This document shows positions 1 to 64,000 of a stretch of 64,000 bases of DNA, one piece after another. The notes below the pieces were generated by a model that saw only the letters and a list, made by a program, of their open reading frames with translations, had not been told where the DNA came from and made no database searches. Numbering within the stretch: the first letter of the stretch is position 1; each line of letters opens with the position of its first letter. Source of the stretch: Eledone cirrhosa (Eukaryota); the NCBI GenBank assembly GCA_964016885.1, contig OZ024743.1:224998001-225062000 (forward strand), given 5' to 3'. A program made the translations under genes and the position numbers.

Positions 1-220
1 GAAACTGTTCCTTGATCTACAGTATAAAACTGTTTATTTTAAAGTGTTCATATTTATCTAAAAACCTTCCATCATAATTTATGTAAGAACCGTACAAACA
101 CCAGTTTAATAATGAGAAAGTTAGATATATTATTAAATCCCTTCCAAACACTTGATTATTTTCAAAATTATTTGGAAACTATAGGCATTGTATTTCATTA
201 GAAATATGGTAATGAAAGGG
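1..220 (+). mobile_element. TTAA-targeting (piggyBac-type) MITE family B, 5'-truncated by window edge
   Basis: Shares 'gaaactg..cctggttctat...ttattttaaagtg...attagaaatatggtaatgaaaggg' with copies at ~556-742(-), 23828-24186, 28468-28722(-), 29376-29611, 34490-34730, 37864-38078 and 38855-39104(-). Best copies end ...AAAGGG-TTAA. Confidence 0.6.
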
Positions 221-555
221 CTAATAGTGGGCTTAGATTTATTTCATTTTTCTTTTACCAGATCTTGGTCACAATATATATTCATATGTTTAGGTCAATG
301 TTATAATAGAGTATATAACTTATGGTGTTGTTGATGTTTTTATTATTTAGCCCCAAGTCATCCCTGGTTGAGCAGACCTCTAATCTAAGACATTCCAGCC
401 AAGACTATCTCATCTTTTTTCAGACATAATATATCAAGGATTACACCATCCAATAAAGGCGTCCCCATTTAGGTGAATGATGTCAATTTTCAGTAGTGTA
501 AATAATGTGTTTAGACTTGGGTTGAAATCAAGTATATGGAATATTTAGGTTTCAG

Positions 556-742
556 TTAAGACCGTATTTCTAATAGAATATACTCTATTTCAATTAATTA
601 ATGTAGTTACTAAGATAGTAACTTAAGAAATGGTACTTATATATTATGCTGGAAGATTTTAATTTAAGTATGAACCCTTTAAAATGTGTGGCTTTGTTTC
701 ATAGAACCAGAGCCCGTCTTGGCCAGGTTGGTACCAAAAGGG
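556..742 (-). mobile_element. piggyBac-type MITE family B copy
   Basis: Ends 'ggtaccaaaaggg ttaa' (743-746 TTAA); reverse complement matches the family B left end ttaa-ccctttt(g)ataccaa. Confidence 0.55.
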
Positions 743-861
743 TTAAGTTTGCACGAATAAAAATGTAAATATCTAAAATATATAACATCAGAAGGCAATC
801 AGAGATTCATTAGGTTAATTTCAGTGTGAATAACAGAAGAGGAAACTAATAGTTTGATTAA

Positions 862-1062
862 ACTTTTAGCATTTATATTACTCTATATTTACTATTATAT
901 TTTCACGGCAAAGGCTTTATCTCACATAATATCAAAGCTATGAGATTTTGATGTTATTTATTTTGAGAACAATACCTTAACATTGGTATGAGCAGCCAAT
1001 CATAGCTGGTTTGGACAGAAAGGGCGTAGAAAATTCTGACCAAATATGGCCATTTTAAACAA
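862..1062 (+). mobile_element. piggyBac-type MITE family A, degenerate copy
   Basis: ttaa-acttttagcattta start; internal sequence matches 10782-10992 (gctatgagattttgatgttatttattttgagaacaatacc). Confidence 0.7.
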
Positions 1063-1209
1063 GTAAACTAGAAAACCAACCATAATTAGGTAAAATTAAT
1101 TGTAATGAAAATTATATAAATATGAAATATAATTAGCAAGTCACTCATTTAGGCCATCATGTGTTGCAACACTTTCTCAGATGCCAACTACATTGCTTCA
1201 GCAACAAAC

Positions 1210-1490
1210 CTGGATGCTGCTGCCCACAAAGCAGAGTAGAGTAAAGTGACTAAATACCAGACTGGTTTCTTTTTGTACCCATTGCCATTGAGAGCTCCAG
1301 TGTCCTCAGTCCTTCAACTGCCATTATCTTCCACCAAATCAGGTGCTGAGCATCATACTTGAGGAAGGAGTCATGTAAGGTGGAATGGCTGATGAAGCAG
1401 TTACCACTCACTGTTTTCCAAGGCAATAATTTTCCCATCTTGTACGAGGGATTCAGATGAGATATACCATTCAACCAAGTGAGCAGAGTT
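1210..1490 (-). pseudogene. Highly decayed C-terminal RLE fragment of a CRE-like non-LTR retrotransposon
   Basis: Translation fragments 'NGISHLNPSYKMGKLLPWKT...KY...IMAVEGLRTL...KETSLVF' parallel the RPDG..P..GKPLVWD..KY..PMAVETSG..RE..WLF order of the element at 41905-43570. Confidence 0.35.
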
Positions 1491-2405
1491 TGCCCCTTTT
1501 TTAGAGTTTCTTCCTACTTTTTTCTTTTCTTTTGTCATTATGATATTGTAAATAAACACACTTTGTTTGAATTAGTAATGATCCTCTAAGTAAACATGAA
1601 CATCAAAGGAACATCTAACAAAACATGTCAGCTTTTATTAAAGCTAAGTTGTCTTTTATATTAGAAAATTAAATAATCTTCAAAGATGGCCTCTTCAAGA
1701 TTTGAGAGGATCAAATACTCTTTAAGCCACCGAATCTTTTACTAAAAAAATGCATCCAATGTAGTGGAAAATCTATTATTCTACAGACATTTAGAAAATC
1801 TTTAGCTCACTGTATTAGCATCAATAGCTTGTAGTCACAAGAAAACATAAATTTCAGTGTTTCTCCTTTTAACTTTCATATCCCTCATTTATTTATTTTG
1901 TTTATCTAATTAATTTAAACGTCCGTATAGAACTAGTAAGCCATTACAGACTAGGAAAAGTATCTCATACTTCTTACATTTGAGAAACAAAAAAAAAAAA
2001 CAAGATATATGGAAAAAAGTAAAAATAGAAATAATGTTTAAAAAAATAAATGAACAAAATAAAATAAAAAAATTACATGGGGAAGGCCAATAAGAGGCAA
2101 AATATGCATAAAAAAAGGTAAAGAAAAATGGGAAGCAAGGGAAGCTGTAAAGCAGCTAGGAGACTCTGTTGAATCTTTTTGTAACCTCCATGTCCTGAAA
2201 TATTTTGTTTATAGTTAGTAGATATTTTACAATATATTGTATCTCCATAACAAATAGTGATTTTTTATTCAATTTTCCAGAGAATTACTTCAGTTAAAAG
2301 TCAGCCATGCACATCATATAGTCTATTTTACTACACTGCTAAGGTTTAGCATTAGTGTAGGTATGAAGTAACAATGCTAATAATTGAGCTACTACAGTAA
2401 ATGAT

Positions 2406-2640
2406 GTGAAGGTGCCTGGCTTAATAGTTAGGGTATCTGGCTTACAATCATAAGGTTGTGAGTTTGATTCCTAGCAATGCATTGTATCCTTGAACAAGAC
2501 ACTTTATTTCATGTAATTCAAGGTACCAGCTTTGGTATATACTGTCAAGCTGACTCTCCTTGAGAATCACATTAAGAGTATAAGTGTCAATGAAATGTTC
2601 AGCCATTTGCATATTAATTTCATGCATAGGCTGGAACACT
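2406..2640 (+). mobile_element. tRNA-derived SINE (family 1, tail type a)
   Basis: A-box-like 'tggcttaatagttagg', B-box-like 'gagtttgattcc', central 'ccttgaacaagacactttatttca'; tail matches 32316-32605 and 47310-47625. Confidence 0.75.
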
Positions 2641-3061
2641 CATAAATGGAACACACACAAACACACATTCACATACATGGAAAGTAAATGCTATTTCTAA
2701 AATTACACATCTTCTCAACAGGATGAGAAGGTTCGCCTGCTTATCTTTAACATATCCAATATCAATCCAGTGAGAATATCTAAAGCAGTGTTTCACAACC
2801 TGAGTCCCCAAACTAAGTTCAAAATGTAATACACACACACTATTGGGTATCCACTTTTCTCTTTTGATTGTTATTCCTACCATTATATAACAGTCTGGAA
2901 GAGAAGTTATTTTGGCAGGGTAAGATTCATTTAAATAAAATGGGAATCTGAGGAATCTGAGGCACCAGCTCCCAAACTTTTTATTTACTCTACACACTTT
3001 AGATCAAATAAGAATATATTGGAAAACTGCATTTAAAAACGCATTAAAAAGTATTTATATA

Positions 3062-3160
3062 CAGGATGTTGCCCCAAAAGGTATACACACTTTGATTACC
3101 TGTACAGGCAATATTTATTAGAATGCTATTGAATTGTGATACATTTTTGGGGACACCCTG
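3062..3160. mobile_element. Tc1/mariner-type MITE
   Basis: TA-flanked imperfect TIRs 'caggatgttgccccaaaag' / 'tttttggggacaccctg'. Confidence 0.65.
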
Positions 3161-3539
3161 TATTTTAGTCTAAATTATAAATATTTTGGATCAACATTAT
3201 GCAAAATTTGCAATAGCATTTGATCCTGGATTATTAATGATTTTGTAATACAATAGCACAAGTTCTAACCACCAGCATGATATTTTCTCATTTTAATCAT
3301 ACTTTTATGATTTATATGAAATATATAAGCTACAGATATCTGATCGATCGAGTAAATTGTTTGCCAAAAATAAACTGGTGCAACTTTTTGATAGCATCCA
3401 CTATTACATAAGACTCTTTTCTTGGTAGTAACTGAGAAAAAGAAATGCTACATGCCTACCATTTTCATTAAGAGTAACCCAGATGGAGATGTAAAAAATG
3501 GAATATGTTCTTTTATTTTAACTTTTACAGACTCCATAA

Positions 3540-3749
3540 TAGCACACACTGTAAAGTGGTCATGCGGGTGTTATGACAAAAAGCAGCCACCACACACTGT
3601 AAATGTGGGTGGTGTTAAGAAGAGTACCCAGCTGTAGAAACCTAGCCAAAATGAGTCCTGTATGAGCAAGTCATAGTCATCAGTCTGGCTTGTCTCATAA
3701 TGGGGCAACTCATCATGGAAAATGGACGTTAAACGATGATGATGATGAT
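3540..3749 (+). mobile_element. RTE LINE 3'-UTR fragment with (GAT)n tail
   Basis: 'cacactgtaaatgtgg.tggtgttaagaag...catggaaaatggacgttaaacgatgatgat' matches the 3' end of the RTE at 11144-13409. Similar tails at 10068-10336, 18915-19188, 26700-26908, 58433-58630(-) and 62775-62950(-). Confidence 0.8.
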
Positions 3750-4367
3750 AAAAGCTACTACTAAATCATTGACTGCCATTGCACCTTCTATGTAAAGTAT
3801 ATTACTGACAAATTTTTAAATATATATGATATTTACTGCTCCTTAAATGTTGAGTTGTTAGACAGTTTAAGTTGACTGCTATTTCTAGCAACAATTTTAT
3901 ACCCGTCACCAAGTCTGTAATGTACAAATTTTTACCTTGTTTTTAGTTCTACGTACCATGCTAGATCTTTTGAACGTACATAATGTTCAGCAACAGATAA
4001 ATATATCTTTTTTCTTATAATATTAAACAGAACCCTCTCTGATGATCGACAAGTTCTGGTGGAATGAGCTATCTTAATTAATTAATTAATTAACTGGGAT
4101 AGTCAATCCTGTTCTTTTGCTTGTAAAACTGCAATAAAGGGAACATTTGATGAGCCCTCTAACTTTAGGTCACTTAAGAAATAATCTATCCCTAGGGTAA
4201 GATCTTTGTAAAGTTTCTTTATTTTAAAGTAAATTACTGCGATCTTCCCTTTGGCTAGTTTGTGCATTATTTAAGATATCTCTATATTTATATTTTTCAG
4301 ATTCTCTAAATTAGATTCAAAGCAATTGAGATGTAAACTGTATTACTAACAAATTTTTAACTATATG

Positions 4368-4564
<197 letters not shown>

Positions 4565-4869
4565 ACGCGCGCGCTGAAACCGCTTAGTGTTGGGATTTTA
4601 CATATCTTTATACCCACTCTGCATCTCCTCATGCTGTGAGTACTCCCATGAGTAAGGGTCTCCTAGGTCACACCACCATTATCCCCACTACTGACCTACA
4701 CCATTCCCATCCAAGTCTTATGCCATAATTGTCTAGCATCAGATCAATTGTAACAGACAACTGTTTCACATTTTTTATTGTGAATCACACCAGTACTTCT
4801 TGCATATGAGACATCTGCAAGTATGTGGTCCCCACAAGGGATTGTAACCAGTTCATGGTCATGGGATTA

Positions 4870-5090
4870 GGGTGTGTGAGGTCCATATTCTCAGGTGGGC
4901 TGATATCTGGGCACTCACTTAGTATATGTTCAACACTCTGTTCTGGCAAGCAGCACTGGAATGGACACAGTGCCTAGTGAAGCATGGTTGCATTGACTTG
5001 GTTGACACCAAGTGTAGCCAATTCAAGTACATTCACTTGCTCCAAGTGAGGTTAGCCTCTGGGGAGAGAGCCACATGGGGCTTGATATTT
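4870..5090 (-). pseudogene. Decayed 3' end of an Ingi/Vingi-like (I-group) LINE ORF
   Basis: Minus-strand translation 'K*MYLNWLH / GVNQVNATMLH*ALCPFQCCLPEQSVEHILSECP' resembles the WxxLNRLRTG..WG..CxC..QTxEHILxECP zinc knuckle. Confidence 0.45.
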
Positions 5091-5095
5091 AGTTG

Positions 5096-8000
5096 GGCTG
5101 GTAGTGTAGACCAGTGGCTGATAGTGTAGGCCAGTGGCTGATAGTGTAGGCCAGTGGCTGGTAGTGTAGGCCAGTGGCTGATAGTGTAGGCCAGTGGCTG
5201 ATAGTGTAGGCCAGTGGCTGGTAGTGTAGGCCAGTGGCTGATAGTGTAGGCCAGTGGCTGGTAGTGTAAGCCAGTGGCTGGTAGTGTAGGCCAGTGGCTT
5301 GTGGTGTAGGCCAGTGGCTGATAGTGTAGGCCAGTGGCTGGTAGTGTAGGCCAGTGGCTTGTGGTGTAGGCCAGTGGCTGATAGTGTAGGCCAGTGGCTG
5401 GTAGTGTAGGCCAGTGGCTGGTAGTGTAAGCCAGTGGCTGGTAGTGTAGGCCAGTGGCTTGTGGTGTAGGCTAGTGGCTGATAGTGTAGGCCAGTGGCTG
5501 ATAGTGTAGGCCAGTGGCTGGTAGTGTAGGCCAGTGGCTGATAGTGTAGGCCAGTGGCTGGTAGTGTAGGCCAGTGGCTGATAGTGTAGGCCAGTGGCTG
5601 GTAGTGTAGGCCAGTGGCTGGTAGTGTAGGCCAGTGGCTGATAGTGTAGGCCAGTGGCTGATAGTGTAGGCCAGTGGCTGATAGTATAGGCCAGTGGCTG
5701 GTAGTGTAGGCCAGTGGCTGGTAGTGTAGGCCAGTGGCTGATAGTGTAGGCCAGTGGCTGATAGTGTAGGCCAGTGGCTGATAGTGTAGGCCAGTGGCTG
5801 ATAGTATAGGCCAGTGGCTGATAGTGTAGGCCAGTGGCTGGTAGTGTAGGCCAGTGGCTGATAGTGTAGGCCAGTGGCTGATAGTGTAGGCCAGTGGCTG
5901 ATAGTATAGGCCAGTGGCTGGTAGTGTAGGCCAGTGGCTGGTAGTGTAGGCCAGTGGCTGGTAGTGTAGGCCAGTGGCTGATAGTGTAGGCCAGTGGCTG
6001 GTAGTGTAGGCCAGTGGCTGATAGTGTAGGCCAGTGGCTGATAGTGTAGGCCAGTGGCTGGTAGTGTAGGCCAGTGGCTGATAGTGTAGGCCAGTGGCTG
6101 ATAGTGTAGGCCAGTGGCTGGTAGTGTAGGCCAGTGGCTGGTAGTGTAGGCCAGTGGCTGGTAGTGTAAGCCAGTGGCTGGTAGTGTAGGCCAGTGGCTG
6201 ATAGTGTAGGCCAGTGGCTGGTAGTGTAGGCCAGTGGCTGGTAGTGTAGGCCAGTGGCTGATAGTGTAGGCCAGTGGCTGGTGGTGTAGGTCAGTGGCTG
6301 GTAGTGTAAGCCAGTGGCTGGTAGTGTAAGCCAGTGGCTGGTAGTGTAGGCCAGTGGCTGGTAGTGTAAGCCAGTGGCTGGTAGTGTAAGCCAGTGGCTG
6401 ATAGTGTAGGCCAGTGGCTGGTAGTGTAGGCCAGTGGCTGGTAGTGTAGGCCAGTGGCTGGTAGTGTAAGCCAGTGGCTGGTAGTGTAAGCCAGTGGCTG
6501 ATAGTGTAGGCCAGTGGCTGGTAGTGTAGGCCAGTGGCTGGTAGTGTAAGCCAGTGGCTGGTAGTGTAGGCCAGTGGCTTGTGGTGTAGGCCAGTGGCTG
6601 ATAGTGTAGGCCAGTGGCTGGTAGTGTAGGCCAGTGGCTTGTGGTGTAGGCCAGTGGCTGATAGTGTAGGCCAGTGGCTGGTAGTGTAGGCCAGTGGCTG
6701 GTAGTGTAAGCCAGTGGCTGGTAGTGTAGGCCAGTGGCTTGTGGTGTAGGCTAGTGGCTGATAGTGTAGGCCAGTGGCTGATAGTGTAGGCCAGTGGCTG
6801 GTAGTGTAGGCCAGTGGCTGATAGTGTAGGCCAGTGGCTGGTAGTGTAGGCCAGTGGCTGATAGTGTAGGCCAGTGGCTGGTAGTGTAGGCCAGTGGCTG
6901 GTAGTGTAGGCCAGTGGCTGATAGTGTAGGCCAGTGGCTGATAGTGTAGGCCAGTGGCTGATAGTATAGGCCAGTGGCTGGTAGTGTAGGCCAGTGGCTG
7001 GTAGTGTAGGCCAGTGGCTGATAGTGTAGGCCAGTGGCTGATAGTGTAGGCCAGTGGCTGATAGTGTAGGCCAGTGGCTGATAGTATAGGCCAGTGGCTG
7101 ATAGTGTAGGCCAGTGGCTGGTAGTGTAGGCCAGTGGCTGATAGTGTAGGCCAGTGGCTGATAGTGTAGGCCAGTGGCTGATAGTATAGGCCAGTGGCTG
7201 GTAGTGTAGGCCAGTGGCTGGTAGTGTAGGCCAGTGGCTGGTAGTGTAGGCCAGTGGCTGGTAGTGTAGGCCAGTGGCTGATAGTGTAGGCCAGTGGCTG
7301 GTAGTGTAGGCCAGTGGCTGATAGTGTAGGCCAGTGGCTGATAGTGTAGGCCAGTGGCTGGTAGTGTAGGCCAGTGGCTGATAGTGTAGGCCAGTGGCTG
7401 ATAGTGTAGGCCAGTGGCTGGTAGTGTAGGCCAGTGGCTGGTAGTGTAGGCCAGTGGCTGGTAGTGTAAGCCAGTGGCTGGTAGTGTAGGCCAGTGGCTG
7501 ATAGTGTAGGCCAGTGGCTGGTAGTGTAGGCCAGTGGCTGGTAGTGTAGGCCAGTGGCTGATAGTGTAGGCCAGTGGCTGGTGGTGTAGGTCAGTGGCTG
7601 GTAGTGTAAGCCAGTGGCTGGTAGTGTAAGCCAGTGGCTGGTAGTGTAGGCCAGTGGCTGGTAGTGTAAGCCAGTGGCTGGTAGTGTAAGCCAGTGGCTG
7701 ATAGTGTAGGCCAGTGGCTGGTAGTGTAGGCCAGTGGCTGGTAGTGTAGGCCAGTGGCTGGTAGTGTAAGCCAGTGGCTGGTAGTGTAAGCCAGTGGCTG
7801 ATAGTGTAGGCCAGTGGCTGGTAGTGTAGGCCAGTGGCTGGTAGTGTAAGCCAGTGGCTGGTAGTGTAAGCCAGTGGCTGGTAGTGTAGGCCAGTGGCTG
7901 GTAGTGTAAGCCAGTGGCTGGTAGTGTAAGCCAGTGGCTGATAGTGTAGGCCAGTGGCTGGTAGTGTAGGCCAGTGGCTGGTAGTGTAGGCCAGTGGCTG

Positions 8001-8330
8001 GTAGTGTAAGCCAGTGGCTGGTAGTGTAGGCCAGTGGCTGATAGTGTAGGCCAGTGGCTGGTAGTGTAAGCCAGTGGCTGGTAGTGTAAGCCAGTGGCTG
8101 GTAGTGTAAGCCAGTGGCTGATAGTGTAGGCCAGTGGCTGGTAGTGTAGGCCAGTGGCTGGTAGTGTAAGCCAGTGGCTTGTGGTGTAGGCCAGTGGCTG
8201 GTAGTGTAGGCCAGTGGCTGATAGTGTAGGCCAGTGGCTGGTAGTGTAGGCCAGTGGCTGGTAGTGTAGGCCAGTGGCTGGTAGTGTAGGCCAGTGGCTG
8301 GTAGTGTAGGCCAGTGGCTTGCGGTGTAGG
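5096..8330. repeat. 20-bp minisatellite (CCAGTGGCTG[G/A]TAGTGTAGG), about 160 units
   Basis: Direct reading; head-to-tail units with few variant positions and no spacers. Confidence 0.98.
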
Positions 8331-8389
8331 TTAGTGCCTATTACTTTCCTCCCTCTCTCTCAACAGTTTGTAAAAACAGGGATTATAGT

Positions 8390-8660
8390 GGGATGAGACA
8401 GGGATGAAACTGGTATGAAATGGGCATAAGACTGGAGTGTGAGAGGGATGAGACAGAGATGAAACAGGTATGGGACAGGTGTGAGACAGGTATGGAATGG
8501 GTATGAAACAGATGAGACAGGTGTGAGACAGATATGGGGTAGGTATAAAACAGAGATGAGACAGGTCTGGGGCAGGTATGAAACAGAGATGAGACAAGTA
8601 TGGGACAGGTGTGAGATAGATATGAGACAGGTATAGGACAGATGTGGGTGATAAGACACA
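8390..8660. repeat. Degenerate purine-rich tandem repeat (gagacaggtatg/gaaacagatg motifs)
   Basis: Recurrent 'gagacagg', 'tatgaaacaga' and 'gatgagaca'. Confidence 0.75.
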
Positions 8661-8689
8661 GGAGAATCTTTAAAGTATCATATATATGT

Positions 8690-9320
8690 CCTCTTCTTAG
8701 TGAGACAACTACAAAACAAGCTTGTAACTATGTGTAAGCTGCTATGTTTAACTTTTGTTTATCTGGAGAAGGCCTTTGATAGAGCTCCAAATCTGTTATC
8801 TGGTGATTTTTAAGAAAACTGTGTGTAGATGAGTAGCTTGTGATAGCAGTGTAAACCATGTACAGAGGTGTTGTCAGCTAAGTGAGCATAGGTAATGAGT
8901 TTAATGAGGAATTCAATGTGCAAGTAGATGTTCATCAGAACTCAGTCCTCAGTCCACTTCTATTTATTATAGTTTGCCAGGCCATAACAGAGGAGTTTAA
9001 GATTGGCTGACCATAGGAATTTATGTATGCTGATGACTTGATTTATATAGCTGAATCTGATAAAGAGTTGGAAACAGAACTTAGAATTAAAAAGGCTCAT
9101 CAGAGTAAACTTAGCAAAGTCCCAGTGAAATAAACTTTATTCCAACTCATGAAGGTTCCCAAAAAGTAGCTGATAACTTCTGTTACCTAAGTTAGAAGTG
9201 GAGAAAGCTACTTTCAAAGCATAGTAGCTAGAATAAGAAGATTATGGAAAGGTTCATGAAGCAACTGCGTTTTCAACAAAAAGTTTCTCGTCATGAATGA
9301 AAGTTCAATATATGAACTTA
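8690..9320 (+). pseudogene. Old decayed RTE reverse transcriptase fragment
   Basis: DNA matches the VRQLQ..FVDLEKAFDR..VHQGSVLSPLLF..ELxYADDL region of the 11.1 kb copy, with many stops. Confidence 0.8.
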
Positions 9321-9930
9321 TACTTGTCTAGGAATTTGTGTAGTTGCCACACTGTGAAGAAAGCTTCTGTGGTGTTCCTCTCTGGCACAAAACTAAATTG
9401 CATCTCATCTAATGATTATTTTTCTAATTAGTTATACTGAAACCTTTTCTGTCCCTTTCATAACTTGATCTATCAATCTTATGCCTCTGTAGCTGCACCT
9501 TTCAAGGATATCATCTTTGTTTTGTATTTATTTACAATTATACTGCTACACCAATCATTGGGTATAACACCATCATGGATTACCTGATTGATTATGTGAG
9601 TAACTAGCTCAATTTTTACTTCCTCTGATGATTTCAGCATCTGAGCTACTATCACTGATAGTTTATCATTTTCCATCTCCCTGACTGCTTCTTTGACCTT
9701 ATAACTGTCTATTCCAATAGCTACCCAAGTAGGCTAATCACTTTTCTTCTCACACATTCTCCACATTCATCAATCTCTCAGTAACATTTCTAGGCTACTT
9801 TTTTCTGGGTGTCAGTGAGACAAAATGTGCTGTATCATTCCCAAAACACTTTTCCCTGACATCTTAATTTACACTGACACATTGTTTCATAATGTGGAAC
9901 AACTCACACCATTAATACACTGTCCTTGAT
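9320..9930 (-). pseudogene. Old decayed RTE RT fragment (upstream half, inverted)
   Basis: ORF 9479-9676 'IVAQMLK..VTHIINQVIHDGVIPNDWCSSIIVN' matches 'IVAEMLQ..VTRIVNQVVQNGVVPKDWRSSIIVN'. Confidence 0.8.
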
Positions 9931-10781
9931 TGTTGATATATACATACATACACACACACATATATATATATCATCATCATCATCATTTATATGTGTGAAT
10001 GTATGTATCATCATCACCATTTTTAGTATATTTTCCATGTTATCTCTATATATATATCTCCCATCCCACACTGTAAAGTAGTCATTTTGGTTCTACAACA
10101 AAAAGAACCCAGTTCACACTGTAAAGTGATCATGTAGGTGTCATGATAAAAAGCAGCCAGTACACACTGTAAATGTGGTTGGCATTAAGAAGGGCATCCA
10201 GCCATAGAAACCAAACCCAAATCAGTTCTGTATGAGCAAGACACAGTCATCTGATCAGGCTTGGCTCAAAGGGACAGTTCATCTAACCCATGCTAGCATG
10301 GAAAAATGGACGTTAAACAGTGATGAGGATGATGATAAAAGGAGGAAAAAGGATTTTAATTGGCCTTATTGGGTTAAATATTTCCTGTGTGACTACATAA
10401 CATTGTTGAAAACTTGATGGAATCTGTTTGAGTTTTAGATGTCAATATAAATTAAAAAAATATCATCATTTGCCCTTCGTATTTTGTACCATGTTGTACA
10501 GGCTTTTAAAATAAGTTATCGATTATTTACAACACATCTTATAATGCTTCATAGTAACTACACTACTCTATTAAAAAAAATCATTTGATCTTTGTTTTAT
10601 AGCTGAAAGGTATGACAGAAGATTTGGAAACAATGGTCAGTGTAGCTGTTAACTTTATGTTTAAGGAACCTTCTTCAGATTTGATCTTCAGATTTGATGA
10701 TAATCATTCAATCAATTGAACGTCTGACATGAATTAAAGATTTAGTCATTAGATTACAGCCACAGTAGGGCACTACCTTAA

Positions 10782-10992
10782 CCCTTTAGCATTTACATTT
10801 CTCTATTGTATTTTTGTGGTAAAGGTTTTATGTTACATAATTATCTTATACAATATCGAATCTATGAGATTTTGATGTTATTTATTTTGAGAACAATACC
10901 TTAACGTCAGTATAAACAGCCAGTGAGGGGGGTTTGAACAGAAAGAGGTGGGAGAATTCTGGCTGGATATGACCAGTTTAAATGCTAAAGGG
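10782..10992. mobile_element. piggyBac-type MITE family A, intact ends
   Basis: TTAA (10778-81) + 14-bp TIR CCCTTTAGCATTTA ... TAAATGCTAAAGGG + TTAA (10993-96). Confidence 0.88.
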
Positions 10993-11143
10993 TTAAAAGT
11001 AATTAGTCGATCATATCAACTCCAGTACTTTTTTTTTTCAAGTCTTTAAACAACATTGATTTCTGGTGGTAATCATAACATAAATGGTGTTAAAAAGAAG
11101 TTACAGCTGAAAACACATTTTGTACATGTGTATCTGTATGTGT

Positions 11144-13409
11144 ATTGTCGGGGAGAAGTGTGTACTTAACGATGATGGCATACTTGCCATCACCGACGCT
11201 GATAAGAAGGTAGCTTGGAAGTGTCACTACGAAAGGCTTCTAAATGAGGAGAACAAATGGGAGAAAGACAGTCTCCCCCACATCGACCCAATAGAGGGAC
11301 CAGCAGTGTTAGTCCAGGGTAGTACAATAAGGAAGGCAATCAAAGATATGAAGACGGGTAAGGCGGCTGGTCCTTCGGAAATAGTTGCTGAGATGCTGCA
11401 GGCATCTGGTTCGGTGGGACACACCATGGTCACCCGGATAGTTAACCAAGTCGTACAGAATGGGGTTGTTCCGAAGGACTGGCGTAGCAGCATCATCGTT
11501 AACTGCTATAAGGGAAAAGGAGATGCCCTAGATAGGAGTAACTATAGAGGCATTAAATTAATCGACCAGGTCATGAAGGTCACGGAAAAAGTAATAGCGC
11601 AACTAATCAGAGAGAGAATTGATCTAGATGAAATGCAGTTCGGATTTGTGTCAGGCAAAAGTATCACAGACGCTCTTTTCATTGTACGACAACTACAGGA
11701 GAAGTACCTAGCTAAAAGTAAACCCCTATACTTAGCTTTCGTCGACTTGGAGAAAGCCTTCGACAGAGTCCCCCGTTCCATTATCTGGTGGTCTCTTAGA
11801 AAACTAGGTGTTGACGAATGGCTTGTGAGAGCTATACAAGCCATGTATAAAGAAACAGTCAGTAAGGTTAGAATTAACAACGAATATAGTGAAGAGTTTA
11901 GCGTAAAAGTTGGTGTCCATCAGGGCTCTGTTCTTAGCCCCCTACTATTTATTATTGCCCTTCAGGCTATAACAGAGGAGTTCAAGACCGGCTGCCCATG
12001 AGAACTCCTATACGCAGATGATCTAACGCTCATAGCTGAATCAATGACCGAACTAGAGAAGAAATTCCAAACATGGAAGCACGGCCTAGAATCAAAAGGC
12101 CTTAAAATTAACCTGGCTAAGACTAAAGTTCTAGTTTGTAGGAAAGAAAATAAGGCGGCAGTCCCATCTGGGAAATGGCCATGCTCAGTGTGTAGGAAAG
12201 GCGTAGGTAGAAACTCCATTTTATGTCCCAAATGCAAAGTATGGGTGCATAAAAGATGTAGTGGGATCACAGGTAAGCTAACTAAGAACATAGATTTTAC
12301 ATGTGGCCGGTGCTCTGGTGCAATAAGTAGCAGCAAGTGCCCACAAAATACTAGCTCCTTCAACTGCGTAGAGGGTTCTATAGAAATAGTGGACAGCTTC
12401 CGTTACCTGGGTGACAAAATCAGCAGTGGGGGAGGGTGCTCTGAAAGTACAGTAGCTAGAGTCAGAACTGGATGGAAAAAGTTCAGAGAGCTTATACCAC
12501 TATTAGCCGCTAGAGGGTTCTCCCTAAAAATGAAAGGCAGGTTATACGATGCCTGCATACGAACAGCAATGCTGCATGGCAGTGAGACCTGGGCATTGTG
12601 TGCAGAACAGCAATGCTGCATGGCAGTGAGACCTGGGCATTGTGTGCAGAGGATATACGCAGACTAGAGAGGAACGAAGCTTGCATGCTCCGCTGGATGT
12701 GCAATAGTAATATACGTGAACGGCAAAGCATAAACGAACTAAGGAAAAAATTAGAAATAAGAGGGATCAGATGTTGTTTACTCGAGAGAAGGCTACGTTG
12801 GTACGGTCACGTGATGCGCATGAAAGACGACAGCTGTATAACAAAGTGCAGGGCAATAAAGATAGACGGTAGCCACGGAGTAGGCAGACCCAGAAAAACA
12901 TGGGACGAGCTGATAAATTCCGACCTCACACGCTTACACCTCTCCAAGACAATGTCACTGGACCGAGACCTTTGGCGGTACTCAGTAATAGAGAAGACCC
13001 GCCTTACCTAAATACAAAGTAAAAACCTACTACAGTCAGTAGGCATCTCTATTAAAACACCCCCCCGTCCCACCACCTCCACCCCATCCACACCGCCCCT
13101 TTCAATGTAAAGTTATGTTGGTCCCACAACATCCAGGCCGAAACAAATGAGATCGTGTAGGTGTCACGACAAAAAAACACACAGTCCACGCTGTAATGTG
13201 GCCGTGTAGGCAACACGGTAAAAACCTCCCAGACCCACACTGTAAATGTGGTTGGTGTTAGGAAGGGCATCCAACTGTAGAAAACCCGCCAGACAGTCCT
13301 ATGCGAGCAAGACAACCACTCTTGCCTCAAGTGGGAAAACCCCCGTCCAAACCCATGCAAGCATGGAACACGGACACTAAACCTGATGATGATGATGATG
13401 ATGATGATG
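11144..13409 (+). mobile_element. 5'-truncated RTE-clade LINE (RT with embedded PHD-type finger, 3' UTR, (GAT)n tail)
   Basis: RT motifs KGKGD..NYRGI, QFGF, FVDLEKAFDRV, GVHQGSVLSPLLF, YADDL, FRYLG, RRLRWYGHVMR, GRPRKTW. Disrupted by TGA at 11999 (TGG in the 62 kb copy) and a 44-bp tandem duplication at 12561-12648. Confidence 0.95.
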
Positions 13410-13419
13410 ATATATATAT

Positions 13420-13601
13420 AATTGTTTCTACTTTAGGCACTAGGCCAGCAATTACCCAGTGGTACTTTATTTTATCGACCCCGTAAGGATGAAAGGCAAA
13501 GTCAACCTCGGCGGGATTTGAACTCAGATCGTAAAGGGACGTAACTATGCTGGAAAGCATGGCGTCCGACCCTCTACCGATACTGCCAATCCACCACCGC
13601 C
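13420..13601 (-). mobile_element. tRNA-like SINE family 2 (Meta/Sauria-like central domain), young copy
   Basis: Near-identical to 39483-39666; contains 'gagttcaaatcc' and 'gactttgcctttcatccttacggggtcgataaaat'. Confidence 0.8.
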
Positions 13602-13668
13602 AATATATATATATATATAATAAAATAAAACAAGGATGAGTGGTTACTCCTTTATTACGTTTATTGGT

Positions 13669-13755
13669 TGGTGATGCGCGTTTCGCCACCGATCAGCTCA
13701 AGGTTCGATCTGTATCGATCTAGCCCGAGACTGAAATCAATGGCTCATCGGACCC
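13669..13755 (-). ncRNA. Type I hammerhead ribozyme-like motif (variant core, long stem II)
   Basis: GGGT-CCGATGA-[GCCA..60 nt..TGGC]-GAAAC-GCGC-ATC-ACCA. Confidence 0.65.
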
Positions 13756-13773
13756 TATCATTGCCACCAAAAA

Positions 13774-13859
13774 GGGTTCGATGATCGTTGATTACAGAGT
13801 CGGGCTAGATCGATACAGATCGAACCTTGAGCTGATTGGTGTCAAAACGCGCGTCACCC
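13774..13859 (+). ncRNA. Type I hammerhead ribozyme-like motif (decayed partner)
   Basis: GGGT-TCGATGA-[long stem II]-AAAAC-GCGC-GTC-ACCC; G12 lost by a CpG-type change. Confidence 0.55.
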
Positions 13860-14220
13860 ACCAATAAATTTAATGAAGGAGTAACCACTTGTCCTTGTTT
13901 TATTTCATTATACTACACTCTGTCTAACTCTACACCTTGATACAGACATGAACCTAAACATCGAGTGTTTATTGGGTGAACCTACAGTAACTCCGCGTTA
14001 CACTCCCTGGATATATATACATATATATTTTTAATTAGCAATTGAACACAAAATATAACTACTCCATTACCAAAGGTTTTTGGATCACAGACGATAATAA
14101 TATACATCTGGATCGGTCGTCAGACTCTATATATTTTGTGTTGTTCAATTTCTAATTAAATAGCTCTGTTCTATACATAGAGCACTCTTTTTTTCCTTTG
14201 CTTCTCCTATATATATATAT

Positions 14221-14226
<6 letters not shown>

Positions 14227-14286
<60 letters not shown>
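14227..14286. repeat. (GA)n microsatellite
   Basis: Direct reading. Confidence 0.95.
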
Positions 14287-16504
14287 AAGGGTGGAGAGAA
14301 AGAGAGAGGTGGGAGCGAGTGAGAGATTTATTTATATGCAATAGCAGAAATCCACAAGGAAAGAAACATCTTTATGTATTAAATTTGTATAGTGTGATCA
14401 TTATAATCCTCACCAACATTGTCATCATAATCATTATTGCTTGTGTAGTTATCATCATCATGATCAGCAATAGCATTATCGTTATCATTCTTATTTTTAA
14501 GTCTTTTAAAATATTTATATCATTAGCTTTCATCCACTGTGGATTGAGAGTAAGAACATCTCTTGTAGATTAACTAATGCTCATTCTATCTACAAATGTT
14601 AATCGAAACTCCTGGTCCTCAGAGTGTTAAAGTAGATGATGTAATTGAAGTCTCATTGATTCCAGTTGAATGCCTTCATTGCATATTCAACTACTGTTGC
14701 TCCATTTCACAATGTCCTTCAATTCCATTTCCCTAACAGATTACTGAATTTGATTCTATTCTGGTATAGTAAGCAAGGAGTGAACTTTGCTACTCATCCA
14801 TTAGAAATCTATTTTGTTAATATGTGTCTAAAGAGAACAACCATTAACTATTTTCTGCTATATATGCACGGCTTATCAATGTGAATATTTCTGTAGCAAT
14901 TCACAGCTTGCAATAGATCAGAATAAATTACAAAAAAAAAAAAAAAAAAAAAAAAAAAATGAAGATGAAACTTAATGGAATAATTTATAGTCTGGTAAGA
15001 GATTCATTCATATCTGAAAGTACATTCAATTACTTCGATAATGGTAGAGCAAAGAAACAGAGAGGGCTTCATTGTGGAAAAGCAAAATATTTACTGAATA
15101 AATTGATATTTTTCACTTGTGTCTAGCAATCCATTAACACAATCAATAAAAATACTGGTGTTAGAAGAAACAGGCTGAATATTAGACAAAAGCTAAATAT
15201 ATAATCTGGCATGACCTATCGTAGAGAAATGGCAAGCTAAATTTGTCTCAGAATGTTCAATTAGTTAATTAATGTTGTAAAATGTAATAAAATCTGCTAG
15301 TATTTTAGAACTTTTGTCACATTTTCTAGAGTTTTATTTCATTGTTTTCAAACTTGTGTTATGCAGTATTAGCTAAATATGAGTGCAATGACTCCCAAGC
15401 TATATGACATAGTTTACTGCTTCAATCTACGTAGGAAATTTAGCTGGACATCTTATCAATTGTTTCTTCCTGGGTTTGGGAGAAACAATTCCCTTGAAAC
15501 AGAAGTAGTGATTTTTGTAATTCAACTTTAGAAATGCTTTTAAAGTGATTCTGAAATGGAGGCACTTAGCTTCTTGGGAAGGAATTTTTGCCAATGGAAG
15601 TATTTTAAAGAAATGTTAGACAGAGAAGGAATCCAAACTGGGAAGGAATAGTGTGCAGTGTGTATATATCAAATGAAATAGCAATATACCCAACTATAAA
15701 GGTGATTATGAATTATCAGTTCATAAAAAATGTATTACTTCAGACTTAATCTTATTTGGGACTATACAATTAGTGAGGTTTGAAAAGCTTGCTCATTTTG
15801 ATATGGCATTTTGGGTGAAAAATTACTAGATGGCAATCAAAAATGAGGGAGGAATTAAGGAAACTTGGGATTGCAAGAAGAGGAATGTGACTCAGGTCCC
15901 TGTGAACACTGCTACAGCTAGACATTGTTGTCATTAAATAGCAGATTAGTAATTCCACACAAGCAGAAATATAATTGGAAAAAAAAAATAATATCACCAT
16001 CATCACCATCCTCATCATTAATTTAATATGTCTAATTGTGTTATAGCAACTGGGGAAAAAATCCAACAATCTGTTATATAGCAAAGATATGTTTATACCA
16101 CATTAAACATGATGAAAGAGTATTATGAAAGCTTTCTTAAGCTGTCATATGTTTTACTACAATGTTTCACACTCGTCAAAATAATCGTTACAATAATAAC
16201 AACAATAAAACTGTGTTTAATCCAATCATTTTAAACTACCGATACTAAATCATTAATTGAATACAATCAAACATGATGCTCATGGAACAAAACAATTTAT
16301 TCCTGAGGGAAAAATGATGTGAAAACATTCCAAAACAATATATTCCTGTTGTCAACTGAGAATTCTTTCATGCCATCCAGCTCATGTCTCAACTTGACAT
16401 AATCATTTATTTGAACCATAAGATCTTTAGTTGGAACATTGTACTTTCTTTTCATCAAAAGTTTACACAGACATAAAAGCAATATATCTATACACACAAC
16501 ACAT

Positions 16505-16870
16505 AAAGACATGACTTAGTGGTTAGTGTGTTGGGCTTACAATCATGAGGCCATGTGTTAAGCAGTGTGTTGTATTTTTGAGCAAGACACTATATTACAC
16601 ATTGCTACTGTTCACTTAGTTGGTAAAAATAAGTTGCAATGAACAAGGTATTTTGTGGAAGCCCCACAGTCACATTTACATGTATGACTTCTCTCTCCAC
16701 AGCACTAGTGTTGTCCAAGGGAAAGACAAAGTTGCATTGACTATTGTCTTTCTCTTATACAACATCGGTGGTGTGGAGAGGGAAGACATGCATGCATGGG
16801 TGACGGTTGGATTTCCACAAAATATCTTGTCCTGGCTTGTGCCCTGGAGAAGAAATTTTCAGCTGCAAAT
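16505..16870 (+). mobile_element. tRNA-derived SINE family 1 (tail type c)
   Basis: 'gacttagtggttagtgtgttgg..ttgagcaagacac' head; tail resembles 22905-23185. Confidence 0.65.
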
Positions 16871-17495
16871 TTACTAAAAACAAAACAAAAAAAAAAGACA
16901 TATTCATGTACCTGTGTGAGAATATTTAGCTGTACAAACCTGAATGTTTGAATGATGTGGAGAATGTAAAGTGAATAGATTGAGGCAGGTATATTGATGG
17001 TTCTTTTTTTTGAGACAATGTAAGAAACATGATTAGTTTTAATGCTACCACTTTGTTGGTTGATATGTTACAACTTTAACAATGCACAAATAGAGACTTT
17101 ATACATTAAACAATGGTTAAAGTTTCTCCCAAGCCTGCAGGCTCATCAGGTTGGAGTTTATCCCAGCTTCACTGGCATTAGGCAACTCAGAATAAAGTTC
17201 TGCTTCCCTGGTGCAATTTCAGCTACACTATTCTTCCTCCCACCAAAGTATTTTCAGCTAAAATAGGATTGAAACAAAACTCAGCTTGCTTTGAGTAAAT
17301 ATTATTGGTGCTAGCATACCGAAGAAGCATATAATAGAAGAGGTGAGAGCCTGAGAAATGGGAAGATAAGTAGACTTTGTGTTTAAAAATATAGACTTCA
17401 GTAATTAGCAGTGGACTCTATAAACCATAGCAAAAGAAACCCATCTAGGAGAACAGTGACTGAATAAAAGCCGATACTGTACAGAGGTCACTTAA

Positions 17496-17716
17496 CGCTT
17501 TGGGGTTTACATTACTCTATATTTACTATTGTATTTTCACAGTAAAGGCTTTATCTCACATAATATCGAAGCTAGGAGATTTTGATGTTATTATTTTGAG
17601 AAAAAAAAAAAAAAGCATTATTTTGAGAACAATAGCATTGGTATGGTTACAGCTGTTTTGAACAGAAAGAGGTGAGAGAATTCTGGCCAGATACGACTGG
17701 CTTAAATGTTAAAGGA
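17496..17716. mobile_element. piggyBac-type MITE family A, degenerate
   Basis: TTAA flanks at 17492-95 and 17717-20; internal match to 10782-10992. Confidence 0.75.
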
Positions 17717-19224
17717 TTAAGTTCTGATGGATAACATCTCTAGTGCTGGTGACATAATAAATGCACCAAGTCCATACTGTAAAGTAGAAGGTTATAAATA
17801 GGAAGGTCATTCAGCAAGAAAAATCATGCCAATATCATGAGCAATTCAACTCAGAGTATAAATACCAGTTGCATATACATGGCTAACACCAGATGATGTT
17901 GATACAAAAAAAGAGATGAAGGCCTGAGAAATGGAAAGATAAGTGAAGTTATATTTCTGTTAAAAAACAGAGATCGATGACTAGATGGCCAGTGGTAGAA
18001 AATAAGCTAACTTATCTTACACCACTGGTTACTTTGTCTCACATTTTTGGTTATCCTACTTCATATTATTATTTAGGCTACTGATTTTCATTGGCTACCC
18101 TAACCCACATCAAATTAGTTAGTCACCTCTATAATACTACTAACTAACACACCTCACACACTGGCTACCATACTTCACAACACTCTCTCTTATTATTGGC
18201 TGTGACACCCCACACAACTGGCTGCCCCATCTCACATTACTAGCTACAATAGAAGACAATCACCCACATTCCACACAGTGGGGCTGAACCTGAAACCACA
18301 TGGTTACAGAGTGAACTTCTAAACCACACAGCTATGTCTATGCCTTCTATAATTTAAATTGTCAGAACCATTGATAAAATCAGTTGAATGAGCATTTGGA
18401 CATATGAAAATGGTGAATAAACATGTTTTCATATGGCGGATGTATTATGTAAACAAACAGATAATGTATCATACATAAATGTAAATATTTATTATATAGA
18501 AATAAACTGATTCACTAATAAAATAGAAATCCCATATATTAATACACATCTACATGCATTAAAATACATATATATTAAATTATATCTAAGAATAAACATA
18601 TATACACAGGATACATCCTCCTACTAGGCTATCCTTACCTTGGTTTCCCCCACATCCTCCATCATCCACATCATCAATTCACCCTCCTTGCTCAGCCTAG
18701 GTCTACATGGAAAGCTGGGTACAGTCCACAATACATTACCAGGTGTAACTCACTTTCTTGAAGACCAGCTCCATGATCTGACAGTTGCTACCCCTCTGTG
18801 GGATGGCCCACCTCCTCAACAAACAAAATTTAGCACCGTGGCAACTCTCACTGCCTCTCTTTACTGCCAACATTGCCTTTCCAGCCTGGCTAACACAGCT
18901 AACACCCTAGTTTTATAATGAGATAGTGTTGGTGCCATGATAAAATACACCAACCCACTTCGTAAAGTGGTAAGCACTCAGTTCACGTGCCACAATAACA
19001 TGCACCCAGCCGACTCTGTAAAGAGGTAGTATTAGTGTCATAATATAATGCTCCCAGTGTACACTATGAAGTGGTAGGAATGGTGCTACAATGAAAATAC
19101 ATCCAGTCTATCCTCAGGGTTTGACAAGCTGTTTAACTCATGTAAGTATAGAAAATGTACATTATATGGTGATGATGATGATGATGATCATGATAAATAT
19201 ATATATATATGTTTGTGTATGTGT

Positions 19225-20523
19225 GTGCTGCTAGCTACAAAAGGTTTTTCCATCAAAATGATGGGCAGATTGTATATGTGTATACAAACAGCAATGTTGC
19301 ATGGTAATGAGACTTTGGCACTGTGTGTAGAGGACCTATGAAAACTGAAAAGAAATGAAGCTTGCTTATGCTCCGATAGATGTGTAATAGTAATATAAAT
19401 GAATGGCAAAGCGTATATGAACTGAGAAACTGGGCATAAGAGGGATCAGAAGTAGTGTGAAGGAGAGAAGATGGTGGTAGTATGGATATGTGATGCATAT
19501 GCAGGATGACAGCTGTATAAAAAGGTGCAGGGTGCTCAAAGTTGATGGAAGATATGGAATAGGGAGACTGAGGAAAGCTTGCAATGAAGTGATAAAAGCT
19601 AACCTCACACAATTGCACCTCTTAAAAGTGATGACACAGGATCGTGATCTCTGGCATTATGCAGTATTACAGAAGACCCACCTTCCCATGTGCACAGGAT
19701 GAAGAAACATCTAGTGATGTCTAGTATGCACCACTTCTCCCCACCTCTTCCTTACTCCTCACACTTCTTAACACTCCACCTTTCATTCACATCTTAACAT
19801 TTCACCCTTCACCAGCTAAAAACCCCTAGACCTATCACTCTAATCCCCACTTTATATACACGCACCCCAACTTTCCACATCTGATGTCCCCCTCTTTACC
19901 AGCCTATGTATACAAGTAAGGAAAGCTCGACACACTCTCTCACAATGCTGCTGAAATGGCTAAAAGTTCTCAGTTCACCCTGTAAGGTAGTCGCATTGGT
20001 AGCATGTTAGAAGGCACTTGGTCAACCATGTGGAGTAGTTGGGTTGGTGACACAGCAAAGTCTAACCTGTAAGGTGGTTGTATTGGTGATATGACAAAAG
20101 CACTCAATCCAGTGATGGTGACATGTCAACAAGCACCCAGCCCAACTTTGGTGACATGACAGAAAGCACCCAGTCAACACTGTAAAGTAGTAGTTTTGGC
20201 ACCACAACAATAAGCGCCCAGTCCACACTGTAAAGTGGTAGTTTTGGCACCACAACAAAAACGCCCAGTCCACCCCGTAAAATGATTGTATTGGTGTCAT
20301 GACAAAAAGTGCCCAATTCACACACTAAAGTGGTCATTTTGGTGCCATGATAAAAAACACCCAGTTTACACTGTAAATGTGGTTGGTGTTAGGAAGAGCA
20401 TAGAAACCAAGCCAGAAACAGTTCTGTATGAGCAAACACAGTCATCTGATCTGACTTATGTCACAAAGGGACAACTCATCAAACCCATGCTAACATGGAA
20501 AAAATGGATGTTAAATGATGATG
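19225..20523 (+). mobile_element. Older RTE LINE 3' fragment with repeat-rich 3' UTR
   Basis: ORF 19490 'MQDDSCIKRCRVLKVDGRYGIGRLRKACNEVIKANL..DRDLWHYAVLQKT'; tandem ~45-bp 'aaagcacccagtccacactgtaaagtgg' units; (GAT)n end. Confidence 0.85.
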
Positions 20524-22635
20524 ATATATATATATATATGCATACACACATAATCTTTTTTATTACTAACTGCAATATGTTTCAATCTGTTTAACAAATT
20601 AAGATGGTAAGATTGAAACATATTGAAATTTGTAATGAAACAACTTAACAAACAAATATTTAATTCTCAGCATGTTAATGTATTGAGCATATTAATGTAT
20701 TGATATAAACACATGTATTCATGCATAGAACAATAAAGCCATTTTACCTAAAGCAAGGATTAGCCAAATGGGTCATTATGACAGGTTTTATACTCATCAC
20801 AGTGTCTTTTTGAGACAGTGTTTTATAGCCAGATGCCCTTCATGATGACAACTCTTTTAGTCACCTCTTACAACATACAGCACTATGGTGTACCTATTCT
20901 AAACCAGATATTAACAGAATTCATACATATCTCTGCTTATTCACTATATATATACATATATGTGTATATATGTAAAAGAACTGAGAATGAAATTAGTTCC
21001 AGTTTTGATTACATCAATAATAACTAGTAGCCAATATTAAACAAGAGAGCTGTTTAAACACTTGCTCTAGCAGAGTCATGCTTATATGAAATAATCTATT
21101 TAACAATATGTAATACAGACATGAAATTGTTAATTGATTTGTTGAAGCCAATATTTTAAACACCACACTCACTTTGAATTGAAACATGAAAGACTCAAAC
21201 TATAATTAATTTGAATTTTATCTATAATATTCACTTATTAAATTGTGTCACCTGGTCTGTAAAAATAACTTCAAAAGCATGTTATGAAATTTATTACTAG
21301 TAAACACCTAACTGACAAAGTTAAAATATTCCATCTAAGAGAAATGACATTAAATTGTTTTCAATAAAATTAATGCAAACTCTCTCAAACTGTTTGACCA
21401 CATCAAATGCTCAACCTTTTGTTTCTCTAAAGGTTGCATGGAGGGCCTGATACCTCGAAACAGAAATTGAGGATGCCTCAATGTTAAATGAAGAGATCAG
21501 ATTCTAAAATGGTCTTAATGACAATCATGGGCAGAACTCACTGCAATGACAACAAATAAGAAGAAATGAAGGAACCATGTTGTGACATTTCATATTATAA
21601 TGTAAGCATAAATAACAATAAAAAAACAACTAGTTATTACTTAAAACTTCTTCTCAAAGTTTTTGTTAAGTAATGACTAGTTAAGATACTACTGTCTCAA
21701 ATAGTTTAAAGTTCAACCCATTTGACACCAGCTTGCCTGAAACTGCCATTAGTTTTATGACATAAAACTGCCCATTTTAATGCTTGTACCACAAGTACTA
21801 GAAAGAGGACTTATTTCCAAACCAAGCTTTGTAGGCCTCCTTCTTTGCTCGGATGGTATCTCTTGATTAAACAATAATTTGTGTAAGAAAATTTTGTTAA
21901 GTAATATTTCAAACACTAACTTACTAATGAAAATTTAGTTATTTTACTAAATATATATATTTGCATGTGTCCATTTATGCTTGTGTCTATGTTTGAGTTT
22001 ATGCCCTAGAGGCATAAACTTTTCATGTCTAGTTCCAATAATAATTGTAACTACACATGAAAAGTACTGGGGCTAATATGAATGACGAAGACTCTTTCAG
22101 TATGGGTACAGTCTAACAACTGAAACTCAAAAATGAATGAAAGAATATGACAGACAGAATTATTTTTACTATTCTAATTTCAGCAGTATCCAGATAAACA
22201 ACTTATAATGTGATAGATAGTGTGATTGAAAGACACAGGAAATGTTCAACTTAGTCTAATGAATTGTATACATAAAATTATTGTGTAAAGGTTTCTAACG
22301 TACAAAAAGAAAAGGATCAAAATATTTTTTAAATAAGTGAAATATTGACAGCAAAGCATTTTAACAAATGAACTTATTAAGAGAATATATATGAAATATT
22401 AACTTCAGCTGCACCAGAACCACATCTGGCTTACTTCAATAATGATCAATAACTATAGTTTTTAGTTTCTTATTTTTTATTTTTATTACTTGTCTTTATT
22501 ACTTGTCTCACTAGCTCTTTTTGATTACCAACTGTAAGGAGTACTAAATACTTTCCCTAGTCTGTCATGGCTTACTGGCTCTATACGGATGTTCAAATTG
22601 AATAAATAAATAAATAAATACTGTAGATTTCATTA

Positions 22636-22875
22636 TGTGAAGGGACGTCAAGTGGTTACAGTGTTGAACTTCCGTTCATAATGTTAGGTGTATTGTGTTC
22701 TTGAGCAAAACATTTAATTTTACTTTGCTCCAGTATACACAACTGAAAATGAGTACCAGCAGTAAGTGGGGTTTAAACCAGTGTTGGACTGGCATTCTGT
22801 CTTGTACTCTCAGTCACTTAATGCCAACGAAACCAGGATAAGCACTGGCCTAAAGAGCCTCTGGGCTTAACACAC
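22636..22875 (+). mobile_element. tRNA-derived SINE family 1 (tail type b)
   Basis: Central 'ttcttgagcaaaacatttaatttt..gctccag'; tail 'cttgtactctcagtcac..gaaaccaggataagc' shared with 26115-26490. Confidence 0.65.
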
Positions 22876-22904
22876 ACTTTAGACTTTTTAAAATTTTATG
22901 ATTG

Positions 22905-23185
22905 TGTGTGGCTTAATGGTTAGGGTGTTTGGCTCATGAGTTTTATTCTGAGACTAGGTAGCATGTTATGTCTTTGAGCAAGACACTTTGTTTCATATTG
23001 CTCCAGTCCACTCAGTTGGAAAAAAAGATGAGTTGCATCATCACTGCTACAGAGCTATCAGGTTTTGCTTTTCTTTTGGCCAGCATCAGTGGCATGCAAG
23101 AAGACTACCACCGTCTAATCTTGGGCCTTGGAGAGGAACTTTCCACGTAGAAACCCATGGCCAGTCATAACTGAATGTTGGAGGC
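22905..23185 (+). mobile_element. tRNA-derived SINE family 1 (tail type c)
   Basis: 'gtggcttaatggttagggtgtttggctcatgag..ttgagcaagacactttgtttcatattgctccagtccactcag'. Confidence 0.7.
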
Positions 23186-23424
23186 TATATTTATTGTAAA
23201 ATGTAAAATAGTTATTTTAATGAGTCAATAATTTTTAAACAAGGTCATAAACCTCTTGTGTCTGTGAATTCAATAAAGAAGTTTACATTTTCCATACTCT
23301 ACCAGCCTGGGGATCCTTTTGGTTATCGGACTATGTTTCTATTTTAACGATTTACTGGGTTACAGAATTCACATACATATATTGGGATATTATGAGCCAT
23401 ATCATAAAGAAAGATTTCTTAAAC

Positions 23425-23735
23425 AGTGGATTGGCAAAATTATTAAAGCACTGGATGAAATGCTTTGTATTATTTGTTCTGGGTCTTTAAATTCTGAGTT
23501 CAAATCTTGTTGAGGTCATCTTTTCCATTCATCTTTCTGGGGTGGATAAAGTACCAGTCAAGTACTGGGGTCAATTTAATCAACTTTTCCCTCCTCAAAT
23601 TTCTGGCCTTGTGCCTAAATTAGAAACCATCATTTGTTCTGGCCCTTTACATTCTGAGTTTTAATTCCACTGAAGTCATATTTGCCTATAATCTTTCAGG
23701 AGTCAATATAATAAAGTGCCAATCATATACTGAGG
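23425..23735 (+). mobile_element. SINE family 2, older copy plus adjacent partial copy
   Basis: 'gtggattggcaaaat..ctgagttcaaatc..ttccattcatctttctggggtggataaagtaccag'. Other old copies at 25590-25822(-), 29920-30090(-), 33540-33740(-), 34290-34480(-) and 38635-38850(-). Confidence 0.7.
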
Positions 23736-23827
23736 TCAGAAAGTTACAGGTGTCTCCCAGACTTCCTCAGGCAAAATACTACAACTGAAAATCCAGAATG
23801 AATCTTTTAGTTTTACATATACTTTAA

Positions 23828-24186
23828 CATTTTTTATATCAAACCATCTGAAACTTTCCCTGGTTCTATGATACAAAGCAGTTTGGTTTTAAGTATTTAT
23901 ATTTATGAAAAAACCTTTTCTCAAAATTTTTATTCAAGAACCTTTGTTAAATTATGTTCCAAACACCAGCTTAATAATGAGAGTGTTAGTTATTTTACTA
24001 AATCACTCTATTTTTTATATGGAGGAATAGGGAAAACTTATGTTGAAAATTTAGAATATATCGGGGTTGGTGTTGTTGTGTATAGATTTAATAAGACGGA
24101 TGATAATAGTGATGATGTGGAATATTTTCAAAATAACTTCAAAATCACACGCAGTGTCTTTCATTAGAAATAAGGTAACGGAAGGG
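23828..24186 (+). mobile_element. piggyBac-type MITE family B with internal captured segment
   Basis: TTAA at 23824-27 and 24187-90, right end AAGGG; ~110-bp extra segment at 24014-24122. Confidence 0.65.
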
Positions 24187-24807
24187 TTAATAAACATTAC
24201 AAGAACAAACGTTTTAATAACTTGAGAAATGAACAAGTTGGATAATATGGTTACTGAGAGGAAACACAATTTAGAGTGTGTGTCTGAACTACTAATGCTG
24301 ATATTTGGTATTAAGTGACTCTTAGTGACTTAAGCAATAATAATCTTTGAAGTTTCTGTGACAATGTAATTAGACACAAAATGAAATCAGCTATAAGCTA
24401 AATATATTCTTGAATGATATTGATGCCATAAAACATAGGAGATTTATGGAAACCAAAATGAAGTTTCAGAATGGAAGACTAAGAAGTCTGTTGTGGAATA
24501 ACTCCCCCACCCTCCTCCAAAAGAGAAAATACTGTAAACAGTAAACAAAACTGAAGTTACTAAATACATATATAAAGACAATCTCATATTTTCTGTGTAT
24601 AAAGATGTGTTCCTTTGTACAGAGAGGTTTATAATTGTTATTAGCATTACATTCAACTTCGAATTTCTAATATGTAGTGTTTTTTACAGAAATATAATTA
24701 CATACACACAAACATACACACACATGTATGTATGGTATCATCATCATCATATTTATCGATGTTTTACGTCTATTTTTGATAAATGATGATGATGATGATG
24801 ATAATGT

Positions 24808-24839
<32 letters not shown>

Positions 24840-26114
24840 CATGTGGAAAAAAAACAAAGAAAAAATAAGTGAAAGAAAAATTAGATTTCATAGCAAATAT
24901 TTAATAGGAGAAAAAACTGAGATAAATATAGTTTCTTTATATGGAGAAATAAGGAAACCTTATGAGCAATGTTTAAAATTTAGAATATATTGGGGTTGTG
25001 TATAGATTTAACGATATAGATAATTATAGTGATGATGTGGAAGATGGTAGTATTATTGATGATGATGACAATGATGGTGGTGGTGGTGGTGGTGGTAGTG
25101 ATAATGATGATGATGATTATGATGGTAATGTTATATTTCATGGTAGTGAAATATAGGTATTGATGACAAAAAAAAAAAAATCTACAGGCGTTAGCAAAAA
25201 ATGAAATGAAAGTTGTTGTTCATTAAGATATTGGCATCATACTGGAGAGACAGATGTACTAAATATGTATATATGATGTGGATAGAGAACACCTTTTGGA
25301 CAAAATATAACAATATGCTGACAATGGAAGGTATTAAAGTAGAAAAAGACTGACATGGATATTGAAGTGTTGAAATTACATCTCAGGATATTGGGCCTCA
25401 TATGAGATAATGGAATTGAAAGGAATGGCAGAATACTGTACAATACATGACAGTGTATAAAGGAAAGGAAAGAAAAGCAACCAGTTGTTCGACTAGAACT
25501 AAGAAGTTATGTTTCTATTGGCATTTCCATTGCTGATACTCTCAGCTGGTTGCCACTCTTGGCTGAAGCATCACTGATTTTCTGGTGACAGTAGCAGGAT
25601 TTGAACACAGGGTATATATGGCTGGATCAGATATCATAAGGCATCCTGTCTGATTTCTTTAACAATTCCAGCAATCTACTGCCTCATAGACTGGTACTTA
25701 ATTAATTGAACCTCAAATGATGAAGACTAAAGTCTACCATAACAGGATTTGAACTCAAAGTATAGAGAACTGGAAATATATACTGAGGGATTTAATGTGG
25801 CATCTAAAAATTCTGCCAATTTATCAGTGTATAAATTATAAAATATGATGTTATGAAGAAGAATGTCATAAAAATGGAAAGCTGTTCACAGATTGAGTTT
25901 TATATGAAATTCTTTATGTTATGCCAAATCTAAAGATAAATTAAGATATGTTTTTTTCCAATAATGGAAATGAAATATATGAAATAAAATTTAAACCTAT
26001 GATTTCTAAGTGTATTCCAGGAAGTAATAATTCTAGATAAAATTCAGCACTTTATATTAGTTTATCTCTTGATATCTACTGAGTCAAATAATTTCTGGTT
26101 CTATGCAACAAAAG

Positions 26115-26490
26115 TAAAGGTACATGGACTTATGGTTAGTGTGTTTGACTCATAAGCATAGAGTTGTGAGTTCAATTCCTGGACTACACTTCATTTCACA
26201 TTGCTTTTCACAATAGGAATCTCTCATTAAAAAACCTGAGAAACTTCTTATGAGATGCAACATCATAAGAGGCCAGCTAAACATGGCTTTCTATTTAAAT
26301 GTAAATTTTCTAACGTAATTTGACTGCTCCAGTTTACTCAGCTGAAAATGAGTACCAGAAAACGGTAGCTGGGGATTAAACCTGTGATGGACTGATGAGC
26401 TATCTAGAGGGGAATCTTGTACTCTTAGTTACTCAAGGCTAATGAAACCAGGATAAACTCTAACCTGAGGAGTATCTGAGATTGGGATAG
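26115..26490 (+). mobile_element. tRNA-derived SINE family 1 (tail type b) with ~120-bp internal insert
   Basis: Head 'gacttatggttagtgtgtttgactcat..gagttcaattcc'; SINE resumes at 'tgctccagtttactcagctg' near 26324. Confidence 0.65.
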
Positions 26491-29400
26491 CCTTTAATCT
26501 TTTAAAATTTTATTTTTTATGTTTGATTAAGACTAATATTTTGTTACAAATGTTTACTGGTCTGACTTAATAAATAAAAAAAAAATGGAATTAAAAAATA
26601 AAAATACTTTGGAGCACCAAAACTGGAGAACAGGACCATCAAGTGAGATGATTTGTGAATCTAATAAGTTGTTTGTAAACAAATATATTTTCAGTATGAT
26701 AGTGCCAGGCTAAAATGCACTCAGTCCACTCAGAATGTGGTAGTGATGTTATCACAATAAAATGCACCCAGTACCCACTGTAAAGTGGTTGATGTTATGA
26801 AGGAAATCCATCTGTAGAAACCATGCCAATATGGCATGAGAAGGACAAGGTCATACAACCTATGCCAGTGTGAAACAGACATAAAATGGTGACGATGAGG
26901 GTGATGATATAATTATTTTTGAAGATGTAAAATTTTGATAAAATTTCTTAAAACTAGTAAGAATTTATTTACCATTGAAATATCTCACAGACATAAAAAT
27001 ATAAACTTGAAATATTTTTATCTTGTACCCAATCTATGAAAACTTTAATGGTGGTGATGATAATTATCATGATTTCCAAAAGGTCTCAATTTTTTCAAAA
27101 TGAATGTTTATTATTGATTTGTTAATGTATTTTTTATTTCCTTCTAAACTATGAAAATTGTTTGATAAATAGATATTTTACTTGTTCTTCATCTTCCATT
27201 TTCTTTTAAAAGATTTTTAAAAGTAATCATATGAGAAAATCCCAAACATTCCCATTGATATTCATTATTTTTATTTTTTTAAAGTAATAGAGCATTGTTT
27301 TTAACTGTGGTTTAAAAAATATATAAGGAAGTGTTAAACCCACAGTCTACCAAGATTGTCTCACATTGATTCTGAAAATTATTCAAAAGCAATCTTGATA
27401 AGAAGGATATATCTTTTTAGTTTTTATTTAAATAACAATTTCTGTTTTAAGAAGGAAGAAATTTGAAGTGGTTTTGACAAGATGTGAGATAAAAGTTCTA
27501 GAGAAACATTTGCAAATTATTACATTAAAGTGAATAAAGGATAGGCTAGATTTTTCAATGGATTTCTATCTTCATCTGATAGAATGTCACAAAGATGTGG
27601 CAGCTGCTATGTTTTCTAGCTGATAAAGCATTGAAGAATTGTCCAAGATATGATTCTCACCAGCTGGAAAATAAATAGTACTGCAGTCTTAGCCACTGAT
27701 TACTTTTATATAGCTAAGTACCATTCATATTTCAAGAGAAGTGTTAAAGAATGAGTTCATAAAATTCATTTACATTGAAAACAGAATGGCAATCATATCT
27801 TTTGCAGAGAGACTTGTCAGATAATCAATATTCTCAAGATACATAAAATTAACTCATTCATAAGCTACAAAGATTTGTGGAGCTGATAAAAATCTCTAGC
27901 TTTCTTCATGTTAAATTGTTGCAACAGAAATCTTTCAGATGATAAGAAATAAATCTTCTGAAGACTAACTTCAAAAGACAACAGCTCTTTAACAGCTAGG
28001 CAATCTGAAATAAAAATAGTCATGTTTCTTTCCCAAGAGAAAAAAATAAAACCTGTCACTTGCTATAACTGAAAAAGTATATGATAAAAAAGGTGTCAGA
28101 GTATTTTAAAACTTGGGTATGGTCTGGTCTTTTCCCATCCTCATTTCTGTGGATTGGGGACTGTAGACAATCTATATATCCATAACTCTCATCAGAAAAA
28201 ACGTGATGTCAATGGGTCTTGAATCCTTATCTCATCGTACTCAGAAGGTGGCGAACGAGTCACTTCTCATTTGACTTCATCCCGAGGAAAAAGCCATTGG
28301 CCACTTGGAAGGTAGTTGCCTAAGGGACTAAGGAATTCCATCTACCTAGGTTTTGAAATTAGAGTGAGCCTTCTCCTAGACATACTGCCAACCAAGGCTA
28401 ACAAGCTCTATCTACCCATAATTATTTTATTTTGAAAATAGATTATTTAAAGCTATCTCCAGTTTTATCCCTTTTGTTACCATGTTTATAATAAATGACA
28501 CTGCATACGATTTTCAAATCACTTTGAAAATAATAGTAGATTTAGAGAGATTTTGTAATATAACTAACTTTATCATTATGAAGCTGGTGTTTGGAACATA
28601 ACTTAATGTTCTTACATAAAATTATGATGTAAGATATTTAGATAAATATAAACACTTTAAAGTAAACGGCTTTGCATTGTCAAACCAGGACTGGTTTCAG
28701 CCAGTATGATATCAAAAAGTTTAAAGCTATTTTCAGCTTTAAAATATTTCTGAAAGTTTGCTTGCTGTGAAGTATACATAAAATGCAAACAAGACAACAG
28801 GGTTCTATAGACTTATGGAACTAGAATAATGAAATAATATACTATTTTATCATCTTCCTCACCATTACCACCAAATGTACAGATATATTTTATCATGGCA
28901 CTAACATTACCACTTTACAGGGTGTAATAGGTGAATTTTATCATGAATTTTATCACTACCACTTTACAGAGTGTTCTGTGTCCATTTTACCAGGGCACCA
29001 ACACTACCATTTTACAAAGAGTAAATAATATACTAGTTAAATTAAATGTATTTCAGAATTTGGACAAATAGTAGAATTATGCATTTAGTCTTACCTATTC
29101 AAATTCCTCTAGTAGAGCGTTTGTAAAATTTCCATAATTTTTGTATGAAGTACCAAATGTTTTTGAATTTTATGTTCTAAGGTAAAGACATTGTTAAGAC
29201 ATTGAAGTAAAATGTAGTAAATAATCTATTAATACAACCACCCCAAAGAATATCTTCCCTTTTAAATGTCAGGTACATATGTAGTTTTGATGTAATCATC
29301 AAGAAGAGCTTGAGATGGTATTGGTAGAGTTGATTGGACAATCGTAATCAACAAAATCTAACAGAATATATGTAACCTTTTTGATACTAACCTTCACTAA

Positions 29401-30096
29401 AACCTACTTTGGTTCTATGAAACAAAGCCACCCATTTTAAAGGGTTCTTATTTAAATTAAAATCTTCCAAAAGAATTTTATATAAGAACCCCACATTAAG
29501 TTATTATCTTTGTTATAAAATAATTCATAATTTTAGTAAATAATTCCTCAAAATTCTTCATTAATTAATTGAAAGAGAGTGTATTTCATTAAAAATATGG
29601 CTGCGAGAGAGTTAAAGATAAGATAAAATGACAGTCTAGGCAATATTAGGAAACCTCGTTTATCAATCTACTCATTGTTTCTGTATAGAGAAGGATAATT
29701 ACAAATAATAGACTGTTTTATGTTATCAAATATAATCTTTTATCAATCAAAACACAAAGTATATTAGTGTGTTGTGAAGCCAAAGAAATAACTGATTCAG
29801 GTAGATCACTTCATTTAAGAGGATTTATTATTCTCCGCTGAAACAATTTTCCCAAACTACTATTCTTGAATCAGAAGTATGTACATACCCATTCAAACAG
29901 ATTGTGTGCTACATAATATCGGTTTCTAATTTAGTCATATGGCCAAAAATTTGGGTACTTTATTTTATTGACCATATGAAGATGACAATCAAAGTTGACT
30001 ACAACAGAGTTTAAACATAGAATGTAAAGAACTGGAACAAACACCACCAAGTATTTTGTCCAGTGCTATAACAATTCTGCCAAGCCACCAATTATA

Positions 30097-30870
30097 GTTT
30101 CTGATTTAGGCAAAAGGCCAACAATTTGGGGGGAGGAGAAAGTAGATTAAATTGACCCCGGCACATTGCTGGTGCTTTATTTTATTGACCCTATAAGGAT
30201 AAAAGGCATAGCTAACCATGTCAGGATTTGATCTGAGCATAAGAGGAATCAAATGCTGTGTGCAGGAGAGGCGGTTGCGTTGGTATGGACATGTGATGTG
30301 TATGAAGGATGACAGCTGCATAAAAAGGTGCAGAGCACTAGAAGTCAATGGAAACCATGGAGTGGGGAGATTCAAGAAGACCTGGGATGAGGTGATAAAA
30401 GCCAACCTTACCCAATTACACCTCTCAAAGGCGATGACACACGACTGTGACCTCTGGCGCCACGCAGTAATACCCAACCTCCCATGGGTACAAGCTGAAG
30501 CATATAGACAATATGCCCCCATACCTTCCCACTGCAAAGTGGTCATGGAGGTGCCACGGCAAAAAAGCACCCAGCCGACACTGTAAAATGGACGTGTAGG
30601 CGCCACGGCAAAAAAGCACCCAGCACTCACTGTAAATGAGGTTGGTGTTAGGAAAGGCACCCAGCTGTAGAAATCAAACCAAAATCAGTTCCTATATGAG
30701 CAAGGCATGGTCAGCCGACCAGACACTGCCCACAACAAGACAACTCGTCTAACCCATGCTAGCATGGAAGAACGGACGTAAAACGGTGATGATGATGAAC
30801 ATAAAGAGATGTAACTATATGTCACAAAGCATGTTGCCCAACACTCTTCCAATTCTGCTAATCTACCACC
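30097..30870 (-). mobile_element. SINE family 2 copy split by an RTE insertion
   Basis: 3' half at 30097-30236 and 5' half at 30797-30870 ('caattctgctaatctaccaccc') flank the RTE fragment. Confidence 0.7.
30237..30797 (+). mobile_element. RTE LINE 3' fragment (second subfamily)
   Basis: 'IRGIKCCVQERRLRWYGHVMCMKDDSCIKRCRALEVNGNHGVGRFKKTWDEV'; (GAT)n tail. Confidence 0.9.
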
Positions 30871-31113
30871 CTGAAAATCCACCAATAATAGTAGCATGAA
30901 ATTGCAAAGAAGTTTAAACAAATTAACAATACTTAAACTATATCTCAAAAGTTAGGTTTCCACCTTAGGGTCAGAAAATACTTTAGTGTTGATCAGTTGC
31001 CAACTCATTCAAACTTGAGTGCAAGTGATAATAAGGTACTGGTCAAATATTTGTAACTAAACAACAGCTATACACAGACATAATGGACAGCTAATTGGAA
31101 ATATCATCTAGCT

Positions 31114-31448
31114 CAGGGGTCTCAAACATGTGGTCCACACACTAATTTTCTATGGCCCACAGCAGAATAATTTTTGTGACTAATTAAGGAAAATTTGAAA
31201 TGGAAAATTTGTCCTCCTACATTTTGTACTAATTCACATATTCCACTTACTATCATATGTGTATTCATTTGGATGAAAAAAAAAAAAAAAAAAAAAATAT
31301 ATATATAGCAACCAATCAGCTGTACTGTAGATTAGGATTATAACTGGTGGAAATAATGTTGTCCCCCCACCTCATCTCACTTTTGGCTCTCTGTATCTGT
31401 CTCCCAGGGTACAATGACCCTTTTGAGTCTTTGGGTTTGAGACCTCTG
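31114..31448. mobile_element. hAT (Charlie-type) MITE
   Basis: TIRs CAGGGGTCTCAAAC / GTTTGAGACCTCTG; 8-bp TSD atctagct (31106-13) / atgtagct (31449-56). Confidence 0.85.
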
Positions 31449-32315
31449 ATGTAGCTGGTAGGAAAAAAAAAAGAGAATGATTCACCATCACACAACTATC
31501 ACAGTTAATGAGTCCATTTATTTTAAGATAAAAGAGAATGCTATTAAGTGTATTTGGCTGTTATTTCTGCTCGACTGTGGTTATTGTTGTTTATCCCTTC
31601 CTCCAATTAACTACAACAGAATAGATCCATGATCAAAGGTATTCCAGCTGTGACCATCCTGTCATTTACAGGACATTTATTAATACATTATTTAATGTGT
31701 CCTTTCCTTACTCAAAACATAAAGTGCAAATTTAAAGAGATTTAGTTGCTATTGCTAGTGGAATCGAGCAACCATGTTAAGGCTTCCTCCTATGGGCATG
31801 TGTATGTAAGCTTGTGAATATGAATATAGAGTATGATGTGATGTGTGTGTAAATGATTGGTTATTTAATTTGTGCATGAACTCATGGCTTTCTGAATGTG
31901 TAAATTAGAGTAATGATGCAAACATTAATGTGTGTGCGTGTGTGTGTACTTGTACATGCGTACAAACATCACTCGAAACAGATTATGTTTCTACATGTCT
32001 GGTTAAAAAGAAAACCATGACTAGAGCAGCTTTAGAAGCAGTTTATTGCACACTTTTCCATAGATTAGAGTCACTGTTAGCAGGAGGAAGCTGTGAATTA
32101 ATTTTAAAACATGTTTCTCTCTTTGTTCCAGAAAACTGATATTTTTAATGATTTTTTTTCAGTTTTATTTCTTTGTGTCAAACTAACTAAGCTACAGACA
32201 AAAACTTAATTGATTAACGACTAGCGAAATGTCAATGCTTACTATTTGAGTCCAGAGCACCCAACACACCTCTAACCTACAGATGTCCAGTCTCTTTTCT
32301 CTACCTTTTTTTACC

Positions 32316-32605
32316 TGTGAAGACATATGACTTAGTGGTTAGGTCATTTGATCTGCAATTGTAAGGTTGTAAGTTTGAATATCAGTGACACATTGTGTCC
32401 TTGAACAAAAATTTATTTCCCGTTGCTCCAGTTGACTCAGCCGGCAAAACTGAGTTGTACCTGTAATTCAAAAGGCCTGCCTTGTCACACACTGTGTCAT
32501 GCTGCATCTCCTTAAGAACTACATTAAATGTGCACATATCTGTGGAATGCTCAGTTACTTGTAAGTTAATTTCACAAGCAGGTTGTTTAAACACTTGGAA
32601 CACTC
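32316..32605 (+). mobile_element. tRNA-derived SINE family 1 (tail type a)
   Basis: Head 'gacttagtggttagg', central 'gtgtccttgaacaaa', tail 'gccttgtcacacactgtgtcatgctg..gtggaatgctcag'. Confidence 0.75.
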
Positions 32606-35600
32606 GATGGAGGCCCAACAACAACCCTCTTTACTACTACTACAATAGCCTCTGCTTCCTGGAGCTGGTTGTTCATATGCCACCGTGACTTAGGCCTTCT
32701 TCTTCCTCCTCCTCTAATTCTCAATAACATGTCACCTACAACTGAGTCATACACTAATCATTATCTTGACTACACCAATGGGTCTGGTAACACCATTGGG
32801 ATAACCCCTTACTCCTAGACCAAACCAGAGAGCCTGATAAAGTTATCAGTATAATCCCTTGTAACCCCTTGCTCCCAGAGCAAATTAGTGGCTTGATAAG
32901 GCCATGGATACACCCCTTCCCCACCAAACCAACTGAAAAAATATAATAGGGTAAACAGTCTAATCTATAATAAAATCACAAACAGAAAACATTAGGTTTT
33001 AAGTTCTTTTATAATAAATGCTTACGCTTTTCCTTTTAACTTGTTTACAATAGATTTCAATTTAGACTGAATAATAACATTTATAGTGTCCTTCAATCAA
33101 TAAATAAATTGATACATAGCAAAGGTGTGGAAATATCCAAAGCAGTTAAGAAAGTCATGTGGTGTTATGACCTGTCACATTATTTGGCATGGGTGAGTAT
33201 TTTTCTTAATGTGGTCAGAGTAAGAAGTATCAAAAACTAGATTCGTCAGCTTCCCAAACTTTAGGACAAAATTATTATATTTGAGAAAATGAGATGCATA
33301 ACAGAGAGAAGGGTGTGCATATTGTAGAGCAAGCCTAGGATGCTATATACCCAGGTGTCGACACTGTATAGAGTGGGAAACAGCTTGAAGTAAGAAAATA
33401 TGAACAAAATTGTTGGGGCGACACAATAAATAGTTCAATTTCTGCAACAGATGTTTTAAAGTAATTTTCTTTGTTAAACAAGGATTGTCCATGCCTGCTG
33501 GGAAAGGGGTAGCATCACTTATGTTTTGGTGACAGGAAACAGGATATAAACTCAGAATGTACAGTTTGAACAGATACCCAAAAGAATCTTGTCTGACTCT
33601 TTAATGATTCTGCCAATCCCCCACCCCACCCCTGGATTGATACTTTATCAACTTTGAAAGGTAAAGTTAACTTCAGTGGGATTTGAACTCATAGTGCAAA
33701 GAACTGGAATAAATACTGAGGTGTTTAATCTGATACTCTAGAAAAAGAGAAAGTTACATTGGACAATTAATAGACAAGATGGTCATGACCTGTCTCATTT
33801 TAAAAATCATATTTTGCATATATTAATGGAACATTTAACTTTAAAATTCCCATAAAAAATCTTAACCATTTATATTAGGACTCTTCAGTTGTGTCAAAGA
33901 CATGACAACCTCTCTAGTGTTGATGATCTACATAAATGCAACCAGTATACCCTGTAAAGTGTTTAGTGATAGGAAAGGTATCCCGCTGTAGAAAACCTGC
34001 CCCCCACAAAGGTCAAGAGGACTTTTCAGCTGTATCAAAGACATGACAACCTCCCTAATGTTGGTGCCACGATAAAATGCACTCAGTAGAGCATGGGAAT
34101 GTGAAGATCCTAGGCCCATCTGAGCACTCGATAGAGTACAGGAACATATATAAGTGAGATGAAAGGCCCTAGTTGATATGAGAAGTCAGTAGCTTTGTTT
34201 GAGTACTGACTTGGTCTGTGATGACCCATCCAACCCTTGCCAGCAGGAAGAATCGGCATTAAATAATGATGATGATATATGTATATTATTGGTTTTTCAC
34301 ATTGGCATAAGGCTACTAAATTGTAGAAGAGCATGGTGATTCAACTGATCCCAGTACATGCTAACACTTATTCTATTGATGATGGAAAAATGAGAGACTC
34401 AGCTCACCTCAGAATTATTTGATCTCTGAACATTGTGGGATAAATTTAAATGCTTTAAGGCATTTATTCAGTTACTTTATTAATGCTTCTCTTTTGATAC
34501 CAAACTGTCTGAAACCATCCATGGTTCTGATATTAAGCTGTTTTCTTTAAAGTGTTTATATTTATCTAAAAGTATTCAGTCCTAATTTTATTTAAAACCT
34601 TGATTAAGTTATGTTCCAGACATCTGCTTAATAACCAGAAAGTTACTTATATTACTAAATCTCTCTAAATTCAAATTTATTTGAAAAGCATAAGCAGTAT
34701 CTTTCATTAGAAATATGGTAAAAAAAATGGTTAATACTTTTTCAACACATGACATAATCTAAAAGCTTGATGGGTTAAAATCAAGGTTAATGAGTATATA
34801 GGGTAAGAAACATGGGCATATATTGTAATCCAGTTGATCCTTTCATTGCCATATTTATAATGAAAGACACTGCCAATGATTTTCAAATAATTTTTACAAT
34901 ATATGGGGATTTTGTTTTATAGAACTACAGACGGTTTTAGTCAGGCTGGTATCAAAAGGATTAATAAATACGTTTCTTCAATTTGCTTTAGAATCACAAT
35001 TAAAAATTCCATTCTGGAACATTGCCATTAGAATAGTGAAGATAGATATATACTTAAAAAATGGATATGGTTGTAATGCTGCATAGCAGTAATAATGCAC
35101 AATGAGACATTTTGAATATATTGAAAAGGGCATCAAATTTTGTATGATGTTCTGGTAGGACAGGGAGCAAAAAAACAAAAGGTTTAAGAACTGCTGTAGA
35201 GAGTTACAATGTTGACATTCTAAAGAAATATCATCATCATATTAACCCCCAACAAAAAAATATTAACTATTCAATTCATTAAAGTTTTGAAACTTTAAAA
35301 TTAAAATAATTTAGAAAACCTTCATTGGATCCTATAGATAAATAATTACAAATTCTATGTTACACTTCAAAAGCAACTTTAAATAATTAACCATAGTACA
35401 ATAGAATATTAAAAGAAGTTAAAAATTGATGAAAAAATTTAATTCAATCAATGAAGTAGGATTATGATTTATAAACAGAAACAAAACCCAGTAGTAGTAG
35501 TAGCAGCAGTAGTAGTAGTAAGACAGAATTGCATCAGACAATATCTTATATAATATAACAAAAAAAAAAGAGAGAATTTGAAAATTCTTTGAATGATATA

Positions 35601-35653
35601 TATGAAAAAAATAATTTAGGAAAATAAACAAAATGCACACATTAATAAGCAAA

Positions 35654-35699
<46 letters not shown>

Positions 35700-37348
35700 C
35701 TGCTTCATATACATAATGCTAAAGAGAGAGAGAAAAAAATTAAAGTTAGAAACTAGTGCCAAAAGCAGCAATAAAACAAAAGTTGGTTGAAAGCCAAATG
35801 GTGTGATGTTTTATTGGAGCTATGTCGACAACTGCAACAGCAAAAAGTTAAATCTTTCAACATGCACACCTCAATAATAGACATTTACACATATAAAACA
35901 AAACAAAAAAATATAATATAATAAAAAAAAAAAAATTAAATTAACGCAAAGATTTAATGATCATGCAGTGAAAGTTAATGAATGATGTTAAAATGTTGCA
36001 ATTTGTGGGGAGAATATGTTAGAAGAGAATTTCTGGTTGATTGTTAAACAATTAGGAAAATTAAATAATACATGAATGTGAATAAAGAAGCAGTCGAAAA
36101 AAAAAAGATCTTGAAAAAAAGTTATCACTAAATTTAGAAATTTAGAAAGAGCAGTTCACACCAAAGAAAAAAAATTAGAATGTGTTTGTGTATGAGTGTT
36201 TGTATTGTGTGTGTGTTTGTGTGTATGCATGTTTATGTGTGGGTGGGTGTGTAAGAGAGAGAGAGTATGCACATGCATATTTTCATAAGAAATTTCAGAA
36301 TTTTTTTATTCCCAAGCAACATGTAAATTATTTATTAAGATGTACATAACGATTACAGATTTAAATGACTAATTAATAATTGGAGTTATATATATATATA
36401 TATACACATACACATATATATACATATACATACATACATACATATACACACATATATATATATATACACACACACATATATATATATATACACATATATA
36501 TATTATTTTGGGGTGTTTTCTTTGAAATACAAATTGGAAGATACAGAGGTAAAAAGATGGTGAAAATAAGTTCATGCAAACTATGAAAATATCAGAGGTT
36601 TTGTGGAAAGCTTTCAACTTAAAGTTAACAGGCAGGAAGCAAGTGAAGAGAGGTTAAAGATCAAAATGCCTGCTCTGCTAACTCTAAGTTCCAGCAAGAC
36701 TGATGAAAAACCAACAGCTGTGACACAACAATAGATAGAAGCATGGGATAATAAACATGAGACAAAGCCAACAAATTATTTACCAAGGAGGGTGGGGTGA
36801 TAATAATCAGACAAGTGAACCACAAGATGTTCCTTAATATATTTTATTTATATTATTGTTGTTATTTAACTTTTGTCTCTATTTTTTTTAATTTCTAAAT
36901 TTTTATTTTAGTTTTAATAATTTTAAAATTATTTCATTTAAATATCAAGTTTACAAAAGAAAAAAAATAATGATAATACCTGATTAATTAAAAACCTAAA
37001 CACCAGCTCAGTCAAAACTGGTTCTATTAGTGTTTAAATTTAAATGCAAATCTTGGTTTCAGTAAAGTATTTGTATTTTATTATTAAGTTGAAAGTTAGT
37101 TATTTCACTAAATAAAACCTATAATAATTATTGATTACAGTGAGAATTAAAACAAAGGCAATATATTTTTGTTAGAAATATGGTAATGAAATATGGCTGA
37201 TGAATATAATTTCTTTAAATATTCTAAATGTATGATTTTGCAATAAAATCCAGTATAGAATCAGAATAATTTTAAACAGTTTTATTTTAAATATTTAAAT
37301 GTTATTTACAGCTATCCATCATTGCCTCACCCCACAAATTGCCAAATA

Positions 37349-37841
37349 CCATATATACTCATATATAAGCCAAGAAATATGTGACAAAAAACATCGATGG
37401 TAAAATGGGTGGAGGTATGACTTATATCCAAGGTCAATATTTAGCCGATTTTCACGAACTTTAAAATTCTACATAAATGAGTGGTAAAATAGTTTTGCTT
37501 TGAAGCCAAGTATCACACTGGTTTCACTTTTAACATGAAATTTGTATTTCTTATTGTTTTTTAAACGTTTTGAATGAATATGGCCATGAAAATGGTTGGA
37601 AATTGGTAAAAATTCATTACAGAATGGAGTTGTAAAACAAAAACTATACTCTAAATGACACTTAAAACATTTTGAATATAAAAATATTAAAACTTCATAA
37701 ATATATTCTCCACTCATGAGAATTTCAAAACCTCACCATCTAAACACAATGTGTTGATTACTTGCCTCGGCTTATAAACAGGATTTTTGCCTATTTCTCA
37801 AACATAAAATAGAGGGTAGGTTTATATTTGAGTATATATGG
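37349..37841. mobile_element. Tc1/mariner (pogo/Tigger-type) non-autonomous element
   Basis: Imperfect TIRs ta-CCATATATACTCATATATAAGCC / GGTTTATATTTGAGTATATATGG; internal partial repeats 'gacttatatcc' and 'ggcttataaac'. Confidence 0.65.
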
Positions 37842-39157
37842 CATATACCAACAGGAAAGGTAACACTTTTGATACTAATTGTGTCAAAACCAGCTTTGCC
37901 TCTATGTAATAAAACCACCCATTTTAGATTGAATTCTTCCAATATAATTTTATATTAGAAGCATATAATAAGTTACTAATAATAATGAAATAATGAGTAG
38001 TTTTAGTAAATTTCTCAAAATTCTTCATTAATTAATTAAAATAGTGGGTGTTTTGCATGGAAATCTGTCACAAGTGGGCTAAATATGTGCCATCAGTTAA
38101 GAATTTCACTTGCTGATTAGGGTTAGTTATATAGATTACCATAATTCAGTGCTATAAGTTGTATAAGGTTTAGAATTTAGAGAAGAGCTAATAATGTTAT
38201 GGGATTCTATATTGGCTTTGATTTAGATATATAAGTAAATAATCAACTCTATTGCAAATGATAAATGAAAATAGATGTAGTGATGGTGGTTGACTTTAGC
38301 CATACTCATAGAATAGAAGTTGTTAGCTTTAGTGTATAGATGAGAAGTAATCACTAGCAGTAGATGATTATTTCTATAAAGTTCATGACTTTGAATAAGT
38401 TGTACACCATGAGGAGGAAGAATTGGAGTGTCTATCATTAAAACATCTGAGAAACTTCCTATAAGCTACAGCCTCATAGGAAGCATGCTAAACCTGCATA
38501 AATAACATTACATTTTCATTTCATGAGAAGAGGAATATAAAAGAAGCTAATCATTAGACTAAACCCAAGAAAATATATTTCCTTTGTTTTTTACATTGCT
38601 GACATTATCTGGCAAAGACATCACTGCTTTTCAGGTGACTGGAGGTAGGATTTGAACATAGAATGCAAAGAGCTTGAACAAATACTGCAAAGCATCATGT
38701 CTGATTCTTTGATCAGTACTGCCAATCCACCGCCTCTTAACTGGTACTTTATTTATTGACTTTGAATGAGTGAAAAGCAAAGTTGATCTAAAATCCAGAT
38801 TTGAGCAGGATTTGAACTCAGAGTGAAAACAGTTGGAACAAAAACAGGTATTTAACCAATTCATTACCATATTTCTAATTAAAGACATTGCTTTTATTTT
38901 TCAAATAATTTCAAAATTAATTAAGAATTTGGAGGGATTTAGTAAAATAACTAATTTTCTTATTATTAAGTTGCGATTGTGAGTAAAATGAAAAGTTTTA
39001 CATAAAATTATGATGGAAAAATTTTAGATAAATATAAACACTTTAAGACAAACAGCTTTTATCATATAACCAAAAGCAGTTTCAGGCAGTTTGGTCTCAA
39101 AAGGGTAATCTGACACTTTAATAACTTTGCCATTTCATTGCCTATGATGATCACTTT

Positions 39158-39250
<93 letters not shown>

Positions 39251-39482
39251 TGTGAGTGTGTGTGTGTCAGCATGTTATACTTTTGGTTCCTTTGCATTCA
39301 TTTTCTGGCCAATGACTCAAGTGAAAACATTAACCTTTGTCAACCAATCAGGATCCAATGTATGATCTGGATCTGATGGCTGGGAATCTGTAACTGTAAC
39401 AGACCTCATTCAGATTGTTCCTTTTCTTTTATTTTTGTAAGAGTGGGAGAAACTATTTTATACCTCATTATTTCTTAGTATA

Positions 39483-39666
39483 GGTGGTGGATTGGCAGTA
39501 TCGGTAGAGGGTCGGACGCCATGCTTTCCAGCATAGTTATGTCCCTTTATGGTCTGAGTTCAAATCCCGTTGAGGTTAACTTTGCCTTTCATCCTTACGG
39601 GGTCGATAAAATAAAGTACCAGTATTGCACTGGGTAATTGCTGGCCTTGTGCCAAATGTAGAAACA
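39483..39666 (+). mobile_element. SINE family 2, young full-length copy with TSD
   Basis: 16-bp TSD attatttcttagtata at 39467-39482 and 39667-39682; near-identical to 13420-13601. Confidence 0.9.
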
Positions 39667-39764
39667 ATTATTTCTTAGTATATATATTGGTAAAAACCAT
39701 CAACAAAAAATGATGAAATGTATATGAATTGAATAGCAATTCAGTTTGGTAAATTAATAATATC

Positions 39765-40010
39765 CAGCCTTTTCTGTTCTGAAGTGCAGGGATGCTCTCC
39801 AGTGTAGATGGTCTTCAGAAATTTTCTCCCATAAAATACTGTCCAGGTCCATCATTTTCATGTCTCATTTCATGACAAGGAGCCTATTCAAATGCCCAAG
39901 CTTCCTGGTTTTCAAGCAGCCAAAAATTGAGCTGTAGCCAGTTCTTCCTAAAAACATGTTTGATTTGAGACTCTGTCATACCATGACACTCTGATAATAT
40001 TATCTAGGCA
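39765..40010 (-). pseudogene. Very decayed RTE/BovB-like ORF C-terminus
   Basis: Minus-strand 'DMKMMDLDSILWEKISEDHLHWRASLHF' resembles the RTE 'D..WE..A.DR..WR' terminus. Confidence 0.45.
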
Positions 40011-40339
40011 TCATATATGGAGAGTAATGAGTTTCTTTTCTTTATGCATGTAAGTAGACCAGTTTTCGGGAACATAAAGCAATATACTTTTGTTTTGTTT
40101 CATTTTTTTTAAAGAGTGGGACTAATAAATTTCTAAAGTAACTTTCAGTCATTGTTCCTTTTCTATAAATTTTCTTCTCCCACTTTCGTTTTCTATCTCA
40201 ACTCTCTCTTCTGACTTGTTACCTTGATAATCTAACCCTCTTGCATTGTACAGCTTCCTAAACACACATATGTACTTTTCAGTTTCATAATCCAGAATGC
40301 TTTGAGTAAACCATCACACCTTATATATATATATATATA

Positions 40340-41060
40340 TATCAAATGATTCTATGGACATAATTTATAGTATATTGCTCTGATTATTTAATTTATTAAT
40401 TCATCATTGAGCCACATCGTGAATGGTTGCCAAAAACACATATATATCTATGACTTTGTCTAGTTTGTGTATATGTAAATCTTTATATTTGATAATCTCC
40501 CATAAGGTTGAGATGCAATTTAGGCAATATTAGGCTGCACTTTCTAGCAACCAGCCCACTCACTGTAAGGCACCAATCACATTATTTCTGACTTGACCAC
40601 TGCCACATCACAGTTCTTAGCCATTTTGAATTCGTTTCTGGCGGGGATCATTTAAGAAAAATCTTTGTCCAAGTGAGTTTGTTTCCTGATGAGTTCGAAA
40701 CTTGAGAATTTATCCTTGATAGGATATTTCCGAAAGCGAACGAACTCTAAAGGGTAGAAACGTAATCCTGGTATGTGTATATGCATTTTTTCTTCTAACT
40801 TTAATTTTATATCTAATTGTGTATGGTTGACGATATATTTAATCGATTTCCACGTGCTATTGAAATGCTGGGTAAATATTCTATAGCTGTTGATCGCAAA
40901 TAGATGGCTGTCGTTTATTTATCTATTATTTCTTTATAGGTGCCTTTTAATCGTATAGCCTGGTTTAATTGGTTTTTTGTGTGGTTGATTATGCTAATTG
41001 TGAGAGGAAATGGAGTATATATCTTATCAAATGATTCTATGGATATAATTTATAGTATAT
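40340..41060 (+). mobile_element. ~690-bp non-coding element with ~36-bp terminal direct repeats in a (TA)n tract (retrozyme/PLE-like)
   Basis: 'tatcaaatgattctatgga(c/t)ataatttatagtatat' at both ends; central hammerhead fold. Confidence 0.6.
40681..40761 (+). ncRNA. Type I hammerhead ribozyme (one A missing from GAAA)
   Basis: Stem I GTTTC/GAAAC; CTGATGA 40686-92; stem II GTTCG/CGAAC enclosing a TATCCT-tgat-AGGATA hairpin; GA; stem III ACTC-taaa-GGGT; A17. Confidence 0.75.
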
Positions 41061-41557
41061 ATATATATACATATACATAGTCTTTTATTTCTCATTCGAT
41101 TTTCTGATGAAGGACTAGTGTCCAAAATGCAAAGAGTCTTTTCCGACTATATCAAGTGTTAACCTAATATATTTCTTCATTGTACTGTATTTTTGGCTTT
41201 GTTGTTTCTATTTACTTTTTCTATACACACATATATATACATATACATACAAAGAGATAGAGTATGCGGTGCTGAGACCGGGGAGACTACAAATCAGGGG
41301 AGTATTTTATGCATGGGATGAAGCAGAGTGGGTATAGAGGAAGGTAAAAACCTGACTATGATGGATCACAATGACTAACCTGACTATGATGGGTCACAAT
41401 GACTAACCTGATCAAAGAGTGACCAACCTAGCAAGTGACCTTATTCCATAAATACCACATAAACTTGAGAAAAAACTCTTGAAAAGATTTGTTGAATACA
41501 AGCCACTTGGTGTCATGGTTAAGATTTTACCTTCCTTTATATATACATATATTTCTT

Positions 41558-41593
<36 letters not shown>

Positions 41594-41904
41594 CACACAC
41601 ACATACATACATATATATATATATATACAAATATATATATATATATATCACTGTCATCATTTTACACCTGCTTTTCCATGCTTGTATGGGTTGGATGAGT
41701 TGTCTCCAACACAATGACTGTCCTTCATCATCTCAACTGTGAGTCTCAGTAATACTGCTGCTACCTTCCCCAGGGATTTCTTGGCACTTCTTTACCCAAC
41801 AATCATCATCTGATTCCTCTTATCTCTTGATTCATCAATACTTCTTCATTCACACACATAACAATTAACTGTATATGATAGTGCACATACTTAAATATGG
41901 AATG

Positions 41905-43570
41905 TTATGCGATGGGGTCCCCCCACACCTCGGCGGACAGGATGGAGAAGGCGTTCCCCCAGAGGTTGGCAAGGGAGACGCGCTGGAAAAGCCACTCCAA
42001 CTCGCGGGGTTCACACCTGCGGCTGGCCAAATCAGCGCCTATGGTGGTGAGTAGGGAGGTAGCTCTAGGGCCGAGGACACCAGAAGTCTCCACTGCCATG
42101 GGTACAACCACAAACCTGTCGGAGAGCGACCGGTATTTGAGAGAGTTTGGCCTCCTCAGCCCGATGTGCAGCAGAACCTGGGTTAGTCGCAGACTGCACC
42201 AGGTTGCAGCTGCAGAAAGTGTCGGTGCAAGTAGCATCCTAGACGAGGGGTTTGCCACCGCGGAATGGGAAGATGGTCATGCCATCTGGCCTTTTGCCGT
42301 CCCCTCGGTCCAGCCCCACCGGCTCGAGCTGGGAAGGGAAGCCCGCAGCATCCAAGCCATGCTTTATGACCTCGTTGAGGGCAGCCAGCACTGTGGCAAC
42401 AGTAAAGCGGGTGGAGGCCGAGGAGTCCATGGTGGATCCGCAGTGACATTGGTGTGGCTGGCAGATCTGGAGGCCGAGCCTCAAGGAAACGCCGATGCAC
42501 AGGCTATTGTTGTCTAGCTGCGTGCCAGTGTAGAAGGAGGGCAGGGCATGGAGCCAGGCACCACTGTGGTGTTTGGAGGCCACACAAAAGCAGGCAAGGC
42601 GGTGCTGGTCGAGCTGGCGCATGAGCCTGTCTGAGGCCAGGCTGCACTGGATGGCATCCCAAGTGCTTTGTGGGGACTTGACGTCAAAAGGGGGAGAAGG
42701 AGGAGGGACGTTTACTGGGCTAAGTCCCAGCCGGTCCCACATCTCACAAGCAGCCTCACGTTCTCTGAACACACAGGGTTCTATTATGTTTTGAAGAACC
42801 CTGCTAACGAGGATGCGGCATGACGTTACCGATGAAAGATACGCCGGCAAAGCCAGTGAGATCAGGGACTGGAGGCCAAGGCTGCCATACCTGACAGGTA
42901 AAGTGACCTGTTGCCATCCAATGTCGTCAAACTTGACGTTGCATATCTCCTCGGCTGCTGCTCAGATACAGGTATCGAGGTCAGTGAGGAGAGATGTGTG
43001 GGTGTAGCATGGAGCGCTGCGAAGGGTATCGAGGAGCTTTGGCATGGCGAAGCAGTTCCTCAACAGAAAGAGAGCTGGGTGGCTGTCGATCAAGCCCAGT
43101 CAGCTCATGAGAGTCTGGAGTGGTTGAAGCCTTGACCTGATGGTGGAGTGGATGGCCTGCGGGTGGATTGGTGACCCGAGGATGAGGACATCCTCTTTGG
43201 GGGTCACCTGTACCTGGTGGAGAATGGACCGCACGTCCAAGACAGAGGCTGCAAAGTTCTCAGCATCGTGGCTGACATTCACCACCTCCGACTTGGCCGA
43301 GTTGACCTGGAGGCCGATTCCCACCAGGGCAGGAACCACCGATTGTAGGTCATGGCAGACAGTCTGTACGGGCCCGCCCAATGGAGCATCATCCAGATAC
43401 CAAACATTGAGGGGGCTGTGATACTCCGGGCAATGTGGTCTATACCAAGGGCAAACAGGAGGGGTCCCAAAGGGTCATCCTGTTGGACTCCAGTAGCCAA
43501 AGTTATGACCGTATCAGTAGCAAGGAGCATGCTCGGGGCTCCATACGACAGGTAGGCAAGCTCAAGGGTC
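41905..43570 (-). mobile_element. 5'-truncated CRE-like non-LTR retrotransposon (RT + restriction-like endonuclease), disrupted
   Basis: GVQQDDPLGPLLF, WYLDDA (~43382-43402), GLQVNSAKSE, HSGAWLHALP, CHCG, EPVGL..DGKRPDG..GKPLV*DATC, PMAVETSG, LFQRVSLA..GNA; frameshifts and stops. Confidence 0.88.
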
Positions 43571-44510
43571 CCCTTGAGCTTGGGGAAAGGGAAAAAAAAA
43601 TCACACAGAGTCAGGTTGGGTGATTAGGGATGTTGCTCTAGCATGGTGATGTTCTTCTCAGCCAGCAACTGCCAGATGCTCAGGGTGTTGGGAGCTGACA
43701 CATTGTCATGGTGAAGAAACCATGAGTTGTCCTGCCACAACTCTTGTCTCCTCTTGCACACCATAGGATCTCTTTGTAGACATACTGGTTGATCATCTGG
43801 TCCTGTGGCAAGAACTCTATATGAACGCTGCCCCTCACATCAAAGAACGTGATCAAAGACTTTGTATTTTGACTGTCTTGCTTTCTTTAGCCTTGGCGAC
43901 TCAGGACTCATCCACTGAAGATTATGGCACTTGGTCTCCGAAGATCCATGACTTATCATTGAGTACCATCTTCATGCAGACCTTTTGCATGCCCAAATTT
44001 TCAGTGATAATCTTCCAAAAGCTGTCACAGTTCATGCACAGCTCACTTGTGATCAGTCAAACAGTCAGCTGATGATCGCCATGTACCACTTGCCTCATGC
44101 ACTCAACATTGGCCTCAGTCCTGTTCGTTAAAGGCCTTCTGCTCCTGGGGTTGTCTTTCACATCCTAACATCCCTCTTTGAATCTTGTGCCAATCAAAAA
44201 AACCATAAGCACAACATTGTCTCGTCTCCACCTATTTGCTGCAGTATTCCGAGTGCTTCTGATGGAGTTTTCCCTAGCCGGACCAGAAATTTCAGGCTGG
44301 TTTGTTGCTCTGTGCCCATCACTTGAAGGGCTAAAAATTGAGCTGTTAACAAAAGCATGTGAAAAAACACACAATAGCTGCAGAGAGCTGAGATTGCAGT
44401 TATATACTTCACAGATATTACATCATACAGTGACACAACCTGCCAATCCTGACCCCATTCATAGCTCACACAGCACATCAAGTCATGTTACTTTTCTGAC
44501 ACACCTCATA
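43571..44510 (-). mobile_element. Decayed mariner-family DNA transposon (3' end missing)
   Basis: 'EQQTSLKFLVRLGKTPSEALGILQQ', 'RFKEG', 'FFDVRG', 'WFLHHDN', 'SPNLTLCDFF..FPKLKG'; TIR-like end ta-TGAGGTGTGTCAGAAAAGTAACATGACT at 44481-44510. Confidence 0.85.
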
Positions 44511-44589
44511 TATGACTTCTGTATACATACATATCATTCATCTATCAATATATTATCATTTAATGTAATATATATATATAAACTGATGA

Positions 44590-45945
44590 GTGTTTAGGAA
44601 GTCATGGATAGATGAAGAGCTTGTGAGACATGTACACATGTACAGTGGTGCAGGCAGCAAGGTGAGAGTTAATGTGTACAGTGATAAATTTAGCATATGA
44701 GTAAGAGTTCACCAGAGTTCAGTCAGTCTCCTCCTATTTATTATAGTCCTCCAGATCATAACCAAGGAATTCAAGATTGCTTGTCCATGGAAACACCTAT
44801 ATGTTGTTAATCTAACACTCATAGCAGAAACCACGAAAGAATTAAAGAAATTCCAGACATATAAATAAAACCATACACCTAGCAGACAAAAGTTTTAGTC
44901 AACAAGAAAGAGAATAGGACTCAGATACTCTCAGGTAAATGGTTTTGCTCAATATGCCAACAAAATATAGCAAGAAACTCCATACAGTGTACTAAGTGTG
45001 GACAGTGGACATAAGAGATGCAGTGAGATTATAGTTAGGCTGTCAGGCAACATAAACTTCACATGTGACAGCTACATAGGAATAGTTAGCAGTAAGAGTA
45101 CTCATGAAATAAACTCTCACAAACTTTCAGAAGGCTCACTAGACACAGTAGACAGGTTTTGTCATCTAGGTGGCCTTATTTGCAGTGTATGTGGATGCAA
45201 TGAAAGTGTCATAGCCAAAGTGAGAAGAAGGCCAAAGGAATGAAGTATGCATACTTTGCTGGATATGTAATGTTTGTGTATGTGAATGACAGAACACAAA
45301 TGAGCTTAAAGATTTAAAGCTGAGTATAAGAGGAATTGAATGTATCATTCAAGAGAGATTATTATGCTGGTATGGTGATGTGATGCATAAGGAGAGTGTG
45401 AGTTGTATAAAGAAATGCCAAGCACTTGATATGGATGGGACCTGAGGAAGAGAGAGACCCAGGAAAACAGGAGAACATTGTGAAGAATGACCTCAAGATA
45501 TTGAACCTCATGAAGAAAATCATACAGGACTCATATCACTGGTGATATGTCATAATACAAAAGACCCACCTACCAATGCAAGCACTGTAACTCTAAGAGA
45601 AAAAGTGGTGAGAAACTGGAGACTACAGTGTTGGTGATCAAACAGAAACAATATAAGTTTTGAGCGGGGTTTTCTGCTGGATGAACATATGACAACCTCT
45701 CTAGTATTGGTGCCACAATAAAACCCACCCAGTACACTCTGTAAAGTGGTAGGCTAGTGCTACAAAAATGTACTCTGTAAAGGGGTTGTGGTGGTGCCAT
45801 GAAAAAACCCAATTTAGATTTTAAGATTGTTGTCATTAGGAAGGGCACCCAGCGATAGTGACCATGCCAAGATTAGGACACTCCAAGCTATCTGGTCACA
45901 GAATGAGACAATCTTTGCCCACCTGGAAAGTAGATGTAAGATGAT
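44590..45945 (+). pseudogene. Old decayed RTE LINE (RT second half to 3' UTR)
   Basis: 'HKRCS..RLSGNINFTC..SLDTVDRFCHLG..CNESVIAKVR' and an RTE-type 3' UTR. Confidence 0.8.
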
Positions 45946-45954
45946 GTGTCTACA

Positions 45955-45989
<35 letters not shown>

Positions 45990-47309
45990 ATATATATAAC
46001 AAAGGAGTTGTGGTTTATATATATATATATAGAGAGAGGTAGAGTGGGATAGACAGAAGGAAACAGTGTCAGGGTTGGCAGTGGATTCAGTGATGAATTT
46101 GGTATAGAAGTAGTTATTTAAAATGGTTTTCTTCTTAGCACAATCTGATGAAACTTCAGAACTGGCTAATTATGGAATTTATTCATGTAGACAACTTAAT
46201 TATCAGAAGAATATGTTAAAGTGCAGCAGAAAAGTTAGAAGTATAGAAGAAGAGGCTAGCTTGATTTAATGTTAACATGATTATGACTATGATATTAGTA
46301 GAAAAGCTGCCAGAAAATTCCAATAACACCAAGCAAATAGTCTTTCTTGTTTGAAATATTGGAAGAAAGATGGCAAGAATAATGTACTGTGATGGCAGTG
46401 AATGAATGCATAAGATATCTGATAGAATAAAACAACATTTTAAGATTCACTAGCTGCATTGCAGTAGTTAACAACATGAACACCACAGACTTGTCAGATG
46501 TTCTGCTGAAAACAATATATACATTTCGCAACCTATGTGATTTAATTTCATCTGAAGTGGAAACTAGTGAAAGCATTTTGGCTGGGGATCAAAAAGGAAA
46601 CGAAGGAAATTAGAAAACTGCTACCTTTGTTTGCAACAAATATATTCTGTGCCAATTAGGAGGTGAACTATATGATCAGTGTGAGGCAAAAGTATGGCAT
46701 TGAAAATATGAGTGATGAATACAGGGCATCTTCATTGATTTAAAGAAAAGAAGGGATAACAAAGTGTTGTAGTAAGAAAGAAGGGAGTTTAATATAGTCT
46801 GTAAGTGTTAATATACAATGAAGTTTGAGAGTAAATGAGTTGGAAAAGAAATGCCTCAGGAAAACTGACTTTTAGAAATGACTCTATTAGTATGATGAAA
46901 TAAGAAGGAATATACAAACTGAATTTAAAAAAATTTTTTTTTCAGTTAATGACAGAGTTTAGATGGTGTTGAGATAAGCCAAAGAATACAGAGGAAGAAA
47001 GATTTGAGAATCTAGACTTCGTAGATGCAATGACATAGAATTAAGACAGGCTAAGGACTGTCTAGTCCAACCTATGTCAGCATAGAATGATATTTCTTAC
47101 TTTTTAAATATGATTAGCTGCCAAGAAATTGTGGAGAGAAAGGGAGGAAGATGTCCTTAGACTGGAGACCATGCCTGAATGTTTTTAACAAAGGAGACTC
47201 CACTAAAGACACTCAAAGGCCAAGGGGTGGTATTAAATTAGGTGACAGTTAAACTGGATGATCACGCAAAGAAAGATGGTAATGACATCGATTGTGTTGG
47301 GCATATAAG

Positions 47310-47625
47310 TATATGCGACATACTGGTTAGGGTGTTTGACTCATGATTGTAAAGTCATGAGTTTGATTCCTGTTAGTGAATTGTTGCTTTGAGCAAGATA
47401 CTTTATTCCACATTTCACCCATTCACTCAGTTGGAAAAAATGAGATGTACCTGTAATGCAAGGAACCAGCCTTGTCACACATTGTGTTTTGCTGAATCTC
47501 CCTGAGAATTACGTTAAAGATGCAATGTTTGTGGAATGCTCAAACATTTGCATGTTAAATTCATGAGCAAGGTGTTCCATAGTTTGAACAACTGTAACAC
47601 TTGTCATCATAACTAATAGAAGTTC
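47310..47625 (+). mobile_element. tRNA-derived SINE family 1 (tail type a)
   Basis: Matches 32316-32605 throughout. Confidence 0.75.
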
Positions 47626-49174
47626 AATACACAGGCACACACATACACACGTGCACATATACGTGTATATAAGAAAAAATATACTACAAAAGATATGAGA
47701 TGGTATGTTTTGTCTTCATGGTTTCAGTGATCAAAGTATTCAGACAAAACTTCTACCTTAATAGAACTGATGTTTCTTCAACATGTTACACTTGTTATTG
47801 TATATGACTCTAAATGTCTACTCAATTTCATGATTAGCTATATTGTTCTTTTAAATTTCAAAACCTCTTTGATCTTTAATTAGATGAAACATTATAATTT
47901 ACCATTTAATTAAGTATCTAAATATGTTATATCATTAGTATCTGGTTAGTTTTTAGATAATTGCATTGAGATTATGAAATTTCTAGTTAAATCTTCATTT
48001 TAGTTATTATAGAATAATTAATATTGGGGAAGTTAATAGTTTATAAACCAGTATTGAAGCAACTCTTTCCTCAAGAATACTATTTTATTACTGCTTTATT
48101 ATATTTTATTTGAAATTTAATGTAATCTCTTTGCTTTAGATAATTTTATTTTGTTTTATTTTAATTAACTTCTCAAAAGATTTAGTCTTTAGTCTGGGAA
48201 ATTCAATATTAACCAAATATAGAATAAACCTGATGATTCACATATTTAGAAACAGTATTGCATGTGCTCTGAGATAACAAACTTCTCGCTTAATATACTT
48301 GCAGTGATCACAGCATCTTCTAGTGGCACTGAAATGGCTCTGCTTCTACTTTTGAAGCATCCCATCTTTCTCTGTAATGAATTCAAAACAAAACAGAATT
48401 CATTCAAATCAACCACTAGCTTATTACAAAACTTTCATGTAACCCCCTGTGAAAATCCAACCCAGGAAATTTCTTAAATACCCCTCAGAAATATCACAAA
48501 AAATATTTAAATTTAAAAAAAAAATGTTTACCTTGAACATAACATATATATATAATATATAAATACTCAATTAAGGAAACATTGTATTAACACAGCAAGA
48601 CAGTTGAGTATTAATATATAGCGCATGATTTTGATTAGAACAATAAAAAATTAGTTTATATTCATAAAAAAGAATAAATAAAACACACAAATTCCTTTAA
48701 CTTTACCAGTTATTTTAAAATATATTAAAACTATATAACAAACAGAGTATAAAACTTGATTGGTGCACACTGGAAATTAGATTTTTAAAATCTATTATAA
48801 AGAAAAAGACAAAGAAATATTTTAAATAGCAACTTAATAATATGGAATTAACAAACCATCAGATAAGAACATATCTCAGTTATATGATGGCTAAATGAAA
48901 TGCATTCATGAAGGAAAAACAAAAAACAAAAACAAAAAAATAAAAAACAACTAATTTACTGTGTTATCTTTCTGAACAGGTTTTAGACAGTTTTTAATGA
49001 AATGTTACCAACAATAGACATCATATCTAAAATCTTTAATTTTTATGACACACATTGGGCTAGAACTGAAAGTAGCATCATTACCTCGAGCTGTAAGTCA
49101 AAATGATATATAGCAATGTGGTTTACATATTACAAAAATACACTGTAAATTACAACATACAATATTTCAAAACA

Positions 49175-49218
<44 letters not shown>

Positions 49219-50477
49219 ATTTATTAAATTCAATATTGCTTAAAGCTGCCTCTATACCAACCCAAGATTGTTTCAACAATACCTCAGGTATGACAGTTTA
49301 ATACTTTTGATACCAAACTGCTTAAAACTGCCCCTGGTTCTATGATACTAAGTTGTCTATTTTAAAGTTTATTAGTTGTAGCCCAGGGTTTTCCTTAGGA
49401 CATACAGAAAGACATACACACACACTTAATATTTCAGCGTTTACAATCAAAACATTTAGTGTGGTGATAACTCTCTCTACCTATCTATCTATTTATCTTT
49501 CACACACACTCTTTCTCTGTCTCTCACTGTATTTCTCTCTCAATAACAATAACTATTGTTTTTTTCTTGAAACAAATTTTAATTCTATCTTTCACACACA
49601 CACTCTCTCCCCCCTCTCTCTCATTGTATTGCTCTCTCAATAACAACAAGCACCTGTCATTATAGGGAAGTTCTTTTTTTAAAGTGTGTTGTATTGTTCA
49701 TATGGTAAACACATACACAACCAAAAAATAAACTCTGTATTCTTTTTGCTTGTTCCCAAGTTACATTTTAGTTAGAGACAGGGAGAGGTGGAGTGAGTGA
49801 GACATGGAGTAGTATTTCCCTCTATCTATATATAAAGCATGATGGACGGACACAGCTCTTGTTATAGTGTAGATTTGTACTGGCATATCTGATCACCAAT
49901 AGCAAATTTTGGAGTATTAGATAACTTCTCTGACAAACACACAAACATACATGCACTACTTTTTTGTAATGGGTCTTTTTATTTCTCCTTTGTACACCAT
50001 CAAAATATATATTCATCCTAAACTGTTAAATACATAAAAAATCTTTGAATGAAGAGGGAACAGCACCCTCTCAAATAAAATTCTTAATAGAGGAAACAGA
50101 GAATGTGATAAAGAGCATGTGATGGAAAGATTTTAATCTCAGAAAAATTGAATGGATTTACTAACAATGAATTTAGTTCCAAACTTTGCAAATCACCCGT
50201 ACCTCCTCTCCCTTGCCAAAAGAAACTACTGAAAAAATTTGAATGTGATCGTTTCAACATGATAAATAAGATAAAATTCAAATATGCCAACATCTCATTT
50301 CCAGAACATCCTACACATCAACAAGAAACCAATAAGAAATTCAAACAATATTGGAGTATTTGCTGAGGTAAAAAAATAACAAACTGATAATTCTACAGAA
50401 TCAAGACTTTTTGCTAATAAGATTATGAAGACTTACATAAAGAAAAAGCAAAAAGAAAAGAAACAAAAAACTGCTAA

Positions 50478-50780
50478 TGTATATATATGTGTGTGTGTGC
50501 ACATATATATATGTGTATGTATATACATGTATATATATATGCACATATATATGTGTTTGTATATATATGCACATATATATATATATATGTGTATGTATAT
50601 ACATGTATATATATATATGCATGTATATATATATGTATATATATATGCATATATATATATGCACATATATATATGCATGTATATATATGTATATATATAT
50701 GCATGTATATATATACATATATATATATATATATGCATGTATATATGTATATATATATATGCATGTATGTATATATATAT
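50478..50780. repeat. Compound (TA)n/(ATGCAT) microsatellite; similar tracts at 36387-36502, 39161-39268, 51124-51314, 52362-52612, 53247-53580, 57694-58027 and 60723-60782
   Basis: Direct reading; source of all YI/MH-rich ORFs. Confidence 0.95.
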
Positions 50781-51123
50781 GGAGACACATGGCTTAGTGG
50801 TTAGAGCATTGGCCTTGCAATCGAAAGGTTGTGAGTTCAATTCTCAGACCGGGTGATGTGTTGTTTCCTTGAGCAAGACACTTTATTTCACATTGCTCCA
50901 GTTTACTCAGCAGTAGAAATGAGATGATAGGAACTATGGTCCCTATCATTCCACTGCAAAGTGGTCGTGGAGGTCACACGGCAAAAAAGCACCCAGCACT
51001 CACTGTAAATGAGGTTGGTGTTAGGAAGGGCATCCAGCTGTAGAAATCAAGCCAGAATCAGTTCCTGTCTCACCCTTGCAAGCAGGGAAAAGCGGATGTA
51101 AAAGGAAATGATGAAATGATGAT
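50781..51123 (+). mobile_element. tRNA-derived SINE family 1 with RTE-derived 3' tail (type d)
   Basis: tRNA-like head 'tggcttagtggttagagcattgg..gagttcaattc'; tail matches the 3' UTR of the RTE at 30530-30680; ends in (GAT)n. Confidence 0.85.
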
Positions 51124-51314
51124 ATATATGCATTTATATATATATATATACATATATGCATGTGTATATATATATATATATATACATGCATATATGTACA
51201 TATATATATGCATATATATATATACATACATGCATATATATGTATATATATATATGTATATACATGCATATATGTGCATATATATATATATATACATGCA
51301 TATATATATATATA

Positions 51315-52362
51315 ACGAAGGAAATGTGGTAAGGAACCAGGTGGACCATAACGCACCAAAGTACTCAATACTTAGGGTAGTAGAGTGGGTAATAGGAACG
51401 AGTAGGACCACGACGGCTGAGCTCAAGCCGTTTCGACGGCTAATTCTGGACTAAATGAACATTTTTATCCTGGTATATGAATAGCCGAGCTTCTCAGGGG
51501 GTAATTTCATATATGGTAAAAGTGATTGTCACAAGGATTGGTCAAAAGTTTGTTGTTGAGACACATAATTCTATCATGGCAATTTGTTGAGGGAAGGGGT
51601 AGCTGAACCTGCCAGTAGAAGAAAGAGGGAGAAGGGGTGCGTTGATAGTTCCAACTACATATGGGACCTCAAGGATAACAATATTACCTATGATCTCACT
51701 TGGAGGTTACTGTCCAGAGTCAACTCTTACACGGGAGGACGCCATCCGTGCAATTTATGCTCGGAGGAAACTTTACAAATGCTGTTTTCGACGGACCAAC
51801 TCCTAAACAAGAAAGATGAATTAATTTTCTGTATCAAATTTTTCATATACTTCGTACGAGCATTTATGTAGTTTGCACTAGAATTTTTGTATCGTGGCGG
51901 CACCCTTAGAGATAGTATTAGTCTTCTTTTTCAGGATTCTGAATCATTATTTCGTATTAGTTTATTTTTTTGCCACTGGGTGGTTGCTGGCCTTGTGCCT
52001 GGGGTAGAAACCTTTATTTCGTATTAGTCTCGGGACTCTGAATTATTATTTCGTGGTAGTTTCTTTAGTATTTTGGCCCCCCACTTGTTGACCTGTCACC
52101 GTAAGATATACTCGGTTGGTTACTAATACCTCTTAAAAGGGTCTCATTATAATTCCGTCCAACCTAGTAAACCTTTCTTTAGTCTAGCAGTACCAGTGAG
52201 AGACTTGATAGCTGTCCTTAGGTTATAGTAACCAGAAATTGTTTTTTTTTTTTTTATAATTAATTGTTTTTTTAACATTCTCGGTATTTTTCTATATATT
52301 TACCCCATATTGTTTTACTTATTGTTTTACTTATTGGAACTCCTTTAACCATCTTCTGTTCT
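51315..52362. mobile_element. Penelope-like element remnant: inverted pseudo-LTR with hammerhead, plus 3' end of GIY-YIG endonuclease
   Basis: ORF 51584 'SNYIWDLKDNNITYDLTWRLL..SYTGGRHPCNLCSEE..LLNKKDEL' resembles the PLE endonuclease C-terminus (SxYIWxLK..W..CNLCxxEK..LNKxxEL); bounded by (TA)n. Confidence 0.75.
51407..51502 (-). ncRNA. Type I hammerhead ribozyme-like motif (G8A, long stem II)
   Basis: ACCCC-CTGAGAA-[G..CGGCTA..TAGCCG.C, 56 nt]-GAA-ACGGCT-tgagctc-AGCCGT-C-GTGGT. Confidence 0.65.
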
Positions 52363-52400
<38 letters not shown>

Positions 52401-52492
52401 GCATATATATATACATGCATATATACATATATATACATGCATATACATATATATATACATGCATATATATATATACATATATATATACATGC

Positions 52493-52525
<33 letters not shown>

Positions 52526-52612
52526 CATGCATATATATATATACATGCATATATATATACATATATATATATATATACATGCATATATATATATATATAT
52601 ATACATGCATAT

Positions 52613-52952
52613 GGAGGCATGTGGCTTAGTGGTTAGCGCATTGGCCGTGCAATCGAAAGGTTTTGAGTTCAATTCTCAGACGGGGTGATGTGTTGTTTCC
52701 TTGAGCAAGACATTTTATTTCATATTGCTCCAGTTTACTCAGCTGTAGAAATGAGATGATAGGGACTGAGGTCCATATCATTCCACTGCAAAGTGGTCGT
52801 GGAGGTGTCACGGCAAAAAAAGCACCCAGCACTCACTGTAAATGAGGTTGGTGTTAGGAAGGGCATCCAGCTGTAGAAATCAAGCCAGAATCAGTTCCCG
52901 TCCCACCCTTGCAAGCAGGGAAAAGCGGACGTAAAATGATGATGATGATGAT
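52613..52952 (+). mobile_element. Second copy of SINE family 1 with RTE-derived tail
   Basis: Highly similar to 50781-51123 end to end. Confidence 0.85.
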
Positions 52953-53580
52953 ACATGCATATATATATATTGCATATATATATATATATACATTTATAAG
53001 ATATCTATTTTTAAAGTTCTAGTTAAACTTTAATTAGTTATCTACATAGCTATGTGTGCTTACACACTTCTACAAATTATTCCCTGTGATTGTTTCATAT
53101 GTTTATTTTAGATATATATATGTCAATCAATTTCTAGTTGATATAAAATGCTCGGATCTATTCATTGGAATCTTGGAACATATTCTACAGTGGATATGGC
53201 ACGTGTCTCTCACATGACACCCTTAAATTAATTTAATTTAATTTTGAATATATATATACATGCATATATATATATATATATATAATATATATACATATAT
53301 ATATATATGCATATATATATATATACATGTATATATACATGCATATATATATATACATGCATATATATACATGCATATATATACATGCATATATATATAT
53401 ATATGCATATATATATATACAAACACATATATATATGTGCATATATATATATACATGTATATACATACACATATATATGTGCTTGTATATATATACATGT
53501 ATATACATACACATATATATATATGCATGTATATATATATATATATATATGCATGTATGTGTATATATATATATATATAT

Positions 53581-56500
53581 CATATTACGCGCCGGCTGGT
53601 TCACCCTTTCAATCACTCCCTTCTCTCACCAAATATAAATAAACCTGTTACGAGGTACGAATCTCAGAATTTGTCAACACTTATTAATGGTCAGACCTCG
53701 TCCCCTGCGAAATGTAATGTAAATGCCATTTTTTTCTTGTCTCTCCAGCCTATCGGTCCATTCATTCATATATCCGTATCATTGCCCAGAATCCAATCTT
53801 TTGCTCTCTCTCAATGCTATTCTATAATTCTGTCTGGTTGTTTCTAAATAATCTTCATGTATTTTAAAATCCCATTATTCGCTTATTATTACTGTTATAT
53901 GCTTGTCCAATTATGCCCAAAATTCGAAGATTTTATTTAAACCCTCTTGCTAACTACCCCATGCCCCTCCCACCCGCCCCCACTCTCCACCATTATTATT
54001 AGGACCAGTCATAAGTCAGCAGCCTATGCTATCACTTCTGGTTGCTTTTCGATATGATGGATGGACTATGGAATTCTGGAGAGTCTGAAAAATCTGGACA
54101 CTCAGTGACAATGCCAAACATAAAGACAAATTCACCTCATGCTGCCGGACGAAAAGGCAAGGACTCCCCCTCTTTGTATCGGCCGCAAATGAGCCACATA
54201 ACCCCAACCACGCGCCCCTCCATTCCCACCCACCAAATGCAATCCAAAACTTCAGAGTTCGTACCATGAATGTAGGCACCTTAAAAGTTCGCTCTAATGA
54301 GGTTGTAGAAATGCTTGAACGTAAGGAGGTTGATGTTTGCTATATCCAAGAGGGAGGGGTGGGTCTGCTAGATTCATTGTGGGTAAAAAACGATGCTATA
54401 AGCTTTTCTGGGGGGGAAATGACAATGGGCTGGGTGGGGTAGGAATCATGTTAGCAGAAAAATGGGTAAATAAGATAATAGACGTAAATAGAGTGAACGA
54501 CATAATTATTAAAATAAGACTTGTCCTAAATAGAACTACTGTGACAGCAATATGTGTGTATGCACCCCAATCCGGACTGCCTGGATTTGGTACTAGAAAT
54601 GAGGAAGGCTCCAGAATCCTATAATTCTGTGACGCAAATAACCTAACTATCTGTAACACTAACTTCAAAAAACGAGACAATCACTTGATCACCTATAGAT
54701 CAGGGGAACACGCCAGTCAGATAGATTATATCCTTACCAGAAGACGTGATAGAGTGTCTGTTTTAAACACTAAATCCCTCCCCCATGAAGAATGCACCTC
54801 CCAACATAGACTCATAGTCAGCGACCTCATAGTCAGGACAAGACGTACTCGACAACAGAGGATGACCATCCTCAGGAGAAAAATATGGAAGCTAAAGGAC
54901 CCCACAACCAGTAATAAATTTAAAAGCATATTACTTGATGCTTTCGACAGTAAGGAAGAGCAATTAGAGTCGTACAATATAGACGAACAGTGGGCTTTCC
55001 TGAAAGCTAACCTGCTGAAGGCAACAGATGAAGTCGGTGGCTGAAGCAGGCCTATAGGCAGGAGGAGAGTAACGTAGTGGTGAAACAGTAAGGTGGAGCA
55101 GTCAATTAAGGTCAAAAAGCAGGCTTGGAAAGTATGGCGGGATGGGGGAAGTAGAAAAGACTATCAAGTGGCCAGGAGGGAAGCTAGGAGACAAGTGTAC
55201 TTCGCAAGAGGGGAAGCAGAGGAAAGAAAGTTCAAGCATGTTCTACAACGGAAGGACCAAAAACGTGAGGTGTTCAGGATTGCTAGGCAATGTGTCAAGG
55301 AAAACAGTGATATTGTCGGGGAGAAGTGTGTCCTTAATGATGATGGTGTACTTGCCATCACTGACGCTGATAAGAAGGTAGCTTGGAAGTGTCACTACGA
55401 AAGGCTACTAAATGAGGAGAATAAATGGGAGAAAGACAGTCTCCCCCACATCGATCCAATAGAGGGACCAGCAGTGCTAGTTGAAGGTAGTATAATAAGT
55501 AAGGCAATCAAAGATATGAAGACGGGCAAGGCGGCTGGGCCTTCAGAAATAGTTGCTGAAATACTGAAAGCATCTGGAACGGTGGACACACTATGGTCAC
55601 CCAGATAGTAAACCATGTCATACAGAATGGGGCCGTTCCGAAGGACTGGAGTAGCAGCATCATCATTAACTGCTACAAGGGTAAAGGAGATTCCCTAGAT
55701 AGGGGAAACTATAGAGGCATTAAATTAATCGACCAAGTCATGAAGGTCACAGAAAAAGTAATAGCACAACTAATCAGAGAACGAATTGATCTAGATGAAA
55801 TGCAGTTCGGGTTTGTGTCAGATAAAAGTAGCACAGACGCTCTTTTCATTGTACGACAACTACAGGAGAAGTACCTAGCTAAAAGTAAACCCCTATACTT
55901 AGCTTTTGTTGACTTGGAGAAAGCCTTTGACAGAGTCCTCCGCTCCATTATCTGGTAGGCTCTTAGAAAACTAGGTGTTGATGAATGGCTTGTGAGAGCT
56001 ATACAAGCCATGTATAAAGAAACAGTCAGCAAGGTTAGAATTAACAACGAATAGATTGAAGAGTTTAGCGTAAAAGTTGGTGTTCATCAGGGCTCCGTTC
56101 TTATCCCCCTACTATTTATTATTGCCCTTCAGGCTATAACAGAGGAGTTCAAGACCGGCTGACCATGGTAACTCCTATATGCAGATGATCTAACGCTCAT
56201 AGCTGAACTAGAGAAGAAATTCCAAACATGGAAGCATGGCCTAGAATCAAAAGGCCTTAAAGTTAACTTGTCTAAGACTAAAGTTCTAGTTTGTAGGAAG
56301 GAAAATAGGGCACCGGTCCCATCTGGGAAATGGCCATGCTCAGTGTGTAGGAAAGGAGTAGGCAGAAACTCCATTTTATGTCCCAAATGCAAAGTATGGG
56401 TGCATAAAAGATGTAGTGGGATCACAGGTAAGCTAACTAAGAATATAGATTTTATATGTGGCCGGTGCTCTGGTGCATTAAGTAGCAGCAAGTGCCCACA

Positions 56501-57693
56501 GAATACTAGCTCATTACATTGCACAGATGGTTCTATAGAAATAGTGGACACCTTCCATTACCTGGGTGACAAAATCAGCAGTGGGGGAGGGTGCTCTGAA
56601 AGGACAGTACGTAGAGTCAGAACGGGATGGAAAAAGTTCAGAGAGCTTATACCACTATTGGCCGTTAAAGGGTTCTCTCTAAAAATGAAAGGCAGGATGT
56701 ACGATACCTGCATACGAACAGCAATGTTACATGGGCATTGTGTGCAGAGGATATACGCAGACTGGAGAGAAACGAAGCTTGCATGCTCCGCTGGATGTGT
56801 AATAGTGATTGTGTAATATACATGAACGGCAAAGTATAAACGAACTAAGGGAAAAATTAGGAATAAGAGGGATCAGATGTTGTTTACTCGAGAGAAGACT
56901 ACATTGGTACAGTCACGTGATGCGCATGAAAGACGACAGCTCTATAAAAAAGTGCAGGGTGATAAAAATAGACGGTAGCCACGGAGTAGGCAGACCCAGA
57001 AAAACCTGGGACGACTTGATAAATTCCGACCTCACACACTTACACCTCTCCAAGACAATATCACTGGACCAAGATCTTTGGCACTACACAGTTATACAGA
57101 AGACCCGCCTTGCCTAAGTACAAAGCGAAACCTACAGTCAGTAGGCACCTCTAACAAAAATACACCCCCGTCCCACTATCCTCACCCCATCCACACTACC
57201 CCCTTAAATGTGAAGTTATGTTGGTACCACAACATCCAGTCCGAAACAAATGAGGTCGTGTAGGTGTCAGTCCATGCTGTAATGTGGCCATGTAGGTAAC
57301 ACGGTAAAAACCTCCCAGTCCACACTGTAAATGTGGTTGGTGTTGGGAAGGGCACCTAGCCGTAGAAAACCCGCCAGACGTGTAGGTGTCATGACAAAAA
57401 AACACACAGTCCATGCTGTAATGTGGCCGTGTAGGTAACACGGTAAAAACCTCCCAGTCCACACTGTAAACGTTTACAGTGTGGACTGGGAGGTTTTTAC
57501 CGTGTTACCTACACGGCCACATTACAGCATGGACTGTGTGTTTTTTGTCGTGAAGGAATGGCATCCAGCCGTAGAAAACCCGCCAGACAGTCCTATACGA
57601 GCAGGACAACCAATCTTGCCTCAAGTGGGAAAACTCCCGTCCAAACCCATGGAAGCGTGGAAGATGGACGTTAAACGATGATGATGATGATGA
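53581..57693 (+). mobile_element. Near full-length RTE LINE (APE endonuclease + RT with PHD-type finger), disrupted; 5' boundary uncertain
   Basis: APE motifs from 54251 (FRVRTMNVGTL..DVCYIQE, GVGI, VYAPQ, SQIDYIL, SQHRLIV) with an internal deletion near 54582; RT motifs as in the 11.1 kb copy; multiple stops and frameshifts; (GAT)n tail. Confidence 0.92.
57389..57553. repeat. Spacerless ~82-bp-arm palindrome inside the RTE 3' UTR
   Basis: Centre gtaaac|gtttac at 57471/57472; arms nearly perfect. Confidence 0.92.
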
Positions 57694-57918
57694 TACATAC
57701 ACATATATATATATGCATGTATATATATATATGCATATATATATGCATGTATATATATATATATGCATATATATATGCATGTATATATATATGCATATGT
57801 ATATATATATGCATGTATATATATATAATATATATATATATATGCATATATATATATATATGCATATGTACATATAGGAATATATATATATGCATATATA
57901 TATATATATATATATATA

Positions 57919-57949
<31 letters not shown>

Positions 57950-58934
57950 CATATATGTGTGTGTGTGTACATATATATACATATACATATGTATGTATAT
58001 ATATATATAAGTATATATATATATATAATGAAATCAGTAAATAAAACACCTATATTTGCAATCCAATTAACCATGAATGACTGCGAAGAATCCAATGCCA
58101 TTCTGTCACACATTCATGACAGAGTATAGACTGTTGCTTGGTGTAATGAAAAGACCATACAGACAACAACTTCCATATCGATCCTGAGTGTAGACTAATT
58201 GATCCAACTACCCAACTAAGTTAGTATATTCCAGATATAATTATTTTTAAAACCAAACAAGCCACAAGATTATACCTATTGGACAATAAAAAAACCTTCT
58301 GTTATTAATTGATTCAACAATATAATAAAATAATTACAAATTTACCTAATAGTTGAATTTTATTAAATCATTAAAAATCTCATTCTCCAAAATGTACTTG
58401 AGCTTGGCAGTAGTTTAGACCCTGTTAGTGATCATCATCATCATCACCATTTAACATCCATTTTTTTCATGCTAGCAAGGGTTAGACGAGTTATCCTGCT
58501 GTGAGCAATGTCAGGTCAAGTGACCATATCATGCTCATATAGAACTGATTTTCGCTTGGTTTCTACAGCTGGATGCCTTTCCGAGCACCAACCTTATTTA
58601 CAGTGAGTACTAGGCAGCTTTTGTTGTGATACCTAGTGATATTGATATCAAAGTCATAGTGTATGTGAGAAAGTCCCTGAATTTCATTCAAGGGTAAAAA
58701 AAGTGAAGGTGTATAGCCTAGGGTGCGGGATTCATGAATATAAGGTTGTGGATTTGATTCCCGAACCAGGTGACATGTTGTGTTCTTCAATATGATGCTT
58801 TATTTTATGGGTTTTTTTAACAATAGGGCTAGGGCCCTTATCATTAAAAGAAACAAGAAACTTCTTAAGAGATACAACCACATAAGAGGCCAACTAAACC
58901 TGCATAGTTGTGAGCTGTAAGTTTCATTTCATTT

Positions 58935-60140
58935 CGAAGAAGGTGACCCATTGTTTGATGTCACAATGTATAACTACAACAGAAAATATAATTTTCTAGA
59001 AATAGCTCCATACTGAGATGATTGTTTAATCATCTATTACCATACAAACGGCCCCTGTTTTGGCACATAGAAATGAATTCATAGAAACTTTCAAAGAATT
59101 TAATTTGAAGCTTACAACCAAGACAAATATAATGGTTGCAAACCTTACAGATGTCTCTTTAGACAAAGATTGCCCCATATCACCAAAACTTTAAAGGAAA
59201 ATTACATATCATTAATAGTTGCTCTAATGCCTTCTTTCCTAGTTATTAAATATTTAGTCAGAAACATTACCAGAAGAATCAGAAACATATCCTTAGATAA
59301 AGAATACTTTAACATTATTGTGGGTCATTATAATTATGCATTAAAAGAGAGCAGATTCAAAAAACTACATCGAACATCATAAGAAAAGAAAGACAAAATA
59401 AAAATAGAAACAGAATAAGCATTTTGTTCAACACCACTCACATCTTTCAATTTAAATATGTCAACCAGTATAGCTGCAAGCTTTGTATATCATAGATACA
59501 AACATTGTCTACACATTCATCCTTATCACAAACTCTTTAACAAAAAAAAATAAATAAAAATAATAAAAATAACATTAACCCTTTAGCATTTACATTACTC
59601 TACATATTCTATAGTATTTTTTTAGTAAAGGCTCATGTAATTATCTCACATAATATCGAATCTACAAGATTTTGATGATATTTATTTTGAGAACAATACC
59701 TTAACATCAATATGAATGGCCAGTTACAGCCTGTTTGGACAGAAAGAGGTGAAAACATTCTGGCTGGATACAGTTAGTTTAAATGCTAAAGGGTTAAACT
59801 CAGTTACAGCTGTGCCCCAAATCTATTATAAGCAGAATCAATAACAGATATTCCATATACAAAAATATTCCAACCACCTCACCTTTATGCACTTGTAATA
59901 TTATTACATTCTGCCTTCTAGATGATATACATATCACAGAGGCAACTATATGTGATGCAAAGGTGACCTTCATAGATGGTACTTAAAAATGCTACATTTA
60001 CTTCAATGAGAACACTTTTAAGTGTAAGTATGCTTAGTACATACATTCTTTCTGATATATTGCTAGATAAAACCCAACTTTACTATCTCAATATGTTTGG
60101 GGTTTTAAAGACATAACCATTCGGAATCAATAATGAATGA
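58935..60140 (+). pseudogene. Decayed Penelope-like element RT + GIY-YIG ORF
   Basis: Ordered remnants PLFDVTM, NGP, FKEFNLKLTTKTN..NLTDVSLD, RRIRNISLDKEYFN..YNYALKES, LFNP, HPYHKLFN, NNIKLSYSCAPN, CTC..CLLD, ENTFK, LSQYVWGFKD. Confidence 0.8.
59579..59793. mobile_element. piggyBac-type MITE family A nested in the Penelope-like ORF
   Basis: TTAA (59575-78) CCCTTTAGCATTTA...TAAATGCTAAAGGG TTAA (59794-97). Confidence 0.9.
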
Positions 60141-60719
60141 AGCTTATAACTTTAAGTAATACACTAACTATTATGTTTTCCTATTTAATTTATATGCTAC
60201 TATAGAAAACAGACATTAAATGAGGATGATGATGACATGTAGGTTTGTTGTTATTGTAGTATTATTTTTTTTTTTTTTTCAGATATGTCAAACCATTTAA
60301 GCAATAAATATGTCCATCATGTTTAGTTGCAAGTTCCAAATGTTGAATGTAATTTTCAATTACTGATGTTTTCAGCCATGTTCAAATTATCTAGAGGTGC
60401 TAAAAGGCCATTTATTGCTTGAACTTAACGTGACTGTGAAATGTCAGAAAATACATCTTCATGCAAGATGGTATGTTACCACCATCTTTCACCAATATTT
60501 TCAAAAAAGTTTTGACAATCTCAGTCCTCATTCTTATCAGCAATCGAAAATTTCATTTGACATTTAGCGATTGTTATGACAAGGAGGACATATTCATCAC
60601 TTAATGGGATTGTAATAAGCCTTAATGCTTATATTTGGCTTACAATCAAATTTTCTTATGCTTTTGTGACATCATTTATATAAAATTAATATATGTGCAT
60701 TAACTTTGTTTCACCCTGT

Positions 60720-60785
<66 letters not shown>

Positions 60786-60901
60786 GTATAAACCGAAAGC
60801 TGTAGCTGCCATACAGCATGTACTATTTAATTTGTTTGAGGCAATCACAAATCACTCAATGGAGTGAAAAGTTAATATGTTATCACCCAGTATATATATA
60901 T

Positions 60902-62437
60902 ATCATCATCATCAACGTTTAACGTCCGTGTTCCACGCTTGCATGGGTTTGGACGGGGGTTTTCCCACTTGAGGCAAGAGTGATTGTCTTGCTCGCATAG
61001 GACTGTCTGGCAGGTTTTCTACAGTTGGATGCCCTTCCTAACACCAACCACATTTACAGTGTGGGTCTGGGAGGTTTTTACCGTGTTGCCTACACGGCCA
61101 CATTACAGCGTGGACTGTGTGTTTTTTTGTCGTGACACCTACACGATCTCATTTGTTTCGGCCTGGATGGTGTGGCACCAACATAACTTTACATAGAAGG
61201 GGGCGGTGTGGATGGGGTGGGGGTGGTGTATTTTGTTAGAGATGCCTACTGACTGTAGTAGGTTTTACTTTGTATTTAGGTAAGGCGGGTCTTCTCTATT
61301 ACTGAGTACCGCCAAAGGTCTCGGTCCAGTGACATTGTCTTGGTGAGGTGTAAGTGTGTGAGGTCGGAGTTTATCAGCTCGTCCCAGGTTTTTCTGGGTC
61401 TGCCTATTCCGTGGCTACCGTCTATCTTTATTGCCCTGCACTTTGTTATACAGCTATCGTCCTTCATGCGCATCACGTGACCATACCAACGTAGCCTTCT
61501 CTCGAGTAGACAACATCTGATCCCTCTTATTTCTAATTTTTTCCTTAGTTCGTTTATGCTTTGTCATTCACGTATATTACTATTACACATCCAGCGGAGC
61601 ATGCAAGCATCGTTTCTCTCTAGTCTGTGTATATCCTCTGCACACAATGCCCAGGTCTCACTGCCATGCAACATTGCTGTTCGTATGCAGGCATCGTACA
61701 ACCTGCCTTTCATTTTTAAGGAGAACCCTTTAGCGGCTAATAGTGGTATAAGCTCTCTGAACTTTTTCCACCCAGTTCTGACTCTAGCTACTGTACTTTA
61801 AGAGCACCCTCCCCCACTGCTGATTTTGTCACCCAGGTAACGGAAGCTGTCCACTATTTCTATAGAACCCTCTGCGCAGTTGAAAGAGCTAGTATTTTGT
61901 GGGCACTTGCTGCTACTTATTGCGCCAGAACACCGGCCACATGTAAAATCTATGTTCTTAGTTAGCTTACCTGTGATCCCACTACATCTTTTATGCACCC
62001 AAACTTTGCATTTGGGACACAAAATGGAGTTTCTACCTACGCCTTTCCTACACACTGCGCATGGCCACTTCCCGGAGGGGACCGCCGCCTTATTTTCTTT
62101 CTTACAAACTAGAACTTTAGTCTTAGCCAGGTTAATTTTAAGGCCTTTTGATTCTAGGCCGTGCTTCCATGTTTGGAATTTCTTCTCTAGCTCGGCCATT
62201 GATTCAGCTATGAGCGTTAGATCATCTGCGTATAGGAGTTCCCATGGGCAGCCGGTCTTGAACTCCACTGTTATAGCCTGGAGGGCAATAATAAATAGTA
62301 GGAGGCTAAGAACAGAGCCCTGATGAACACCAACTTTTACACTAAACTCTTCACTATATTCGTTGTTAATTCTAACCTTGCTGACTGTTTCTTTATACAT
62401 GGCTTGTATAGCTCTCACAAGCCATTCATCAACACCT
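60902..62437 (-). mobile_element. 5'-truncated RTE LINE, same subfamily as 11144-13409
   Basis: ORF 61798-62505 GVDEWL..GVHQGSVLS..CPWELLYADDL..WPCAVC..HKRC..CGRC..FRYLG; 3' UTR nearly identical to 13010-13390. Confidence 0.95.
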
Positions 62438-62451
62438 ATATATATATATAT

Positions 62452-62494
<43 letters not shown>

Positions 62495-63566
62495 TGTAAA
62501 TGCATATGACATAGTGGTTAGAGTTGAATTCACAATCATGAGGTTGTGAGTTTGATTCCCAGACTGGGCGATGTATTGTGTCCTTGAGCAAGACACTTTA
62601 TTTTATGCTGTACCAGTTTTTACCTTTTCCTTGCAATGTCTTGGTTACCCACTTTGTATGTATACAGATATAACTTTACATGCACTTTGGTTGCTAGAGC
62701 ACTTCTTAAAATATATGTGTATGTGCATATGTGTGCACATGTGTGTGTGTGTATATATATATATATTATGTCTGCTTTCCATGCTAACATATGTTATATA
62801 GGTTGTCATGGTCCAAGACTAGAAGGCACAGAGAGACCACCATTTGTTCATTTTAACCATATTTTGACATGGTTTTTATGGCTGGAAGCTCTTCCTAACG
62901 TCAACTGTTTTATAGAGTGAATTGGGTACATTTTATCATAACACCAGCACTATGACTTACAGTTGTAATTACCACTGAATATTATATAGAACACTCAGAG
63001 CAGAGGAACTCAGGTGCGTTAACAACTATCAAATAGTATGAAAAAAACAGGTAGATAGAGCTTATTAGCTTCGGTTAGCAGTCTGTTGAGGGGAAGGATC
63101 ACTCTGATTTCAAACAGATGGAACTCCTTAGTCACATTGGTGACAACCTTTCATGTGGCCAATGGTTTCATTTGTGATAAAGTCAGATGAGCTGCAGCTT
63201 GATATCCAGCTTCTGATGAAGATTCAGGACCTACCAACATCACTTTTTTCCTGATGAAAATTATGAACATACAGCATCATATAGATTATTGGTGCTATTG
63301 TTCATGGACCCCAACCCTCAGTAATAAAGATGGGAAGAGACCAGACCAGTCTTTTGGGCAGAATCTAGTTAATAAAAGAATTCTTTTATTCATTTAATAG
63401 TTTCAGCTATTAAGCTGTGGCCATACTGGGGCACTTCCTTGAAGAGATTAAGTTAACCATATTAACTTCTATACTTATTGTTTCAAGACTGGTACTTATT
63501 CTATCAATTTTTTTTCATCTAACTGCTACATTGTTGGACATATACATACAGCATACATATATACAT

Positions 63567-63611
<45 letters not shown>

Positions 63612-63653
63612 ATGATATTAAATAAATGGAAACTATATTTATAAAACCATATT

Positions 63654-63715
63654 TATTCTATTATATATATTTTAAGGGTACCAAAAACTTTGGTACGCTT
63701 TCATCAGATAAAATA
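63654..63715 (-). ncRNA. Mirror hammerhead copy with G12A (GAAA to AAAA)
   Basis: Reverse complement reads TATTTTAT-CTGATGA-AAGCGTACCA..TGGTACCCTT-AAAA-TATATATA-ATAGAATA. Confidence 0.65.
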
Positions 63716-63838
63716 CAAAGTGTGTTTTATAAATTTTGACATAGCCAAGGAACATACCTTATCAGTTGAATTTTCCTTGGATAGTCAACTGATAAGGTAT
63801 GTTCCTTGGCTATGTCAAAATTTATAAAACACACTTTG

Positions 63839-63900
63839 TATTTTATCTGATGAAAGCATACCAAAATTTTTGGTACCCTTGAAATATATATAATAGAATA
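63839..63900 (+). ncRNA. Type I minimal hammerhead ribozyme, canonical core
   Basis: Stem I TATTTTAT/ATAGAATA; CTGATGA 63847-53; stem II AAG..TACCA/TGGTA..CTT; GAAA 63881-84; stem III AT-ATAT-AT; predicted cleavage after A63892; AATAAA follows. Confidence 0.8.
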
Positions 63901-64000
63901 AATATGGTTTTATAAATATAGTTTCCATTTATTTAATATCATTGAATATTTACTCCAGAAATCTGTCGAGTGCCCTGAATCAGTTATAAACATTTATATT

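What the first reader, a model, noticed from the sequence alone, without database searches (positions are those of the whole stretch)
63611..63943. Young 159-bp palindrome carrying an intact minimal hammerhead and a G12A-inactivated mirror copy
The right arm has a fully canonical core (CTGATGA, GAAA, AUA triplet), an 8-bp stem I and a 2-bp stem III capped by the self-complementary loop ATAT, the design known for dimer-cleaving minimal hammerheads of Penelope-like elements. One of the few differences between the arms hits the catalytic G12 of the left copy. A transcript across both arms would form a long dsRNA that sequesters the ribozyme and could be an ADAR or Dicer substrate (inference).
Basis: partly seen in the sequence, partly recalled or inferred. 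Interest (0 to 1): 0.75.

Follow-up and report, generated by a model that had tools for sequence, protein, structure and literature searches.

The report
Head-to-head Penelope retrotransposon stub with hammerhead
The mirror-image sequence and its hammerhead motif are real, but they are one of many similar stubs of a Penelope-type jumping gene in this genome, and the broken mirror copy is likely ordinary decay; across the family, an extra G at the stubs' inner ends suggests they were likely copied from the capped, uncut start of the element's RNA.

Summary
The palindrome (three differences in 159 bp) and the type I hammerhead are real, but the locus is ordinary. Each arm is the hammerhead-bearing terminal repeat of a high-copy Hydra-clade Penelope-like retrotransposon. 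A 25-base hammerhead segment has 5,155 exact matches, and 39 of 84 consecutive loci are head-to-head pairs. The right arm runs 93 bp further, past the window end, as the one-sided PLE tail; both ends sit in (TA)n. G12A occurs in 80 of 5,235 matches (1.5%), the neutral G>A rate, in either arm. The 'intact' arm has two G>A changes of its own. The layout is published (Cervera 2014; Craig 2021), and this scan found it before on other DNA. One family-level result I did not find in print: copies starting exactly at the Inr-like TTC|ACTATCC carry a non-element G in 30 of 42 and 49 of 95 cases, against 1 of 31 and 3 of 24 just downstream. Also, 68 of 82 pairs join one short-end and one long-end arm. 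This suggests two cDNAs primed on capped, uncleaved sense RNA. Cleavage and expression are untested.

The parts
63538..63610 (.). TA-rich microsatellite (target site, left flank)
   Evidence: Sequence; the family's 3' ends run into (TA)n
63611..63785 (-). Left arm: pLTR/5'UTR copy from the putative transcription start (A of TTC|ACTATCC at 63785) to the short 3' end (site A, ATCATT)
   Evidence: Aligns to family positions -15..159
63654..63715 (-). Hammerhead motif of the left arm, G12A at 63673, stem II as in the family majority
   Evidence: G12A is a sporadic variant, 80 vs 5,155 exact matches
63785..63786 (.). Head-to-head junction (2-nt overlap). C63786 is the complement of the putative cap-derived G, but the right arm's own sequence also has this base, so the G is ambiguous at this locus
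   Evidence: same 25-nt junction at 3 loci genome-wide
63785..63944 (+). Right arm: 5'-truncated pLTR copy, family positions 1-160
63839..63900 (+). Type I hammerhead motif with intact core (CUGAUGA 63847-63853, GAAA 63881-63884, predicted cleavage after 63892); G>A at 63858 breaks a stem II pair
63945..64000 (+). One-sided 'tail' (5'UTR sequence up to the long 3' end, site B, CTGCTT|ATA); continues to about 64037, beyond the window, then (TA)n. In tandem copies the same sequence reads on to the ORF's ATG about 53 nt further

Best explanation
This is a short head-to-head insertion of two 5'-end copies of a Hydra-clade Penelope-like retrotransposon in a TA repeat, likely made during insertion, and the G12A change is likely neutral decay afterwards. 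Shown: the arms are the element's hammerhead-bearing terminal repeat. In longer copies this repeat lies 3' of an RT plus GIY-YIG-type ORF, and in tandem copies just 5' of its ATG. Copies end at two fixed 3' sites (A, and B 93 nt further), and pairs nearly always combine one of each. Many copies begin at an Inr-like site, often with one extra G. Most copies run through the hammerhead cleavage site. Inferred: the element's protein nicks both strands of (TA)n and primes reverse transcription twice on capped, uncleaved sense mRNA, once at A and once at B. Each cDNA runs up to about 176 or 269 nt toward the cap (sometimes copying it as C), and the two cDNA 3' ends are joined by 1-3 nt microhomology. 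The hammerhead likely serves the parent element as a weak, dimer- or protein-assisted ribozyme. At this locus it is likely a passenger that any read-through transcript would bury in dsRNA.
For: Family: 2,041 first-look candidates; 5,155 and 6,553 exact matches to two 25-mers, 0 for the reversed controls. Parent ORF in longer copies, with RT core, RLRWR, DKT, CNCRIKSNC (CxCx5C), no CCHH, CKLCIEE and SCRH. These match the Hydra clade description except RWR for RWK. Homologues include Hydra vulgaris and Octopus bimaculoides proteins. Layout: 39 of 84 consecutive C1 loci are head-to-head pairs, 34 of them A/B; 68 of all 82 distinct pairs held are A/B, 6 B/B, 4 A/A, 4 other (p about 1e-11 vs equal odds). 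Extra G: 30 of 42 and 49 of 95 vs 1 of 31 and 3 of 24, counted by hand from the listings; Fisher p 1e-9 for the first pair. Uncleaved template: 24 of 30 copies anchored 3' of the ribozyme extend 5' past the cleavage site, with no pile-up there. Neutral decay: G>A 14.4 vs C>T 13.3 and A>G 2.5 vs T>C 3.2 per 1000 sites. Literature: inverted 5'-truncated copy with one-sided tail (PMC8557442); Penelope-13_HM with a hammerhead on both strands; opposite-strand min-HHR pairs 100-700 bp apart (PMC4209133); two RT start sites, both strands extended and hammerhead cleavage not needed in vitro (PMC11167929).
Against: No transcription start was measured; the cap reading rests on genomic G enrichment, and many of those Gs follow partner-arm sequence ending in TTG, so microhomology could inflate the count. 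At this locus the G is ambiguous. In 41 of 68 A/B pairs neither arm reaches the start site by BLAST end points, so run-off at the cap is a mode, not the rule. 45 of 84 loci are not pairs, and 10 of 82 pairs are A/A or B/B. Arkhipova 2013 read head-to-head palindromes as self-priming on an antisense template. The tail is 93 nt, not the 30-40 nt described. Clade assignment is by motifs, with no tree against reference Hydra proteins.
Confidence: 0.85

Rival explanations
1. The inverted arm arises by fold-back (self-priming) of a single cDNA or of an antisense template, not by two primings.
For: An 8-bp inverted repeat (CCAAGGAA...TTCCTTGG) lies at the 5' hot spot, and some junctions fall in it (e.g. 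L029, L074, L160). Arms share subfamily haplotypes and 57 rare alleles; four pairs carry G12A in both arms. Proposed in PMC3846280.
Against: Simple fold-back does not explain why the two arms end at two different fixed sites, each also used by solo copies (23 B, 20 A among unpaired loci). It also does not explain an extra G at the sense 5' end.
Confidence: 0.25
2. A locus-specific RNA device: an active ribozyme with a deliberately inactivated antisense partner that gates it or feeds ADAR or Dicer.
For: The core of the right arm is intact, and a read-through RNA would form a very stable duplex.
Against: G12A is at the neutral rate. Most pairs have two intact cores (17 of 24). The right arm has its own stem II lesion. 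No Pfam hit above its curated cut-off other than RT and RT-associated PHD domains among 135 of 183 candidate frames from 30 kb before to 30 kb after (short exons would be missed).
Confidence: 0.03
3. Fold-back sequencing or assembly artefact.
For: Palindromes are a known artefact class; no read set here resolved this locus.
Against: The arms differ at three sites, split 2:1 between arms against the family majority. They end at two different family-specific sites and have unrelated outer flanks. 82 distinct pairs with varied junctions were seen.
Confidence: 0.02
4. A palindromic non-autonomous element (MITE-like or retrozyme-like) that spreads as a unit.
For: The exact junction recurs at 3 loci, with near-identical junctions at L139 and L181.
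Against: Junctions are otherwise highly varied. Retrozymes are head-to-tail tandem arrays (bioRxiv 10.64898/2026.07.22.740005).
Confidence: 0.05

Closest known systems
Hydra clade of C-terminal EN+ Penelope-like elements (Craig et al. 2021, PMC8557442), incl. Penelope-13_HM and Hydra-1_Obim
   Same: DKT, CxCx5C linker, no CCHH, CxxC and CxH around the conserved E and N, (TA)n target, hammerhead in the terminal repeat; Penelope-13_HM is listed with a 5'-truncated inverted copy and a hammerhead on both strands.
   Different: RWR in place of RWK; unit about 3.3 kb with a 3'UTR over 1 kb (vs generally under 3 kb); 93-nt tail; hammerhead sequence unlike Hydra-1_Obim, so a different family; triplet AUA.
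PLE insertion unit with inverted pLTR and one-sided tail (Arkhipova 2013 PMC3846280; Craig 2021 Fig. 2 legend)
   Same: Head-to-head inverted pLTR, tail at one end, Inr-like TCACT in the pLTR.
   Different: Here the whole insert is only two short terminal-repeat copies. The A/B end rule and extra 5' G are counted here and favour a sense template, which the 2013 paper left open.
Minimal / dimer-type type I hammerheads of metazoan PLEs (Cervera and de la Pena 2014, PMC4209133)
   Same: Long stem II, tiny self-complementary stem III, opposite-strand pairs 100-700 bp apart already reported.
   Different: 8-bp stem I; A-U rather than G-C next to the core; activity untested.
PAc Poseidon element in vitro (Frangieh 2024, PMC11167929)
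   Same: Two RT start sites defining the tail; both target strands extended; uncleaved RNA as main substrate.
   Different: PAc starts RT inside the ORF at an AC-rich stem loop not homologous to the target. Here both ends lie in the 5'UTR at AU-rich points resembling (TA)n.

Membership tests
Hydra-clade PLE | Single ORF, RT with C-terminal GIY-YIG-type EN | tested here: met
   RT core followed by EN-like region (VVY...YVG, R, H, E, N) in L043/L046/L051; Pfam gave no hit; all copies seen are broken
Hydra-clade PLE | RWK motif | tested here: inconclusive
   RLRWR in this family and its two closest homologues; RWK in four further homologues at the same column
Hydra-clade PLE | DKT in place of DKG | tested here: met
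   KSDKTNNLY
Hydra-clade PLE | CxCx5C linker, no CCHH, CxxC and CxH flanking E and N | tested here: met
Hydra-clade PLE | (TA)n insertion preference and hammerhead in terminal repeat | tested here: met
Hydra-clade PLE | Placement in the Hydra clade in an RT tree | not tested
   No named reference proteins were fetched; a Hydra vulgaris protein is among the hits
PLE inverted-pLTR insertion unit | Head-to-head inverted 5'-truncated copy with tail at one end | tested here: met
   This locus, and 68 of 82 pairs
PLE inverted-pLTR insertion unit | Target-site duplication | tested here: inconclusive
   Not discernible within (TA)n
Type I hammerhead ribozyme | Conserved core and three stems | tested here: met
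   Right arm; core differs from majority at 2.3% of cells vs 7.1% in flanks across 111 copies not selected on the ribozyme; no Rfam hit
Type I hammerhead ribozyme | Self-cleavage | not testable with these tools
   Predicted share of the active monomer fold about 1e-4; copies show no 5' ends at the cleavage site
Non-LTR retrozyme | Head-to-tail tandem units each with a hammerhead | tested here: not met
   Arrangement is head-to-head and the sequence is contiguous with a PLE ORF

The most novel reading that the evidence does not exclude
These stubs are a large fossil record of the PLE priming step: one RNP primes twice, at two fixed 5'UTR sites, on capped sense mRNA whose hammerhead has not cleaved, and reverse-transcribes the cap. 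This would settle the sense-versus-antisense template question for head-to-head PLE palindromes and explain the inverted pLTR and one-sided tail as products of one reaction.
Probability: 0.55. Interest if true: 0.5.

Novelty: new member of a known kind. Interest (0 to 1): 0.25.

Why it matters
The locus itself matters little. The family-level counts bear on an open point in PLE biology: how inverted terminal repeats form and whether the template is sense or antisense, cleaved or uncleaved. A cap-like G at a fixed 5' end and the A/B end rule make this directly testable. Such palindromes are also an abundant potential dsRNA source in a lineage known for heavy RNA editing (recalled), though no expression was shown here.

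Tried and rejected
Rfam scan: no hammerhead family hit. Pfam on the parent ORF pieces: no hit. Sequencing runs: no RNA holder listed, which says nothing on expression. Laying contigs and RAD reads on the junction, right arm and right flank showed the family in a second study's DNA but could not resolve this locus; no record spanned it. APOBEC-like strand bias, suggested by all three arm differences being G>A on the sense strand: rejected, G>A and C>T are symmetric. A-to-I fossil signal in genomic copies: none (A>G 2.5 vs T>C 3.2). A dead G12A subfamily: rejected, G12A sits on many haplotypes. Pile-up of 5' ends at the cleavage site: not seen. Host gene near the locus: none detected, weak test. 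Paper searches for a cap-derived G in PLEs and the scan's notes returned no such report. The library lacks most subscription papers. Of supplements I saw only the search hits and part 2 of 59 of the PMC8557442 archive; the other papers' supplements, unseen, could bear on novelty.

Full report
Observation. The inverted repeat is real. Arms 63611-63769 and 63785-63943 differ at three sites: right 63858 and 63866, and left 63673 (G12A). Rfam does not detect it. The active monomer fold has a predicted share of about 1e-4, as expected for dimer-type hammerheads. The right arm is not pristine: its 63858 A breaks a stem II pair, and both its differences depart from the family majority.

The arm is a high-copy repeat. 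A search of the 3.0-Gb own genome gave 2,041 first-look candidates, with top copies 98-99% identical. Two 25-mers from the arm match 5,155 and 6,553 places exactly, with 0 for the reversed controls. The right arm does not stop at 63943: it continues 93 bp as shared family sequence to about window 64037 and then enters (TA)n. The left arm ends in (TA)n directly. The 15-nt spacer is the left arm's own 5' part. The host looks like an octopus. This is an inference from an Octopus bimaculoides homologue and an earlier scan note on this genome, not a test.

Parent element. [quoted passage not shown] Walking 3' from the tail leads, in tandem copies, to the ORF's ATG about 53 nt after the tail end. 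Motifs: RLRWR, DKT, CNCRIKSNC, no CCHH, CKLCIEE, SCRH. Craig et al. 2021 (PMC8557442; passages, section 11 and part 2 of 59 of the supplement read) define the Hydra clade by RWK, DKT, CxCx5C, loss of CCHH, CxxC/CxH, hammerheads and (TA)n targeting. All are met except RWK, which is RWR here. No tree was built. All ORF copies seen are broken.

The palindrome is a family habit. I took the first 100 listed matches (contig C1), merged to 84 loci. Of these, 39 hold a head-to-head pair within 1 kb (34 A/B, 2 A/A, 3 with one unclassified end) and 45 do not; a few of these pairs are neighbours, not the anchor copy. 3' ends fall at two sites: A (about position 160) and B (about 253). Of all 82 distinct pairs in the loci held, a partly selected set, 68 are A/B, 6 B/B, 4 A/A, 4 other. 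Unpaired copies use both sites (23 B, 20 A, 4 other). Junctions vary, with 0-3 nt overlaps common; this locus's exact junction occurs 3 times. The arrangement is published. An inverted 5'-truncated copy with a one-sided tail is described in PMC8557442. Penelope-13_HM has an inverted copy with a hammerhead on both strands. Opposite-strand min-HHR pairs 100-700 bp apart are in PMC4209133 (parts 1-2 of 4 read). The scan's notes list ten similar findings, eight shown.

G12A is neutral decay. It occurs in 80 exact matches vs 5,155 for G12 (1.5%). Arm-arm differences, polarised by nearest copies in pairs under 8% apart, give G>A 14.4 and C>T 13.3 per 1000 sites, the two commonest changes, with position 97 left out; A>G 2.5 vs T>C 3.2. 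G12A sits in A and B arms and on many haplotypes. Of the 39 unselected pairs, 15 lack one full hammerhead. Of the other 24, 17 have two intact cores, 4 have one altered and 3 have both altered, none by G12A (the anchor arm was selected as G12). Four pairs carry G12A in both arms, more than independence would give; a shared template or later conversion between arms could each explain it. Across 111 copies not selected on the ribozyme, the core varies at 2.3% of cells vs 7.1% in flanks. Related families keep the core with different stem II sequences. This points to selection in source elements, not at this locus.

5' ends. Copies pile up around positions -18 to -10, at TTC|ACTATCC, an Inr-like TCACT also noted in rotifer pLTRs (PMC3846280; passages and Discussion read). 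Among copies that begin with ACTATCC and lack the element's preceding C, the preceding base is G in 30 of 42 (T 10, A 2) and, in a second subfamily, 49 of 95 (A 29, T 17). For starts two bases and one base further in, it is G in 1 of 31 and 3 of 24. These were counted by hand from the listings; matches with C eleven bases upstream were excluded by the pattern, which also excludes this locus. Collapsing double-counted loci gives 26 of 37 vs 1 of 27, p 3e-8. An untemplated 5' G is read in L1 work as possible cap copying (PMC9341517, one passage). Caveats: many Gs follow partner sequence ending in TTG; at this locus the base is shared by both arms; and in 41 of 68 A/B pairs neither arm reaches the site by BLAST end points. 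Of 30 copies anchored 3' of the ribozyme, 24 extend past the cleavage site and none starts cleanly there, so templates were mostly uncleaved.

Mechanism. Most likely the RNP nicks both strands of (TA)n and primes twice on capped sense RNA, at A and at B; both sites are followed by AU-rich sequence resembling the target. The two short cDNAs are then joined head to head (inferred, about 0.6). This fits PAc in vitro: two start sites that define the tail, both strands extended, predicted dimer, hammerhead cleavage dispensable and protein-assisted (PMC11167929, parts 1-2 of 4 read). The rival is fold-back or antisense self-priming (PMC3846280), about 0.25. Identity as a PLE stub is about 0.95. D. 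virilis Penelope also starts within its upstream repeat (PMC2377424, passages). Retrozymes are tandem arrays (bioRxiv 10.64898/2026.07.22.740005, part 1 of 5), which this is not.

Context and expression. The surrounding 60 kb gave only RT-related hits above Pfam's cut-offs in 135 of 183 candidate frames scanned. Expression, editing and dicing at this locus are untested.

Verdict. A new family member of a known kind of element, in a known arrangement; the G12A mirror is incidental. The cap-like G was not found in paper searches or the scan's notes and is the only part likely to interest a specialist. Interest 0.25.

Noticed in passing
G000:C7:80178354, C10:30205168, C18:14197231, C20:11367384 (L192-L195): Four palindromes carry G12A in both arms on at least three different haplotypes. 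Either dead-ribozyme RNAs were retrotransposed or the arms were homogenised afterwards.
   Followed up: partly
L002 (upstream of 1661, minus), L019, L028, L047: Other hammerhead families with the same core and TA-rich stem III but different stem II sit next to or nested with this family, some as their own palindromes.
   Followed up: partly
L092, L135: Neighbouring pairs of a diverged subfamily in which the CUGAUGA box is altered at five positions in both arms.
   Followed up: no
L137 junction: The junction contains CCCTAACCCTAA, a short telomere-repeat-like filler (motif recalled), between the arms.
   Followed up: no
window 57396-57546 and about 61060-61125: Another hairpin-forming repeat family (ACCGTGTTACCTACACGGCCACATTACAGC-type), present as a palindrome at 57396-57546 and as a single arm near 61070.
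   Followed up: no
window about 5050-8360: Long tandem array of about 20-bp units, open in several frames on the minus strand, with strong GC skew.
   Followed up: no
window 11111-12667, 55084-56816, 61798-62517: Fragments of an RTE-like LINE (RVT_1 plus a PHD-like finger; the RTE label is recalled).
   Followed up: partly
window 63213-63262: CTGATGA...GAAA spacing resembling a hammerhead core 350 bp left of the palindrome; no convincing stem I seen, probably chance.
   Followed up: no
L051:2564-3323: A 760-bp palindrome made from the ORF's internal 5' part with a (TA)n centre, showing that inversions also form far from the terminal repeat.
   Followed up: no
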